Positions 1-64,000 of a stretch of DNA of 64,000 bases are shown here, in pieces (positions within the stretch are counted from its first letter, which is position 1; each line of letters begins with the position of its first letter). The DNA is taken from the NCBI GenBank assembly GCA_965248435.1, contig OZ252100.1, forward strand, positions 1,216,001-1,280,000, in the 5' to 3' direction. Origin of the DNA: Candidatus Latescibacterota bacterium (GTDB taxonomy: Bacteria > Latescibacterota > UBA2968 > GCA-2709665). The notes beneath the pieces were generated by a model. It searched no databases. It was not told the origin of the DNA and saw nothing but the letters and a program-made list of their open reading frames with translations. A program made the translations under genes and the position numbers.

Positions 1-1038
1 CAGGAACGGAACTATATTCACCACTTGCTTCTGCACAACTGTTTTTCGACTGAAATCCAGCACTTGCCGAATCAGCTGAGAAGCTCTTTCTCCCTGATTC
101 ATGATTGTTTCCAGTTCTTCCTTAGCAGAACCAGAGATGTCTTGCTTGTAGAGAAGCATCTGGGCGGTCCCCATAATTACTGTGAGCAAGTTGTTAAAAT
201 CATGCGAGATACCCGCTGCCATTTGACCAACAGCAGCAAGCCTTTCCTGCTCTTTTGCTCTCTCCTCCCTCTGTTTTTCTTCTATAATGTCACGTGAAAC
301 TCCCATCACACCTACAGCCTCACCCTGGGCGTTACGTAGAATAGAGGCGGACATACGGCTCGGGAAAAGCTCGCCGTTCTTCCGTTTGTTCACCACTTCC
401 TTCACAAGCCTACCTCTTTGTATTGTTGTTCTGTGCACATTGTGCCCTTCATCAGCTTCAGCATACAGCAAGCTTACGTGTTTACCCAAGACATCTTCTG
501 ACCGATACCCAAATGTCTCCTGCGCCGCTCTGTTAAATTCTGTGATGCGTCTGTCGTTGTCGACTGCAATGATCATGTCCAGGGAGCTGTCGATGATATT
601 TCTCGAATATTCTTGCGACGCCTTTAACGCTTCCTCTACCTGCTTTCGCCTGCTGATATCCCGAGTGATGCCAAAGAGACCGGTCACCTGCCCCTTCTTG
701 TCCTTTATTGGCACTTTGGTGTTTGAATACCACCGCACGCTTCCATCTTTCTTAACCATCTTGACATCAAGGTCAACTATAGAGAGTCCAGACTTAATAA
801 CCTCTTGTTCAGCACTATAAGCCTGAGTTGATATCTTGTCCGTGAGGAAATCAAAAGATGTTTTGCCGATGGCGTCCTGCGGATCTTCTATGCCCAAGAT
901 CTCCTGAGCTTGCGTCCTGTTGATCTTAACGAATCGAGAAGCAGTGTCTTTAAAGTAGATGGCGTCAGGACTGTAGTCCATCAACGCTTGTAACAGCTCG
1001 AGTTCCTGCTTCAGATGCTCTTCGTTGTGTTGGCTCAC
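1..1038 (-). CDS. PAS-PAS sensor histidine kinase (3' end outside window)
   Basis: Not in ORF track; translated by hand from GTG at 1038 (SD-like AAGGGGG upstream). Shows PAS motifs (MDYSPDAIYFKD; IIDSSLDMIIAVD), PAC ends (GITRDISRRK; GVSRDIIEKK) and HisKA H-box GQMAAGISHDFNNLL. Frame stays open to position 1. Confidence 0.9.
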   Translation of the reverse strand, partial: MSQHNEEHLKQELELLQALMDYSPDAIYFKDTASRFVKINRTQAQEILGIEDPQDAIGKTSFDFLTDKISTQAYSAEQEVIKSGLSIVDLDVKMVKKDGSVRWYSNTKVPIKDKKGQVTGLFGITRDISRRKQVEEALKASQEYSRNIIDSSLDMIIAVDNDRRITEFNRAAQETFGYRSEDVLGKHVSLLYAEADEGHNVHRTTIQRGRLVKEVVNKRKNGELFPSRMSASILRNAQGEAVGVMGVSRDIIEEKQREERAKEQERLAAVGQMAAGISHDFNNLLTVIMGTAQMLLYKQDISGSAKEELETIMNQGERASQLIRQVLDFSRKTVVQKQVVNIVPFL

Positions 1039-1237
1039 AGTGACCCCCTTTGAGCTAGCTTTTCAACACTCAAACAAACTTGCTCTTGATGCGTATTCGT
1101 AGCCACAAATCAAGATGATTTTATTCCTACAAATCATCCACCTCTGTAGCATTCAGACGGCATATGTTGCATGGTGCAACTTTCAGTCCGAAAAAAATAT
1201 GGATTAGCAAACCTCTGCTGAAACAATCTGGAATCTG

Positions 1238-1410
1238 AAAAACAATCGAGGGCACCACCATGGCACAGTGGTTAGACGCCCCCGATCGTCTACCTGCGTA
1301 ACTGCTCGGCTACTCAGAAGAAAATAAAAAAGGCCACACTTCCCCAACGAAAGTGCAGCCGCCAAGCTGTTCCGCATAGGAATATATGGAGCAGTCTAAA
1401 CTTTGTCCAA
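1238..1410 (-). promoter_or_regulatory. Promoter (TTGGAC-18-TATATT) followed by two tandem intrinsic-terminator-like hairpins upstream of the kinase
   Basis: -35 at 1405-1410 and -10 at 1381-1386. Hairpin GGCTGCACTTT/GAAGTGTGGCC plus T-tract (1321-1360). Second hairpin CGATCGGGGGCG/TGCCCTCGATTG plus TTTTT (1238-1288). Confidence 0.55.
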
Positions 1411-1460
1411 GGCAATAATCATAAATTCTCTCCTTTTATTTTGAAATTGTTCAAGGAGCG

Positions 1461-1490
1461 GCACTACTGTTTACGAATCCGCACAAGAAA
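1461..1490. repeat. 30-bp dispersed repeat, copy A
   Basis: GCACTACTGTTTACGAATCCGCACAAGAAA matches 4660-4689 at 27/30 positions. Confidence 0.8.
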
Positions 1491-1599
1491 TGCTCTGATT
1501 AAGATCCAATACTCTTTATTTTGACCAGAATCACTTACTATGGACGCACCAAAAAGTAGAATTCTTGATGCCGGACTTGAGACGAGAAATTTCATATAC

Positions 1600-2178
1600 C
1601 TAATCGCCACTAGCCGACAGCTTCTTTAAAGCCCAATCAGTAATAGCAAGGATATCAGCAAGCACAAATGGTTTCTGCAAATAATAGCTCGCGCCTAACT
1701 CCAGGATTCCTCTACGCACCATTGAATAAGTTCCAGGTCCAGAGTTAAGGATGATCTTCGAGTGAGGAGAAGTTTCCTTTATAGCCTCCACTACTTGTAA
1801 TCCAGAAACGTATATTGCTTCATCACCAAGTTTTATGTCGACAAAGGCAATGTCTACAGTCAGATTATTTATGAGAGACATGGCTGTCTGACCGGAAGAA
1901 CAAACGAAAATGGCGTCTTCAGGATAACCGAATTCTACCAACGCAGATTTCAGAAAGTCAGTTACTTGCTCGTCATCATCCACTATGAGAAGTATTGGTG
2001 CCCTGGCAATGAAATTCAATCTATCTGGTAATGCCAAGGCTTGCTCAAGATCTCTTGACTTAAAAATCTGAATTAGGTTTTCCAAGTCTTCATACTGTTG
2101 CATTTCAGGATCTATCTTAGCTTCTTCATAGCATCTAATGCTAAATTCGTGAGACATCCTTTCTCCCATACAAAGCAA
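1600..2178 (-). CDS. Response regulator receiver protein with N-terminal extension
   Basis: LLIVDDDE, phospho-Asp in IAFVDIKL, conserved S, YYLQKPF. Confidence 0.85.
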   Translation of the reverse strand: MLCMGERMSHEFSIRCYEEAKIDPEMQQYEDLENLIQIFKSRDLEQALALPDRLNFIARAPILLIVDDDEQVTDFLKSALVEFGYPEDAIFVCSSGQTAMSLINNLTVDIAFVDIKLGDEAIYVSGLQVVEAIKETSPHSKIILNSGPGTYSMVRRGILELGASYYLQKPFVLADILAITDWALKKLSASGD

Positions 2179-2194
2179 AAAGTCTTCTCATCTG

Positions 2195-2905
2195 CTAATC
2201 AATGTTTTGTCCAAATTTTACGCGGTATTCGCTAGGAGACATCCCTTCGAGTCTATGGAAAGTAGCTGTAAGATGACGGTAATTCCTAAAGCCGCATCTT
2301 TGTGCAACTATATGAAGTCGTTCATTGCTGGATTTCATAAGTGCTTTTGCTTTCTCAACACGATAGTATGCTAATCGTCTTCTAAATGTCATCCCAATGT
2401 GTTCTTTGAACAACTTAGATACATATCTATCTGAAATTTTGAAGTTCCTGGAAATATCACCTAATATTAATTCAGAATTAGATGCGTTGGCCCTAACAAA
2501 AGCATCTAACTCACTGGCCAGTGGGTGTTCTGATGGATAATGCTTCGCGAGCAACCTCTCAATAGCATCTATTAACTCTTCTGCCTTGAATGGTTTTGTC
2601 AGAAAGTCCTTAGCACCGCTTCTCATTGCTTTTACGGTCCTAGGTATGGTGCCGTGCCCTGTTAAAATAAGTACATCAGTTTCAATCCCTCTCTCTTGAG
2701 CTGCCTGCAAAACCTGCATACCGCAAATGTGTGGCATCCTTAGGTCCAAAACAGCCACGTCAAAGTGCTTGCTAGAGAGAAGATCAAGTGCCTCTCTACC
2801 ATCCCTGGCTAATTCAACAACCCAGGATTGAGAGCTGAGTGCTTGTGTGATGAACTCAAGAACTATGGGCTCATCATCTGCTATGAGAATTCTGGGCTGT
2901 GGCAT
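2195..2905 (-). CDS. Response regulator, REC + AraC-type HTH (paralogue 1)
   Basis: ILIADDEP, VLDLRMP, LTKPF; C-terminal AraC signature VAQRCGFRNYRHLTATFHRLEGMSPSEYR. Start set at ATG 2905 by comparison with the paralogue at 5758-6492. Confidence 0.92.
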   Translation of the reverse strand: MPQPRILIADDEPIVLEFITQALSSQSWVVELARDGREALDLLSSKHFDVAVLDLRMPHICGMQVLQAAQERGIETDVLILTGHGTIPRTVKAMRSGAKDFLTKPFKAEELIDAIERLLAKHYPSEHPLASELDAFVRANASNSELILGDISRNFKISDRYVSKLFKEHIGMTFRRRLAYYRVEKAKALMKSSNERLHIVAQRCGFRNYRHLTATFHRLEGMSPSEYRVKFGQNID

Positions 2906-3006
2906 CTGACTGCTCTTTTTGATTCTCAATTTCCATCTTGGAAACGCCCTGACCTCTGTCAATTCTTGCCCCAAAGCAGATAATTATCTTACGATAGATC
3001 TCCTCC

Positions 3007-3369
3007 TTATATCAAATACACCTTGGCGGCTGCATCTAAGCAGTCCTCTATTGTTCCTTCTTGAAGATCTCTATAATTGCTGTACTTTTGAATGTCAGAC
3101 TTGTAGATCAGAAATCTCCACTTATTAGGTCCCAAATACTCCAGCCTGGCTAATCTGGCTATTCCTCTTACACTACCCATTTTGAAGATCCTTCCAACAA
3201 GACCTTCTTTCTCCTCCTTCACTACTTCTAGAAAGAGATGGTTGCCTTTGAAGTGTCCGCGAATCTCTTTCACCCCTTGCCTTCCTATGTAGTGTTTCTT
3301 AGCGTGAGTTTCTAATCGACTGAGTGTCAGCTTCTTGTTTTCATCAGAAGGAATACTAACGGGTGACAT
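3007..3369 (-). CDS. Conserved-looking hypothetical protein (possibly DUF3024-like)
   Basis: 120-aa ORF with SD (AAAGGA), co-oriented in the gene string; motif ARLEYLGPNKWRFLIY...GTIEDCLD. Confidence 0.6.
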   Translation of the reverse strand: MSPVSIPSDENKKLTLSRLETHAKKHYIGRQGVKEIRGHFKGNHLFLEVVKEEKEGLVGRIFKMGSVRGIARLARLEYLGPNKWRFLIYKSDIQKYSNYRDLQEGTIEDCLDAAAKVYLI

Positions 3370-3414
3370 CCTTGGCTATCCTTTCCAGATCAGTGACATT
3401 TGCATCTGGTTAGA

Positions 3415-3780
3415 TCAGCGAAGAGCCTTTTGAACAGCTTCAATCAAGCCTGAAAGCCCGAAGGGTTTTGGAAGGAAATGTCTAATACCTAACTTTCTTA
3501 GATGTTCAATTAGAGAATTGTTCAGATAGCCAGATATTATGAGCACTGGGGTTTCTAGATCCTGACGTTCAAAAAGCTGGGCCACGTCTGTTCCATCAAT
3601 ACCCGGCATATTTAGGTCTAGTGTAATAAGTCCGTAATCACCTGACAGGGCATTTTCAATACAGGTGGCTAGATGAGGCTTGGCATCCACTTCATAACCA
3701 CAGCCTGTCAAAAGCGTTTCAATTACGTCGCGAATACCTTCCTCGTCTTCAACCATTAAAATTCGTTTAGCTTTCGACAT
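3415..3780 (-). CDS. Single-domain response regulator (CheY-like)
   Basis: ILMVEDEE, ITLDLNMP, IISG, LPKPF. Confidence 0.92.
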   Translation of the reverse strand: MSKAKRILMVEDEEGIRDVIETLLTGCGYEVDAKPHLATCIENALSGDYGLITLDLNMPGIDGTDVAQLFERQDLETPVLIISGYLNNSLIEHLRKLGIRHFLPKPFGLSGLIEAVQKALR

Positions 3781-3965
3781 TAAAATATCAGAGATTTAAT
3801 TGACGGACAAAGAACACTAATATAAGTTTCCCTGATCAGGTACTTATAGCCCGTGACAAGAGTCACATTGTAACCCTACTGGCAATCTTTTTTCTACAGA
3901 ACTGAAACAATTGTTCGGGTTTCTGCATCTCTTGGTCATGTATCTGAACAATTTCAACCAGCCAA

Positions 3966-3999
3966 CAAAAAAGCCGAAGATTAAACAAAATCCCGGCTC
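3966..3999 (-). terminator. Intrinsic terminator downstream of merR
   Basis: GAGCCGGGA-loop-TCTTCGGCT followed by a T-tract on the minus strand. Confidence 0.6.
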
Positions 4000-4119
4000 T
4001 AGATTGACGATATATCAAAGAGAAGTTGCCAATACTACCTCCATAGCAAAGGCGCTGGGTTATCTTCTTCCAGCGCCTTTGCTCCTCAGATCGGGATAGT
4101 AATAAGCTCAGTCTCAGTC

Positions 4120-4551
4120 CTAGGCAGAACTTCCTGAATCATCTTCTAAGGCTTCGAGAATAGGGCATTCGCTAGTAGGACCACGGCCAGAGCAGAGAGC
4201 AATTAGCTTGGAAAGTGCCTGTTTCATTGCCTGAAGGGTTTGGACCCTATCTTCAATATCATCGACTTTAGCGTTTGCCTTTTTTCTGACTTGATCACAA
4301 GTCCTATCTGAATCTACCCGTAATTCAAGTAGCTCTGAGATCTCATTAAGGGTGAAGCCCAGTCCCTGGGCACGCTTGATGAACCTGATCCTCGAAACAT
4401 CCTCCTGAGAGTATTCCCGGTGACCAGACGCCTTTTTAGGCGGCTGAGACACGAGTCCCCGTCGCTGATAATAGCGAATTGTTTCAACGTTCACCTCGAC
4501 CTTCTTAGCGACTTGACCAATCTTTAGCGTTTTAACTTTCTCAGCCATCAT
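4120..4551 (-). CDS. merR: MerR-family heavy-metal-responsive regulator (Hg(II)-type Cys triad)
   Basis: IGQVAKKVEVNVETIRYYQRRGL, FIKRAQGLGFTLNEI; C85/C120/C129 have the same spacing as Tn501 MerR C82/C117/C126. Confidence 0.9.
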   Translation of the reverse strand: MMAEKVKTLKIGQVAKKVEVNVETIRYYQRRGLVSQPPKKASGHREYSQEDVSRIRFIKRAQGLGFTLNEISELLELRVDSDRTCDQVRKKANAKVDDIEDRVQTLQAMKQALSKLIALCSGRGPTSECPILEALEDDSGSSA

Positions 4552-4555
4552 AAAA

Positions 4556-4586
4556 AATATAATGCCGTACCTAGGTACAGAATCAA
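4556..4586 (-). promoter_or_regulatory. MerR-type promoter/operator
   Basis: TTGATT - 19-bp spacer CTGTACCTAGGTACGGCAT - TATATT. The dyad GTAC-CTAG-GTAC resembles the mer operator CCGTAC-N4-GTACGG. Confidence 0.85.
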
Positions 4587-4659
4587 GACAAATCTTGGAA
4601 TTTCGAAGTGCTTTAGCGAAGTTTCCTCAAACGCCCGCTCCTCTTAGGTTCACTTTTCC

Positions 4660-4747
4660 GCACTCTTGTTTACGAATCGGCACAAGAAAAGGCGCTGGCC
4701 TTTAACGGCCAACGCCTTAACCAAAACAAGGGGTCTTCTGTCGCTTC
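4660..4747 (-). repeat. Dispersed element copy B: terminator hairpin plus 30-bp conserved tail
   Basis: Minus strand GAAGCGACAGAAGACCCCTTG...AAGGCGTTGGCC/GGCCAGCGCCTT-TTCTTGTGCCGATTCGTAAAC; homologous to 5676-5754 and 1461-1490. Confidence 0.7.
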
Positions 4748-5100
4748 TTTGTTTTTATCGACTGTAATTCGAAAACATTTAGTCCTTGAAGCCTTCACCA
4801 AAGAACTTTAAAATTGAATCGGGATCGGGCTTCTTTGTCAAAGTACTTTGAAAGAGAAGAAACAAGTTCACGATTATGGGAGAGTATTGCTATCTATTAT
4901 TCTCAACTTTTTCTAAACTAGAAATAGGTAATCGTGTCATTGATCTTCTGGAGTTTCAACTGTTGCTTTATCTCCAGAAATAGAAAGCACTTTGCAAGGC
5001 TCACAAAGAGTACCATTCTCATCAACGAATTCAACAAAGTCCCCAGGTTTCAGCTCAGTTGCCATATTTTCTCTAAGCTTCACGATAAACTTCTAAATCA

Positions 5101-5460
5101 TCAATCCTCTTCCAATAGTTGTCTTACAACTTCCAGCAGTGCTTTCATACGAAGGGGTTTTTCAAGGATGCGATCAGCTCCTAATTCCTTAGCCTTGAGA
5201 AGCACTTCTTGTCCTCCAGCACCTACCGCAATGATTCTTACTTTCGGATAGTCTTTTCTAAGCTCCGTTATAACATCTAGCCCATCTTTCCTTGGCATAA
5301 AAATATCTGTGATAACTAGATCTGCTTGCTCCTGATGGAATAGACGTAGTCCCTCCTCACCATCAAGTGCTTCCGTGACTTGATGCCCCCTTGTGTGAAG
5401 CATTTCCCGCAACACTTCCCGGTTCGTCAGTTCATCTTCAATAACAAGGATGCGTGCCAA
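5101..5460 (-). CDS. Single-domain response regulator
   Basis: ILVIEDEL, VITDIFMP, LEKPL. Confidence 0.92.
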   Translation of the reverse strand: MARILVIEDELTNREVLREMLHTRGHQVTEALDGEEGLRLFHQEQADLVITDIFMPRKDGLDVITELRKDYPKVRIIAVGAGGQEVLLKAKELGADRILEKPLRMKALLEVVRQLLEED

Positions 5461-5533
5461 TCCAAATTACCATTTCTCCCCGACCAATATGCTTTCTCTA
5501 CTAGCATCTCCATTGAAGCTAGTGTTTTGATGC

Positions 5534-5641
5534 AAATAAAAGACCAGAGACGCCGCCATCCTCATAGAAACGCCTCCGGCCATATACCCCCGACCTGCCG
5601 CCAAACTAAACTCAATATAATCCTCAATTTTTAATAGTCAA
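5534..5641 (-). promoter_or_regulatory. Promoter (TTGACT-16-TATATT) + short leader + terminator
   Basis: Leader contains GTCGGGGG; hairpin GGCCGGAGGCGTT/GGCGTCTCTGGTC followed by TTTTATTT. Confidence 0.55.
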
Positions 5642-5675
5642 CCTGTAAAAATGGTCGGTCAAGAAACAGATTTGG

Positions 5676-5754
5676 TTCGAAACCTGCACAAAAAAGAGGC
5701 GCTAACTCTCCAACACCAGCGCCCTTCCTCAATCAAGGGGTCTCTTGCCACTTC
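5676..5754 (-). repeat. Dispersed element copy C (terminator of REC-AraC paralogue 2)
   Basis: GAAGTGGCAAGAGACCCCTTG...AAGGGCGCTGG...TAGCGCCTCTTTTTTGTGCAGGTTTCGAA aligns by eye with 4660-4747. Confidence 0.65.
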
Positions 5755-5757
5755 ATA

Positions 5758-6492
5758 TCATCTGATGCTTAGCTCGTGAGACACCTTGTCCTTTAGGATG
5801 AAATCCCTGCGAAACCCTCTTGGAGTTATTCCCTCTAATCTTTGGAAAGTAGACGTAAGCTGGCGATAATTTCTAAAACCGCACTTCTCTGCAATTACAT
5901 AAAAAGGCTCATCGCTGCACCTAATGAGATGCTTTGCCCTTTTTACGCGATAGAAGGCCAAGCGTCTTCTGAATTTCATTCCCACTTCATTTCTAAATAA
6001 TCTGGATGCATATCTCGTTGAGATCCCGAAATGCGCGCATATGTCACCTAACTTCAACCCAGGCTCTGAATAGTGGTCTCTCACAAAAGCTTCCAATTTA
6101 TTTGCAAGTGGATGCGTTGATGAATGACGTTTGGCAATCAGGTTCTTTATGGAACCTATTAACTCATCTGCCTTAAAGGGTTTTGTTAGGAAGTCCTTGA
6201 CTCCTTTCTTAATCGCTGAGACAGCAACTTCTACGGTCCCATAGCCTGTCAGAATAAGAAGATCAGTTTCAATTCCTCTCCCTTGCACCTCTTCCAAAAC
6301 CTGCATCCCATTAAGATGTGGCATCTCCAGGTCGAGAACTGCCACATCAAAGTGCTGGCTGGAAAGCAGATCAAGTGCTTCTCTCCCATCTTTTGCTAAT
6401 TCAACAACCCAAGGTTGGGAGCTGAGTGCCTGTCTGATGAACTCAAGAACTGTAGGCTCATCATCGGCTATGAGAATTTTGGGTTGTGGCAT
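5758..6492 (-). CDS. Response regulator, REC + AraC-type HTH (paralogue 2)
   Basis: Highly similar to 2195-2905 (MPQPKILIADDEP...DVAVLDLEMP...AEKCGFRNYRQLTSTFQRLEG). Confidence 0.92.
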   Translation of the reverse strand: MPQPKILIADDEPTVLEFIRQALSSQPWVVELAKDGREALDLLSSQHFDVAVLDLEMPHLNGMQVLEEVQGRGIETDLLILTGYGTVEVAVSAIKKGVKDFLTKPFKADELIGSIKNLIAKRHSSTHPLANKLEAFVRDHYSEPGLKLGDICAHFGISTRYASRLFRNEVGMKFRRRLAFYRVKRAKHLIRCSDEPFYVIAEKCGFRNYRQLTSTFQRLEGITPRGFRRDFILKDKVSHELSIR

Positions 6493-6632
6493 CTAGCTAC
6501 TCTTTTGATTCTTAATTTCCGTCCTGAAAATACTCTGATCTTGTTGCTTCGTGCAAGTCGGCGCCTTAGAGGTCTCCTCTTGTCACTTCAATATATTTAT
6601 CGTCTGTGATCCTTGGTAATCCAATGCTTAAT

Positions 6633-7004
6633 TTATTCCTCTCCCATAACATCCTCAATAGCCTTACTTAAATCTTGAAGCTTAAATGGCTTTTGAAGAA
6701 AGCTAAGTGCTCCAGCTTCTTTAGCTGGTTCTGCTATCTCTTCGGAGAATATACCAGAGATGGCAATTATTCTCGCTCCATTATCATAGCTCTTTAGTTC
6801 TTTAATCACTTCAAGCCCGTCTTTTCCTGGCAATCCCATATCTACGAACACCACGTCTGGATTTTCTTGATGGTAAAGCTCAATACCTTCCTCTCCATTA
6901 TGCGCCAGATAAACTTCATAACCCTCTGAATTCAAGCTGCTCTTGAACAGCTCTCTAACTGGAGCGTTATCATCTATCACAAGAATTGTTGGGAGCCGAG
7001 ACAG
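6633..7004 (-). CDS. Single-domain response regulator
   Basis: TILVIDDN (in frame upstream of the ORF-track start; possible CTG start at 7004), VFVDMGLP, AISG, LQKPF. Confidence 0.88.
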   Translation of the reverse strand: MSRLPTILVIDDNAPVRELFKSSLNSEGYEVYLAHNGEEGIELYHQENPDVVFVDMGLPGKDGLEVIKELKSYDNGARIIAISGIFSEEIAEPAKEAGALSFLQKPFKLQDLSKAIEDVMGEE

Positions 7005-7009
7005 ATATC

Positions 7010-7375
7010 TTACTTTCCTCCAACAATCCCGGATGCAATTGCTTCACGCAACACACTTGGTTTAAAAGGCTTTTTAAGAACTGCAACAGGTTCTAAATGC
7101 TGTAAGGCTTGCTCAAACTCTGGCAGATGTAAGAACGCTGATAGGATAATGAAAGGAATCTTTTCAGGAAGCATCTCAATGAGTTCTTTACCGTGACACC
7201 CCGGCATCTTCAAATCTGTAATAACAAGCTCAATCTTCTCCTCACCTACTAATATCTGAGAAACCGCATCAAAGCCACTATCCGCCTCAACCAAATCATA
7301 GTGTTGGTCAAGCACGCGATGCAAGAGTTTTCTAAGGTCTACATCATAACCCACTATCAGAATACAAGGTTTCAT
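7010..7375 (-). CDS. Single-domain response regulator with degenerate acidic pocket
   Basis: ILIVGYDV instead of ILxVDD; ITDLKMP, ILSA and LKKPF retained. Confidence 0.85.
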   Translation of the reverse strand: MKPCILIVGYDVDLRKLLHRVLDQHYDLVEADSGFDAVSQILVGEEKIELVITDLKMPGCHGKELIEMLPEKIPFIILSAFLHLPEFEQALQHLEPVAVLKKPFKPSVLREAIASGIVGGK

Positions 7376-7469
7376 CTCTTCGCCTTATTCTCTTTGGACC
7401 ATCTTACTAGCTCATAGAGAAAGATACCGATGCACGGAATTAGCAGAATTAGGAAGGGTGTAAAGCCAT

Positions 7470-7787
7470 TCATTTCTTTCCCTCAGCTTCTCCATCTCTA
7501 GGCTTAGCAAATTCTTCCTTCAACGTCTTTCCAGGTCTAAAACTCACCTTTCTTCGGGCCGGAACATACACTCTCTCTCCAGTGCTCGGATTGCGGGCAT
7601 TGGGATTAGCCCTTACTTCTCGTACTCTCCAAACACCAAACCCTCTAATCTCAATTCTGTCTCCCTGAATAACAGCCTCGGTCATAGCCTTCACTACTGT
7701 ATCCACCATAAGCTTCGCTTTTCTCTGAGTGATGTTGCACTTCTTAGCAATAACTTTACAAAAATCTAGTTTGGTGATTGTTGCCAA
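7470..7787 (-). CDS. HU/IHF-family DNA-binding protein
   Basis: GDRIEIRGFGVW...ARNPSTGE.V.VPARRKVSFRPGKTLK signature. Confidence 0.93.
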   Translation of the reverse strand: MATITKLDFCKVIAKKCNITQRKAKLMVDTVVKAMTEAVIQGDRIEIRGFGVWRVREVRANPNARNPSTGERVYVPARRKVSFRPGKTLKEEFAKPRDGEAEGKK

Positions 7788-7803
7788 CTCTACCTCAGAT
7801 CAT

Positions 7804-7916
7804 AAAGAAAAAGGCACACCTCTCATCAAGTGCACCTCAATAATTCTGGCTTTCTCCCTCCCGATGAGAGAACTGGGATCGACATAAATATATGTTTCGA
7901 CTGTTGGAATTGTCAA
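7804..7916 (-). promoter_or_regulatory. Promoter (TTGACA-18-TATATT) and attenuator-like leader of the HU/IHF gene
   Basis: Hairpin TTCTCTC-ATCGGGA-GGGAGAA; terminator GAGGTGCACTT/AGGTGTGCCTT plus T-tract; alternative 12-bp helix TCTCTCATCGGG/CTTGATGAGAGG. Confidence 0.65.
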
Positions 7917-7936
7917 CTTGAAAGTAGAATCTTTAG

Positions 7937-8242
7937 CTACTCATACCCTTGCTCTTCCACTCTTTGCAGAATTGCCTTAAGCCTTCTACTCATTGTCCGA
8001 ATCAGTTTTGAGTTTTCAAAGTAAAGAAAAGCATCACACACAGCCCCAGGTCCAAAGGCATAGCCTTCACAAGGTGTAAAGTTATCAACTTCAGGAATCC
8101 AGGGCTTGTAATTCGCATCTACCCTTTGTCCTCTGCCACACATCCTCTTCTCTATCTCTCTCGGCAAAATACCTTGGTTGTAAAATCCACAATCACTATG
8201 GTATTTGCATCTTGCTGGCTCTTTGTATTGTTCATCTGGCAT
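7937..8242 (-). CDS. Small Cys-containing hypothetical protein
   Basis: 101-aa ORF with CKYHSDC and other Cys; AT-rich TTTCTTAA box about 23 nt upstream. Confidence 0.55.
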   Translation of the reverse strand: MPDEQYKEPARCKYHSDCGFYNQGILPREIEKRMCGRGQRVDANYKPWIPEVDNFTPCEGYAFGPGAVCDAFLYFENSKLIRTMSRRLKAILQRVEEQGYE

Positions 8243-8368
8243 TCACTCTTAATGGACTTTCCAGCTTAAGAAATTCTTTGCAGGTATTAGTGTAGCGATT
8301 GTAGGACAGAAGATGCAAAAGAGAGGATTAACTCTCTTGGCTTCTGTCTTTCTACTCTCAATACAAAG

Positions 8369-8400
8369 AAAGCAACCTTTATAAAAGCAACCTTTATATA
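8369..8400 (+). promoter_or_regulatory. Tandem 15-bp repeat forming an archaeal-type BRE/TATA box
   Basis: AAAGCAACCTTTATA x2; TTTATATA ends 25 nt before ATG 8426, with no SD. Confidence 0.55.
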
Positions 8401-8425
8401 TACGTTTCCCCCTTCCTTAACATAG

Positions 8426-8872
8426 ATGTTTCATAACAAAGAGAAGGTGATATTTGTAATTCTAAGTCTTGTATTTCTCATAGGTGCTGGGTGTGAACAG
8501 GAAAAGATTGAAAAACTCATTACCGATATTATTGAATGTGAGAACATTCCTAACTTGCATAAGAGGGGTGAGTGTTTAGATGATTTTTATTTGCAGCAGG
8601 CTCTAGATAACGATGATAGTAGTATTTGCAATCTAATTACAGATCCTTCAGTTAGAGAAAGTTGTGAAGCCGCATTTGTCATAGGATTTGAAGAGTCTGT
8701 TGTAGAAAATGCTTTGGCTGATGCAAGCTTGTGTGATGAATTAGAAGAAGAGCTGCGACAAGATTGCCTTGATGATTATTACTTTAACCAGGTTATTGAG
8801 ACTGATGATCTAGGTTTTTGTAATCAAATTAATGATGGAGAACTGAGAAAGGTTTGCCAGGAGCTAGAATGA
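8426..8872 (+). CDS. Putative lipoprotein with acidic Cys-pair repeats
   Basis: Signal peptide ending LIGAGC; repeated C-x2-I-x5-R-x2-C units (CNLITDPSVRESC; CNQINDGELRKVC). Confidence 0.75.
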   Translation: MFHNKEKVIFVILSLVFLIGAGCEQEKIEKLITDIIECENIPNLHKRGECLDDFYLQQALDNDDSSICNLITDPSVRESCEAAFVIGFEESVVENALADASLCDELEEELRQDCLDDYYFNQVIETDDLGFCNQINDGELRKVCQELE

Positions 8873-10707
8873 GAAAGATACTTTTCCTTTTGGTGTTGGC
8901 GGTTTTTGTCTTTGCAATTATGCCTGAGAGTGAGTCAAGACACCTTACTGCTTCTCTTTCCTCTGCCTTCTCCTCTTCTCTGTCTCCATATTGTAAGGAA
9001 TACAAAAGCGGGAATGTTAAATACAGAGTTGGAAGTAAGAGTTATTACAAGAAGGATTACTGCGGCAGAAATTCTTTCATAGACTATTCTTGCCAGGGAA
9101 AGAGGAAAAAGACTACAATTCGTAGGTGTAATTTCGGATGCGGTAGAGATGGATGCAAGCCAGCCCCTAGAGTTGAAGTGACGCAGAAACAAGCTGAGGC
9201 TGCTTTCCAACAAGGTGGATTTACAGGATTGGTAAAGACCGTCACCCAGGGACAAACAGATACTAATTGCTGGGGTAGAAATTGCAATGCTGGTGATGGC
9301 TGGAAACCTGACTGGAGAAACATAGGCCAATGCCAAGAACAAAAATGGGAGAGGTATTCTGATTTCTTTTGTGATACCAGGTCTAGTGCTCAGAGATGTA
9401 ATCTGCAAATAACTCAGAATAGAAAAACTGAGGAGGTAAGAACGATTGCGCCTCCAAGATGCACTCTTCCTACACGTGCTCCAACCCCAGCTCCAGCTGT
9501 AACTCCTAGCGCTCCTAAGCTAGCTGCTGATCCTGGCTTCCCACAAGTTAGAGATAATTTGTTTACAGCCAATTATTATGATGGTGTAAACTTCGATAAT
9601 TTCAGGCTCGGAGTTAGAGCATCTGATTTAGCAAGTTCAGGACAAGGAGATGAGCGAAAATTCTCCAAAGATTGGGGTATTGGTGCTCCTGCTCAAGCTA
9701 CTAATGTTGGGGCTGATCAATTTTCAGTAAAGTATGTTGGCAGATTTGATCTAGCCGCTGGTCAGTATGAGTTCTGGACTAATAGTGATGATGGTTCAAG
9801 ATTATATTTGATTTACCCTGGTGGAAACAGAAGATTGATTATCGATAACTGGGGCTTGCACGGACCTAGAAGAATCTCTACAAATAATGCTGACACTAAT
9901 CTGCAAGCTGGAAAACATACAATTCAAGTTGAGTATTTTGAGCAAGGTGGAGGTGCTTCAATTGAATTTGGATGGAAGTTAGTTACTCCTGCTGCTCAAC
10001 AGCTTGAAGCATTTGGTTTTGTCAAAGTGCCCGATGATAGTCAAATGAATGTAGATGAGGTTGCTGGGGGCGAGAAAGCTACTGTTAGTTGTGGTGGAGG
10101 GGTTATAGGGCAATACAAAGCAATTTATTATTGTGAGAATAAAGCATCAAGTAGTTGCAGTAAGGGTTTTCAGTTCGGTCCAGTAGGAAAGCCAACATTA
10201 GCAAGCGCAAGTGGAGACCCCCCTAAATTGAGTATTGTTTTCAATGACGCTAATTGCGGAATTCCTTGTGGTGCTCAAAAGAAAAGAGGATTTTTAGTTG
10301 CTACCTGCCAAGATTCGTTAAGAGAGAAAACCTGCACTACTAATAATGATTGTTCCTTCTTTTCTTCCAGTGCTTTGCCTGGACAGAGAAATGAGAATCT
10401 GTATTGCAGCTTTGCTAGCGGACAAGGCGGTTGCTGTTTTGTTGCCAAAGAAGCTTGGGATGGAGAAAGATGTATTGGAGGAGCAGAAACAGTAAGTCCT
10501 TGTGATTGTCCGATTGAGCAAAAGCAGGGTGGAAAATTCTTCTATGGTGGAAGAGAATACGATATTGGAAAGATCAAGAGAAATCCCTTTAAAGTTGGAG
10601 GCAAAACCCTTGATTGTTGGGCTGCAGAGCAGATATGTTTGAAGACAAATGCTCTTGGCAAATCTGATCAAGTTATTTTAGTAAAGCCCGAAACTTACGG
10701 AACCTAA
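8869..10707 (+). CDS. Secreted Cys-rich protein with PA14 domain
   Basis: ATGA overlap with the upstream gene; signal peptide MRKILFLLVLAVF; PA14 motifs DQFSVKYVGRF..AGQYEFWTNSDDGSRLY..IIDNWGLHG..GKHTIQVEYFEQGGGA; Pro/Thr linker. Confidence 0.85.
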   Translation: MRKILFLLVLAVFVFAIMPESESRHLTASLSSAFSSSLSPYCKEYKSGNVKYRVGSKSYYKKDYCGRNSFIDYSCQGKRKKTTIRRCNFGCGRDGCKPAPRVEVTQKQAEAAFQQGGFTGLVKTVTQGQTDTNCWGRNCNAGDGWKPDWRNIGQCQEQKWERYSDFFCDTRSSAQRCNLQITQNRKTEEVRTIAPPRCTLPTRAPTPAPAVTPSAPKLAADPGFPQVRDNLFTANYYDGVNFDNFRLGVRASDLASSGQGDERKFSKDWGIGAPAQATNVGADQFSVKYVGRFDLAAGQYEFWTNSDDGSRLYLIYPGGNRRLIIDNWGLHGPRRISTNNADTNLQAGKHTIQVEYFEQGGGASIEFGWKLVTPAAQQLEAFGFVKVPDDSQMNVDEVAGGEKATVSCGGGVIGQYKAIYYCENKASSSCSKGFQFGPVGKPTLASASGDPPKLSIVFNDANCGIPCGAQKKRGFLVATCQDSLREKTCTTNNDCSFFSSSALPGQRNENLYCSFASGQGGCCFVAKEAWDGERCIGGAETVSPCDCPIEQKQGGKFFYGGREYDIGKIKRNPFKVGGKTLDCWAAEQICLKTNALGKSDQVILVKPETYGT

Positions 10708-11973
10708 CTAAGGTTCAGCCTTAGCTAGACCTGCTTTTAGTCTTTCATCTATGTTTGCAGTTACTAAAGCTATGTGCATCGGTGAATAAGCTTTAACATC
10801 TGGAATTCCTCCTACAGAAAATAGATCTCCTACTTTTTCTGAATGTGTTCCAGAAGTTGCGACGTGATAATTCTCGTGAAGGTGGGTTGAGAAATTTGCC
10901 CCTGGTTTAGTATAATATCCAGCAGCAGTGTAGTTTCTATTGCGGTCTCCATTATTATAGGCTCCCCCATTTCCTCTTATGTTGTCCCTAGTATACCAGT
11001 GTATCCATCCTTCTGGAGGCTCTACAGTGTTCGTAGCTTCATTATAAATTTTAGTATGGTCTGTTCCTCTGACAATTTCAATGTCTTTAGGAATAAAGCC
11101 ACTCGTTAAGATGTGAAGTTGTTTTATTGCGTTCTCTGCATTTGCAAGGTCTTCTTCAGATGTTAGAGGGCCTTCCCAGGTTCTAGGATCTTTATTTTTG
11201 ACATCTAACCTTGTAGCACCTGCCCATAGGTAAGCCATTTTAATCGGAGATTTGAGACCTTCTTGTATGTCCGGGAAGAGAGTCTTGTATTCATCTATAA
11301 AATCATTATCGCTCTCAATCTCAACCTCTAGTTCTCCCAGATTGCTTTCTAGATCTCCTTTCCTAACTCTAAACGCAACCTTAGCCAAACCATTATCTTC
11401 TTTATTAAAGAGTCCTCTTGGTCTGTATGCCAGAATTGAGTCTTTTAGCTGCGTAACTAAACCATTACTGCCAACTATTTCATAAACTAAATTACTATCT
11501 GGCTCTGTAATAAATTGGAAAAGGTCTAGAGTTCTTGGCTCTGTAAAGGGTTCAACTTGAGGAATTTTTTGTAAAGGAATTTCAGTTATTTGCGGAGGGT
11601 TTTCTCTTATTTCAATGTCTTTTCCAAATGTCTCTGTAAGTTTTAGAAAGTCAAAAAATCCTACTTGTTCATCTTCATTCAAATCATATCTAGCATCCCA
11701 ATCAAGGTCAGTGCGTCTAGAGCCAAAAGCTTGTGCAAATCCTACAAAGTCAAGGAAGTCTACTTTCCCACTTCCATTAAAATCTGGATTTGGTTCACCT
11801 GGAGATATGATGTAAGAATCTCCTTCCACAACACCCTTAGAGGCTTTTGTTGTTGAAGGATTAGGATGCGGGTTTGCTTGAAGAGGCATACTTAATAGGC
11901 CGCTAGCTAATAATCCGTAACCTGTATCCTTCAAGGTCCTCTTTATTCTTCTGCCTAAACTTGGCTTTTTCAT
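10708..11973 (-). CDS. Exported protein with EF-hand/dockerin-like repeats and a zinc-metalloprotease motif
   Basis: DFNGSGKVDFLDF and DLNEDEQVGFFDF repeats; HENYHVATSGTH (HExxH-x5-H). Start at ATG 11973 (GGAGG directly upstream, TATA-like box 22 nt upstream). Confidence 0.75.
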   Translation of the reverse strand: MKKPSLGRRIKRTLKDTGYGLLASGLLSMPLQANPHPNPSTTKASKGVVEGDSYIISPGEPNPDFNGSGKVDFLDFVGFAQAFGSRRTDLDWDARYDLNEDEQVGFFDFLKLTETFGKDIEIRENPPQITEIPLQKIPQVEPFTEPRTLDLFQFITEPDSNLVYEIVGSNGLVTQLKDSILAYRPRGLFNKEDNGLAKVAFRVRKGDLESNLGELEVEIESDNDFIDEYKTLFPDIQEGLKSPIKMAYLWAGATRLDVKNKDPRTWEGPLTSEEDLANAENAIKQLHILTSGFIPKDIEIVRGTDHTKIYNEATNTVEPPEGWIHWYTRDNIRGNGGAYNNGDRNRNYTAAGYYTKPGANFSTHLHENYHVATSGTHSEKVGDLFSVGGIPDVKAYSPMHIALVTANIDERLKAGLAKAEP

Positions 11974-11995
11974 CCTCCAAGGAGATATCTGAGTG

Positions 11996-12009
11996 TTTAT
12001 AAAGTTTTC
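11996..12009 (-). promoter_or_regulatory. Archaeal-type BRE/TATA box
   Basis: GAAAACTTTATAAA on the minus strand, 22 nt before ATG 11973. Confidence 0.5.
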
Positions 12010-12095
12010 TATTTTCACTATTGCTAAGGGGTGAATAACAAGACCCTGAAAGAGCCTCAGAGCCTTTTAGGGGGATGTTCTATGTCTAAGCGAAC

Positions 12096-12467
12096 TCAGC
12101 GAGGGCTTAGAATTATCGTTACTACATTTGCGATGTTTAGCCTATCAAAGCCAAGTTCTGCCATCCTGGCTTGATTGCCTTCAACAGTCACCAAGTAGGT
12201 CTCATTCTCACCAGCATTAAGTGGTCCTAGGATGGATGTTCCTTCTCCAATAGTTTCTCCTGAGACAGTGACTCTATGGCTGAGGCTGGCTCGCTCAGAT
12301 GTATCATCGCCATCATTGGATAACTGAACGCTCACTTCGAACCAGCCTCCGTTTATGCTATAGCGCTCAACCTTTGAGAATGCTCGGTATATGGGAGCTT
12401 CCTCCATATTTGGATTCAAGCCACAGGAAAAAGCCAACAAGGCTAGTATGAAAACAACAGACTTCAT
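12096..12467 (-). CDS. Putative lipoprotein (Ig/CARDB-like fold)
   Basis: Lipobox LAFSC; VSVQLSNDG...LGPLNAGENETY pattern. Confidence 0.7.
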   Translation of the reverse strand: MKSVVFILALLAFSCGLNPNMEEAPIYRAFSKVERYSINGGWFEVSVQLSNDGDDTSERASLSHRVTVSGETIGEGTSILGPLNAGENETYLVTVEGNQARMAELGFDRLNIANVVTIILSPR

Positions 12468-12479
12468 CTCTTTTCATCC

Positions 12480-12941
12480 TCAAGTGGGAATGGTAAATCT
12501 CACCTCTGCTGGAGTGGGGTCTTTTGCTCCTTCATCGTCAACAGCTCTGACTCTCAAGGTGTAGCTGCCTCTCGGTAGGTTTCTGACAGTGCCTCGTTGG
12601 AGGTATTCTATAACTGCCTCAAAGCTATCTGAGATTGTTGGAGGATTTGATTTGAGAGAAATCCAACTAATGACTTTTGGTCCTTGGATAGAGAACTCAT
12701 AATCCACAACGACCCCATCCCCATCATTTCCTTCATAGCCAACCAGAAGCGAAGGTCCTGGATCAACCTCTATTACGATAACTTGAGGGGGGAGAAAAAT
12801 GCTCCCAGGCGTAGGACTTGTGAACTTTGCAGATGTCTCTGGCGGTTGATTTCTTTGAGAGGAAAGAAGACCATCTAAGTCTTGATTACTTTCCTTGCAC
12901 CCCAGGACTAAGAGAATGAGAATTAGAGATAATTGTTTCAT
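12480..12941 (-). CDS. Putative lipoprotein with Ig-like (Y_Y_Y-type) domain
   Basis: Lipobox LVLGC; NQPPET...NLPRGSYTLRVRAVDDEGAKDPTPA. Confidence 0.75.
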   Translation of the reverse strand: MKQLSLILILLVLGCKESNQDLDGLLSSQRNQPPETSAKFTSPTPGSIFLPPQVIVIEVDPGPSLLVGYEGNDGDGVVVDYEFSIQGPKVISWISLKSNPPTISDSFEAVIEYLQRGTVRNLPRGSYTLRVRAVDDEGAKDPTPAEVRFTIPT

Positions 12942-12960
12942 CTCCTCTCTTTACCTCCTT

Positions 12961-13827
12961 CTACGGCATAATGAATTTCATATAGAGACTGACTTGCAAA
13001 GCACCAAGTTTGACTTTTCCAAAATCTCCTTCCAGTTCAGTTTCGAGGGAAGTCCATTTGGGCTCAACAACAAAACCCACATAGTTGTTTGGCATCCGCA
13101 TCTCAAGATTTGCTCCGAAACTCCACCCATCCTCCCACTTATCAATATTTCCTTCTGTAACAGAACTGTCTAGCCCAAGCTCAGAGCCATTCATCTTTAC
13201 AGAGCCAAAAGCCAAACCTCCGAAAATGCTGGCATACACCTTTACACCTGGGCTCTCCTTCTCAGCCAGATTTTCCCTGTAGAGAAGCATCACTTCAAAG
13301 ATTCCTACATCCCAATTCCAGGTATTCAGGAAAGTGTTATCCAGAAAACCCTTTTGCAGCTCATAGCCTGTATAGTCCACTTTCAGTCCAAAGCCATCGC
13401 CGTGCTCGAACTCTGTTGAAAATCTCACCCCTGAAAAGCTTTCTCCATCAGGTCCAGCGATTGCCTGAATTCCAGTATTCCCCGCCAGTTTTCCTATTCC
13501 ATATCCGACTCCTAGAGACAGAACTCTTTCTGATTTGCTTTCTGTGGAAGCTTGCTCATCTTGGTTGATGAGACTATCTGGTTCAGGTGGTGCAAATAGA
13601 TCAGAGTCAACTGATAGCTGCACTTTTCCAATCCTCTTCACTTCCTCCATCCTAAACACCAGCAAGTCTCCTGCTCGATTCTTTACTTTTACATACTCTC
13701 CAGGAATTTGCTCAACAATGGTTCCAAAGATGATGCTGCCATTTTTGAGCTGGATCTCGTATAGGATTTCCTGAGCTCCTATCTCTCCTGCAAACACCAA
13801 GACCATCACTGCAAGTAAGCTTCTCAT
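12961..13827 (-). CDS. Putative outer-membrane beta-barrel protein
   Basis: Signal peptide; N-terminal IQLKNGSIIFGTIVEQIPG domain; alternating amphipathic strands in the C-terminal half. Confidence 0.7.
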   Translation of the reverse strand: MRSLLAVMVLVFAGEIGAQEILYEIQLKNGSIIFGTIVEQIPGEYVKVKNRAGDLLVFRMEEVKRIGKVQLSVDSDLFAPPEPDSLINQDEQASTESKSERVLSLGVGYGIGKLAGNTGIQAIAGPDGESFSGVRFSTEFEHGDGFGLKVDYTGYELQKGFLDNTFLNTWNWDVGIFEVMLLYRENLAEKESPGVKVYASIFGGLAFGSVKMNGSELGLDSSVTEGNIDKWEDGWSFGANLEMRMPNNYVGFVVEPKWTSLETELEGDFGKVKLGALQVSLYMKFIMP

Positions 13828-14017
13828 ATGAATACCCTCCTTAGAGTGTTGCTTTTAGCCCACATTTAAGATAAGGAAAAGATTGCTTATGAGCAATCTT
13901 AATAGATAGGAAAATACTGCTTTTAAGCCATTACGCCCCCGGCTTGGAAATCTTACCTTAGTGTTTTAAAATTCAGGACTTACTTGCAGTAGAGGTTTGA
14001 AAAGGTAGGAGGGGGCT

Positions 14018-14380
14018 ATGAAACAGTTCGAGGAAACAGCAAGACTTCTGGGCAAAAGGATATGGGATTTGCGAAAGCAGGCAGGATTATCTCAAGAGGA
14101 GCTTGCAGAGGGTGCGGATGTTAGTCTGGATGCTTGTGGAAGGCTGGAGAGAGGGGAGGGGAATGCGACTCTAAAGACAATGGTTGGAATCTCTGAAGCC
14201 TTCAGAATCAGCTTGAGTGAATTGTTTCAGCTCCGACAAGGAAAACAAGATCCTATAAAGAAGGAGATTGGAGAACTTTCCATTTTTCTTTCTACAAAAC
14301 CTTTAGAGGATGTTAAGTTTGCTGCTGGATTGATGAGGCAGATGATTTTACAGCTTCAGGAAGTTCGTGGAGAGGAATAA
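14018..14380 (+). CDS. XRE-family HTH transcriptional regulator
   Basis: LGKRIWDLRKQAGLSQEELAEGADVS...RLERGEGNATL; strong SD GGAGGGG. Confidence 0.92.
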   Translation: MKQFEETARLLGKRIWDLRKQAGLSQEELAEGADVSLDACGRLERGEGNATLKTMVGISEAFRISLSELFQLRQGKQDPIKKEIGELSIFLSTKPLEDVKFAAGLMRQMILQLQEVRGEE

Positions 14381-14388
14381 TAACTAGA

Positions 14389-14607
14389 CTAACGTATCTT
14401 AACTTTTCTTTCTCCATAGAGCTCAGAGATCAAAACATCTAAAGCAATTGCAATATTCTGAACGTGCTCTGCTGAAAGCCTTCTCGACCCTAGTTCTAAT
14501 TGAGTGTAGTAAGGTCTAGAGATTCCTATAGATTCTGCAACTTCCTTGGCAGATAGACCTTTTTGGATTCTTATTGCTCGAATTTTTTCTCTTATTACGA
14601 TTGGCAT
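14389..14607 (-). CDS. Small XRE/Cro-like HTH regulator
   Basis: IRAIRIQKGLSAKEVAESIGISRPYYTQLELGSRR. Confidence 0.9.
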   Translation of the reverse strand: MPIVIREKIRAIRIQKGLSAKEVAESIGISRPYYTQLELGSRRLSAEHVQNIAIALDVLISELYGERKVKIR

Positions 14608-14831
14608 TCAACCAAATCCATTTGCACAATAAACTTGTGTAGCCACCTTATCATAGCAGTCCTCGCTCCAGTTAGATCTCCGAATTCAACCACTTCCTGA
14701 ATCAAACGTTCTCTTTCTTTTCTTAGAATATCAACTTCTTCTGCTTCTTCAGAAACTTCACAAAAAGAAATCTCATCAAAAAGTTCTTTGACCTGGCTGT
14801 TGAATAATGTATTCACTGTATTGTCCTCCAC
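14595..14831 (-). CDS. Hypothetical acidic protein
   Basis: 78-aa ORF overlapping the start of the XRE gene. Confidence 0.45.
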   Translation of the reverse strand: MEDNTVNTLFNSQVKELFDEISFCEVSEEAEEVDILRKERERLIQEVVEFGDLTGARTAMIRWLHKFIVQMDLVECQS

Positions 14832-14904
14832 TTTCAGGCAAAAAAAATCCGAACATCAAGCTCCTATGACATTCGGCCTATTTCCGGTCCTCCTTTTGTA
14901 GCCA

Positions 14905-15238
14905 TTAGGCTAACACTTTGTCAATGGTTCGCATCATCTCTTCTACGTCTACAGGCTTGGACAAAGAGCGAGCAGCTCCCAATTCCCTCGCTGAGTTCAT
15001 TAATCCAGGTTTGCTTTCAAACGAACCTGAAATAGCTGAGTTCTCGAATCACTTCCAATCCGCTTTTCTGAGGCATCTGGATATCTGTGATGACTAAATC
15101 GGTTTGTTCTTCTCGGTAAGCAGCAACTCCACTTTCTCCATCAGAAGCTTCTAGGACATTATGCCCTGCAACTTCTAGGGTCCGTCGGAGCACTCGCCTA
15201 ACAAGATTTTCGTCGTCGATGATTAGGATATTTGCCAT
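14905..15238 (-). pseudogene. Frameshifted single-domain response regulator
   Basis: MANILIIDDE...ITDIQMP...VIREL, then the C-terminus AISGSFESKPGLMNSARELGAARSLSKPVDVEEMMRTIDKVLA* continues in another frame; about 10 codons are missing. Confidence 0.85.
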
Positions 15239-15271
15239 ACCACAATATCTTGTGTTTCCGAATGTTAGGTA

Positions 15272-15388
15272 TTGCCATCCCTGGAATCTTACATTATCTT
15301 ATATACACCAATGGGGCAGTTTACTGCTCTGTTTGGTTTGGGCCGGGGGGTCTGTCCACCAAGACTAACACCCCTCGGCTTCTATTTT
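15272..15388 (+). ncRNA. Candidate ~80-nt small RNA (promoter TTGCCA-17-TATCTT, two hairpins, terminator)
   Basis: Hairpin GGGGCAG-TTTA-CTGCTCT; terminator GCCGGGGGGT...ACCCCTCGGC-TTCTATTTT; no + strand gene follows. Confidence 0.45.
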
Positions 15389-15424
15389 GATACTAAGACT
15401 TGCTAATCCCGCTACATCCTCAAC

Positions 15425-16462
15425 CTAGGCAACTTTACGCATTTTCCTTCCAGACTTTTTCCTCTTTTCCTCTCTCCTAAATCGACGTATAACCATATCA
15501 ATCAAAGTCCCGCCTAATTCAGCGTGTGGATGCCCTTTCAACTTCTCGGCCTCTTCCAAGCTGCTACAATTTGAAATCTCCAAGCTAATCTCAAGACGCT
15601 GAGCCAATTCCCAAGGCTTGTGCTGGCGAAATATAGAGAAAAGTGGATCAATCATCTCTGGATGATATTCCAAGATGAAGTTTAAAATAGCAGGCCAACA
15701 GACAAGCTTAGCTGGTCCACCATAAATCGTTGGGACAAACAAACGACCAATGAGATGGTCTATGATGGCTAACATAGCAGGAGGCATGTCCTCGCCCACT
15801 GAAAGCTGGATAAGTTTTACAATGGCAAAGTGATTCTGATATATTTCTTTGATCTGAAAAGGATCGAATTTCTCTGGAAACACCATCCCCATTGAGCGTT
15901 TCCCACCAGTCTTTAATATGACGTTTTTGAATTCGCCTTTTGACACATCGCTCATTTGCAGCGAAGTGAATTTTCCGAATCGGACATTCTCAACCTCTGT
16001 ATGGATCTTAGCTCCTGTAAGATCCCACGTATTCATATCTATGTCTTTTACCTTTGCATCAGTTAGATTAGCAAAACGGAGCTTGACGTCTCTTCCTGTA
16101 GTTCTCTCTAGGTTGGCACCGCTTAGGTCCATTCCTGTTAAATCCCATCCAGATAAGTCCTCGCCAGAAAGGTCAGCTCCTCTTAGGTCTTTGCCGTGAT
16201 AGCCGTTTTGATGGCCATTCAAGAGACTTCTAGCAGGAACGTTTCCTTTTGTTTCATATTCGATGAACTCAGCCAAGCTCAGAGCTGTGGAATCCTTCAT
16301 TCGTCGAATATTACCCCTGATGGCCTGGCTAATTGTATCACGGCTTATCCTATGCCCATTTTGTTTGGTCCAGGCTTCTGTATACTCAAGCTTAAAACCT
16401 TGAGTATCGTAAAGTTCCTTGAGGGCATTTGACAGGCGAGAAGTGACTAAAGCTCCAGGCAT
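15425..16462 (-). CDS. Pentapeptide-repeat protein with N-terminal HTH-like domain
   Basis: DLRGA-DLSGE-DLSGW-DLTGM-DLSGA-NLERT repeats; N-terminal ISRDTISQAIRG...STALSLAEFI resembles an XRE HTH. Confidence 0.8.
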   Translation of the reverse strand: MPGALVTSRLSNALKELYDTQGFKLEYTEAWTKQNGHRISRDTISQAIRGNIRRMKDSTALSLAEFIEYETKGNVPARSLLNGHQNGYHGKDLRGADLSGEDLSGWDLTGMDLSGANLERTTGRDVKLRFANLTDAKVKDIDMNTWDLTGAKIHTEVENVRFGKFTSLQMSDVSKGEFKNVILKTGGKRSMGMVFPEKFDPFQIKEIYQNHFAIVKLIQLSVGEDMPPAMLAIIDHLIGRLFVPTIYGGPAKLVCWPAILNFILEYHPEMIDPLFSIFRQHKPWELAQRLEISLEISNCSSLEEAEKLKGHPHAELGGTLIDMVIRRFRREEKRKKSGRKMRKVA

Positions 16463-17015
16463 GACTCATTACTCCCTTGTCAAGAACTCCTGAAAACTCC
16501 TGAAAGAATTCAGATGTTTTTCTAGAATATTTTGATAAATTTAGCTTATTGCTACCGTACATAACGCGGCGGCGATACTGGGGCTGAGGGGCGTTTTTCT
16601 CCGCAAGAGTGGACGCTCCTTGGCCTTTTGTTTTGCCTACCTAATTTCCTACCCCCCGGCTCAAAAGTCAAGTTGAAAAGCAGTCGCTGAGTAGGCATTC
16701 TGAATGTTCCCTTTCTGAGTCTTGACATCTAACCCATATTGGTATACTTTTGTGCACTACTCTCCAAACTGGCTCATAATTGAAGGTTCGGTAACTAAAA
16801 GATGATCGCATTGATCCAAACGCAGATTTCCCCTGTCGAAGCGGTCGAAAATCCGTTGGCGGTTATAAAGCTAGCGCGTTTTCTTTATGCACATTTTTGT
16901 ATAAAGGTCACATTTTTGAATGTTCGAGGTTAACAGAAGAGAGAAGCCACAGTGTTTTCTTTCACTTACATAGATTGCGTTGTACATTTCAACCTGAAAA
17001 AAGCGAGACTATGGC

Positions 17016-17563
17016 TTGGCGGCTACACCTTCAAAGAGCTTTCGCGAACAGCTCAAGGGTGCAATATCTGATTTTCTCGGTCGAGAAGAGATGCCTTGTT
17101 ATAAGACTGAAGAGGCAATCCTAGAGCTTGTTGTCGCATTGTCCAGTTACACAGAGGAAGGAACCAATCTCTTTCCCAGGATACTAATCTGCGATGAGTT
17201 GCATGAGACCTTACGCATACTCAATGGAAGGAACAAGGTTCCGATAGGTCGCGAGGCTGGTCAAGTCGAAAAGCGATGTTTGGCAAGTCGCAAAATCCGC
17301 CAATAGCCTTCAGCGTCTCTTGATGCAAGGACAGCCTCGCAAGTGAGCCGTGAGGATATTGAGTGACCCGCCCAATGGTCGAGGCGTCAGAAGCTATAGG
17401 GTACGTTATCGCCGAGGGAGAGATGACTTACGCCCTTACGGATTCTGGCACAGAACTTCCTTCCACGATGAAGATTCGGCCCCAAGAGAGCTTCTTCGAC
17501 AAGCTCATCAAACGGTTCAAACTAGACATCTCGTTTGACATTACGAAGCTATTCAAGCAGTAG
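17016..17563 (+). pseudogene. Fragments of at least two truncated genes
   Basis: 17016-17306 is protein-like to about IGRE (LSSYTEEGTNLFPRILICD), then degenerates; 17363-17563 is a C-terminal fragment ending just before an attC-like site. Confidence 0.4.
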
Positions 17564-17567
17564 TGAG

Positions 17568-17624
17568 ACCCCAACCATTCCTTTCAGCCGACGGCGTTCC
17601 GCCGCCGCGAAGGCCGCGTTATCT
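17568..17624 (+). other. Degenerate integron attC-like site
   Basis: CCCCAAC-CATTCCTTTCAGCCGACGGCGTTCCGCCGCCGCGAAGGCCGC-GTTATCT directly after a stop codon: near-RYYYAAC and near-GTTRRRY ends, internal CAGCCGACGGC/GCCGC arms. Confidence 0.5.
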
Positions 17625-17653
17625 CATTCAATCATTTTCAACATATTCCACTA

Positions 17654-18076
17654 ATAGAAAAACGAATAATACTGATTTCCTGTGCGAGGAAAAAACGAGA
17701 TACGAAATCCAAAGCAAAAGATATGTATGTAAGCGCTTTGTTTAAGAAAAGTCTAGCTTATGCAAATCAGATACAACCAGTAAAGAAGAATATTTACATC
17801 CTATCTGCAAAACACGGGTTATTGCCATTAGATCAGGAGATTGAACCATATGAATTTTCATTGAAATTCTTATCAAATGTGAAGGTAAAGAAATGGGCAA
17901 AAAACGTATTAAATCAATTGGAAGAAGTATGTACACTTGACGAAACTGATTTCATTCTTTTTGCTGGTGAAAGATATAGAAGATACTTAGTGCCACACCT
18001 AAAATCTTATGAAATTCCTCTTAAAGGATTGGGTATTGGCAAACAGTTAAAAGAACTTAATGAGCTTGTAAAATGA
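17654..18076 (+). CDS. DUF6884-like protein
   Basis: In-frame upstream extension IILISCARKK..SKAKDMY.S.LFKKSLAYA, YILSAKHGLL, AGERY, PLKGLGIGKQL. No ATG before the conserved N-terminus (ATA at 17654). Confidence 0.75.
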   Translation: MEKRIILISCARKKRDTKSKAKDMYVSALFKKSLAYANQIQPVKKNIYILSAKHGLLPLDQEIEPYEFSLKFLSNVKVKKWAKNVLNQLEEVCTLDETDFILFAGERYRRYLVPHLKSYEIPLKGLGIGKQLKELNELVK

Positions 18077-18711
18077 GCCAAAAGTGTTGTTTGATCACAA
18101 CCGTTTTTAATGACCTTAATCGATACAATTTTCCCTATGATGAATCCTATATTCCAAAGAATGGTATCTACATTTTATTTGAAAAGAGAGAAACCGGCCA
18201 TAAATGTGATAGAGTGGTGAGAATCGGAACTCATACAGGAATTAATCAGTTACGATCAAGATTAACACAACATTTTCTGAAGGAAAATAAAGATAGAAGT
18301 ATCTTTAGAAAGAATATTGGAAGAGCAATATTAAACAAAAGAAAAGATCCTTTTCTCAAACATTGGGAAATCGATCTAACAACAAAAGAGACAAAAGAAG
18401 AATATTTCAGGTTAATCAATTTGAATTATCAAATGGAGGTTGAAAGTGAAGTCAGTGTGTATATTAGGAATAATTTTTCGTTTGTTGTTTTCGAAGTCGG
18501 AAAAAACGAAAAGCGTCTTGAATTGGAATCTAAAATTGTATCAACGGTGTCACTCTGTGAAAAATGTAGACCATCAAGCTCATGGCTGGGGAACTTTTCA
18601 ACAAAGGAAAAAATTGTTAATAGTGGTCTATGGCAAATAAATGAGCTCTATAAGAAACAGTTGAATAGTAATGATATTGATGAGTTAGCTAGGTTAATGA
18701 AAAAGGTTTGA
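18073..18711 (+). CDS. GIY-YIG-like nuclease-family protein
   Basis: NGIYILFE...VVRIGTH..NQLRSRL.QHF...SIFRKNIG; ATGA-coupled to the DUF6884 gene. Confidence 0.6.
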   Translation: MSQKCCLITTVFNDLNRYNFPYDESYIPKNGIYILFEKRETGHKCDRVVRIGTHTGINQLRSRLTQHFLKENKDRSIFRKNIGRAILNKRKDPFLKHWEIDLTTKETKEEYFRLINLNYQMEVESEVSVYIRNNFSFVVFEVGKNEKRLELESKIVSTVSLCEKCRPSSSWLGNFSTKEKIVNSGLWQINELYKKQLNSNDIDELARLMKKV

Positions 18712-18781
18712 ATTTCTCATAATGAGGTCGGAAAATGAAAACATTTACCGTAGTTTTTATATGGTTTGGAAAGGAGGTAGA

Positions 18782-20388
18782 ATGTTAAGTAATTACTTAG
18801 GTTCTCAACCTCATTATGGATAATCCATCTAAACCAACAAGCAAGACGAAATAGGCTCGCGCTTATTTGCGGTGCCGGAATCTCAATTGATGCTGGGATA
18901 CCATCGTGGAATACGCTTGTGGAGAGAATCGCTCGCAATCTAAAGGATATTCCAGAAGACTCCATTCAATTCTTTGGTGCTGGTTATAGTCCTACCTTTT
19001 TGACACAAATTGCTTATGAGCATTTTATTCGTAAATGTAAGCTATATAATACGACTGATAGACTCCTCGCGAATGAATACTGGGCAAGAATTGTTCATGA
19101 GTCTCTTTACCAAGACTGCGATCAATCTATTGACAATATCTTGAATTCACATCCATATTTACGGCAACTGGCCAGACTAGCATTCAAATGTCCACAGATT
19201 GTAACTTTTAATTTTGATAATCTGTTATCAGAAGCAATGCAAGTGCATGCATCAGAAGTAGCGAAGACTGGTGGTCATTTGGTTCCACCAGACATTTCTG
19301 TTAAACCAGGCTTAATTGATAAACCTGGTGCACCTACAATATTCCACATTAATGGATTATTACCAAGAAATCTACAGAGAAAACGAAGCGAGCATTTAGT
19401 ATTCACCGAAAATGCTTTTGCTGACGCTATGTTGTCAACAAACAGCTTAGAATTCAATCACATTTTGTTTAACCTCAGCAACTATACAAACTTGATAATC
19501 GGGCATTCGCTAAACGATTCATCGCTCAAGAATTTACTGAGGGGGTCAAGGCAAAGGGCTCCTGCGCAATTGAATTATTTCATTAGCTGGGTTGATGAAA
19601 AGGAACCACCAAATGATCAAGTAATGCAAGATATTTTTGCCGTTAATCTGGAAGTGTATAATCTGATAACGATTTTTGCCACTACTTCAGACATTGCAGA
19701 GATCCTAAAACTAATAAATATAACAGAAGAAATCGATTTCGCGGCAGCATTAAGACCTTTCGGGATTTCATCCATTAAATATCTATACTACATTGTTGGT
19801 CCCGTCGCATCTGGCAAAACTTCGGTTCTGCTGCATTTACGCTATTTCCAGACCTATGAAGAATGGTTAGATCCAGTTCCACCGTTGATGTATCTAAGTC
19901 ATAACCTCCTAACAGATGAACAGCGTTCAGATGTTGAAAAATGGGTATTAGACCAATTAGATAAGAAGAACAGAATAATGCAAAGGACTGAGGCGGGTTT
20001 CTATTTTATGGATAGAGCACCCTTAGATGCTTTGGTTTTTTCTGCTACTGAAGAGGAACGAAGAAAAAAGGCATGTGCTCTGTCCAAGTGCTTTCAAGCT
20101 GATAACCAGCTTACAAATGCTCAGATCCAGTTCATTTATGCCGAAGGGAAGGCGCTAGAAGAGAGGAACATTCGACGAGGCAGACTTCCTGAACAAGGAG
20201 GGGATTCAGATTATATTGATAAACAAACTAATGATCTATTAACACTCTATACTCCAGACAAAATCTATGATGCAACAAACAAAAGTTCTGGAGAAATCGC
20301 AAGAGAAATTGTAATCTCAACATTACTTGATGATTATGAAGAGAAGAATTTAGGAAGCATATTGGAAGAAGAAACCAATGAAATCTAA
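18782..20388 (+). CDS. SIR2-like domain fused to a deoxynucleoside/nucleotide-kinase-like P-loop domain (apparent 1-nt frameshift near 18820)
   Basis: AAGGAGG + ATG 18782. In the main frame: LICGAGISIDAGIPSW, IVTFNFD, FHING, IGHSLND (SIR2); GPVASGKT, YEEW, MDRAPLD, ERNIRRGR (dNK-like). Confidence 0.85.
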
Positions 20389-20803
20389 AGTATATTTTGC
20401 AGCTCCTCTGTTTACAAAAGAAGAACGATCCTTCAATTCGTTTCTAACAGATATTCTGTCAAAGAGATACTATGTTTATCTTCCCCAAAGAGATGGTGTC
20501 CTGCTAGAAAACGAGGCTCGTAAAGGGAAATCGGTTGCTCAGGTAAAAGAGCTTATTTTTGAGAAGGACTGTGAAGCAATCAGAGACTGTAATATTGTTT
20601 TTGCTGTTCTTAACGGTAGAACCATTGATGAGGGTGTTTGTTTTGAACTTGGCTATGGATTTGCTCTGGGGAAGAAATGCTGGAGCTATAAAGAAGATTG
20701 GCGCTCTTTGTTTAAATATGGTGATAATCCAATGATTGAAGGTGCAATACAACACTATTTCAAGTCAATTGACAAACTTGTAACCTTCATTAGCGATCGT
20801 TAA
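20378..20803 (+). CDS. Nucleoside 2-deoxyribosyltransferase / DNPH1-like N-glycosidase
   Basis: VYFAAPLF, YLPQRD, KDCEAI, IDEGVCFELGY (catalytic Glu), NPMI; overlaps the upstream stop by 11 nt. Confidence 0.9.
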   Translation: MKSKVYFAAPLFTKEERSFNSFLTDILSKRYYVYLPQRDGVLLENEARKGKSVAQVKELIFEKDCEAIRDCNIVFAVLNGRTIDEGVCFELGYGFALGKKCWSYKEDWRSLFKYGDNPMIEGAIQHYFKSIDKLVTFISDR

Positions 20804-20859
20804 TTCAAAGTTCTTGCTTTTCCAAAGTGAATACACTGCGGTAAATATAGACAAAGGAA

Positions 20860-20900
20860 ATAGTCGGGTAGCCGGCGGATTTTCTCCCCCAGCTCCCAAA
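20860..20900 (-). mobile_element. Remnant of a group II intron 3' end (domain VI-like)
   Basis: Minus strand TGGGAGCTGGGGGAGAAAATCCGCCGGCTACCCGACTAT resembles bacterial group II ends (GGGAGCCGG...CCGGCTACCCGAC); domain V and the RT gene are absent. Confidence 0.45.
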
Positions 20901-21237
20901 GCAGGTGCCCCACTCCTTCAAGAGTGAGTTTCTGATGTATGTGCTTATTCTCGTAATAGTTAAATCAAAAGTACAGGTCTATTTTCGTAACAGGCCACTA
21001 GAATCATAAAACAGAGAAAAATTGAAGCCCATCCTGGATTCGACTTGAGCATCAGGCGTCGTTCGGTCACCCTCCTATTCCCTCAACGATCTCGCAAAAC
21101 GCTGTCCTCTGAAATTCCCTGTCTGAAATTTCACCAATGACCGAAGTGTAAGCCTCCTTGAGAGGATTCGGTAGGTTTGGGACTCTAGTCCGACCTGCTC
21201 ATTCTCCGTAAAGTGCAGATGAAACCCAATCCACCTT

Positions 21238-21495
21238 TTACAATCCAGGAGGGATTCCTCGGATGCCTATGTAGTCCTTTTCAGCCGTTTTCAGGCCCTT
21301 CTCGGGAAGTGATGGGGTTTCTTTGCCCAAAATCCCAAAAACCCCATAAATGCCAGTCTTCAGAGGCTTTAGTATCAGTGCGTCCTTTCTCTCGCTTAAG
21401 TCCATCTCCAGGAGAGTGTCCTCTTCAATTTCCAGTTCCTTACGAAACTCAGAAGGGATCGAGACCTGCCTTCCTTTTGTCGTTTTTGTTAGCAT
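21238..21495 (-). CDS. AbrB/MazE/SpoVT-like DNA-binding protein
   Basis: TTKGRQVSIPSEFRKELEIEEDTLL...LILKPL. Confidence 0.65.
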   Translation of the reverse strand: MLTKTTKGRQVSIPSEFRKELEIEEDTLLEMDLSERKDALILKPLKTGIYGVFGILGKETPSLPEKGLKTAEKDYIGIRGIPPGL

Positions 21496-21764
21496 TCTGC
21501 ATAACCTCATTCAGAATGAAGCATTTGAAGTATTTAAAGCTTTCGGCTTGCTCTCTTTGCACTTCGGACACTTGGGCATTTTCTCCACCAATTGGAGAAG
21601 AGGGCTTTTCACCCTCTCCAATTTCCTCACTTCTCTCAACCGCCTTCTTCCTAAATACTGAGAACAGCTTCATATCCTCATCTTTCTTGTTCTTTCCAAT
21701 GCCGTTAAAGACTATTCTCACTTCATCTCCCACACTTACTGTCTGAATATTCACAGGGCAGAAA

Positions 21765-22208
21765 TTGTTATTGGCTTCAGTGTTCCTCTTTTTCTGTATG
21801 GAAAAACGAAAATATGGCCTTCAGCTCTTCGATGAAAACTATCTCCCACGACCCTCACCGCCGTTTCCCTTCGGGATGCAACCTCAACATTCGGTTGGGA
21901 ATGCTGGGTTGTTCCGGAAACTCTTGACAGGATTGGCGGCGCTCCAAAGGAATTCATTGGTCCGTTATAGAGATCCATCTATTGAAGGAATGTTGAAGGA
22001 GAGCGTTGTTGAGGAAGCACTCAATGAGACCGGTATGAATTCAGAACGAAGATATCCGTATCTCGAAGCAGAGGTGAGTGATGCAGTGGAAAGCGGTAGG
22101 TATTTTCGAACTCTAGGAGCGTCGAAATCCAGTCGTGGCCGGAGCCTTCTGGAGCAAATGGACTTACTCCCTCGTGAGCTCCCACGAGACAGTATCAGCA
22201 TTTCCTAA
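21765..22208 (+). CDS. Hypothetical protein or fragment
   Basis: 147-aa ORF, partly protein-like; no family recognised. Confidence 0.3.
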   Translation: MLLASVFLFFCMEKRKYGLQLFDENYLPRPSPPFPFGMQPQHSVGNAGLFRKLLTGLAALQRNSLVRYRDPSIEGMLKESVVEEALNETGMNSERRYPYLEAEVSDAVESGRYFRTLGASKSSRGRSLLEQMDLLPRELPRDSISIS

Positions 22209-22447
22209 GAACGGGATTCTATGTGAGGGAAGGAATGATCTACAGGGGACCTCGGTAAATCCCTGTGGCAAATTTGAGGAGATATGGTCGTGCAGCTAAG
22301 CGCTAAGTGCTCAAGGAGTTGAATTCGAATTTGTGGAAGATCCTGAAGACCTAGCTAGCTAAGGCTATTGCGTCTTTCATTCCCGGTGGAGTTCGTAAAG
22401 CTATATTCGATCGTTACCGAACTGGATGTCAGAGATGTAATCCCCCC

Positions 22448-22830
22448 CTAGACCTCCTTTCCAAAGTTCTGAGCAAACGTCAGAAAGTCCAAGAAGTCTA
22501 CTGCCTGTTATTGTCAAAATCAAATTTTGCATCGAACTTTTCTTCTCCTTGCTTTGTGCCAAAACCCTGTGCAAAGGCGAGGAAATCAAGGAAGTCTACT
22601 TTGTTGTTGCCATCAAAGTCACCAACCAAGAGAGTAGCTATCGTAACGGTGAAAGCGTGCTGGCCCGCAATGGAAACAAGAGCTCCTTCATCATCTTCAG
22701 TTCCATAGATCTGGTCATTCGGAAGAATTTGCTTGTCAAACACGTGTCCGTCCCTCCTATTGGCCAGAATAGGCATGCTAGGAGGATGCCAGCAGAGAAG
22801 GACTTAAAGGCAATCGAAAGGAAGCCATGT
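22448..22830 (-). pseudogene. Remnant of an exported protein with C-terminal EF-hand/dockerin-like repeats
   Basis: GDFDGNNKVDFLDFLAFAQGFG...FDFDNN, frameshift, then VDFLDFLTFAQNFGKEV*; a signal-peptide-like piece lies in another frame. Confidence 0.75.
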
Positions 22831-22975
22831 TAAAAAAATAGAAACCCCGAGGACTACCAACGAAGCTCTGTCGGTATATATCCTCGGGGTCAAATAGGAC
22901 CGGAGGCGCTGGCATCCCCCGGTCAACGCAGCCCGGCAAGATGAGACCCCTAGATCACGGCCAGGTTGCGTCACG
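22831..22975 (-). promoter_or_regulatory. Structured leader ending in an intrinsic terminator
   Basis: Hairpins GACCGGGGG/CCTCCGGTC and GACCCCGAGGAT/GTCCTCGGGGTT + TCTATTTTTTT; upstream CTAGGGGTC can pair with the terminator 5' arm. Confidence 0.5.
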
Positions 22976-23021
22976 ATCCAGTCATCAAAAGCCCCGCTTG
23001 TGCTCCGACATCAGCCATCCG

Positions 23022-26000
23022 TTAAGAAATCGCGCTGGGTTGCGACAGGACCACGGCCATTTCTCGATGCAGGGCCGTCCTTAGATCATCCAAGTAAGTA
23101 TAGAATAGCGGCACCACGAACAGCGTCAGGGGCGTCGCGCACAGCAAACCTCCCATCATCGCCCTACCCATAGAGGAATACGGAACGCCCATCAGCGTGT
23201 CCGAGGCAAGCGACATCGGCACGAGCCCGAACACGGTCGTGAAGGTCATCATCAGGATCGGACGGAACCGGCTAGTACCGGCCTCCAGGATCGACTCCAT
23301 CCGATCCTTGCCTTCAGTCCTCAGCCTGTTGACCACATCGACGAGCACGATTGCGTTATTCACCACGACCCCGATCAGCACGATGATCCCCACCTGGGCC
23401 ATCTTGTCCATCACAGTGTCGGTAAGGTAGAGCGTCCAGTAGACGCCCAGAAAGGCGAACGGGATGCAGAACAACACCGAAAACGGGAGAAGGAACGACT
23501 CGAACAGCACACCCATCAACAGGTAAACACACGTGATCGCCAGAATAACAGCGAACGCCATGGTCTGCTCCGACTCCTTGAATCTTGAATACCGCTCCCC
23601 CTTGTCCCAGGAATACCCTGGCGGCATCTTGAAATCCGCCATCACCCGGTCCACATCATCGTAGAGGCCCTTGAGGTTATCCTTGGTCGCATACATATCC
23701 AGTGTCAACTGAAGCTTCCCGCCAAACCGGTAAACCCTCATGTCTCCCTTTTTCACCCTAAATGACGCAAATGCTGAGAGTGGGATCCTCTCACCCAATT
23801 CCGAGGGAAAGGTTAAGTTCTTGAGTTGGTGCAGGCTCTGCCTGTTCAGCTTGTTCAAGTAGAGTCGCACCCGCATCTCCCGTGCGTCCGATCGGTAGCG
23901 AGGCAGGTCGACCCCAGCGTACTGGTAGGCAATGCTCTCGCTTACGAACTTAGGGGACACCCCAAATCTACTCATCCGCTTCCGGTCTAGGAGCACGAGA
24001 ACTTCGTCGTCTGCAGCCTCAGAATTACTCACTATGCTGGTGACCGAAGGAATGGTCCGAACCCGAAATGTTGCTTCCTTAAGCAGATTGTCCAGCATTT
24101 CAATATCCTCGCCCCTAAGGTTAATGCGCACGAACGTCCGGCCATATCTTCCCGATTGGTCGACATCGAAATCGTGCCCTACGAATTTGGGCATGGATTC
24201 TCTTATGTCCTTGATCACGGCCTTCCGGTTCATTGGACCAGCCAAGGGGTTGTCAGCCCAACTTCTGAGGCCCTTATATGCTTGATACCACCATTCGCGA
24301 TTCTCTTCTTCCTCCAGAATGACTTCGAAGAACAGACGGCTTCCCCCCATCGTTCGATACATAAACCTCACGGATTGAATACCGTAGGCCGCCTTCCTGC
24401 TCTCCAGAAAGTCCTCGATCTCGACACCGACGTCACTCAGCTCCTCCCAGCCCAGAAACTTCGGCGGATAGCCTGTAATACGTACGCTGCTGACCACACC
24501 TTGCAATAAATCCGTCTTCTTGACCTTTTCCATCGGATACAGCACCGTTGCAAACAGCGCGACGGCGATCAAAGCGACGTCTCGTCTATGTGTAAGTGCC
24601 CAGGCCAGGGCCTGATGATATCCCGTTCGGGCCCAACGGATCGACTTGGGATCCGCCTTCACCTCAGACCCACCGAACCGCTCTGCTGCCAGAGGGATGA
24701 AGATCAGGGCCACGAACAGAGAGCCCAGAAGAGCCGCGACAAAAGGCACACCGATCTTCGTCAGGAAGAATGAGAGATCCACATCTCCGCTCATCACCAT
24801 CAGGGGCAGAAATACGACCACCGTCGTGAGCGTGGCTGTCGTAATCGCCAGCCCCACCTCGCTCGCCCCGTTCACCGACGCAACGCGAGGGTTCGCCCCT
24901 TTCGCCCGCATCCGGTAGATGCTCTCGACGATCACGATCGCGTTGTCCACGACCATGCCTACAGCGATCATTAGCCCCATCATGGTCAGCAGGTTCAGAG
25001 ACCAATCCATAAAGTAGAGGACGGTGACGGCGATCATCACGCAGAGGGGAATGGCCAGAGTGATCAGCGCAGTCATTCGCGCAGAACGAAGGAAGAAAAG
25101 CAGTACCAGGGCCGCAAGCAGACCGCCCCAGAGGGCCGTATTCTGCAGATTCTCTATCGATTTCCGGATGAGATTTCCCTGGTTGTAAATGGTGCTGAAT
25201 TGGAAATCAGTATCTGCCTCAATCTCCATCAATTCCGCCTCCACCCGATCACACAACTCCACGATGTTGGCTTCCGACGCCCTGTGAACGCTGATGTAAA
25301 CTGCTGACTGTCCATCCATACGGAATTTCGCCATCTGCAACGGCACATCATAGACGACACTTGCGACCTCCTTCAGCCTGATGACACCGCCCGGCGCAGA
25401 GATCGCGAGGTTCTCTATTTCGTCTACGCTTTGGAAGCGTGCCACAGACCTAACATAGAACTTCCTTCCACCTTCATGAACGGTGCCACCGCTCATTTCA
25501 AAGTTGTCCGCCCTAAGTGTCCTCACAATTTCGTGTGTGGTCAAGCCTCGTGCCTGGAGCCGCTCCTGGTATACTGAGATCTTTATCACCTTCTTAGGAG
25601 GCCCATAGATCCTTATGCCCGCCACCCCATCAAGCCGCTCCAACCGCGGTTGCACCCACGTCTCTAAGGCGTAGTACATGTCTTCGGCATCTCGAGGAAC
25701 TGTGACATCCACCCCCAAGATTTGTTCGTCAGCATCCCGATCGTATTTGAAGACGAAGACATAGTGCCGTATTTCTTCAGGCAGCACTTGCTTCATACTC
25801 TCCACCCGATCAACAACCCTATTGTAAACGTCCGTCATATCGACGCCTCTTTGGAACACTAGCTCTGCGGAAGTTGCATACTTGTCGCTGCGTATTCGAA
25901 ATTTCTGAAGATTCTTCATGTTCCTGAAGTGCTCTGTCAGTGGTCGACCAATCAGCAAATCTTTTTCACGCGGCGAAATGTTAGGCTGAGTGGGGATATA

Positions 26001-26186
26001 GACATAGATTTGGGGGCCATCCAGGCCGGAGGCAAAGGCCCGTATCGGGATCCGGGAGTGCGAGACCAGGCCGATTCCCAATAAGGCCACTAAGCACATC
26101 GTCACCGTCACCGGACGGGTCAGGAAGATCCGAAGGAGCAAAGCGGAACCTCTGTTCAATTGTTCTGAGATAGTGCCACACTCCAA
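23022..26186 (-). CDS. RND efflux transporter permease (AcrB/AcrD/AcrF family)
   Basis: 1054 aa; RPVTVTM, VGMVVDNAIVIVE, GVVVNNAIVLVD, RFRPILMMTFTT. No MFP or TolC gene adjacent. Confidence 0.95.
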   Translation of the reverse strand: MECGTISEQLNRGSALLLRIFLTRPVTVTMCLVALLGIGLVSHSRIPIRAFASGLDGPQIYVYIPTQPNISPREKDLLIGRPLTEHFRNMKNLQKFRIRSDKYATSAELVFQRGVDMTDVYNRVVDRVESMKQVLPEEIRHYVFVFKYDRDADEQILGVDVTVPRDAEDMYYALETWVQPRLERLDGVAGIRIYGPPKKVIKISVYQERLQARGLTTHEIVRTLRADNFEMSGGTVHEGGRKFYVRSVARFQSVDEIENLAISAPGGVIRLKEVASVVYDVPLQMAKFRMDGQSAVYISVHRASEANIVELCDRVEAELMEIEADTDFQFSTIYNQGNLIRKSIENLQNTALWGGLLAALVLLFFLRSARMTALITLAIPLCVMIAVTVLYFMDWSLNLLTMMGLMIAVGMVVDNAIVIVESIYRMRAKGANPRVASVNGASEVGLAITTATLTTVVVFLPLMVMSGDVDLSFFLTKIGVPFVAALLGSLFVALIFIPLAAERFGGSEVKADPKSIRWARTGYHQALAWALTHRRDVALIAVALFATVLYPMEKVKKTDLLQGVVSSVRITGYPPKFLGWEELSDVGVEIEDFLESRKAAYGIQSVRFMYRTMGGSRLFFEVILEEEENREWWYQAYKGLRSWADNPLAGPMNRKAVIKDIRESMPKFVGHDFDVDQSGRYGRTFVRINLRGEDIEMLDNLLKEATFRVRTIPSVTSIVSNSEAADDEVLVLLDRKRMSRFGVSPKFVSESIAYQYAGVDLPRYRSDAREMRVRLYLNKLNRQSLHQLKNLTFPSELGERIPLSAFASFRVKKGDMRVYRFGGKLQLTLDMYATKDNLKGLYDDVDRVMADFKMPPGYSWDKGERYSRFKESEQTMAFAVILAITCVYLLMGVLFESFLLPFSVLFCIPFAFLGVYWTLYLTDTVMDKMAQVGIIVLIGVVVNNAIVLVDVVNRLRTEGKDRMESILEAGTSRFRPILMMTFTTVFGLVPMSLASDTLMGVPYSSMGRAMMGGLLCATPLTLFVVPLFYTYLDDLRTALHREMAVVLSQPSAIS

Positions 26187-26365
26187 TTCTCACGATCCAA
26201 TATTTAGGAATTCGCACTTGCTATGGTGTCGCAAGTCGATCCGCCATTGTATGCGGCTGAGTGCCATCAGAATGACTATCGACATATCGATATCTTCCTC
26301 AGGAGCGAAACAGGTTGCTCAATCCGTTAGTTCTCTAGCCTAAGTAAATCACCAATTGCCGAAGA

Positions 26366-28771
26366 CTAGAGATCGGGTCTGAGAGTCAATGTGTGCGTAG
26401 TAGGCCCGGGAAGAAATGGCAGGGGATCTCCATGAACCCAACTGCTATGTTGGTCATTGTAGTTAGTAGAAAAAGGATGACCCGATTGTCCACAGGGCAT
26501 ATGTAGAATCCCATCTTCATGTTGCCCCGGGGAAACAACCAGGCGCTGAGATGCGCCAATAGATCCTCCGGAGTAGCGAATACTAAAAGGTCCTCCAGGA
26601 AGCGGATCCCGGGGCATGTTTAGAAGCTTTCCTAATACTGGAATGCCTCTTCCGAGAGGATGCGAGATCATAGCTCTATTCATAAGCCCCCAAGTTAGTT
26701 CGCCTAACGACCTAGCTTTGTAGTTCTTCCGTAGATCTTGGACAGCTTTCTCTAGTTTTCCGAGGACGAACGCGTCCCAATCGGGAAAGTGCTCTGGGTC
26801 CGGAAGAATCTCAGGAATCCTGTTAGTAAGCATCATGCGTAGAGGAGTCTCCTTGTTAGACCAAGCGTATGAAAATCTTCTATCTTTTTCTCTACATAGC
26901 AACAAAAATGGACCAAATACGTCATCTGCTAGAACCTCTCGAAACCGAACCAAAAGACCAAAGCCCACACTTTTCAAACCCGCTTTGCCATTCCATCCTT
27001 CAACATGCTTGCGTACTTTCCGCAACAGAGGCTTATCAGCAATCACCTCTTCAGTAAGAACATCTAGGGCCAACTGTCTGTAAAAATCGTAGAAGTCACT
27101 CGTAGTATCCAGCTGCAGTTGAAACATATCCTGTTCGGTGATCTGATCGGCTTCTTTGATCTTCTTACTTATTTGATGCGCTCGGTAGCTATAGTCGAAA
27201 TTATGGCCAATTACGTGCGGATAGTCCTTGCCTAAGGTACGATTATTTGCAGTAGTCAGAAAACCTGAAGGTGGATCAATTACCCTGGGCAATTCATCGG
27301 GTGGAATATAACCCTGCCATCCTATATCACCCTCGGACCAGGACTTGCTAAAAGCACCATCGAATCCATTCCTGATAGGAATTTTGCCACAATAGGTCCA
27401 AGCAATACGTCCAGTTTCATCCGCCAGGATGGCATTTAGAGGCGGTCCTTTGAATCGATTCATGACATACATAGCATCTTCAAGGGTCTTCGCCCGATTC
27501 ATGTGGTGCAAACCAATGTCAACTGCAGTGGGATCAAGGGCTGTCCAATGCAGGGCAACCGGTTGGCCCATGAGTGGAATTTCACTAACAGGTCCCCAGA
27601 TCGTGAGTCTTATGTCTTGAATCACATCTGCATCATCTTTGACTTTAATGATTTCTTGCGAAATTCCAAACCGTTTCCAGCCATGGCGAGTTTTGTATTC
27701 CTCTGGATTCTTAGGATTGATCTCCAGCCGGACAAAATCAAGAAAATCACCACCTATATTGGTAAATCCCCAAGCCACATGCCCGTTCGATCCGGCAACC
27801 ACAAGGGGAATGCCGGGTATAAGTACACCCGAGATTGCAATACCTTCGTATTGAATCGTAGCTCTGTACCATATATTCGGCACAGAGAGAGTCAAGTGCA
27901 TATCATTGGCCAGGATCGCCCTCCCATCTAGCGTTTTCGATTTATCAACCGCCCAGTTGTTGGAGCCTACAATGAATTCCTCTGTATGACCGAGTGTTGT
28001 TGTCCCCTCACCTTTCTGGTGTGACATTCGGCGAATCAAAGCCATCGACTCAACAGGAATAGGCCTAATCGGGCGATGTGACTCATTCCCCCCCAAGAGA
28101 ACAATTGTGTGCTCATCTGTATCAGGCGTCAGAAAGGCAACGACCTCTGGCGGCAGGACCTCCTCCATTATCGTCATCATCCTCTCATCTTGAGCCCCCC
28201 CGTTTAGTCTTTGAAACATATTCAGCTCCAATAGGATGCTGTCTTCTATTGTCCAAGGCTCTGGACGATACCGCAACAGGAGGAATTCAACAGGTGGAGT
28301 ATCCATTTGTTCCATGAAGGAATTCACTCCCTCAGTATAAGCTTGCAGCACTTCCTCCTGGTCCTTCGGGAGATGGGCAATAATGGCTTTTGCCACGCCT
28401 CTAAATCCCAATACTCTTTGCCTCTTATCGCTCCTTACTGCGGCTTTACCGATGACTTCAGAAAGACGACCGCCACTCAGGCGACGAGCTAAATCCATCT
28501 GGGAAAGACGATCTCGTGCGGTAACGTAGCCTAAAGCCCGAACAGCATCCAGATATGACTGGGCCTTAATAGTTGGAATTCCGTACCGATCTGACACCAC
28601 AGTGACAGGCAAGGACAGCATAGATAACCGCTGTTCGCCATCCAAGACAGGAAGAGAAGTATAGAGCATGACTCCTACAAAGATTCCTGCTCCCATCACA
28701 ATCAGAAGAAGAGCTAGGAACGAATAGGCAATGCCTTTAAAGATTCCTGTTCTCTTTTTAGGACCCATCAA
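26366..28771 (-). CDS. Penicillin acylase-family Ntn hydrolase (PvdQ-like)
   Basis: N-terminal membrane anchor; DRYGIPTI, GSNNWAV (nucleophile Ser), ANDMHL, TANNR, GQSGHP. Confidence 0.93.
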   Translation of the reverse strand: MMGPKKRTGIFKGIAYSFLALLLIVMGAGIFVGVMLYTSLPVLDGEQRLSMLSLPVTVVSDRYGIPTIKAQSYLDAVRALGYVTARDRLSQMDLARRLSGGRLSEVIGKAAVRSDKRQRVLGFRGVAKAIIAHLPKDQEEVLQAYTEGVNSFMEQMDTPPVEFLLLRYRPEPWTIEDSILLELNMFQRLNGGAQDERMMTIMEEVLPPEVVAFLTPDTDEHTIVLLGGNESHRPIRPIPVESMALIRRMSHQKGEGTTTLGHTEEFIVGSNNWAVDKSKTLDGRAILANDMHLTLSVPNIWYRATIQYEGIAISGVLIPGIPLVVAGSNGHVAWGFTNIGGDFLDFVRLEINPKNPEEYKTRHGWKRFGISQEIIKVKDDADVIQDIRLTIWGPVSEIPLMGQPVALHWTALDPTAVDIGLHHMNRAKTLEDAMYVMNRFKGPPLNAILADETGRIAWTYCGKIPIRNGFDGAFSKSWSEGDIGWQGYIPPDELPRVIDPPSGFLTTANNRTLGKDYPHVIGHNFDYSYRAHQISKKIKEADQITEQDMFQLQLDTTSDFYDFYRQLALDVLTEEVIADKPLLRKVRKHVEGWNGKAGLKSVGFGLLVRFREVLADDVFGPFLLLCREKDRRFSYAWSNKETPLRMMLTNRIPEILPDPEHFPDWDAFVLGKLEKAVQDLRKNYKARSLGELTWGLMNRAMISHPLGRGIPVLGKLLNMPRDPLPGGPFSIRYSGGSIGASQRLVVSPGQHEDGILHMPCGQSGHPFSTNYNDQHSSWVHGDPLPFLPGPTTHTLTLRPDL

Positions 28772-29213
28772 TTACCCCCCAAGACAAACCATAGCGGCAC
28801 CGATTGAGAGACGCTACTCGTCTTGCCAAATTACAAGCGAAAAGGGTGTTGCTCAGGAGACCCAAGCATCTAGGGCGCTGAGCTGAGATGCACGAACACG
28901 TCGTCCACCGGATTGGTGGTAGACCGGTAGGGAAATTGTACCCGGATAGACGGAAATAAGGCTGGACTCTAAGTAAGATTTATAAAAGAGGAACGATCCG
29001 ACCAAGACCTTGGTTTGCAGCAAGCCTCCAATGGAGTTGCCTTCAATCCATATTCTCAAGCAGTGTATGCAAGTATTTCAGATTGATGATTTCCCTAAAG
29101 ATCTATCAGCGTTCCGAGGCGACAAATGAGAAACACTCTATCTACAATGATCCACACTGCAGCTATGGAAGCAGGCAAAGTGATCGCCACTTGATAATCC
29201 AAGTTTCCAGAAC

Positions 29214-31949
29214 TTATAGGAAGTATGCAATGAAAGCGTCAAGTGATTCAACATAGCACTGAAGTCCGTACTCCCTAGTAGAGCTTCGGAATTGCCCCTT
29301 AAAGCCCAAGCCAAGAATCATTTCGAGCTTGCCTTCATCTAGCCAGACCTTGTTTGCAAAAGCGAATGGTTTTCCCATTACTGTTCCAACAGGCCACGAA
29401 ACCGGCTCCTCAATCAACCGAATCGATATATCGTCCGAAGAGTCATTGCTTGTGCACAAACCTTGATCACTATGCGGCACTAATATAGAGTTGTAGCGGG
29501 CCTGGCAATGCGAGAATCCTGTGAGTTTCTCAGCAACTTCTCTATCCTCGCTCATATAGCGCAACAAAGTGTAGCCAATACCCATATTAGGAACACGCCG
29601 GATCCTATCTGCGACCCTCTCTAGCGTCTCCCTCTGATTGATCATTTCTCCTAGATCCAATAGCAGAGGAACCTCAAATACGAAGAGACCTACAGTTCGG
29701 GACAAGTCAACTTCATCGAAAATAGGATCTCTCCCGTGATGAATTTTCTCAATCAGTACAGTATTGTGCTCGCTCCATCTAGCGACAGTCTGGGCAAGAA
29801 TCGTCAGCAGCACCTCATTGATGTTGCTGTGCAATGCCCTGACGACCCTAAATAGATTTCGGGTTCTCTCTGGAGAAAGCGTCAGCCGTGCGAGAATAGC
29901 TGTCCCATAATCAATTTGATCGTTGTCAGTACACTCCACTGGAAGTGGTCTGATTTCACTCAAAGACAAATTCATCCAATAGTCGACCTCTTGTTGAAAC
30001 TCATCTGACCGAACATACGTCCTCAGGCGTTCAGCCCAATACTTGAACGATGTCGTCTTGGACGGCAACTGGATAGGTTCTCCCTGGATGAGCTGCGAAC
30101 AAACCATCTCGAAATCCTCCCTCAGGATTTCATAAGACAGACCTTCTGACACTATATGGTTGATGGCCATTAGCAACCTTTTATCTTTCCCCCGCTCAAC
30201 AATAGTAGCATTAAACAAAGGTCCCTTCGACAAATTTATGTGGCTCTTAATATCTTCTTGTAGCACATCAGTCACCATCTCCTCGGCCTTCTGATTCACA
30301 GATATCTCAGATAGATCCACCCATTGACAAGGTAATCTCCGACCGATGTCGCCAATCGACTGCTGCCAGCCAGACTCATTGCGGACAAAGCTTGTTCGTA
30401 GTGCATCATGGTGCGCAAACAACTGCTGAGTGATCTTCTCCAAATGAATCGGTCTGAAGCCCCGGGGCATATCAAATGTGTGTTGAATAGTACCATAGTA
30501 TCCATAGTCGTACTCAAGTCCAAATAGTTCCAAAGTCTGGTATTGTCGAGGTAACATAGGTACAGGCCCAGCAACTATTCCTTGCTCAGCATCTATTGTT
30601 GAACCCTCTTCTCGCTGCTTAGCTAGTTCGGCGATAGTCTGATGTACGAAGAACTGTTTAGCACTGAACCGAAGATCACACCGACGAGCTTTGGCAACGC
30701 ACCGCATAATGAGCAGAGAATCGCCACCTAGCTCGAAGAAATTGTCGTGAATACCAATCTGTTCAATCCCGAGCACGTCTTGCCAAATGCTTACGAGGGT
30801 TTTCTGTACCTCACTATCGGGACCGACATACACACTGTTCATCTCCGCCGGGCGGGCGTACCTTGCTCTCGACGAAGACTCACTTTCTAAGCTTTCTAAA
30901 GTGCTTGATCCAAGCTTATTCAACTCGAACGATACAGCAGATCCATTTTTGCACAATTGAAGCAATGCATTGGCAGTCTCCTCTTCTCTATCGGCTAATC
31001 TTTCAATTCTCTCAGAAACTCTACCTCTTAGATCCTCATTACTGGGCATCAAGGAGGCTTTCATCAACAAGCTTCGAATTAAACTCCATTCTCTGCCCAG
31101 TGCTTCAAGACCTTGGGATATTTCTTGAAATTCTAAAATTTGATGCTCTTCAACTAAATACTGAAGCAATCTGGCGAATTGATAACGCCCTTGACTAACA
31201 CGCATCAAATTGCTAAACAGAGGGACAAAAAAGTATCTTGAGTGTCCACTCGTTTCAATTTCAAGATCTAGGGACTTCGATACGCTATGACCAAAACATT
31301 TCATCAATGAAAAGACACTGTCAGAATCAAGCGCCTTAAGGCGCAGAAGGGCATCCTCGACAATCTTTCGTCCATCCACCTCGTTTGATCTGTCACTTCC
31401 TACCAGCCTCAACGTTGTATAGAGGTCCCACCTTTCACTTATGAGTTCTTCAACAGATGACCTTTCTGCTTTGTCATTGAAGTCACTATGGTTATCATCA
31501 ACATCTCGATTGTAGCTGAGATAATGGACCGCCTTTTCACTTTTAATGAATCCCTCTATTAGAATGTCTTTACTGCTTGGTTCCGTGATGTCACGATGTT
31601 TAGTGATCTGAAGAGGTTTGTTAAGTTGGGCGAGCCTGATTGGATATCCAGCCAGTAGTTCACTGTGAATAATAGTTGAAAGTTCTGTGTTATCTGAGAT
31701 GTGTTTCTGGATTAGCCTTACTCCATGATATTTCTCCAAAAGCCCCCACCGGTCTCCTATTCCTGCTTTGATCTGCTCTCCAGTTATGTGTTCGCTTCTC
31801 GGATTCTCCAGGCCAAATCCCCAAGATTCCCCATACATCAGTTCATGTCTCCGTCCCAGCCACGAAAGTACTGAGACAACCATGTCTTCAGAACAGTTTC
31901 TTGATTCCCTTTCGTAAAGGAGCTTGAGATCCAGTAGTATCTCATCCAT
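29214..31949 (-). CDS. BtrH-like N-terminal domain + PCP + epimerisation-like condensation domain
   Basis: N-terminal RNCSED...ESWGF (BtrH/C39-like); PCP GIHDNFFELGGDSL; E-type motifs KTTSFKYW, HGRD...DLSRTVGLF, RVPNMGIGY; active site degenerate (NHIVSEG). Confidence 0.8.
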   Translation of the reverse strand: MDEILLDLKLLYERESRNCSEDMVVSVLSWLGRRHELMYGESWGFGLENPRSEHITGEQIKAGIGDRWGLLEKYHGVRLIQKHISDNTELSTIIHSELLAGYPIRLAQLNKPLQITKHRDITEPSSKDILIEGFIKSEKAVHYLSYNRDVDDNHSDFNDKAERSSVEELISERWDLYTTLRLVGSDRSNEVDGRKIVEDALLRLKALDSDSVFSLMKCFGHSVSKSLDLEIETSGHSRYFFVPLFSNLMRVSQGRYQFARLLQYLVEEHQILEFQEISQGLEALGREWSLIRSLLMKASLMPSNEDLRGRVSERIERLADREEETANALLQLCKNGSAVSFELNKLGSSTLESLESESSSRARYARPAEMNSVYVGPDSEVQKTLVSIWQDVLGIEQIGIHDNFFELGGDSLLIMRCVAKARRCDLRFSAKQFFVHQTIAELAKQREEGSTIDAEQGIVAGPVPMLPRQYQTLELFGLEYDYGYYGTIQHTFDMPRGFRPIHLEKITQQLFAHHDALRTSFVRNESGWQQSIGDIGRRLPCQWVDLSEISVNQKAEEMVTDVLQEDIKSHINLSKGPLFNATIVERGKDKRLLMAINHIVSEGLSYEILREDFEMVCSQLIQGEPIQLPSKTTSFKYWAERLRTYVRSDEFQQEVDYWMNLSLSEIRPLPVECTDNDQIDYGTAILARLTLSPERTRNLFRVVRALHSNINEVLLTILAQTVARWSEHNTVLIEKIHHGRDPIFDEVDLSRTVGLFVFEVPLLLDLGEMINQRETLERVADRIRRVPNMGIGYTLLRYMSEDREVAEKLTGFSHCQARYNSILVPHSDQGLCTSNDSSDDISIRLIEEPVSWPVGTVMGKPFAFANKVWLDEGKLEMILGLGFKGQFRSSTREYGLQCYVESLDAFIAYFL

Positions 31950-32329
31950 CGAAATTTCCTCTAGGCCTGATTCGGTCGCTCGTCAAAGGCAGCAACAACA
32001 CCCTCCTCTACTGCCCCGCCGAATCTTGATTCACCATATCACCTCATCCCCACTCGACTATCCACAGCTATAGGGCTAGCGCATGTCCACCCTTTCAGTT
32101 GAAGAGAGGGTCAAAGAACCCGGTGTTAGGCCGCCGTTCACTAATTCCAAGAAACAAAATCCCCCAGGCCTGGCCATCAACAAGAACAATGTTCTGGTGA
32201 TCAGGACAACCAACTCATCGAGTGACTGGACTTTGCCTCGGTAAGATCAGCGCATATACGGTCGCGCCCAAAGAAGAGTAGACCTAACAGATAAGAGCCT
32301 AGGCTGCTACTCAAGATACGAAGTCCAAT

Positions 32330-32686
32330 CTATTGGACTTGATCGATCGCCTCGATCAAGCTTCTGATCTGAGCGACCACGTCACGAGCGTCTTCATTGC
32401 ACATGTGGTCTTCGTGCAAGCTCTCCGTCACAAATAACAGAACATCCGTTGACCGCATGGGAAGATGTACGCGAGACCCTATTTGGGCGCCCTCTTGAAC
32501 ACAAATTTCCGTTTTGCATATTTCATTCGAAATAGTGAACCAGTATTTTCTCCTCACAATCTCCCAACAAGGGGGGAGATCAAGTGTGGACAACGCCTCG
32601 TCTATTTGCATACAAGCCGCCTTCACCTCAATTTGGGAGTGAAACGTAGTGAATTTTTTTCCAATCACAGAATCGCTTTTCACCAA
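32330..32686 (-). CDS. Hypothetical protein or fragment
   Basis: 118-aa ORF; no family recognised. Confidence 0.35.
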   Translation of the reverse strand: MVKSDSVIGKKFTTFHSQIEVKAACMQIDEALSTLDLPPCWEIVRRKYWFTISNEICKTEICVQEGAQIGSRVHLPMRSTDVLLFVTESLHEDHMCNEDARDVVAQIRSLIEAIDQVQ

Positions 32687-32867
32687 AATGCCCCAAAGGA
32701 GACCAGTTCGTCTCTACAAGTGAACATTTCCCACGGAATAGAAAGAAATCTTCATGCCCCAAGAATTCTCTGTAACACCGGGCCTTAATTTCGACGATGC
32801 GCGAATTGAGATGATTGAATCTAGTGAATGCGCTCGAAAGCTAAATTCCTGAATCCACGATACGGAC

Positions 32868-33595
32868 CTATGTTTTGTCAATCACCCACCAGTGTCTCGT
32901 CCCGGAAATAGCTTCACATAATCTTTGGATCTTTTCAAGGATCGAATCTGCTGTAGCAGTCCACACGAATGGTTTGGCCTTTGTGTTGTAGTTCTCGGTG
33001 AAGGTGCGGATTTTGTCCACAAGTTCCTTTACGGATTTAAAGGATCCTCGCCGGATTGCCTTCTGAGTGATAGTATTGAACCAGATCTCGACCTGGTTGA
33101 GCCACGAAGCGTATGTTGGGGTGTAGTGAATGTGATACCTGGACCTGGCGGATAACCAGCGTTTGACCTTGGCGTGTTTATGGGTGCAGTAGTTGTCGAC
33201 GACAAGGTGGACGTTGAGGTTTTCAGGGATGTTCTCTTCGATGTGCCTGAGAAACTGCAGGAACTCTTGATGACGGTGTTTGCGTTTGCATTGAGTCAGG
33301 ACTTCACCCGTAGCGACGTCAAGTGCGGCGAACAAGGTTGTTGTTCTGTGCCGAATGTAGTCGTGCGTGACACCCTCGACATATCCAAGGCCGATCGGCA
33401 AGAGGGGTTGGGAGCGCTCGAGCGCCTGCGTCTGGCTCTTTTCGTCCACACATAGCACCATTGCGTGATCAGGGGGGTTGAGATATAATCCGACGATGTC
33501 GTGAACTTTCTCAACGAAGAAGGGATCGGTCGAGAGTTTGAAGTGTTTCTGCTTGTGGGGCTGAATAGCCAACATCGACCAGAGGCGCTGGATAG
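32868..33595 (-). mobile_element. IS630-family transposase, 5'-truncated remnant
   Basis: [66 protein letters not shown] at the IS end; N-terminal HTH missing. Confidence 0.92.
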
Positions 33596-33858
33596 GTGCA
33601 GCTTCATGCTCAGAATGCGATTTATGCGATGACGCAACGCAGTGATCCGACAGAAAAACCTCTACGATCAACTCCGGCGTGCCTATTACGGGCACTCGGG
33701 GCACTTCATCGGACCCTCAAACCTCACCAGCCTGCTCTTGACTCGTTCTCTTTTCAAGTTTCCCTTCCTTTGGAGTCATAGAACAACAGAGTTGTGTCCA
33801 TCACGCACAGAGAGATTACTACATCCAGCTTGAACAACAGTCGGTCGGCAATGGAAGC

Positions 33859-34656
33859 TTAAGCAATCAATACATTAGGAAAGTCCTCATTTAGCTCGTT
33901 CTTACTGTCTCCTGGCCTGTTCGAGCAGTCAAGCCCATGTAGAACCCAAACACTCGGTTCGTTATAGATTCCGATATCTCGTTGTAGATCAATGGACACT
34001 GGGGACAAGGCTCCTTGAGGCAAATAGTCTCCAGACTCTGGAAATTCCATCCCAGTCCATTCCATCCATTCCTCAACTGATCCAGTAACGACGTATGAAC
34101 CAGAGGCTTCCTGAAGTACCCTACCTCCTTCTTGCCAATGGAATCGAAGCGAGGAATCAAATGGTGATCCATCACAGCGGACCCAAGCGATGTATCTATC
34201 AATACGCGTAAGTGGATATAGATTCTTAAGCGTGGGACGAACTGGAATGATCAAGTTGGTCATATCGTGATCGCTCGCTAGCCTTTTCAATGCAAGAAGC
34301 GCCTCCTTATCATATTCCTTTCTCTTTCTATCCTTTTCTATCGTGAAGCCCAGCCCGCATAGGGTATTAAAATTTTCTTCCTTGCTACTAAGCAAGCATT
34401 TTCGCAGAATGTCAGCCCAACTTCCCGCTAAGTCTTCCATTTTTCCGGTCCACGTAAATGGCACAGCGTGGCAATAGCCCTCCAATTCACAGTCTTTGTC
34501 AAGGCGGTACAGCTGGTATTTAGACAGTTTCTTAAGCAACTGTTCTGTAGTCTCCATAGGTACGAGTGAAAGGAATTCAGATCTAGACGGGTTGTTTGAA
34601 TTCCAAGTGAGACCCGCCCAATAAGGGGTATGTGAGTCTGCGTCTAAAGCAACCAT
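33859..34656 (-). CDS. GNAT-like acyltransferase-family protein
   Basis: IPVRPTLKNLYPLT..YIAW...DGSPFD..LRFH..GG and WTGMEFPESGDY..GALSPV.ID...GIYNEPSVW motifs. Confidence 0.65.
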   Translation of the reverse strand: MVALDADSHTPYWAGLTWNSNNPSRSEFLSLVPMETTEQLLKKLSKYQLYRLDKDCELEGYCHAVPFTWTGKMEDLAGSWADILRKCLLSSKEENFNTLCGLGFTIEKDRKRKEYDKEALLALKRLASDHDMTNLIIPVRPTLKNLYPLTRIDRYIAWVRCDGSPFDSSLRFHWQEGGRVLQEASGSYVVTGSVEEWMEWTGMEFPESGDYLPQGALSPVSIDLQRDIGIYNEPSVWVLHGLDCSNRPGDSKNELNEDFPNVLIA

Positions 34657-34907
34657 AGTCTATCTACCCTAGCAAAGGATGTACATTTGCATACCACTGT
34701 CGTAGTTTAGCCTAGGCAATGGAAGCGCTTTTTAATACTCAGCTCACTTTCTAAACAATCTAAGTGCAGATACATTAGTCTTCAAGCAAAGAGAGGCCTC
34801 CCTAATTCTTACGGTATGTAAGTAGCACGACCTTTTTTGCTTATGTAGGAACTAGATCGTCCATAATATAATACCCGCCCTCAGCGGCATAGTTGGGGTA
34901 TCCATCC

Positions 34908-35546
34908 TCACTTTAAAAGAGGAACCAACTCATCCTGCTTGTAACGCACCGCCCAATGCACAGGCCTTTGACCTGTATGATCTTCAATGTTTTTGTCGGC
35001 TCCATTTTTCAGCAGTAGCTCAACAAAATCCCTATGACCATATGCTGCAGCCAGATGAAGAGGCGATTCGCCGCATACTGGAGGCGAAGTATCGAACATA
35101 TCTGTTGTCCCTTTTGATGTTCTGCAATTCACCTCCGCACCGTACTCAATCAAAATCATACCTATTTGTGTCAACCCCTTATACCCTGCAGCCATCAGCG
35201 CCGTCTCGCCACTAGCAGAAGTTGCACTAGGGTCAAGACCTCGTTCAAGTAGAAAGAGAGTTATTTCTTCCTGGGCTTCCCAAACAGCAATGTGCAAAGC
35301 CGTCCCATCTTGTCCAACAGTATTGAGATCGGCTCCCTGCTGCAGAAGGAATTTTACGATTTCAAGATGACCTCCCGCTGCCATCGACAGCGGAGTAGCA
35401 CCTTCTGAGTTTCTCGCAGCTATGAGTTCTGGATTCTTTTGCAATAGGGCTCGCACAGCATCAATGTCACCCTTCAAGCAGTGCTCGAGAATGGCCTTCT
35501 GATCAGTCTCCATGTCTGAATCCTCCTTGTATCGTTTAACATACAC
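34908..35546 (-). CDS. Ankyrin-repeat protein
   Basis: Repeats GATPLSMAAG, GTALHIAV, GETALMAA, GESPLHLAA, GQRPVHWA. Confidence 0.92.
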   Translation of the reverse strand: MYVKRYKEDSDMETDQKAILEHCLKGDIDAVRALLQKNPELIAARNSEGATPLSMAAGGHLEIVKFLLQQGADLNTVGQDGTALHIAVWEAQEEITLFLLERGLDPSATSASGETALMAAGYKGLTQIGMILIEYGAEVNCRTSKGTTDMFDTSPPVCGESPLHLAAAYGHRDFVELLLKNGADKNIEDHTGQRPVHWAVRYKQDELVPLLK

Positions 35547-35701
35547 GACTTGTGCTCTAGGATGACGCCATTGTGCAGGCGTGTGGCAAATCTCTTATTG
35601 GTCTGACCCAACGGCACTTCGCTATTTCGGATATCCCGAACTGGCAGACCACATATGAACCCGAGTTCTCTGCCTAACAGAGGACTAGAGCTCAGTATAT
35701 T

Positions 35702-37381
35702 TCATCCTGCCACGCGTATCCCTCGAGCATCTCCAGACTCGGGAACACGACTATCTATGTCTACTTTTCCTGATTCCAGCTTGATTAGGCGATCCCCCAA
35801 GTGGTAATTCCGGTCGTCATGGCTAATAACCAATACAGTTTTTCCTCTGCCTCTAAGTTCCAATAAGACTTGCCTATAGAATATTTCTTGAAAAACGGGA
35901 TCCTGATCTGCTGCCCACTCGTCAAAAATGTAGAAGGGACGATCCTCTAAGTAGGCAGTGAGAAGGGCGAGACGTTTGCGCTGTCCCTGTGATAGAGCAG
36001 TAGTCGAAAGAGTCCCATCCTCAACCGAGACCTTGTGGTCGAGCCGAAGTCTCCTCAGAAAGTCACGTGCTTCTGCATCGAGTTCCAGTTTGTTTAACCC
36101 CAGTAGACTGTCAAAAAGGCAAAAATCAGCGAACACCACAGAGAAGAATTGACGGTAGGATTCCCGATTCTCGTCATTTATCTCCTGGCCTCCCAAACGT
36201 ATCCTTCCATTCTCAGGGATATAAAGGCCCACAAGAAGCTTTGCCAGAGTCGTTTTTCCACTCCCGTTCTCCCCAGACACGAAGACTAGCTCTCCTGGAC
36301 AAAAGGTCAGATTCAAAGGACCGAGCATGAATCCGCTCTCTCCACGCTCTCCGCCATAGTTGTGCGTGACGTCCTCCAATTCTAAACATTTCCAATTGGC
36401 ACCGACCGAGGATATCTGGTCGTCTTCCCGGGGAAGAATAACTTCTGAGCATTCGAATGTCGTCTCTACTTTATTCAGAGCAATATCAACCTGGTCCAGC
36501 TCGTTAAACAATACGACGATCCTTCCAACATGCGGCATCATGTAAAGGCTAACGAGCGCGTAGCCGGTTACGATGTGAGAGTCCGTCAATTCCAGCGATA
36601 ACATAACCAGAATAAATGTGCTAAGAAAGCCAAAGAACAGGAGTAACGTCCAATTTTCAGTGATAGAATCATAGATGTTCTTAATAACATTATACCGCTT
36701 TAAGGAACTAGCAGTAGGCTGAAGAACCTGAGACAGAAATGCTCTTCTACGGCGCGCATGGAGCTTGAGTTCCTTGATCCCTTCTGTTACTTTCCGAAAT
36801 TGACGAAACAGATTATCCTGCCCCTCGCGAGCGAGCCTTTTAAAACGAAAAGCCCTCTGCCTTATTCTCTGATTAGAAAGAATGCCTAGGCATAAGAAAC
36901 CCAATGCTATTGGCATGGCCTGCCAACAGAGATACCCCAAGTAAATCAAACTGCCAACTACAATGGTTGTATCCATAAGAAAGTTAGGGAATGTTCGAAG
37001 ACTCTTCGCAATAGTTGCGACATCCTGTGTGAGGACAACCATCTGGTTTGCAGGCCCAATGTCTTCCAAGCGGCGCAGAGGAGTCGAGAGAAGCTTCCCG
37101 CTCAGGTGCATCCATAGACCAGAAGAGGCATCATAGACAAGATGGACCAAGAGCGCATCAAAACCAACCCTGATGACAGGTACAAACATGCAGAGCAAGA
37201 CGAAACTCCAGGCGTGAGTAACGTCGGAGGAGTGGCCGCCCTTTAGTAAGATGTGGAAAATGGCCATAAGACCAGAGGTACCAATTCCACTGGCGACTGC
37301 GGCAACAACGGCTAGAAAAATTGCGCTCCAGGGTATGTCCACCTGACTGGTAATGCGCTTAGCTATGGATAGAAGATGCAT
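35702..37381 (-). CDS. Cyclic peptide export ABC transporter (SyrD/PvdE/YojI family)
   Basis: EGIKELKLH, GENGSGKTT, LSQGQRKRLALL, FDEWAADQDP, VISHDD. Confidence 0.95.
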   Translation of the reverse strand: MHLLSIAKRITSQVDIPWSAIFLAVVAAVASGIGTSGLMAIFHILLKGGHSSDVTHAWSFVLLCMFVPVIRVGFDALLVHLVYDASSGLWMHLSGKLLSTPLRRLEDIGPANQMVVLTQDVATIAKSLRTFPNFLMDTTIVVGSLIYLGYLCWQAMPIALGFLCLGILSNQRIRQRAFRFKRLAREGQDNLFRQFRKVTEGIKELKLHARRRRAFLSQVLQPTASSLKRYNVIKNIYDSITENWTLLLFFGFLSTFILVMLSLELTDSHIVTGYALVSLYMMPHVGRIVVLFNELDQVDIALNKVETTFECSEVILPREDDQISSVGANWKCLELEDVTHNYGGERGESGFMLGPLNLTFCPGELVFVSGENGSGKTTLAKLLVGLYIPENGRIRLGGQEINDENRESYRQFFSVVFADFCLFDSLLGLNKLELDAEARDFLRRLRLDHKVSVEDGTLSTTALSQGQRKRLALLTAYLEDRPFYIFDEWAADQDPVFQEIFYRQVLLELRGRGKTVLVISHDDRNYHLGDRLIKLESGKVDIDSRVPESGDARGIRVAG

Positions 37382-37501
37382 CGGAAACCATTCGATGGGC
37401 TTTGTCTTAGAGCGGAAACTAGTGATCATCACCCGATCGGATCCGCAAGACATCGGCGGTCCGAGTCTGCTCACTCCAGAATTGACATTGGATGTTCAAG
37501 A

Positions 37502-40500
37502 TCACACGTCCTTATCAAGATAGGGCCCCAATAATTCCGCCAGGTTCTGAACATTTGGTTCAGCCAACATAGTGACGTGATCTCCTGAAACGATATGGTG
37601 CCTAATCGGTTTCGAAGTAAATCTTCCCCAGTCTAGTACGGGATTGCGAATCTCGAGGTACCTCCTGCTCGCACTGAAGAAAGTAACTTGCCCATGATAA
37701 ACCTGTGGTTTATAGCTTTCCAAGATTTGTCGACTTTCCACAGTAGCATTTCTGAAAATCTGAAAGAAACGACGGATTACTCTAGATGGAGTATTCGGAG
37801 GTATGACACCGGTTCCCTTTACTTGCTCTAGGATATGGTCCCATCGCTCGTCCGGACTGAGTTGTTGAATGTCATTGTAGAGATTGAGAGGATCTCTTTC
37901 AATGACGCCCGGCGCAAGCTCCATCATAATGAACTCGGTCATGAGTGCAGCATCCAAATCAATTTGTGCAGGTTTGTTCCCATCCGAAGGCTTCAGAGCA
38001 TTGACAGGCGCCCCACTGTCGAGCAAAGCGAGCAAGGCTACTTTGTGACCCTCCCTTTCCAACGCTTGCGCCATCTCAAAGGCTATTACACCCCCATTGC
38101 ACCAACCTCCTAAGAAATAGGGACCTAGCGGCTGAGCAATCTGCAAGGCATCAATGCACTCAAGTGCCTTGGCCTCGATCGTTTTGAGATCAGACTCTGG
38201 AGCTAGAGCCGGGGATTGCAAACCATAGAATGGCTGATCTAAACCCAGGTAGTTTGCAAGTAACTCGAAACGTTGATTAACGTATGAAGGCAGAAGTCCA
38301 CTCATGGGAGCAACGCAAAAGAATGGAAATTTCGATCCGTGCGGCTGAACCTCTATTAGTGGAGATCCGGTCCTAGAATCCTGCGGCAACTCACGGCTCG
38401 CACATACCTCTTGTCGTAGCATATTAGCCAAATTCTCCACGGTTGGAACTTTGAGAAGAGTAGCAAGCTGTATCTCTTGTTTGAATCGCTTCCGAAGCTG
38501 ATCCACCAAGCGTAGTGCAAGAAGCGAATGTCCCCCTAGATCGAAAAAACTATCAGTAGCACCGATAGGCTTTACGTCCAGAATGTCTTCCCAGATCTGC
38601 ACGAGTTGAACTTCCAGCGCATCACGAGGGGCTACGAAGACATCCTGTGGCTCGAGACTGATAACGTCTGCAGCTGGAAGAGAGCCGCGTTCCACTTTGC
38701 CACTGGGTGTCAGCGGCAAAGCATCTAACAACATAAAAGCAGAAGGAATCATGTAGTCGGGCAGCTTCTCTCTCAAAAAGCTACGCAGCTCGCTAGCTGT
38801 TGGTTTCAGCGTCTCCGCAGGGACAACATAACCCACTAGGCGTATGTCATCTGATTCATCCTTTCGTGTCACGACCACTGTCTCACGTACTGCCGGATGT
38901 CGACCTAGAACCGCTTCGACTTCCTCTAGCTCTACACGAAAGCCTCGAATCTTTACCTGATTGTCAATCCTTCCCAGAAATTGGATGTTACCATCGTGCA
39001 GATACTTGGCCAAATCTCCCGTCCTGTACAGTCGTCCTCCAGGCTCACCACTGAATGGATTGGGGACAAAAACATCAGCCGTCAATCCCGCCTGCTTCAG
39101 GTAGCTTTGAGCCAAGCAAACTCCACCGATGTAGAGCTCACCTGGAACATTTACAGGCACGGGCTGCAAGTGATGATCTAGCAAGTAAATCAGTGTGTTC
39201 GCGATGGGACGACCAATGGGAGGAAGTGTGGCCCAATCACTCGTAAGACCCATAAGGGTGTAGTCAGTAACGACATGTGTCTCAGAAGGTCCATATTGGT
39301 TGCGCAAGCTGCAATCACCCAATTCTTCAAAGAGACTTCGAATACGCCAGGTCATTTGCAACTGCTCACCAGCCGTTATGATTTCGCGCAAATACTTTGG
39401 AAGCGATTCTCGGCTCGTAATCGCATTGGCCATTTGCTGCAGAGCCACAAAGGGAATAAACAACCTTTCGATCTCTTTTTCTGCAAGCAAGCACAACAAA
39501 TTCACAATATCTCGCTGCAACTGACTTGAAATCAAAACTAGTGTGCCGCCTGAATACCAAGTGGAGAATATCTCTTGGAAGGAAACGTCAAAACACAGAG
39601 AAGCGAACTGTAGTGTCCTTGCCCCCTTAATAGGCTTTGAGTGACAGGCTTGCCACGCAATTAGATTCACGAGGGAACCTTGGGACATGGAAATTCCTTT
39701 GGGTCTTCCCGTAGACCCAGAGGTATATATCACGTAGGCGAGATTGTCAGCTGTGGCTACAGCATCCAAATTCTCTTCACTGTTCTCAGCTATGGCATCC
39801 CAATCTGAATCCAAACAAATGAGGCGCGCCTCACTCATAGGGATCAAATCCATCAGCGCTTTCTGTACTATCAACACTGGTGTTTGACAATCATTCATCA
39901 TAAATTCAAGTCGTTCTCTTGGGTACCCAGGGTCCAAAGGCAGATAGACACCGCCTGTCTTAAGAATTCCTAAAAGCCCGACCATCATCTCCAGCGATCG
40001 TTGCATATAGATCCCAACCACTACCTCGGGCCTTACACCCAAAGATCGCAAGTAGTGCGCCAACTGATTCGCCTGCCTGTTTAGTCTCCAATAGGTGAGC
40101 TGCCTAGATTCGTAGACCACAGCAACTGCATCGGGTGTTTTCGCGGCCTGAACCTCGAAGAGCTCGTGAATGCAACCATCGTAGGGGTAATCTTGCTTGG
40201 TCTCATTCCATTTTACCAACAGCTGAAATTGCTCTTGTTCGGACAGAAGCACGTGAGAATTGTAAGGTTCATGCGGTCGGCTGGCCATTAGAGTAAGGGC
40301 TCTCACGTAGTATGAGCCAATTACATCGATCTGGTCGCTACACAGTTCAGAAGAATCGTAATCGAGAAAAATTTGCACCTGTTGTGTGGAACGCTCCAAT
40401 GAGAAAGTTGACAGCAAAGTGAAATCTGTTTTCTCGAAAACGCTGCATCCCAGAGACTCTATCTCCTCGAAGCCTCGTAAGCTTTCAAATAGATGAAAGT

Positions 40501-43500
40501 GAACGAAATTAAATGCTGTTTCAAACAAAGTTTCTCCCCCCAAAATCTGCTGCATCTCTGCCATCGGGTACCGGCGGAAAGGCATCAACTCGCGTTCAGT
40601 TTCAAATGCCAATCCTACAAGGTCTGCCCAGGTTCCTCCAGAAAGTCTAATGCGGAACGGTAACGTATTTAGATAAAGGCCCAGCGCCCGATCACCGTCG
40701 ACATGTTCAGGCCTGCCATTAGATACGAGCCCCGTTAATACGTCTAGTTGGCCGCTAAGTAGGCTTAGTACTCTGAGATGAGTTGATAGTAACACACTTT
40801 TGAGAGGAGCCCCTGCAGATCCCGCGAGCTGGCTTAGTTCCTCCGACATCTTGAAAGACAATGTGATGGTTTTCCGGCCTTCCTCTTCTTTGTGAGTTGC
40901 GCTAGAGGGTCTCTGCAAACGCGGCAAAGCTAAAATAGTAGCTTCACTCAAGGCTTCTGTCCAGTAATGTTCACAGGCCTCGGACGCCAATGCCTGTTTT
41001 TCCAATACCACAAAATCTCGAAAAGTGGACCGGGGTGGTAATGAAATTGGCTTAGTATTATTGCCAATGAGAGAAAGATATCGTTGGAATAGCTCAACAA
41101 GCATCGAAGCTGTGCTCCAACCATCCAGAATTGCATGATGGAAACTCAACCCAAATTGAAATGTATCATCGGAGCGACGATGCACGTGAAAGCGCAAGAG
41201 TGGGGGACACGCCCAGTCAAAGGGCCGGAGCTTCTCAGCTTCCATCCAACCAGACAATTCTTCCTCTTGTTGTGCATGAGTTAAATTGCAGAGATCTTCC
41301 TCGAATATGGCAACATCTACCCTTTCATAAATCAGCTGGAAGGGCTCACTAAAACTATTTAGATCAAATGAAGCTCGCAGGATGGGGTGACATGCTATCA
41401 AATCCTTTACAGCGCTGTGTAGAGCCTGAGAGTCGTAACGCGCCTTAAGATGAAAACTGATAATATCATGGTAAATGCCAGTCTCGGTACTGTACTCCGT
41501 GTGGAAGAGCATACCCATCTGTAGTTTTGTTAGGGGATACGCGTCTTCCACTCCATCAGGTATCTTAAGTCGGTCAGTTTCGGAAACGAGGCTGAATGGA
41601 TGACTATATTTCTCTACAGTAGTATTGACACTTGCCCTTGTGAGTTCATTGGCCAGATCATGAATCGTTGGATGCCGAAAAAGCTGTTGCAGAGAAAGGT
41701 GCAGTCCTCTTTCCCTGAGGAGGCCAAGCACCTGGATACTACGAATTGAATCTCCTCCCAACTCAAAGTAGTTGTCATAAATACCGACTTGCTCGAGGCC
41801 AAGAACGTGCGCCCAAGTATCCGCTAACACCTTTTCCTCCTTGGTACGTGGCGCAACGAGAGCTTTTCCCAATTCTGGCCTTTTTTTATCAGGTACTGGA
41901 AGATTTTTGCGATCGATTTTTCCATTGTGCGTCAGCGGCATCGCATCAAGCACAATAAGGGTTGAAGGTACCATATATTCAGGTAGCCGCTTCTGTAGGA
42001 ACAGGCGAAGTTCGCCAAAAGATGGCGTAGGCTGATCGGCTCTCGTTGTTACATATGCCACAAGGCGCTTTCTCCCTGCATAATCATCACTTGCCAGCAC
42101 GACAACTTCCTTTACCGACGAGTGTTGGCCTAGCGCGCACTCAATTTCTACTGGTTCGACGAAATCCTCGAATCTTGACTTGATGATCGAAACGACCGCA
42201 AAACTCGAGATGTCCCTGCACACTATATCGGGCCCTATCTCCAGTCCTGTAAATGCGTTCGCCCGGAGCCTTAGCGAATGGATTGGGCACGAACTTTTCT
42301 GCCGTCAAATCAGGACGTCCTAGATACCCTCTGGCAAGGCCTACTCCCCCAATACACAACTCACCGACTCCCCCCACTGGCGTAAGCCCCAGGCGTTGAT
42401 CGAGCAGATAAATCTGCGTATTTGCAATGGGCCGCCCGATTGGAACTCCGCCGGAATTATGGATTCCTGAAGGGACTTCATAGACACAACATCCGACCAC
42501 TGTCTCTGTCGGTCCGTATTCGTTGATCAGCCTAGTATTAGGTGCAAAATTGAACCAAAAGGACAAACTATCTCCACGGAGGGCCTCCCCGCCTATAACT
42601 AGTACCCGTGCTTTCCCTGCAGCATCTTCACCAGACAACGACCGGTTGAGTATCTCAAGATGAGTAGGCGTAATCTTCACAAAGCTGAAATCATCGACCT
42701 CATGCAATACGGCACTAAGTGCCTCAATGTCACGGCACAGAAGCATCACCTGTTGTCCCACAAGCAGAGGGGAGAACAGACTAGTGACGGTCAGGTCGAA
42801 TCCAATTGGAGAGTGAACTGGAGAGCCGCGTCCTCCTGCCACTTCATATGCCTCTATACACCAATTTAGATAGTTGACCAAACCACGGTGTGGAATCGAA
42901 ACCCCCTTGGGCGCTCCGGTGGAGCCAGAGGTATATAATGTATAGGCCAAATTCTCGGAGTTCGCCTCGGGAATAGGATTATCTTTGCCTTCTGCTGCAA
43001 TGGATGCCCAATGAGTATCCAGGCAGACGGGCTGTGATCTTAACGGAGGCAACCTTTCAACAAGGTTCTGAATGGTCAGCACCACTGGCACTTGGGCATC
43101 CTCCAAAATGAGTGCCAGCCGTTCAGTCGGACAGGCTAAATCTAGGGGCAAATAGGCCCCCCCGGCCTTGAGGATCCCCATTACCCCAACAACGAGCTCT
43201 AGCGAATGTCTCATGTACAGACCCACGAACACCTCTGGCCCCACTCCAAACTTCTGTAGGAAGAAGGCGAGTTGATTAGCACGTACGTTGAGTTCGGTGT
43301 ACGTAAGCTGACGATGATCGCACACAGCAGCGATTCTATCCGGTGTACGCTTCACCTGCTCCTCGAAGAGCTGATGAACGCATTCCTTCTCCGGATAAAC
43401 AGTACGTGTCTTGTTAAATGCAACTAATACCTCGTGTCGCCATGCTTGTCCGAGAATTTCAAGATCACCGATTCTCTCTTCAGGATGTCCCACGATGCTC

Positions 43501-44159
43501 TTCAACAACGTATGGAATTGTTCTGCCAAGGCCTTGATATCCCTTTGAAAGAATTGGTTCATATCGTAATGAAATTCTAGATATAAACCACCCTTTCTAG
43601 ATACACATGAGAGTTTTATTTTGAAGCGATCAGTGCAAGCAAAATACTTGTAAATTGAAAATGATACGCCACTAGCCAAATGTTGATCGGGTTGTTCCTC
43701 GAATTCAAAACAACAGTGACAAAAAGGCAATCCGGTGCCATTCTCCCTCAAACCCAACACTTGCTGCCAGCAGAAACACTCCTGCCATTCACTGATATCC
43801 TGTGTAGATTCAACTAATCGTTTCAACACGTCACTGACCAGAAATTCTGCTTCAAGATTACAACGAAGCGGCACATACTTTGTAAAGAGTCCCAGGGCCT
43901 CTCCCAAGTCCTGGTGCGTTCTTCCCTCACAAGCCATGCCAACGACAAATTGTCTCTGTCCCGTAATGCGCCAGATCAGAATCTGCCAGCACGCCAAGAG
44001 GACTGTAGAGGCCGAAGTCTTGAAATTCCGAGAAATCCCCTCGAGCTTCAAGGTTACATCAGGAGCCACGACCAAAGGAACGCACTTTGGAGAAAATCTT
44101 CGCTCCTGTAGCGATTGAGTTTCGAATGGAAGCTTCAAACCCAGGAGAGATTTCGCCAA
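37502..44159 (-). pseudogene. NRPS, (C/I)-A-T-C-A-T-TE; 5'-truncated and frameshifted near 42155
   Basis: Two A domains (YTSGSTG.PKG, YGPT/SE, YRTGD), T domains (GGDSI, GGHSL), C domain HHAILDG, TE with GWCNGG. QVKIRGFR|VEPVEIE is split across frames (TTTCGTCGAACC, consistent with loss of GT). Confidence 0.92.
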
Positions 44160-44810
44160 GCGACATTGATGAAGAGATTAAACTTAGATATTGCCACGGA
44201 GCGCTACCTGAACTATTGTGCGAATGGCACATACGGTCGCCTCTGCAAGATTCACGGTTCTTTGAACTGGCTATACTGCGAAAAGTGTAAGCGACTCGAC
44301 TTGTTCGTCTCCCCACGTAGCGGAACTCAAGACGGGGGTCCGATACGAACCGCGAAGGCCCTGGAGGATCTGTACCATTCCGTGCCTTTCGGCGAGGCAT
44401 ACAGTTGCCAAGGGACGCCCTGCCGAAGGGATACTTGCGATGGATCTGTGAGTCCAATTCTGATCACGCCAACCTTTGTGAAGGACTATGAGAACCCCCA
44501 CGTGGATAAAGTTTGGAAAGCGGCTGAGCACGCCATGAAAGATGCTACGAGAGCGGTCATTGTCGGTTATAGTCTCCCAACCGATGACGTCGACGTAGCC
44601 ATGCTTTTCAAGCGTGGACTTGATCACCTCGATCGGGCACGCATCACCGTGGTTGAACACGTTGGTAATGACATCGACAAACCACAAGCAAGTAGGACTC
44701 CGATGGAAGCCCACGAGGTGGGCAGGCGTTACCGAACGGTTCTCGGCTCGGGGGTAGACTGGCACACTACAGGCTTTGAGGGATGGCTCGATGAACAAGG
44801 TGAGTTCTGA
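44115..44810 (+). pseudogene. C-terminal half of a SIR2-like protein
   Basis: LCKIHGSLNWLYC..C, LITPTFVK, IVGYSLPTDD; the N-terminal GAG and TxNxD motifs are absent and replaced by NRPS sequence. Confidence 0.75.
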
Positions 44811-44900
44811 CACTGCTACCACGGCGGGCTAGCAGTCACAACACAGTCTTTCGCCATCGGTTTAAATGTGAGATCCTTACCGAATTGAGTTCCGCACAGC

Positions 44901-46448
44901 TCACACTAATCTAGATGACGCTACCCGGTCCCCGAAATTGACCCTGCTCTTTCCCCGAAGGCGGGGATGGGTCGACCTCACCTTCCTTCCCAGGGAAATC
45001 CTCTTGAAATTTGGGATATTTTCAACCTTGCCTGTTCCCACGAGGTCTATATGTTGTCCCCTGAAGTTTTGCCTGTCGTAAAGTCGGTAGAACTTGCCCT
45101 GCGGAATCTGAAACCTGCCAGAAGATAGGCCCCGGTCGATCGGCCCTCCGTGTACGTTCAGATCCTCATAGTTGGAGAATTCTGCCCGATTCGCCAGATC
45201 CCGAATACTCAGGCGGCGGCTCTTGAAATCGCTGTCTTCGTAGAGGTCCATCCAGGAGTCCCGAAGATTGTCAATATCAGGTAAAACGGGATCCGGCTCA
45301 GGACGAAACTCGGTCAAGCGGAGAATCGAATTGTACTGCCAGTAGTAGGTCGAGTAGAGCCTCAGAACCCCCGAAGGATCTATGTACGTCCCACCCCCGG
45401 CAGCGAAATGGAATTGAAAGTGGGGGTTTGGAAACGGTTTGTTCGCAACCTTCCTGAGCGCGGGGGGACTCAACGCCGCCGGGGAACCGAAAATTCCGTC
45501 CCTGAAGTCCACTTCATACAGCTCCGCTATGTCCTTCCCTAAGGACACGAATCTTGTATTATAGGTCCCGACGAGAAACAGTCTGTAGTTCGACGCCGAG
45601 TCCTTTTGGACGATGAAGTTCGTGTTCTGAAACTTCCCGAAACCCTCCAGTTGGCCACTAGGTACCGTCCACGTCACCTTGCCTCTAGTATCGAACCCGT
45701 CGAGGATATTCGCCGTATTGGATAGATAGAAGTCGAACCTGGGAGGCAGATGCGCGTCACTGTCGCTCCAAACCGCTGCCAGAAGGTGGTTGCTCTGGGG
45801 AAGCTTGGTCAAGGCGACTGCGCCCGCTTTTACACCCGGCCTCACGATATCGACAGATCTCGCAAGTCTTTCAGGCCTCTCTGGGGTTCGAAAGTGGTAT
45901 AAAACAATCGATGACTCTACGCCTCCGGAATCTGCGGTGCTGTAAACAGGAACGGCCAGCAGGTCGCCCGACACGCTGATTCCCCCGGCGTGCCATTTGC
46001 CGTTTGCCACTTTAACCACACCGATCATCCGGTCCAGCTTCTGAATCCTGCCGGATATCAGGTTGGATCTCCACGCCCCCCTGGCCTTAAGGGTATCCAT
46101 CTTCACGAGGAAGAGCTGAGATACATTGCTTTTTCGGTCACCTCCCGATATGACCAGGTATTTCCCCTGCCGCAGGCGCTGAACGCCCTGGAAATGAGTC
46201 AATCGATAATCGTTTGCCATCGCTTCGGTGTAGCGCCCGTTTGGTATCTGGTTATTGTCAAACAGCGCCAGGTAATCACCCCGATTGGTGATCGCCCTGA
46301 ACTTATCCCGGACACCCTCGACCGCGGGATTGCTGTCATTTATCTTTGTATACGGGTTGCTGCTGTTGCTGAGTGTTCCGGGAGTCACATAGACATAGTC
46401 GTCAGGCATTCGAGCCACCTCCGGCTGCGGGTCAATGTATCTTTTCAT
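44901..46448 (-). CDS. Hypothetical protein with C-terminal beta/gamma-crystallin-like domain
   Basis: WMDLYEDSDFKS..., YRLYDRQNFRG, DRVASSR crystallin motifs; N-terminal beta-rich region with HFQG and HAGG. Confidence 0.7.
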   Translation of the reverse strand: MKRYIDPQPEVARMPDDYVYVTPGTLSNSSNPYTKINDSNPAVEGVRDKFRAITNRGDYLALFDNNQIPNGRYTEAMANDYRLTHFQGVQRLRQGKYLVISGGDRKSNVSQLFLVKMDTLKARGAWRSNLISGRIQKLDRMIGVVKVANGKWHAGGISVSGDLLAVPVYSTADSGGVESSIVLYHFRTPERPERLARSVDIVRPGVKAGAVALTKLPQSNHLLAAVWSDSDAHLPPRFDFYLSNTANILDGFDTRGKVTWTVPSGQLEGFGKFQNTNFIVQKDSASNYRLFLVGTYNTRFVSLGKDIAELYEVDFRDGIFGSPAALSPPALRKVANKPFPNPHFQFHFAAGGGTYIDPSGVLRLYSTYYWQYNSILRLTEFRPEPDPVLPDIDNLRDSWMDLYEDSDFKSRRLSIRDLANRAEFSNYEDLNVHGGPIDRGLSSGRFQIPQGKFYRLYDRQNFRGQHIDLVGTGKVENIPNFKRISLGRKVRSTHPRLRGKSRVNFGDRVASSRLV

Positions 46449-46521
46449 GGAAACATGAGATGAACAGCATCAAGTTGAGATACTGAGGCTCAAATCTCAG
46501 CTCATAAATGAGTTCACGCAT

Positions 46522-46662
46522 CATTTGTCTCATCCAGATGTTCCAGGATATGAGGGTAAACATCCTTCCACGCATTCTTCCCGTAAATGCAGTCGATGTG
46601 TCCATATTTCGGAATCACGAACCGCTTATAGAGTTCTTTGCCATTCCTTTCGCGCAGCAGGT
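46522..46662 (-). repeat. 141-bp direct repeat: displaced copy of the 3' end of the GMC oxidoreductase gene
   Basis: Matches 52078-52218 with 2 mismatches. Confidence 0.95.
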
Positions 46663-46700
46663 CATGGGTATTCACGTTGCTCATAGCCTTCTCTTCGGCG

Positions 46701-48236
46701 TCAGGTCAACATTTTTCGGAATGATCCTTCGTTTTCCAGGATGTTCCAACAGGAAAGATGAGCTAACAGCGAAACTTGCCGGGCACTCAAGTCGATAACC
46801 TTTGGCAAGTTTTGGCCAAAAGTTCTGTAATGTGGAAAGTTGCTGAGCTCTCCGTGTCCAATCAGATCTTGTACTGCCTGGGGAAGTTTGTTTTCCCATT
46901 TTTTCACAATCTCGTTGTAAACCCAGAGAACTTCGACATCCCCATCTTGAATGCCATAATGTGAATTCTTCAACACCTTGTGAGTAGCCTGATGAAGTAC
47001 TGTTTCATTCGCCCTTTTCTTACCCAGCAGACCGTCTACCAATTTCTCGTATTCGCTTTCGGGAAATACGTGGTTCAGGGTAAACCCGGGATCCTGGCCG
47101 AAAAGATTGGAGATAGACTTATTGATGCTTCTTGCGCTGATAAGCGGGCGTTTGGTATTTACAAAGGCCACAATCTTCTTCACTTTCCGCAAGAGGAGTG
47201 GCATGATCCCCAAATTCTCCAGAACCCCCCCGTCTGCGTACTCGTATTCTTTGTGATTGGTTTTTCCAGCCTGCGCTTCCGCTACCGGCCAATACCTGAA
47301 CTCGGGCAATCCGAGAAAATCCAATTTTAGTTCGTCGAATATCTCTGCTGGCGCCGATCCGCTGGTACCCACCATATCAGATAAAGTAAATCGATGGCGT
47401 TTCCCTCCAAGCTTCACTTCCAGGTATCCTTTAGCATCTGCTTTGTCGTTCGGATCAACCTCAGAATCAAAGCCAAAAGGCTCGAGGTACCCGCCGCCGA
47501 TTCTCTGATCCCTTGAACCGACCGGTCCGTGATCGTTGTAGATGCCCGTATACAGCGGTGTTATTTCCACTTGATACTTTCGAGCGCGAAAACTTAGAAA
47601 GGGCGTTCTTAGGAGTGTAGCACCAACAATGAGGAATGGCCGATTCGGATGCATTAAGTAGAAGTCGTCAGCATCCATCTTAAGATTGTTACTAAGAATG
47701 ACTTTCAAGGACTTTTCATCCTGAGTGAAGAACCGCCTCAAGGAATCCAGGCCGAATGGATTCAAGAAAATGTCACCTATGGCCCGCGAATAGATCTCAT
47801 CCCCGGCAAATGCATTCTTGATCAAATTATCGAGGATGAACGAATTGCTGATGGCGTGGGAGAATCCGCCCGTATCTAAATGTCCCAATCGTTCCAGGTT
47901 AAGATCATGGGGGTCAACAATGGGCCCGAGGAAAGTCTTGTCTGATTTGTTTTTCGGCAGAAAGCTGAACGGCACACAAGCCCACGATCCCCCTGAGACA
48001 CAGGATATGTATTTCACATCCTCAAGCAGCCCTAAATGACTCAAGGCGCGTAGTTGCCCAAGAGTGGCAGAAGCTGAGCGTGTACCGCCGCCCGAAAAAG
48101 CAACGCCTATTCCGGGGCGGCCTTTGATATGATCGACGGACAACTCTTGATCGTCTAATTCCGGAAACCCTGGATTGCTAACCGTGTCCCAGGTCTTGCA
48201 CGTGACATACTTGAGTCGGGATTGAAAAATAGACAT
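46701..48236 (-). CDS. Patatin/cPLA2-fold phospholipase
   Basis: AFSGGGTRS, CVSGGSW (nucleophile Ser), YADGGVLEN. Confidence 0.85.
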   Translation of the reverse strand: MSIFQSRLKYVTCKTWDTVSNPGFPELDDQELSVDHIKGRPGIGVAFSGGGTRSASATLGQLRALSHLGLLEDVKYISCVSGGSWACVPFSFLPKNKSDKTFLGPIVDPHDLNLERLGHLDTGGFSHAISNSFILDNLIKNAFAGDEIYSRAIGDIFLNPFGLDSLRRFFTQDEKSLKVILSNNLKMDADDFYLMHPNRPFLIVGATLLRTPFLSFRARKYQVEITPLYTGIYNDHGPVGSRDQRIGGGYLEPFGFDSEVDPNDKADAKGYLEVKLGGKRHRFTLSDMVGTSGSAPAEIFDELKLDFLGLPEFRYWPVAEAQAGKTNHKEYEYADGGVLENLGIMPLLLRKVKKIVAFVNTKRPLISARSINKSISNLFGQDPGFTLNHVFPESEYEKLVDGLLGKKRANETVLHQATHKVLKNSHYGIQDGDVEVLWVYNEIVKKWENKLPQAVQDLIGHGELSNFPHYRTFGQNLPKVIDLSARQVSLLAHLSCWNILENEGSFRKMLT

Positions 48237-48338
48237 GACGGACTCCTAGGTTTGTTGTATTTGGGTGAGCGCCTGGCCTAAGACACTCTTTACGAAACGA
48301 ATCCGTAGAACGATCAGCCAACGCTCGTCCGGAAGCCT

Positions 48339-49832
48339 CTACTTCAAGTCCAGGGTAACTCCCCTCGTAAAGTCCTTCTTGGGCTTGCCCGCGGAGAAGC
48401 TTCGGACCAGCCACGCGTTCACCTCGAGTTTGATGTGACGGTTCGGCCTTCGAGTAAACCCGAGCGTCATGAAATGCTCGCGGGTACGTACTCTGGGATA
48501 GCGGAGGTCCAGCAGCCTATTAACCGTGGAAACTGCCCAGTTCCTCTGTGGATAGGTAACCGGCCTCGCACGCATTCCGGAAATCGAAACCGTTGGAAAA
48601 CGTCTGATCTTTGACGGTTTGTTCGTAGCCAGTCCGTTCAGCCAGGTGAGGTTCGATAGCGGAGAGGAGATGATCTCGTGCAGGGTTCCTGGCCCGTCTC
48701 CGAGCGGAACGGAGGCGATGCGGCCGAAGTGCACGTCCCCCGTCAATACAACGATGTCGTGACCGCTCGACGCCAGAGCTTGCAGGAGCGCCTCGTACTG
48801 TTTCGTGTAAGAGGCCAGGTTCCAATCCTCCCCACCCGCGGGCTCAACGAGCAAAGGCTGCGGTGAAACAAAGATACCGGGCGATTTCAAGCCCTCGGCC
48901 CACGCGACGATCTTATCGAAGTTGGCGTGGCTGATGAATCGATCGGACTGGTTGCGCTGTGACCGGAGGTCTGCAACGCAGAACGAAAGATCCGATCCCA
49001 CGCTGAACGTGGCCACGGACGGGCATCGCTGGACGTTTTTGACCCCATCCCGAGCCGCCTTGAGCCAGGTGTCGTGGACCTTCTTGTCCCTCAGCATGAA
49101 CAGATAGGGGTTCAGTCCCTTGTAGAAGGGATAGTTGTTCCAGTATTCGTGGTCGTCCGGAAGCATCCAGGTGCCGCCCCGGCTCAGCACGCCCCTCAGT
49201 GCCGCCCAGTTGTTCGCGTAATCGTCCGCGATGCGATCCCGAATGTCACCCTCATCTCTTGACAGTGAGTCCAGCCCGATATCCAGGTAGACCTGATCAC
49301 CGGTCAGGAATTTGAGATGGGGACGATGTTTCTCATCCTTGTCATACAGCGCGCTGTAGGCGTCCGATACACTGTTGCCGTCGAAACTGTCGTAGAAGCA
49401 GCTGCCCAGCCCAATGGTAAAAGGATTGCGACCCACTTTGGGGATGCGCCTCGGCAGCGTATCGAACCAGCCTGTTGCCAGCGTCTCCCATCGCGACTCT
49501 GCAGCAAGCGCGTTCCATTCCTCCCTGAAATGAGTCTTCCATCGATCGCTCAGGGGGCGCTCGAACTTGACTTCGTAACGTCTGCCCGGCTTCAGTCCCT
49601 TCAGCGTCAAAACATGATAAAATCGCTTCCCAATGTCGGAGAACGGACGGGACCAGTTCGACTTGCCTGAGATATACCTATGCCTCGTCTCCCGCCCGGT
49701 CGTGTAAGCGACTCGCCACCTAGCCGGTTTTGCCAGCGACGAATGCAGGGTGCCCATCCAGATCGTGGCGTGGTCGAGGCCCACATCGTGTATAACCAGG
49801 GTCCACTTGCTGTCCATGTCTTTTCCTCCCAA
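48339..49832 (-). CDS. PhoD-like metallophosphodiesterase (no Tat signal)
   Basis: LGSCF, TGDQVYLD, PDDHEYWNN, DLRSQR, LTGDVH. Confidence 0.88.
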   Translation of the reverse strand: MGGKDMDSKWTLVIHDVGLDHATIWMGTLHSSLAKPARWRVAYTTGRETRHRYISGKSNWSRPFSDIGKRFYHVLTLKGLKPGRRYEVKFERPLSDRWKTHFREEWNALAAESRWETLATGWFDTLPRRIPKVGRNPFTIGLGSCFYDSFDGNSVSDAYSALYDKDEKHRPHLKFLTGDQVYLDIGLDSLSRDEGDIRDRIADDYANNWAALRGVLSRGGTWMLPDDHEYWNNYPFYKGLNPYLFMLRDKKVHDTWLKAARDGVKNVQRCPSVATFSVGSDLSFCVADLRSQRNQSDRFISHANFDKIVAWAEGLKSPGIFVSPQPLLVEPAGGEDWNLASYTKQYEALLQALASSGHDIVVLTGDVHFGRIASVPLGDGPGTLHEIISSPLSNLTWLNGLATNKPSKIRRFPTVSISGMRARPVTYPQRNWAVSTVNRLLDLRYPRVRTREHFMTLGFTRRPNRHIKLEVNAWLVRSFSAGKPKKDFTRGVTLDLK

Positions 49833-49836
49833 CCCT

Positions 49837-50614
49837 AAGGAAGTTGGCTGGCAAGCTCAAATAGAACTTTCAAACTTCGTCTTCAAACACGTCTTTAGTC
49901 TTTCCCTTTCCAAGCAGATCCAGTTCCGCCGGCTCCCACCAACCCAGAAAGTTCAGGTGGTCCCAGTCCATCTCCTCATTGAACTTGAAGTGACTGCCCG
50001 AAGACCCGGTGTCAACCAGACCGTAGTTGTCACCATTATAGTCCTCTATAATCCTGTGGCTGGCCAGCAGTGGTCAGAATACATCACCCACTTTTTGTTT
50101 GCCCGAATACGTTTGATATAGGATATCAGCCATATTCTCATTTTCGAATTTTTCATATTCACTGTTTCTCCGGCGACAGACATCTGTCTTTAGGTCGTGC
50201 AGGCCTGTGAAATCAATGCCGAGATTCTTCAGAATCGGAAGCAAGTTTTCAGAACGATTCTTCACTATCCAGTCCGCGAACGGCGTCCCCTTGTGTGGTG
50301 CCACAAGTTGTCAGCGATGCGACCCTGTCAGCGATCCCGTCTTTGACCATTGCCTTTCTGGCATGCAGGCCACCCATACTATGGGCTAGAATATTCACCT
50401 TGGGGTCACCAGTATCGCGCAAGAGTTGCAAAACCTTGTCAGCCAGCTCAGATCCTCGTTTACAAACTGAGCCTGCCCAGTTCACATTGGATTCGTAGAT
50501 GATAAATCCTTTCGACCTTAGAAATCCCGGGATGAAGTTCCAATACTTCTTCTCATCTTTCACCAGGACGTCAAACCGTGCGAAGCCATGAGCCAACAGA
50601 ATAGGATGGTGCAT
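49837..50614 (-). pseudogene. Alpha/beta-hydrolase lipase, multiply disrupted
   Basis: ILLAHG, AHSMGGL; TT..TPHKGT is split by a frameshift; further stops and frameshift; NYGLV in place of NDGLV; WDHLN. Confidence 0.85.
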
Positions 50615-50840
50615 TCGGTCTCACCTTTATTGAAGTTGGAAGATACGTCTTACCATCAGAACCGAATAGGTCTCTCAGTCTAGCCTTCCGTATGTCTCGC
50701 CCCAGTCTTCATCACAACGTCTCACTTTGCCTGACCCCGTACCCCAAACAGTCCAGCGCGACGAGCGTCAGGAATCACATCGGTGGGCTCCTTTTGAAGC
50801 TGTAGTGCTAACGCCAGACCAGAAGGCGGGGGTCCCATAG

Positions 50841-52001
50841 TCACCCCACCCCATGCCAGCTGTCCATAACAGTCCGATTCTTATACCCGTCCGCGATTTG
50901 AAATTGTAGATCCTTGCCGAATGTCTTCCAATTATCTGTTTTCGTTGGTTTCTTGCTGATAGGTGGATTTTGTGGCCCGCTCCATCCTTTGAATTTCGAG
51001 GCGTCTCCCCACAGGCCCTTATATTTGAGCCACGGTTGTTTGTTCACTAGCTCTGGTGAACTCCACTTGTGAAACCTGAGATTTGTTGTATTTACGTTGG
51101 CCGACTGAAGTTCCGCTCCGATATTATTTGTATTGACGCCACCGGGGACGATACAAGTCCCACCCAGCTGTCTCTCATCTGTCGTGATCAGAATATCCTC
51201 TCGGGAAACGATGCCAGGCAGGTCGATACCGTGTAGTGTGAATCCCGGTGTGGGGTATCCTCCGTGGCCTCGCAGGGAAACAAAAACATACGGATGATCT
51301 CCACGCACGAAGACTTCACCTAGCTCCTTCTTCTTTAGATTGTTCCAGCCGTCCAGCCAGGTCACCACGGTTTGGCTGCCAGAAGGGTCAGGCCACCTGG
51401 ATACCCATTTGGCGTGATGCATGTGAGTCGTCACATACTTTCGACCACTGTTTCTGTTTATATATATCTTCACCATGCTGTCCCAGTCGCTCTGGTGCAT
51501 GTTCCACGCATCATTGAAGATGAAATAAAAAAAGTATTCGATTAGATAGTATGGGCCGAAAACGTCCTTGTCGTTCTGCCGGAAGAAACGGCTAAACACT
51601 TGAGAAGTATCCCCAGGAAAACAGGTGAACTCCGAAACCCTGGCATAGTACTTGGGTAACGTACGATTAAACATGGAGCCGTTTATGGAGATGCTTGAAA
51701 GCGAATAGTGGTACTTGCTGCGGCCCAAATTCCCCACTCCTCTTGGGCCTAATTCTTTAACCTTCTCATCCAAGTGGAAGTCTCTGAATCTCAGGAGGGT
51801 CTTGTCAGAGTTCTTAACGTCGCCAAGATCATCAATCTTCTGCGGCTGTTTGGGAGCTATCTTACCTCCCCTTTTCCCTGTACAAAGATCAGAGATCTTC
51901 ACGACGATTTTACAATCTTCTGGAAGGAAGGCTTCTTCTTCGTGAAGCCAGAGAATTGGCGTGTGCTTTTTTGTCAGTGCTAGCTTTTCTGCATCTGTCA
52001 T
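50841..52001 (-). CDS. Vps62/NPP1-like hypothetical protein
   Basis: PILWLHEEEAFLP, EYFFYFIFND...HQSDWD, HPYVFVSLRGHGGY, PWLKYKGLWG...GPQNP. Confidence 0.65.
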   Translation of the reverse strand: MTDAEKLALTKKHTPILWLHEEEAFLPEDCKIVVKISDLCTGKRGGKIAPKQPQKIDDLGDVKNSDKTLLRFRDFHLDEKVKELGPRGVGNLGRSKYHYSLSSISINGSMFNRTLPKYYARVSEFTCFPGDTSQVFSRFFRQNDKDVFGPYYLIEYFFYFIFNDAWNMHQSDWDSMVKIYINRNSGRKYVTTHMHHAKWVSRWPDPSGSQTVVTWLDGWNNLKKKELGEVFVRGDHPYVFVSLRGHGGYPTPGFTLHGIDLPGIVSREDILITTDERQLGGTCIVPGGVNTNNIGAELQSANVNTTNLRFHKWSSPELVNKQPWLKYKGLWGDASKFKGWSGPQNPPISKKPTKTDNWKTFGKDLQFQIADGYKNRTVMDSWHGVG

Positions 52002-52072
52002 GAATTAATCCTCCACACTGAAAATTTCGAGTTCGACGTAAGGTAGTAGAAGCACCTGACCATTTACGCTAC

Positions 52073-55000
52073 TCATCCATTTGTCTCATCCAGATGTTCC
52101 AGGTTATGAGGATAAACATCCTTCCACGCATTCTTCCCGTAAATGCAGTCGATGTGTCCATATTTCGGAATCACGAACCGCTTATAGAGTTCTTTGCCAT
52201 TCCTTTCGCGCAGCAGGTTATACGTAATCTCCGTACTCTCCGGCAAGAAGCACTCGTTCTCGCCGCCCGAAATGAACGCGATCGGTATGGCCATGCGCTC
52301 CAAATGAGGGAGATAGCTTTCCTCACCCTGGAAGTTGACAACGTGCCCCTTTCGAGACATCAACGCCAGATGCTCGAACGAAGTGATGTTTGCCACGCCG
52401 AACATCTCGTGCAGGTTCTCGTGAGTCTGGTTATTTAGCTGATCGTGCTCATACAGCTGTCCGTAGAGGAAGGTGATACGATGACAGACCGGGTTGTTGC
52501 ATTGCTCCTCCAGCTGAGTCGGAAGAACTCGAATCGCATCATCGAAAAATTTGTCCAACCAGTTCGAATCTTCATCAACGTAGGCAGTGAGAGAGTCTAT
52601 CCCCAATTTGTCGAGGAACGTAGGTACGTGCAGCCCGGTCTTCAACTTGGTCAAGAAGGGCACCTTCATGTGGGTCGAAACCTGAGAGCAGACCGCGGAT
52701 CTCACCCCATCGAGCCATCCACCCAGCATAGACATGGTCCAGGAAGTGGAGCCGAAGCAGTGCACGACCATCTGAACGGTTTCTGCACCGGTGATTTTGC
52801 GCACTTTGTCAATCGCCGCCGGATAGTCATACCTCGCGATCTCATCCGCGCTGAACTGTGTTTTCGACGCAGGCAGCTCTATGCTGGCACGATAGTCGAG
52901 CAGCCAGACATCGTACCTGTGTACGAAAAGATACTCCAGTAAGTTGGTGTCGAACGTATCCATAGAAAAGATCCGGCTCGACACACCCAGACCGTGTGAA
53001 AGGATAACGGGACCTTTGGGACCGCCTTTGTAGCGCGTCAGGCGCAGTTCAAGATCATCCAGGGTCTTGAAATCGTGGACCTCCGGAGGAGAAACGCGCA
53101 GCGGGCGCCTTTTTCTCGGTGGTGCCTCGGGATCGAAGTATTTCTGGCCTGCGAACAGGCCGCCGTAGGTGTCGAAAAGTGCGCCCGCGAACAGCGCTCC
53201 GAACTTTGTCGTATATTCCAGGCGCTCCGTCGCACTCTCGGCGTTGAGCACCTTCATCGTCGTCATCTGCTTCATAAAGTCGGTCGGCCGAATGATCAGC
53301 ATTCCCTTGCCCAGGACTGCGGCGTTCTTATCTTCTCCGTCGTGTACGGTTATATACAGCGTCGTCGTATCGCTCCACAAATCAAGGCCCGGATCATCCC
53401 TGATCACCTTGAAACCCTCAAAATAGTAGACCCTTCCTTCCTCAGAACTCAATCTCATTCGGTAACGCATACGCTTGGTATCGACGTCTTCAGGATACGT
53501 TACGAACAGGTTGAATATTCCTTCTGTCACGGTAAGCGGTTCGTTTGAAAGCGCCGGCGCCTCAACCGTGCCGACCATCCTCGCTTGATGCTGATCGCTT
53601 TCAATCATTTCATCTAGATCGTCTGAAATGATCGTCAGTATGAACTTGAACGTCGATCCAGCGTCTTTCCCGAGTTGATTGGCCTTTTTGTAGTTCTCTT
53701 TTTCCTGAGTAGAGAAATACCCCGTCATGGTTTCGGTGAACTGAATGCCTACTTTGGCTGGAGTTGGCGGCGGTGGAGGACCCGAGGGCAGGTCCGTGTT
53801 AAATGACCAACTCCGATCTTTTGCCATCAGGGCCACATTACGCTCGGCAATTGCAGAAATCGTCAGAAGCGGATTGGTGCCCAGTGAGGTAGGGATAACG
53901 GATCCATCGGAAACGTAAAGACCGTTGTGAATCTCACCGCCTGTGGTTGAGGCGAATACCTGGCCTTTGTGATTCACGGCGCTGCTCGATGCATCCTCAC
54001 CCATAATACATCCACCCAAAGGATGAACCGTGACCAAATCGTGACCCATAAAAGTTGTCTGAGTCGGATTGGGCAGATAGGTCCCGCCCAATGCCTTCGT
54101 TACCTGCTTGAGGCGTTCCCTTACCTTTTGAAAACTTTCCTCCTTCCCTACTCCTGGCCAGTTTATCCTTATCCGGTCGTCTTTCAGATCCATCTCGCCG
54201 CTCCCACTGTCGTGCGTCATCACAAGATAGGTTTGCGTATGATCCAACGCGCCCCTGTAGGCGCCCAAAACAAGGCTTTCCAGTTCTCTCTTTTTCTCTT
54301 TCACATAGTCCACGAACCCTTCGTCTGTGTCCTGGCCAATGAGTTTAGAAAGCGTCGAAAACGCGACCGGTAGGCCGGAAGACAGCGCCCCCGGGATGGC
54401 GCCCTCCTCGATCGACATACCGTCCTCATAGTTTGGCGCGGACTTGCGCGTGTCAATGATCCCTGTAATCGTAGGGCCAACGGGATTTTCGTGGTCAGGC
54501 TTCCGAGCGCCCCAGCCCACACCGTTTATTTCCTGATCGGTATTGTAACCGAAAGCCAGCACGTCCCCGTTTCCGGTAAACCGCTTGCCCACCATGTCCG
54601 AAAGTGCAAGGCCGTCTTGCCTGGAGCGGAGAAGGATCTCGGTGGTCCCCAACGTCCCCGCCGCCAAAACCACGATATCTGCACTCACAAACGAGGTGGG
54701 TGCGTCGAATTTGTGTCGGTCAGCGCCAACGAATTCATAATGCACCAGCCACTTTTCATCGTTCTTTTCAACAAATCGAACGCTGACCTCCGTGAATATC
54801 ACCGCGCCGTGACTCCTGGCATCCGGCAAATAATTCATCTGTACGGTGTTCTTGGAGGTGTGGTTGCATCCAGAGAAACAATCGCCACATCGAACGCAGG
54901 GGGTCTGCTTCACCCCGACATGATTCTTGTCATTTTCGTACGGCTGAAAAGTTACCGCAATATCCGGTCGGTAGAAGTCCTCGCCGATATACTTTGCAGA

Positions 55001-55498
55001 TTTTTCAAGTGCCTTCAGCTTCTTCAGCGGGGGTGAGTCTTCGGTCTCTGGATAGGGGCTAGGCTTCAGCATCTCTCTTGCGCGCTCGTAACCCTCCTTT
55101 ACGCCGCCGTCGAGATCGTCAACCAGCTCGTTCGGCCACGAAGCGTGCTCAAAAACACGAGGTTCAGCTTCGATCACAACATTTGCGTTGATCAGAGACG
55201 TACCTCCAAGCCCGCAACCTACGAGCACATTGATATCGTCATTGATGTGCAAATCGAACAGTCCGGTCCTGGAGCCGATATGACCCGAGGATGTATTGGC
55301 CTGCATCTCCTCAGTTGCCTCGGGCAGCGTATCTGGAAATTCGCCCGGCAGGAACTCTTTACCACGCTCCAAGACGCAGACCTGCTGCCCCGCTCGCGCC
55401 AGGCGGGATGCAGTGATGCCACCACCATATCCGGAGCCAACGACGACAACCGTGTAATGGTCTTTGATCTCTTCGATACGAGACGATAGTCGTAGCAT
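52073..55498 (-). CDS. GMC-family (cholesterol-oxidase-like) oxidoreductase fused to an alpha/beta hydrolase
   Basis: VVGSGYGG, LERG, GCGLGGTSLINA, C..C..C..GC, TVHPLGGC, VSDGS...GTNP; C-terminal ILSHG, VHCFGS, YGHID. Confidence 0.92.
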   Translation of the reverse strand: MLRLSSRIEEIKDHYTVVVVGSGYGGGITASRLARAGQQVCVLERGKEFLPGEFPDTLPEATEEMQANTSSGHIGSRTGLFDLHINDDINVLVGCGLGGTSLINANVVIEAEPRVFEHASWPNELVDDLDGGVKEGYERAREMLKPSPYPETEDSPPLKKLKALEKSAKYIGEDFYRPDIAVTFQPYENDKNHVGVKQTPCVRCGDCFSGCNHTSKNTVQMNYLPDARSHGAVIFTEVSVRFVEKNDEKWLVHYEFVGADRHKFDAPTSFVSADIVVLAAGTLGTTEILLRSRQDGLALSDMVGKRFTGNGDVLAFGYNTDQEINGVGWGARKPDHENPVGPTITGIIDTRKSAPNYEDGMSIEEGAIPGALSSGLPVAFSTLSKLIGQDTDEGFVDYVKEKKRELESLVLGAYRGALDHTQTYLVMTHDSGSGEMDLKDDRIRINWPGVGKEESFQKVRERLKQVTKALGGTYLPNPTQTTFMGHDLVTVHPLGGCIMGEDASSSAVNHKGQVFASTTGGEIHNGLYVSDGSVIPTSLGTNPLLTISAIAERNVALMAKDRSWSFNTDLPSGPPPPPTPAKVGIQFTETMTGYFSTQEKENYKKANQLGKDAGSTFKFILTIISDDLDEMIESDQHQARMVGTVEAPALSNEPLTVTEGIFNLFVTYPEDVDTKRMRYRMRLSSEEGRVYYFEGFKVIRDDPGLDLWSDTTTLYITVHDGEDKNAAVLGKGMLIIRPTDFMKQMTTMKVLNAESATERLEYTTKFGALFAGALFDTYGGLFAGQKYFDPEAPPRKRRPLRVSPPEVHDFKTLDDLELRLTRYKGGPKGPVILSHGLGVSSRIFSMDTFDTNLLEYLFVHRYDVWLLDYRASIELPASKTQFSADEIARYDYPAAIDKVRKITGAETVQMVVHCFGSTSWTMSMLGGWLDGVRSAVCSQVSTHMKVPFLTKLKTGLHVPTFLDKLGIDSLTAYVDEDSNWLDKFFDDAIRVLPTQLEEQCNNPVCHRITFLYGQLYEHDQLNNQTHENLHEMFGVANITSFEHLALMSRKGHVVNFQGEESYLPHLERMAIPIAFISGGENECFLPESTEITYNLLRERNGKELYKRFVIPKYGHIDCIYGKNAWKDVYPHNLEHLDETNG
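52078..52218 (-). repeat. 141-bp direct repeat (copy within the GMC gene)
   Basis: Matches 46522-46662. Confidence 0.95.
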
Positions 55499-55604
55499 GA
55501 TTTCACCTGTTTAGAAACGAGCAAGAAACCTTGGCGTATGAGGTACACTCATGCCCGATTGACGGCGCATCATCAAACCTACTTTTCGAACGCCCACAGA
55601 AGGT

Positions 55605-55880
55605 CTACGAGTCTGCAAGCTCTAAGGTTGATTCAAGGGGGGGTGTGTCGCGCTCTCTGGCGATCAGATCTCTGTCTTTATCTTTGACCTGGACGACAAT
55701 TTTGTGATTGTGCCTATCAATATTAACTTGAGAGAAATTGTCCTCTTGCGTGAAGTTGTACGCACAGTAATCCATGGCAACGCCGCCGTCTAACGCAAAG
55801 CTGTCTCCCCCTTTCTTGGAATCATGGACATAATTCGAAGGCTCGCCATCGGCGAAGGGGAAGGGCCAGAACAATTCCGT
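55605..55880 (-). pseudogene. C-terminal remnant of a probable PhoD-like protein
   Basis: FWPFPFADGEPSNYVHDS...MDYCAYNFTQEDNF; no N-terminal part present. Confidence 0.5.
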
Positions 55881-55922
55881 CGTGCAAAACGCGTGTAAAC
55901 CCTCCCTCTCTTCGCAACGGGC

Positions 55923-57593
55923 TCAAAGAAGCTGCCGCTTTCTGAGGTTGCCCTGAACTTTACTGGCGGCAAAGCGAGCAACAAGGGTCGAGAGAAGGAG
56001 CACAAGTGGGGTTAGTAGCATCGTCTTCGTAATCCCGATCGTCTGAACGCCAAGCTTGGGCAGCAGCCGAAGGGCCCTTCGATACACATGAAGCTGAAGC
56101 CGTGCAAGCGCCCATCTGCTGTAGCGAGGCCACTCGCGAAGCTTCTGTTCCTGGCTTGCTTTACCTATGAGAGGAATAATTCGGCGGAAGGGCGTCCCGT
56201 CTTTTTCGAAGCTGTGAGCTTCATCCAATTCGTCGGAATTCCTCGAGTCGTTCCACACCTTGAAAATCGGATTGCGGGCGTCTTTAGGAATGGCAAAATG
56301 TTGGTCCAGAAAGCGCTGGCAGTTCCGCCGTCCCAACTGGTAATCGTGCTCTCTGAAGGCTTTCGAAAGAAATCCGCCAAAGCCGCAGAGGCTTCCGCTG
56401 GCAATGGGGTATTGCTCGTCCTCCCGCTTCGGCGTGATGAGGAACCGGCTGTAGACGTCCTCCTCTTGTGCCAACTTGAGCTCGTCGAGTTTGAACACGG
56501 CCTGGTTGAGAAGCGAGTCTACGAGACCCTTGGCTGCGCTGACGATGTCAACCTTGGTTTCGGAATTCCACGAAAAGGGGTGGACGTCAGGAAACGGATC
56601 CACCATAATCACGGCACGTTTAGCCTTCTCAGGCTCCCGCGGGTTGGTGCCGTCTTTACCAGCCAGCGCCCGATGTGCAAAGCCGAAAGGTTCGTTGTTC
56701 AGAACACCGCCATCCATGGCCACGAATGGTAGCTCCCCACTAGCCGGGGGCTTCCCTTTGGGCCAATAGGGCGCGATCCTACGGTATTCGATAAAGTGTC
56801 GCCTCTTTCCTTTTTCCTTTGCCTTCGCCTCTTCCTTTTTCTCTTCCTTTTCTCGCCCTGGCATTCGCCAAGGGCGATCGTCATAGGCCTCCTTGTTTTT
56901 CGACAGAACCCGAGGTGCCAAGCCGAGTGGAAAGGCCCCAGTGGCAATAGTAGCCTTCTTGAGTGCGTGCCAATTCTTGTGATCGAGTTTGAACGGTTGG
57001 ATAACGACTGCGTCGGAGGGTGTTTCCTCAGCTGAGTTTGTCAAGATGAAATAAGTGTAGTCGGCGTGCAGCGACATGCCGTGACCAGGTTCCTCACTCC
57101 CTGCGAAGGGGACGTTGTAGGGTATGCCACGTACATTTGTGACTGTAAGGTAAATGTGCAGAGGATCTGACACCCAGGGAGGGAAGGTCTTTACGTCAGA
57201 AAGTTCAAAGACTTCATCGGCAATCTCCTCAATTTTCGTGGAATCGAAGACCGATTTTGCTACAGCGTGCCTCCCGGCCAGGTCGCGGGATTGAAGCAGA
57301 TCGACGATGTCGATCTCCTCTACCCATTTCTTCCTTAGCTGGGACGTCTCGTGACCCCGTGCTGCGGCCATCATACCAGCTGCAATCCCGCCGCCAGATG
57401 AGCCCGAAAGCACACGGATTACGACACGATGGGGCGGGCAAAGGGGATTTTTGCACTTGCGAGCCTTTTCCCATTCGCTGAGCGCCTCAAGAAGAAAGTC
57501 AACTACGCCGGCTGTGTAGGCGCCTGCCGATATGGTCCCCGCCATCACCAACGCGATTTCGAACGTTGGGATATTCTCGTCAGATTGGGACAT
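55923..57593 (-). CDS. Patatin-like phospholipase
   Basis: MAGTISAGAYTAG, SGSSGGG, ATGAFP, MDGGVLNNEP, FGGFL...REHDYQLGRRNC. Confidence 0.9.
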   Translation of the reverse strand: MSQSDENIPTFEIALVMAGTISAGAYTAGVVDFLLEALSEWEKARKCKNPLCPPHRVVIRVLSGSSGGGIAAGMMAAARGHETSQLRKKWVEEIDIVDLLQSRDLAGRHAVAKSVFDSTKIEEIADEVFELSDVKTFPPWVSDPLHIYLTVTNVRGIPYNVPFAGSEEPGHGMSLHADYTYFILTNSAEETPSDAVVIQPFKLDHKNWHALKKATIATGAFPLGLAPRVLSKNKEAYDDRPWRMPGREKEEKKEEAKAKEKGKRRHFIEYRRIAPYWPKGKPPASGELPFVAMDGGVLNNEPFGFAHRALAGKDGTNPREPEKAKRAVIMVDPFPDVHPFSWNSETKVDIVSAAKGLVDSLLNQAVFKLDELKLAQEEDVYSRFLITPKREDEQYPIASGSLCGFGGFLSKAFREHDYQLGRRNCQRFLDQHFAIPKDARNPIFKVWNDSRNSDELDEAHSFEKDGTPFRRIIPLIGKASQEQKLREWPRYSRWALARLQLHVYRRALRLLPKLGVQTIGITKTMLLTPLVLLLSTLVARFAASKVQGNLRKRQLL

Positions 57594-57658
57594 CAGGAAG
57601 TCTCCAGGTTTCAGCTGTCAAGCCCAGCAGACCATCAACAGTGTCTGTCTCTCCCCAT

Positions 57659-57855
57659 AAACAGAAAAACCCAGACAACCATCCCCTCGACTTCAGGGAC
57701 GCATCTGGGTTTCATCATAAGACTTACTACATTGGGCGGCAGTCTCTCTCCCCCGACAGACTACGCTCAACACATTTACCGCCGAAATCCACAAGAATTC
57801 TGGATTCCTTTGACGCCGCCGGGTGCAATTTGCGACCGTTTCTCTGCATTGTCAA
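57659..57855 (-). promoter_or_regulatory. Promoter (TTGACA-17-CAAATT) and multi-hairpin leader with terminator ahead of the lipid cluster
   Basis: Long hairpin with loop GTCGGGGGAGAG (57730-57772); terminator AAACCCAGA...TCTGGGTTT-TTCTGTTT. Confidence 0.55.
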
Positions 57856-58004
57856 GCGTTTTCGAGTGCATTCGTTTCGCTCAGGCCCTGAATCAAGCTA
57901 TATTGAATTCACTCTAAGTTTGACTGGCCCACACCTAAACGCCGTTCACACAATTCCGGTTAGTGTGCCAGAGGTGCCAGAAACTGACAAATGGAAGGAA
58001 CCAG

Positions 58005-58334
58005 ATGCCGTTTGATGAAAAGCTCGCGGAACGCGTCTCTTCTTGCCTGAAAGGCAGGCGGGGGATCACGCAGAAGAAGATGTTCGGTGGGTTGTGTTAT
58101 CTCGTGAACGGCAACATGTGCTGCGGAGTGGAGAAGGACAGGCTGGTCGTTCGGGTAGGTCCGGAACAGTATGAGGACGCGCTGAGAAGGAAACACGTGA
58201 AACCGATGGACTTCACGGGCCGCCCACTGAAGGGCTTTGTTTACGTCACGGCGTCAGGGCTGAAGAGGAGTGATACCCTGAAGAAATGGGTGGATCTGGG
58301 CGTTGAGTTTGCGAAATCGTTGCCGAAGAAATAA
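58005..58334 (+). CDS. TfoX N-terminal domain protein
   Basis: QKKMFGGLCYLVNGNMCCGV...PMDFTGRPLKGFVYV...KSLPKK; SD AAGGA. Confidence 0.9.
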   Translation: MPFDEKLAERVSSCLKGRRGITQKKMFGGLCYLVNGNMCCGVEKDRLVVRVGPEQYEDALRRKHVKPMDFTGRPLKGFVYVTASGLKRSDTLKKWVDLGVEFAKSLPKK

Positions 58335-58341
58335 GTGATCA

Positions 58342-58372
58342 TCGTATCTCGTATCTCGTACCTCGTATCTCG
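58342..58372. repeat. Heptamer tandem repeat (TCGTATC) x4.4
   Basis: TCGTATC TCGTATC TCGTACC TCGTATC TCG. Confidence 0.85.
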
Positions 58373-58441
58373 ATGGCTCATAATTTAGAGCATTTTCGCT
58401 GCTATTTTGAAGAGCGTTGTCAATTTCGCACAAAATCGCTC

Positions 58442-58612
58442 GAGTCCGCCGCAGGCGGACTTTTTTTATGCCTCTCCAGCGCGGGAATTCATTCCCGCGC
58501 TGGGATCCTCATCATAAGGCCTGATACAGTCGTTGTAGGCCCTTCGCGAAACTCAAATCCCCCCTACCCCCTCCCTCGGCAAGCTCGGGACATGCTTTTC
58601 CAAAGGGGGGAG
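58442..58612. repeat. Cluster of short palindromes (REP-like or terminator)
   Basis: AGTCCGCC-GCA-GGCGGACT + T-tract; GCGGGAAT-TC-ATTCCCGC; AATCCCCC...GGGGGGAGATT. Confidence 0.55.
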
Positions 58613-58700
58613 ATTGCTTCTTGTCCATCACATTGTGAATGGTTTCCGTGTCCCTCCGTGATCCAGCTTCTTTGCGATCCACGAACCCCGGTCTTACACT

Positions 58701-58813
58701 CCCCGTGTTTCGATTTCCCGGTACCCGGTCCCCGTGTTTCGATTTCCCGGTACCCGGTCCCCGTGTTTTGATTTCCCGGTACCCGGTCCCCGTGTTTTGA
58801 TTTCCCGGTACCC
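58701..58813. repeat. 29-bp tandem repeat x3.9 with no spacers
   Basis: Unit CCCCGTGTTTYGATTTCCCGGTACCCGGT at 58701, 58730, 58759 and 58788. Confidence 0.95.
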
Positions 58814-58815
58814 TG

Positions 58816-59892
58816 TTATATCGTCGGTAACCTCGGCACAACCTCCTTCGCCAGCAGTTCCATCGACCTCACCCACTTCGCCTTGTCGTCCCAGTCGTGC
58901 GCGATCATCAGCAGCGTGCCAAACCCGCCGGTCTGTTCCCACACCTCCATCAACTGTTGGGTCACGGTTTCCACATCCCCGATAATGCACAGGTGCTTCA
59001 GGAGATACTCAGAAGTCACTTCGTCATCCGGTATATCCTGATCGTGTTTCATCAACGGTAGCCTGCCCCCCGGTGCGAGAAGGTTGATCAGGTACTCGTG
59101 CGCACCCGCCATCGGCCCGTTGACCGCGTGGTCCCACGCCTCCTCGTTCGATTCACCGATGAAGACGCTGCGGGAGATCTGCCAGATCGCTCGATCAGGC
59201 GGCGGTCGGCCTGCTTCTTCCGCACCGGTGCAATAGGTCTTCCAATGATCGCAAAGCTTCGCCGCAGGCACGAGGTTCGTACTGATCGGGATATAGCCGC
59301 GCTGCCCGGCCGTACGAGCTGCCATCGAAGTGGGCTGAACCACGCTCATCGCCAGCGGCGGGTGAGGCTTCTGGTAGGGCTTGAGGATCGTTCCGATTCC
59401 GTAGTCCGGATTCTCATCGTTGAGTTTGACGTGCCAGTAGTCGCCCTTGTACTCGAACGGGGCCTCGGCCTGCCACAGCTTCAGGATCAGGTCCATGGCC
59501 TCGACCGTCATCAGCCCCTGCGTCTTCGGTTCCGGCAGGTCGAACAGCGCCCAGTCGGTCCGGATGCCGCCCTGCCCGAACCCGCAATTGATCCGGCCCC
59601 GGGACAGGTGATCCAGGTAGGCGATGCGAACGGCCACGTTCACGGGGTGATGCTGGGGAAGGATCGAAACGCCGGTCCCCAGACGGATGTTTTGGGTGCG
59701 AGGCAGCACATTCGCGATGAAAACGTCGTTCGCCGGGATCGGCTCCCAAGCCAACGAGTGATGCTGGCCGACCCAGAGATCGGAAAATCCGAGTTCATCG
59801 GCCAGAACGGCCAACTCGATGTCCTCCTCGAAGCAGACCGTCCGGTCCTTCTCGGGGGGATGCAGCGGCATCATGAAGATCCCCAGTTTTAT
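58816..59892 (-). CDS. LLM-class flavin-dependent oxidoreductase
   Basis: ADELGFSDLWVGQHH, IRLGTGV, LDHLSRGR, KPYQKPHPP. The conserved start (M)KLGIFMMP begins at ATA 59892 after SD GAGGTG. Confidence 0.93.
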   Translation of the reverse strand: MKLGIFMMPLHPPEKDRTVCFEEDIELAVLADELGFSDLWVGQHHSLAWEPIPANDVFIANVLPRTQNIRLGTGVSILPQHHPVNVAVRIAYLDHLSRGRINCGFGQGGIRTDWALFDLPEPKTQGLMTVEAMDLILKLWQAEAPFEYKGDYWHVKLNDENPDYGIGTILKPYQKPHPPLAMSVVQPTSMAARTAGQRGYIPISTNLVPAAKLCDHWKTYCTGAEEAGRPPPDRAIWQISRSVFIGESNEEAWDHAVNGPMAGAHEYLINLLAPGGRLPLMKHDQDIPDDEVTSEYLLKHLCIIGDVETVTQQLMEVWEQTGGFGTLLMIAHDWDDKAKWVRSMELLAKEVVPRLPTI

Positions 59893-60030
59893 AGGTCACC
59901 TCCCGGGTCACTGGCGGATTTCCGCCAAAAATAGGTTGAATTTCTCCGAAAGTGTCTGTAATATAAGGGGAAACGGGACTACCCGGACACTTTCTTCTCG
60001 ACATCCCTATCTGGAGTTTCAGGACAAAGC

Positions 60031-62205
60031 ATGACTCTCCGCAAGCGAGTGCTCATCAACATCGCCGCGACGGTTACCGGCCTGATGCTCATCCTATGGG
60101 GCATCTCCCATTTTGTCCTCATGGACAGCTTCCTCGACCTGGAGGAGCAAAACGTCCGGCGGGATGTTCAGCGGGCACAGGATGCGATCTCCGAAGAGAT
60201 CTCCAATCTGAGCGCGACCACCCTGGACTGGTCTTCCTGGGACGACACCTATACCTTCATCGAGGATCGCAACGACGGATTTTTAACAGCGAATCTCGTC
60301 GACGCCACCTTCGACAGCACCAAATTGAGGCTGAATGTGATGCTGTTCGTGGATGCCACGGGCAACCTGGTATATGGCAAGGCTTTCGATTTTCACAACA
60401 TGAAGGAAATGCCTCTTCCCCAGGACCTGTTCGCGCATCTTTCTGGCAAGGGTCTTATGAATCATCCGGACGTCAAGAGCAGGGTCAACGGAATCGTCAT
60501 GCTTGGCGATGGCCCGATGCTGGTCGCGTCCACGCCGATCCAGACCAGCGAGGAGAAAGGACCGATACGGGGCGCGTTGATCATGGGACGATATCTCGAT
60601 CGGTCGGAGATAAATCGCTTGGCGGACATTACGCATATGTCGCTATCGGTCCATCCGGCTGGCAGCGCTGACCTCCCCTCGGATGTTCAGGCCGCGAACT
60701 CGCGCTTGACGGAAGACGTCAAGATTGTCGTTGACCCGCTGAATGAAGAGTCGATCGCAGGATACGCTGCCCTGAAGGACATTTATGGAAAGCCGCTCCT
60801 GACTTTGAGGGTGGACACACCGAGAGACATTTACGCCCAGGGCGCGACAACCGTATCCTACTTTGTGCTGTTCATGCTCGGAGCGGGCCTTGTCTGCGGC
60901 GGAGCCGTCTACTTATGTATGGAGAAGACGGTCCTGAAAAGAGTCGCGAGCCTGGCCAGAGCGGTCACCCGAATCGGTGAGGGTCAGGACCTGTCAAAGA
61001 GAGTGGAAATGAGCGGACGGGACGAGCTGTCCCGATTAGGGGAAAAGATCAACGGCATGCTCGCTGAACTGGAGGATACAGAACACAAGATGGTCCAGCT
61101 GGAACGCATGAGGGCATTGGGAGAGATGGCCGCCGGCATCAGTCACAACCTGAACAACATTCTGACAGGCATCTGGGGTCCCGTTCAGCTTATGCAGAAG
61201 GAAACCGACGATCCCAAAATCCTTGATCGCACAGATATGATCGCGAAATCGGCGGAGCGGGCCTCGGAACTCGTAAACCGAATCAATCGCGCCGTGCAGG
61301 GAAGCAAAGAAGACTCAGGACAACCCGTCGATGTGAACGCGGTGGTTCGCGAAGCCATTCAGAGCGCGCGTCCTCGTTGGAAAGATGAAGGTGAGTCCAG
61401 CGGCGTCTCGATAGACATCGTGACCGACCTGAAAGGCGTGCCTTTCATCATGGGCACACGGGCCGAGTTTCACGACGTCATCATCAACATGCTGTTCAAC
61501 TCGATCGATGCGATGCCGAATGGCGGTGAGATCCGGATTGCGTCCAGCGTCCTGAACGGTGAGGTTAAGGTCGACCTGAGCGACACCGGCATCGGGATGG
61601 ACGAGGAGACGCTGAAAAGGGTGTTCGAGCCTTTCTTCACGACGAAGAGGGACGTCGGCACCGGCCTCGGGATGTCGACAATCCATTCGACCGTGGTGCG
61701 CTGGGGAGGCACCATAGATATACAGAGCGCCGTTGGGAAGGGAACGGCTGTCTCGGTTCGATTGCCGTCTTGCATAGACGTGGAAGTGCCCGAGCTCGAA
61801 ATAGGAAAGGTCCCTGAGGCACCGCGCAGTAGACTCCTCGTCGTCGAAGACGATGAGGACATCTGCCACTTTTTCGCTCACTTTTTAGAAGGACAGCACG
61901 ATGTGGAGACGGTCTCCGACGGTCGCGAGGCCCTGGACGCGTTCACACCCGGGCGATACGACGTCGCCCTGATCGATCTGGGTCTTCCTGGAATGCCGGG
62001 CGATCAACTCGCTTTAGAAATCAGGGAGCGGGACGCAGCATTGGTTACCGTGCTGGTAACGGGGTGGGACCTCGAAAAAGACGACCCGAGATTGTCAGCG
62101 TTCGACTTCTGGCTGAAGAAGCCCCTCAAAAACCTGAATCACGTAAAGGGCGTAATCGGCAGTGCAATCGCCTTCCACCAGACCAAGGCAAACGCGTCAT
62201 CCTGA
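60031..62205 (+). CDS. Hybrid sensor kinase CHASE4-HAMP-HisKA-HATPase-REC
   Basis: DWSSWDDTYTF (CHASE4), DELSRLGEKINGML (HAMP), GISHNLNN, DTGIGM..FEPFFTTK..GTGLG, LIDLGLP. Confidence 0.95.
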   Translation: MTLRKRVLINIAATVTGLMLILWGISHFVLMDSFLDLEEQNVRRDVQRAQDAISEEISNLSATTLDWSSWDDTYTFIEDRNDGFLTANLVDATFDSTKLRLNVMLFVDATGNLVYGKAFDFHNMKEMPLPQDLFAHLSGKGLMNHPDVKSRVNGIVMLGDGPMLVASTPIQTSEEKGPIRGALIMGRYLDRSEINRLADITHMSLSVHPAGSADLPSDVQAANSRLTEDVKIVVDPLNEESIAGYAALKDIYGKPLLTLRVDTPRDIYAQGATTVSYFVLFMLGAGLVCGGAVYLCMEKTVLKRVASLARAVTRIGEGQDLSKRVEMSGRDELSRLGEKINGMLAELEDTEHKMVQLERMRALGEMAAGISHNLNNILTGIWGPVQLMQKETDDPKILDRTDMIAKSAERASELVNRINRAVQGSKEDSGQPVDVNAVVREAIQSARPRWKDEGESSGVSIDIVTDLKGVPFIMGTRAEFHDVIINMLFNSIDAMPNGGEIRIASSVLNGEVKVDLSDTGIGMDEETLKRVFEPFFTTKRDVGTGLGMSTIHSTVVRWGGTIDIQSAVGKGTAVSVRLPSCIDVEVPELEIGKVPEAPRSRLLVVEDDEDICHFFAHFLEGQHDVETVSDGREALDAFTPGRYDVALIDLGLPGMPGDQLALEIRERDAALVTVLVTGWDLEKDDPRLSAFDFWLKKPLKNLNHVKGVIGSAIAFHQTKANASS

Positions 62206-62236
62206 TTTGCCGGTAGGCAGGCGAACAAAACGAACT

Positions 62237-62267
62237 CGGGGCTTACATCCACTTGATGTAAGCCCCG
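62237..62267. terminator. Hairpin between convergent genes (likely bidirectional terminator)
   Basis: CGGGGCTTACATC-CACTT-GATGTAAGCCCCG, a perfect 13-bp stem. Confidence 0.75.
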
Positions 62268-62315
62268 TTCCTTTTCTAACGACGCAGACTGTGCCTATCT
62301 TGTGTCAGGAAGGTT

Positions 62316-62675
62316 CTACTGTTCCGCCAGCACCTCATTCACAGACTCTATCACGTCGGCCAGCTCAAACGGTTTCTCCAGAATCCGCTCGACGCCGAGT
62401 TCCTCCAGGTACTGGGTCCGGTGATCCGTCAGATGGGCGCTCAGAATGATCACCGGCACATCGATGTCCTCCTGCTGAAGAATGAGCACGAACTGATCGC
62501 CAGGCGTGGGCATCACCAGGTCGCTCAGGACCAGATCGACATCAGTAAAATCCACCTCATCCAGTGCAGGCTTGGCATCATCAAAATCGAGTACCTCGTG
62601 ACCCTCTTTCTTCAGCAAACGGACCAGCACGTTTCGCACCGAGGCGTCATCATCCATCACAACAATCTTGGCCAT
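62316..62675 (-). CDS. Single-domain response regulator
   Basis: VVMDDD, LSDLVMP, ILSA, LEKPF. Confidence 0.93.
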   Translation of the reverse strand: MAKIVVMDDDASVRNVLVRLLKKEGHEVLDFDDAKPALDEVDFTDVDLVLSDLVMPTPGDQFVLILQQEDIDVPVIILSAHLTDHRTQYLEELGVERILEKPFELADVIESVNEVLAEQ

Positions 62676-62764
62676 ATCGAGTCCCCTATCAAACGCCTTG
62701 AACCATCCACTTTAATAATAAGATATGAACCTGTGATTCTGAGTCAAGTCGCTTCAGATCCCGT

Positions 62765-64000
62765 CTATTGTGGAAACGAAGGCAGCTCGAGCCCCGAAAT
62801 GTGCTGAAGGATTCGGATAACCTGAGCGCTGTAGCCGTACTCGTTGTCATACCAGACGTAAAGGACACACCGCCGCCCCTGAACAATCGTGGCCTTGGAA
62901 TCGACGATGCCCGTCTTCTCCTCCCCGATAAAGTCGCTTGAAACGACGTCAGGCGAGGTGACGTAAGCGACCTGACCCTGCAACGGGGAATTGAAGGCGA
63001 TTCCTCGAAGATACTCATTCACTTCTTCTACGGAACTCTCCGTGCCCAGATTCAGATTCAGAACGGCGAGCGAAACGTTCGGTGTCGGCACACGGATCGC
63101 ATTCGCTGTCAGTCGTCCCTTCAGCTCCGGAATCACCTTCGCGACGGCCCCGGCCGCACCCGTTTCGGTGATGACCATATTCTGAGGCGCACCCCGACCT
63201 CGCCTCTCCTTTCTGTGGTAATTGTCCAGGAGATTCTGTTCGGGTGTGTAGGAATGACAGGTCTCGATATGTGCGTCTTCGATCCGAAACCGGTCGTTTA
63301 TCACTTTGAGCACCGGAACAATAGCATTCGTCGTGCAACTGCAGGCAGACAGGATTCTCTCTTCTGCCTTGATGCGGTCATTGTTCACTCCGTAGACGAT
63401 GTTCGGGATGTCGTCCTGACCTGGAGCGGTCAAGATCACTTTGGACACACCCTTGGATTCGAGGTGTTGTTGCAAGCCCTTCCTGTCCCTCCACACCCCC
63501 GTGTTGTCCAGAACGATCGCATTATGAATGCCATATTCCGTATAGTCCAATTCTGTCGGGCTGTCGGCGTAAATCAGCCGAATCATGTTCCCGTTCGCCA
63601 CAAACGAATTTTCCTGCTTGTCCAGGACAATCGTCCCATCGAACTGCCCGTGGACCGAATCGCGTCGCAACAGCCCGGCCCGCTTCACCAGGTCTCCCTG
63701 CTTTTCCCTCACCACCACGGCTCGCAGGCGCCATTTGTCTCCGCCCCCGCTCCGTGCGATCAGAATCCTGCACAGGATCCGGCCGACGCGGCCAAATCCA
63801 TACAAAACGATGTCCTGGGGGACCTCACGCAGTTTTCTCTTTCCCGCGTTAATTTCCGGAAGCTCCTGGCCAACGAAGACCTCCACATCCTCTGCGGCCA
63901 TGCTGGTATGATAGCGGGTTGTCAGCTTTCCTATATCGATTCGACTGGGCGCGAGCTCGAGCTTTGCCAGGGCCTGCAGGATCGGAAAGCTGGAAAAGAC
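62765..64000 (-). CDS. gap: Glyceraldehyde-3-phosphate dehydrogenase, long form (5' end outside window)
   Basis: LYGFGRVGR, DSVHG, SCTTNA, TETGAA, RVPTPNVS, WYDNEYGY; frame stays open to 64000. Confidence 0.95.
   Translation of the reverse strand, partial: VFSSFPILQALAKLELAPSRIDIGKLTTRYHTSMAAEDVEVFVGQELPEINAGKRKLREVPQDIVLYGFGRVGRILCRILIARSGGGDKWRLRAVVVREKQGDLVKRAGLLRRDSVHGQFDGTIVLDKQENSFVANGNMIRLIYADSPTELDYTEYGIHNAIVLDNTGVWRDRKGLQQHLESKGVSKVILTAPGQDDIPNIVYGVNNDRIKAEERILSACSCTTNAIVPVLKVINDRFRIEDAHIETCHSYTPEQNLLDNYHRKERRGRGAPQNMVITETGAAGAVAKVIPELKGRLTANAIRVPTPNVSLAVLNLNLGTESSVEEVNEYLRGIAFNSPLQGQVAYVTSPDVVSSDFIGEEKTGIVDSKATIVQGRRCVLYVWYDNEYGYSAQVIRILQHISGLELPSFPQ

What the first reader, a model, noticed from the sequence alone, without database searches (positions are those of the whole stretch)
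18782..20803. Candidate undescribed nucleotide-signalling defence system: SIR2-deoxynucleoside-kinase fusion plus nucleoside 2-deoxyribosyltransferase
Seen: a two-gene operon with an 11-nt overlap, in a visibly AT-rich patch. Gene 1 joins a SIR2-like domain (GAGIS, TFNFD, GHSLND) to a domain with the full dNK/TMK-type motif set (Walker A GPVASGKT, YEEW, DR, lid RxxRRGR). Gene 2 is an NDT/DNPH1/MilB-fold enzyme with its catalytic Glu. Known: SIR2 domains are NAD+-depleting effectors in Thoeris, DSR, SIR2-HerA and Kongming, and Kongming is switched on by a base-modified nucleotide; NDT-fold enzymes swap or cleave deoxynucleotide bases. Inference: the NDT makes (or removes) an unusual deoxynucleoside derived from phage-modified or degraded DNA, and the kinase-like domain binds or phosphorylates it to trigger the NADase. 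I do not recognise this pairing as a named system. Caveats: this copy appears to have a 1-nt deletion near 18820, and the usual catalytic HG reads NG (FHING).
Basis: partly seen in the sequence, partly recalled or inferred. Interest (0 to 1): 0.85.

Follow-up and report, generated by a model that had tools for sequence, protein, structure and literature searches.

The report
Decayed SIR2-kinase/NDT defence-like cassette
The two genes are real and are the fixed core of a rare, horizontally spread, untested gene cassette that looks like an anti-virus system joining an NAD-destroying enzyme to two enzymes that turn a free base into a DNA building block, but the copy in this genome appears to be broken.

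Summary
Window 18782-20803 encodes a SIR2_2 domain fused to a dNK/TMPK-fold P-loop kinase. An 11-nt overlap leads into a nucleoside 2-deoxyribosyltransferase (NDT). The patch has 36% GC against 48% for the window.

The pairing is conserved. NDT accompanies the fusion in 34 of 38 full-length genomic loci, 2 plasmids and 1 lambdoid prophage.

A DUF6884 plus GIY-YIG module (PADLOC candidate PDC-M57A/B; window 17654-18711) lies upstream in most loci.

The 'FHING' caveat is wrong: that His is invariant in the family.

The N-terminal frameshift is real and appears in all four run assemblies. The DUF6884 gene also lacks a canonical start codon before its invariant CxxxK motif. This copy is therefore probably inactive.

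The NDT matches the solved DpNDT (PDB 7O62), a proven deoxyribosyltransferase.

Best reading: a mobile candidate anti-phage system with a SIR2 NADase effector coupled to a base-to-deoxynucleoside-to-dNMP route. Nothing has been tested experimentally. My searches found no paper describing it.

The parts
17654..18076 (+). DUF6884 (YaaA-like) gene, PADLOC PDC-M57A. The frame is open from about 17566. The invariant Cys is at 17681-17683, the invariant Lys at 17693-17695, and LSAKHG at about 17801-17818. The first canonical start codon is ATG 17723, which lies after CxxxK. ATA 17654-17656 sits where homologues have Met.
   Evidence: The extended frame 17630-18073 matches Pfam DUF6884 positions 1-134 of 135 at 1.4e-41. 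The version starting at the ATG matches only positions 20-135, at 2.5e-32. The PADLOC PDC-M57A hit is 1.2e-41.
18073..18711 (+). GIY-YIG_3 nuclease-like gene of 212 aa, PADLOC PDC-M57B. It overlaps the stop codon of the DUF6884 gene (ATGA).
   Evidence: PDC-M57B at 6.7e-96; the window's own protein carries precomputed PF26468. ESM Atlas score 0.98 to GIY_YIG_3 clusters; conserved GxY, RxVRxGTH, R..L..H, E and WLG motifs.
18782..18823 (+). Orphaned N-terminal stub of the fusion gene (frame A, MLSNYLGSQPHYG then stop), behind AGGAGG at 18773-18778.
18810..18823 (+). Frameshift site. Frame A and frame B both align to homologues around here, and the simplest reading is the loss of 1 nt. No slippery heptamer is visible.
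   Evidence: The sequence is unchanged in four run assemblies.
18793..19740 (+). SIR2_2 domain (frame B) with GAGIS, N140-F-D142, H185 and GHSLND.
19744..20388 (+). dNK/TMPK-fold P-loop kinase domain with Walker A GK, EEW, DRxPLD and the lid R458/R462.
20378..20803 (+). Nucleoside 2-deoxyribosyltransferase of 141 aa, of the DpNDT (PDB 7O62) type. The presumed catalytic Glu90 is at 20645-20647.
20929..21560 (.). Repeat-bearing right border of the AT-rich islet. Other contigs in the reads diverge from 20929/20937 onward, and partial copies lie elsewhere in the genome.

Best explanation
**What it is.** Window 17654-20803 is a horizontally acquired copy of a rare, conserved cassette.
- Its fixed core is a SIR2-deoxynucleoside-kinase fusion, translationally coupled to a type II nucleoside 2-deoxyribosyltransferase.
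- The core is usually preceded by a DNA-acting module, here DUF6884 plus a GIY-YIG_3 nuclease (PADLOC candidate PDC-M57).

**Most likely role (inferred).** An anti-phage, abortive-infection system in which the SIR2 domain destroys NAD+.

**Most likely logic (inferred).**
1. NDT puts a free base onto deoxyribose. The base is foreign or otherwise abnormal. It could be released from phage DNA by the upstream DNA-acting module, or made by the QueC-like enzyme present in some variants.
2. The fused kinase phosphorylates the resulting deoxynucleoside at the 5'-OH.
3. Binding or turnover of that nucleotide in the kinase domain switches on the fused SIR2 NADase. The kinase domain sits where ThsA carries its ligand-sensing SLOG domain.

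**What is shown:** the domain identities, conservation of the catalytic residues, the gene linkage, the mobility, and the NDT chemistry of an orthologue.

**What is not shown:** NADase activity, the ligand, and phage protection.

**This copy.** It is probably inactive. The fusion gene is frameshifted ahead of its NAD-binding loop. The DUF6884 gene has lost a canonical start codon ahead of its invariant CxxxK motif.
For: **The SIR2 half looks like a defence NADase.**
- Pfam SIR2_2 scores above its cut-off.
- The AlphaFold2 model has pLDDT 86 and pTM 0.87.
- The best PDB folds are ThsA, DSR2 and KomC, at E 3e-11 to 1e-8.
- GAG, N140, D142 and H185 are invariant in 15 of 15 aligned sequences.

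**The kinase half looks like an enzyme.**
- The model has pLDDT 89.
- The top folds are Giardia dAK 8puu, human dCK, Drosophila dNK and TMPKs, with TM about 0.5-0.65.
- G19, G24, K25, E40, W41, D90, R91 and R141 are invariant in 25 of 25 sequences.

**The NDT is a proven enzyme type.**
- The family profile hits PDB 7O62 at 1.5e-52.
- 7O62 is DpNDT, a tetrameric type II NDT that is active on purine and pyrimidine 2'-deoxynucleosides (passages of PMC12372993).
- Y6, D64, D84, E90 and N117 are invariant in 18 of 18 sequences.

**Linkage.**
- NDT is present in 34 of 38 full-length loci, and directly downstream in 31.
- The pair also occurs on 2 plasmids with 4-nt overlaps and in 1 lambdoid prophage.
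- The two families are similar in size: 118 fusion clusters and 194 NDT clusters. They share contigs, including consecutive locus tags BJL95_08110 and BJL95_08115.
- The kinase subfamily has only 436 representatives among 1.84 billion proteins. In the 150 listed, the domain lies at the C-terminal end of proteins of about 500-690 aa (about 90 of them) or of shorter proteins.

**Defence and mobility context.**
- The upstream genes match PDC-M57A/B.
- Flanking ORFs of homologues hit mad3/mad8, IetS (6.8e-258), NsnB, ATPase-Toprim, BilC/D, LmuB, AbiLi and restriction-modification genes.
- IS66, KAP NTPase and FRG genes lie beside the plasmid copy.
- An integrase lies beside L025.
- The prophage copy lies on the opposite strand between the O replication gene and the Q antiterminator.
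- The cassette was found in 0 of 30 relatives by DNA. The full-length fusion was found in 0 of 60 relatives by profile.

**Decay of this copy:**
Against: - No experiment exists on any member of the family apart from the isolated NDT.
- In the window itself the flanks hold no recognised defence genes. Of 10 flanking ORFs scanned against PADLOC, 8 had no hit; one gave only generic HTH matches and one a weak Csn2 match at 5.5e-4.
- The PADLOC tally over neighbours of homologues has no matched control. It lists only the top 25 families, not the share of ORFs hit.
- The kinase domain keeps every catalytic residue. It may therefore be a metabolic enzyme and not a switch.
- DpNDT works on ordinary deoxynucleosides, though poorly at about 0.7 IU/mg. 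An unusual base is therefore not required by the data.
- GIY-YIG_3/PDC-M57B proteins are far more numerous than the fusion: at least 3861 clusters against 118. Most PDC-M57 modules must work without SIR2-kinase and NDT, and the two modules could simply be neighbours.
- 4 of 38 loci lack a detectable NDT.
Confidence: 0.55

Rival explanations
1. These are two independent systems that merely sit side by side. PDC-M57 (DUF6884 plus GIY-YIG nuclease) would be a self-sufficient DNA-targeting defence. SIR2-kinase plus NDT would be a separate two-gene system with no functional link to it.
For: - GIY_YIG_3 proteins 59-68% identical to the window's fill all 120 listed hits, out of at least 3861 clusters. 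The fusion has only 118 clusters.
- The window's PDC-M57B is only 28-37% identical to the GIY-YIG parts found in other cassettes.
- The pair stands alone in the prophage L090, on the Eleftheria plasmid, and in L025 and L030.
- In the window a 70-nt gap and a separate Shine-Dalgarno sequence divide the two modules.
Against: - A DUF6884 and/or GIY-YIG gene lies upstream in 34 of the 36 loci whose upstream flank is present. It is directly upstream in 33 of them, and about 2 kb upstream in L035. It abuts the fusion gene in all 26 loci where the two domains are fused, and its ORF overlaps the fusion's in at least L001, L003 and L022. By record titles these loci come from Pseudomonadota, Nitrospira, Clostridia, Planctomycetota and others.
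- Where it is missing, another DNA- or NTP-acting partner takes its place. Examples are a KAP NTPase, a 5'-3' exonuclease fusion, an HhH-GPD-like ORF and a PD-(D/E)XK nuclease.
Confidence: 0.2
2. The cassette is a factory for a non-canonical nucleotide. NDT and the kinase would build an abnormal deoxynucleotide from a base, for example a 7-deazaguanine in the QueC-linked variants, or nicotinamide released by the SIR2 domain. That nucleotide itself would poison phage replication or mark DNA. NAD+ depletion would not be the point.
For: - Both enzymes keep their full catalytic sets.
- NDT followed by dNK is the classical deoxynucleoside salvage pair (established biochemistry, recalled from memory).
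- A QueC-like gene lies directly upstream in 5 of 38 loci.
- Pfam AAA_28, which I recall as the family of the NadR nicotinamide-riboside kinase domain, gives a sub-threshold hit at 3.1e-4. It is also precomputed on many homologues.
Against: - The SIR2 fold is closest to the NAD+-depleting effectors.
- No nucleoside-monophosphate or diphosphate kinase, polymerase or transglycosylase is conserved in the cassette.
- No nicotinamide-riboside kinase structure appears in the top 50 fold hits.
Confidence: 0.15
3. The genes serve ordinary housekeeping: deoxynucleoside salvage or DNA repair, with no role in conflict with phages.
For: - DpNDT acts on ordinary deoxynucleosides.
- A DUF6884 member, YfjM, was reported to bind abasic and RNA-base lesions (passage of PMC11701544).
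Against: - The fusion was found in 0 of 60 relatives.
- The cassette is an AT-rich islet.
- It is scattered over several phyla, plasmids and a prophage moron site.
- Its neighbours include defence genes.
- The SIR2 domain is of the defence type.
Confidence: 0.06
4. The window copy is still functional. The fusion and the DUF6884 gene would be translated from non-canonical starts (ATA, ATC, CTG) or by ribosomal frameshifting.
For: - Downstream of the lesions, both reading frames remain open and every catalytic motif is intact.
- The closest homologue, P0002 (56% identical), is called without the N-terminal 20-odd residues.
Against: - No ATG, GTG or TTG precedes GAGIS in frame B, or CxxxK in the DUF6884 frame.
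- I saw no slippery heptamer between 18793 and 18821 (by eye).
- The strong Shine-Dalgarno sequence and ATG at 18782 feed a 13-codon dead end.
Confidence: 0.2

Closest known systems
Kongming (KomABC)
   Same: A SIR2 NADase effector is controlled by a base-modified deoxynucleotide made through a nucleotide-metabolism route. The KomC SIR2 is among the best fold matches: 9xvc_E at E 1.2e-9 with TMt 0.73, and 8zsf_A.
   Different: Pfam finds no deaminase (KomA) or HAM1-like (KomB) domain in the four genes. Here the nucleotide-handling domain is a dNK-fold kinase fused to the SIR2, and the partner enzyme is an NDT. The ligand is unknown.
Thoeris ThsA (SIR2-SLOG)
   Same: The layout is the same: an N-terminal SIR2 followed by a C-terminal nucleotide-binding domain. 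ThsA gives the top fold hits, 6lhx and 8bto at about 4e-11.
   Different: There is no SLOG domain and no TIR partner. The PADLOC ThsA hits cover only about 35 N-terminal residues.
PADLOC candidate PDC-M57 (A: DUF6884; B: GIY-YIG_3)
   Same: The two upstream window genes match the PDC-M57A and PDC-M57B models at 1.2e-41 and 6.7e-96.
   Different: PDC-M57 is an untested candidate, and a search for its name found 0 papers. No PDC-M57 model matches the SIR2-kinase or the NDT.
DpNDT of Desulfotalea psychrophila (PDB 7O62)
   Same: The cassette NDT profile matches it over 138 of 140 positions at 1.5e-52. The same catalytic residues are present.
   Different: DpNDT was studied as an isolated biocatalyst. 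The terms operon, genomic context, physiological and locus do not occur in the paper. I could not check whether its gene sits beside a SIR2-kinase gene.
Retron-Eco1/Ec86 NDT-like effector
   Same: An NDT-fold protein in an anti-phage system tied to NAD+ loss (review passage in PMC13276650).
   Different: There the NDT-like protein is itself the NAD+-depleting effector and is caged by RT-msDNA. Here a separate SIR2 is present, and the NDT subfamily is a proven deoxynucleoside transferase.

Membership tests
SIR2_2 (PF13289), defence-type sirtuin fold | Pfam model scores above its gathering score | tested here: met
   47.8 bits against a cut-off of 24.5.
SIR2_2 (PF13289), defence-type sirtuin fold | Gly-rich NAD loop plus catalytic Asn and His | tested here: met
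   GAG, N140, D142 and H185 are invariant in 15 of 15 sequences. That H185 equals the catalytic His of DSR2 or KomC is inferred, not superposed.
SIR2_2 (PF13289), defence-type sirtuin fold | NAD+ hydrolysis | not testable with these tools
   Needs an enzyme assay.
Thoeris | ThsA SLOG domain and a TIR (ThsB) partner gene | tested here: not met
   No SLOG or TIR in Pfam or PADLOC scans of the four genes.
Kongming | KomA deaminase and KomB HAM1-like partners | tested here: not met
   No such Pfam domains in the four genes. PADLOC-DB 2.0 predates Kongming, so its models could not be used.
DSR1 | NCBIfam Dsr1 equivalog score | tested here: not met
   35.4 bits against a cut-off of 1400.
Lamassu (LmuA-SIR2 with LmuB) | LmuB SMC-like partner beside LmuA | tested here: not met
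   Only a partial LmuA hit at 1.6e-8. No LmuB hit among the four genes.
dNK/TMPK-type P-loop nucleoside(-tide) kinases | Fold | tested here: met
   The top Foldseek PDB hits are dAK, dCK, dNK and TMPK at E 5e-7 to 1e-5 with TM 0.5-0.65. The sequence-profile hits are weak: shikimate kinase, YorR and dCK at 2.5e-4 to 1e-3.
dNK/TMPK-type P-loop nucleoside(-tide) kinases | Walker A Lys, acidic residue after strand 2, DR(x) motif and Arg-rich lid | tested here: met
   G24-K25, E40, D90-R91 and R141 are invariant in 25 of 25 sequences. The matching to dCK residues is recalled from memory, not computed.
dNK/TMPK-type P-loop nucleoside(-tide) kinases | Phosphorylation of a deoxynucleoside | not testable with these tools
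   Needs an assay.
Nucleoside 2-deoxyribosyltransferase (PF05014), DpNDT type | Pfam model above its cut-off, and an orthologue-level match to a characterised enzyme | tested here: met
   76.9 bits against a cut-off of 28.8. PDB 7O62 at 1.5e-52.
Nucleoside 2-deoxyribosyltransferase (PF05014), DpNDT type | Catalytic Glu nucleophile with its Tyr, Asp, Asp and Asn partners | tested here: met
   Y6, D64, D84, E90 and N117 are invariant in 18 of 18 sequences. The correspondence to L. leichmannii Y7, D72, D92, E98 and N123 is recalled from memory.
PADLOC PDC-M57 | Adjacent genes matching the PDC-M57A and PDC-M57B models | tested here: met
   1.2e-41 and 6.7e-96.
DUF6884 (PF21818) | CxxxK and LSAxxG motifs within a translated product | tested here: inconclusive
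   Both motifs are encoded in frame. However, no ATG, GTG or TTG precedes CxxxK, and the first ATG, at 17723, cuts it off.
GIY-YIG_3 (PF26468) | Family assignment | tested here: met
   Precomputed PF26468.1 on the window's own protein. ESM Atlas score 0.98. The local Pfam copy gave only a weak DUF123 hit at 0.012.

The most novel reading that the evidence does not exclude
This is a base-salvage alarm, worked in four steps.
1. The upstream DNA-acting module excises or liberates a phage-specific modified base. That module is DUF6884, a possible base-flipping glycosylase, joined to a GIY-YIG nuclease. In some variants an HhH-GPD-like ORF, a 5'-3' exonuclease or a QueC-like enzyme takes part.
2. 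The NDT installs that base on deoxyribose.
3. The fused dNK-type domain phosphorylates the product.
4. The resulting non-canonical deoxynucleotide, bound in the kinase domain, switches on the fused SIR2 NADase.

The cell would thus use deoxynucleoside-salvage chemistry to turn a foreign nucleobase into a second messenger.
Probability: 0.15. Interest if true: 0.88.

Novelty: new variant of a known kind. Interest (0 to 1): 0.62.

Why it matters
SIR2 NADases are common effectors of bacterial immunity. How they are switched on is known for only a few systems.

This cassette joins a SIR2 domain to a catalytically intact deoxynucleoside-kinase fold and pairs the fusion with an NDT. An orthologue of that NDT, DpNDT, already has a crystal structure and measured activities. 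The natural role of the enzyme was not discussed in that paper.

If the cassette defends against phages, three things would follow:
- It would add a second example, after Kongming, of immunity wired through deoxynucleotide metabolism, using different enzymes.
- It would give a physiological context to an enzyme studied so far only as a biocatalyst.
- It would suggest a function for the widespread DUF6884 plus GIY-YIG module (PDC-M57).

The window copy itself matters mainly as a pointer to the family, because it appears to be decaying.

Tried and rejected
- **Complex prediction of the fusion with NDT:** no verdict, score 0.00. This is evidence neither for nor against binding.
- **Sequencing runs:** no RNA holder is listed, so nothing can be said about expression.
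- **PDB profile search with the GIY-YIG part:** nothing significant; the best hit was 0.019 to ORF134.
- **Promoter and terminator scan of 17300-21300:** counts at chance level (9 promoter-like sites against 10.8 expected; 2 terminator-like sites against 3.1). Two weak hairpins follow the NDT, at 20863-20876 and 20911-20926.
- **Repeat search of 16000-23000:** no convincing flanking direct repeats, so no target-site duplication was found.
- **tRNA search:** none in the window.
- **Phage GenBank collection:** 0 matches to the fusion.
- **Haloarchaeal plasmid hits to the GIY-YIG part:** stand-alone genes beside an HNH endonuclease gene; not informative.
- **Literature:**
  - 'PDC-M57': 0 papers.
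  - 'DUF6884': 4 papers, 2 listed. I read passages of the Pfam paper only.
  - SIR2 / deoxyribosyltransferase / defense / P-loop kinase: 9 papers. I read passages of two of them.
  - SIR2 / deoxynucleoside kinase / anti-phage: 223 papers at 2 or more terms, with none of the 25 listed holding 'deoxynucleoside kinase'.
  - Pfam accession pairs: 0 papers.
  - sirtuin + deoxyribosyltransferase + kinase + phage defense: 1 review.
  - YaaA / GIY-YIG / SIR2: 16 papers, none on this cassette judging by title or abstract.
  - PMC13069673 does not mention NDT or GIY-YIG.
  - Supplementary tables of the defence-discovery papers were closed. They might list this operon among candidates.
- **Programmed frameshifting as an explanation of the break:** rejected, because I saw no slippery site by eye.
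- **Earlier-finding look-ups by place and by sequence:** nothing returned.
Full report
**1. What is in the sequence**

Four co-directional genes fill an AT-rich islet. The cassette 17648-20803 has 36.1% GC, against 47.8% for the window.

- Gene 1 ends at 18076 and is DUF6884, PADLOC PDC-M57A.
- Gene 2, 18073-18711, overlaps it by ATGA. It is PADLOC PDC-M57B at 6.7e-96, a GIY-YIG_3 protein (precomputed PF26468; ESM Atlas 0.98; motifs).
- Gene 4, 20378-20803, is the NDT. It overlaps gene 3 by 11 nt.

**2. The fusion protein**

- Pfam gives SIR2_2 above its cut-off and a sub-threshold AAA_28 hit.
- PADLOC gives only partial hits to SIR2-bearing proteins: LmuA 1.6e-8, Dsr1 1.9e-7, and ThsA over 35 residues.
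- NCBIfam Dsr1 scores 35 bits against a cut-off of 1400.
- An AlphaFold2 model built on 15 homologues is confident, with pLDDT 86 and pTM 0.87. Its best PDB matches are the defence NADases ThsA, DSR2 and KomC.
- The C-terminal half was modelled alone, with pLDDT 89. It matches deoxyadenosine, deoxycytidine and multisubstrate deoxynucleoside kinases and thymidylate kinases best, with TM about 0.5-0.65.
- A sequence profile of that half reaches shikimate kinase, YorR and dCK only weakly, at 2.5e-4 to 1e-3.
- Across 25 family members the Walker A Gly and Lys, E40-W41, D90-R91-x-P-L-D and a lid Arg are invariant. Across 15 full-length members GAG, N140, D142 and H185 are invariant.

Both halves therefore look like working enzymes.

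**3. The NDT**

- In 18 members Y6, D64, D84, E90 and N117 are invariant. This spacing fits the catalytic set of the Lactobacillus enzymes, which I recall from memory.
- The family profile hits PDB 7O62 at 1.5e-52 over 138 positions.
- 7O62 is DpNDT of Desulfotalea psychrophila. It is a tetrameric type II NDT that accepts purine and pyrimidine 2'-deoxynucleosides.
- The authors call it a poor catalyst, at about 0.7 IU/mg. Its best reactions are dThd/dUrd exchange and transfer to hypoxanthine (passages and Table 2 of PMC12372993).
- The paper does not discuss genomic context.

The NDT chemistry is therefore established for an orthologue. The product carries a free 5'-OH, which is what a dNK-type kinase phosphorylates.

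**4. Is the pairing conserved?**

- The fusion has 118 clusters of relatives, almost all about 530 aa with the same architecture.
- A scan of one genome per species returned 78 loci. Of these, 38 (L001-L038) match the query beyond its SIR2 half. The other 40 match only the SIR2 part and were not used.
- tblastn found NDT in 34 of the 38:
  - directly downstream in 31, with -3 to +26 nt between the fusion's stop and the start of the NDT alignment;
  - behind a fusion with an interrupted frame in 2 (L017, L038);
  - upstream in 1 (L026);
  - not found in 4 (L014, L027, L029, L033).
- Two of 72,556 plasmids carry the fusion. Both have an annotated NDT overlapping it by 4 nt.
- One IMG/VR contig carries the pair.
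- The NDT subfamily has 194 clusters. It shares contigs with the fusion hits, including consecutive locus tags in Methylomonas sp. LWB.
- The kinase-domain profile finds only 436 representatives among 1.84 billion proteins. In the 150 listed, the domain lies at the C-terminal end of proteins of about 500-690 aa (about 90 of them) or of shorter proteins.

The pair is a specific, rare unit and not a chance neighbourhood.

**5. The upstream partner**

- In 26 of the 38 loci DUF6884 and the GIY-YIG part form one ORF of about 400 aa that abuts the fusion gene.
- They are separate genes in the window, L009 and L017.
- L027 also has a fused ORF.
- DUF6884 alone precedes the fusion in L019, L022 and L037.
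- L033 has only the GIY-YIG part.
- L035 has DUF6884 followed by an HhH-GPD-like ORF about 2 kb upstream. That hit scores 26.1 bits against a cut-off of 26.2.
- L025 and L030 have neither. L032 and L036 start at the contig edge.
- In L024 a 5'-3' exonuclease is fused in front. On the Rhizobium plasmid a 1212-aa KAP NTPase takes the place. L031 adds a PD-(D/E)XK nuclease downstream.
- A QueC-like gene precedes the module in 5 of the 38 loci (L028, L029, L031, L034, L038), but not in the window. This is the variant that two earlier notes of this scan described.

Conversely, GIY_YIG_3 proteins 59-68% identical to the window's are very numerous, with at least 3861 clusters. PDC-M57 therefore mostly exists without SIR2-kinase and NDT. 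The SIR2-kinase/NDT pair is the constant part, and the DNA- or NTP-acting partner varies.

**6. Context**

- The cassette DNA was found in 0 of 30 relatives.
- The full-length fusion was found in 0 of 60 relatives by profile. The single hit, in G057, is a weak partial SIR2 match. The window's own genome holds one copy.
- By record titles the homologues come from Pseudomonadota, Desulfuromonadales, Nitrospira, Clostridia, Salinivirgaceae, Planctomycetota and Fimbriimonadaceae.
- I scanned 129 flanking ORFs against PADLOC. These were the two nearest ORFs of at least 130 aa on each side in 36 loci, with L007 and L023 dropped as near-duplicates. The most frequent families were:
  - mad3 and mad8, 4 each;
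  - QueC, NsnB and ATPase-Toprim, 3 each;
  - IetS (best 6.8e-258), restriction-modification methylases, PD-Lambda-5_B, BilC/D, AriA, PbeA, a type IV restriction enzyme, LmuB and AbiLi, 2 each.
  - There is no matched control, and the tool does not report how many ORFs had any hit.
- The plasmid copy sits beside IS66 and an FRG-domain gene. L025 sits beside an integrase.
- In the prophage contig the pair lies on the opposite strand, between the replication gene O with YdaT and DUF1367 with antiterminator Q. This is a typical moron site, which I recall from memory.
- In the window itself the flanks are not defence genes.

**7. State of this copy**

- The fusion's proper start, ATG 18782 behind AGGAGG, runs into a stop after 13 codons.
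- The SIR2 frame has no canonical start before GAGIS.
- Homologues show that both pieces belong to one N-terminus.
- I saw no slippery site that could support programmed frameshifting.
- The DUF6884 frame encodes the invariant Cys and Lys upstream of the first ATG, at 17723. An ATA at 17654 stands where homologues have Met. With the upstream part included, the Pfam match covers positions 1-134 of 135 at 1.4e-41.
- Contigs of four runs of one sample, probably the source, agree base for base.
- Two lesions in one cassette suggest decay. However, all motifs downstream are intact, so the damage is recent or translation is rescued by rare start codons.
- Two of the 38 homologous loci also have an interrupted fusion gene. 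These may be assembly errors in metagenome-assembled genomes.

**8. Mechanism**

Shown:
- the domain identities;
- conservation of the catalytic residues;
- tight and conserved linkage;
- mobility;
- the NDT chemistry of an orthologue.

Inferred:
- The SIR2 domain is an NADase effector, from its fold and family resemblance.
- NDT and the kinase form a two-step route from base to deoxynucleoside to dNMP. The argument is that NDT makes a product with a free 5'-OH and the kinase is of the dNK type.
- The kinase domain gates the SIR2. The argument is that it occupies the position of the SLOG domain of ThsA.
- The upstream DNA-acting module supplies the base or acts as a first-line nuclease.

The Pfam paper suggests that DUF6884 binds DNA and flips a base, and it notes that YfjM was recovered on abasic lesions (passage of PMC11701544). 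Glycosylase activity is my own extrapolation.

**9. Comparison and novelty**

The closest working analogue is Kongming, where a SIR2 is switched on by a deoxynucleotide built through nucleotide metabolism. The partner enzymes differ, and the membership tests for Kongming, Thoeris, DSR1 and Lamassu fail. Half of the window's block is already a PADLOC candidate, PDC-M57. My eight literature searches found no paper on the cassette (one search was a PDB code look-up). Supplements were closed. I rate it a new variant of a known kind: SIR2-based immunity with an unprecedented NDT plus dNK module.

**10. Verdict**

The family is worth an experiment, but this copy is probably dead.

Noticed in passing
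window 20929-21560; G000:C1:1196281-1196483 and 1193824-1193971: A repeat-like stretch begins right after the NDT. Other contigs in the reads diverge from the window at 20929/20937. Parts of 21353-21744 have copies 78-82% identical about 40 kb upstream in the same genome. A 73-nt piece (20930-21002) matches relative G004 at 88%.
   Followed up: partly
window 21241-21510 (-): An orphan MazE/AbrB-type antitoxin-like ORF (PF04014, 2e-7) with no recognisable toxin gene beside it.
   Followed up: partly
window 16470-17650: The stretch left of the cassette has only short ORFs with no Pfam family (17016-17306, 17363-17563). A 170-nt piece is repeated at G000:C1:5601874-5602045 at 76% identity. It may be debris of the insertion site.
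   Followed up: partly
L035 3370-4592: In a Fimbriimonadaceae genome the DUF6884 gene is followed by an HhH-GPD (base-excision glycosylase superfamily)-like ORF instead of a GIY-YIG domain. The hit is borderline at 26.1 bits against a cut-off of 26.2.
   Followed up: partly
L024 2508-4682: In a Nitrospira genome a 5'-3' exonuclease (PF02739 and PF01367) is fused in front of DUF6884-GIY-YIG, giving one 724-aa protein.
   Followed up: partly
L090 (IMG/VR contig) 5815-8008: The SIR2-kinase/NDT pair stands alone on the opposite strand between lambdoid replication genes (O, YdaT) and DUF1367 with antiterminator Q.
   Followed up: yes
L082 5285-11033 (Rhizobium plasmid pCC1099_2): A 1212-aa KAP-family NTPase overlaps the start of the SIR2-kinase gene by 4 nt, in place of DUF6884-GIY-YIG. 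IS66 and FRG-domain genes lie nearby.
   Followed up: partly
protein P0116: A 450-aa protein of Candidatus Thiodiazotropha combines TIR domains with a SIR2_2 domain related to the one here (E 1.4e-14, 57% of the query covered).
   Followed up: no
window 22461-22600 and 22498-22776 (-): A dockerin-like ORF (PF00404, 0.0029) contains a 42-nt imperfect direct repeat spaced 98 nt apart.
   Followed up: no
PDB 7O62 / PMC12372993: The crystallised 'psychrophilic' NDT of Desulfotalea psychrophila belongs to the NDT subfamily that is paired with SIR2-kinase genes. Its low activity on standard substrates may mean its natural substrate is different.
   Followed up: partly
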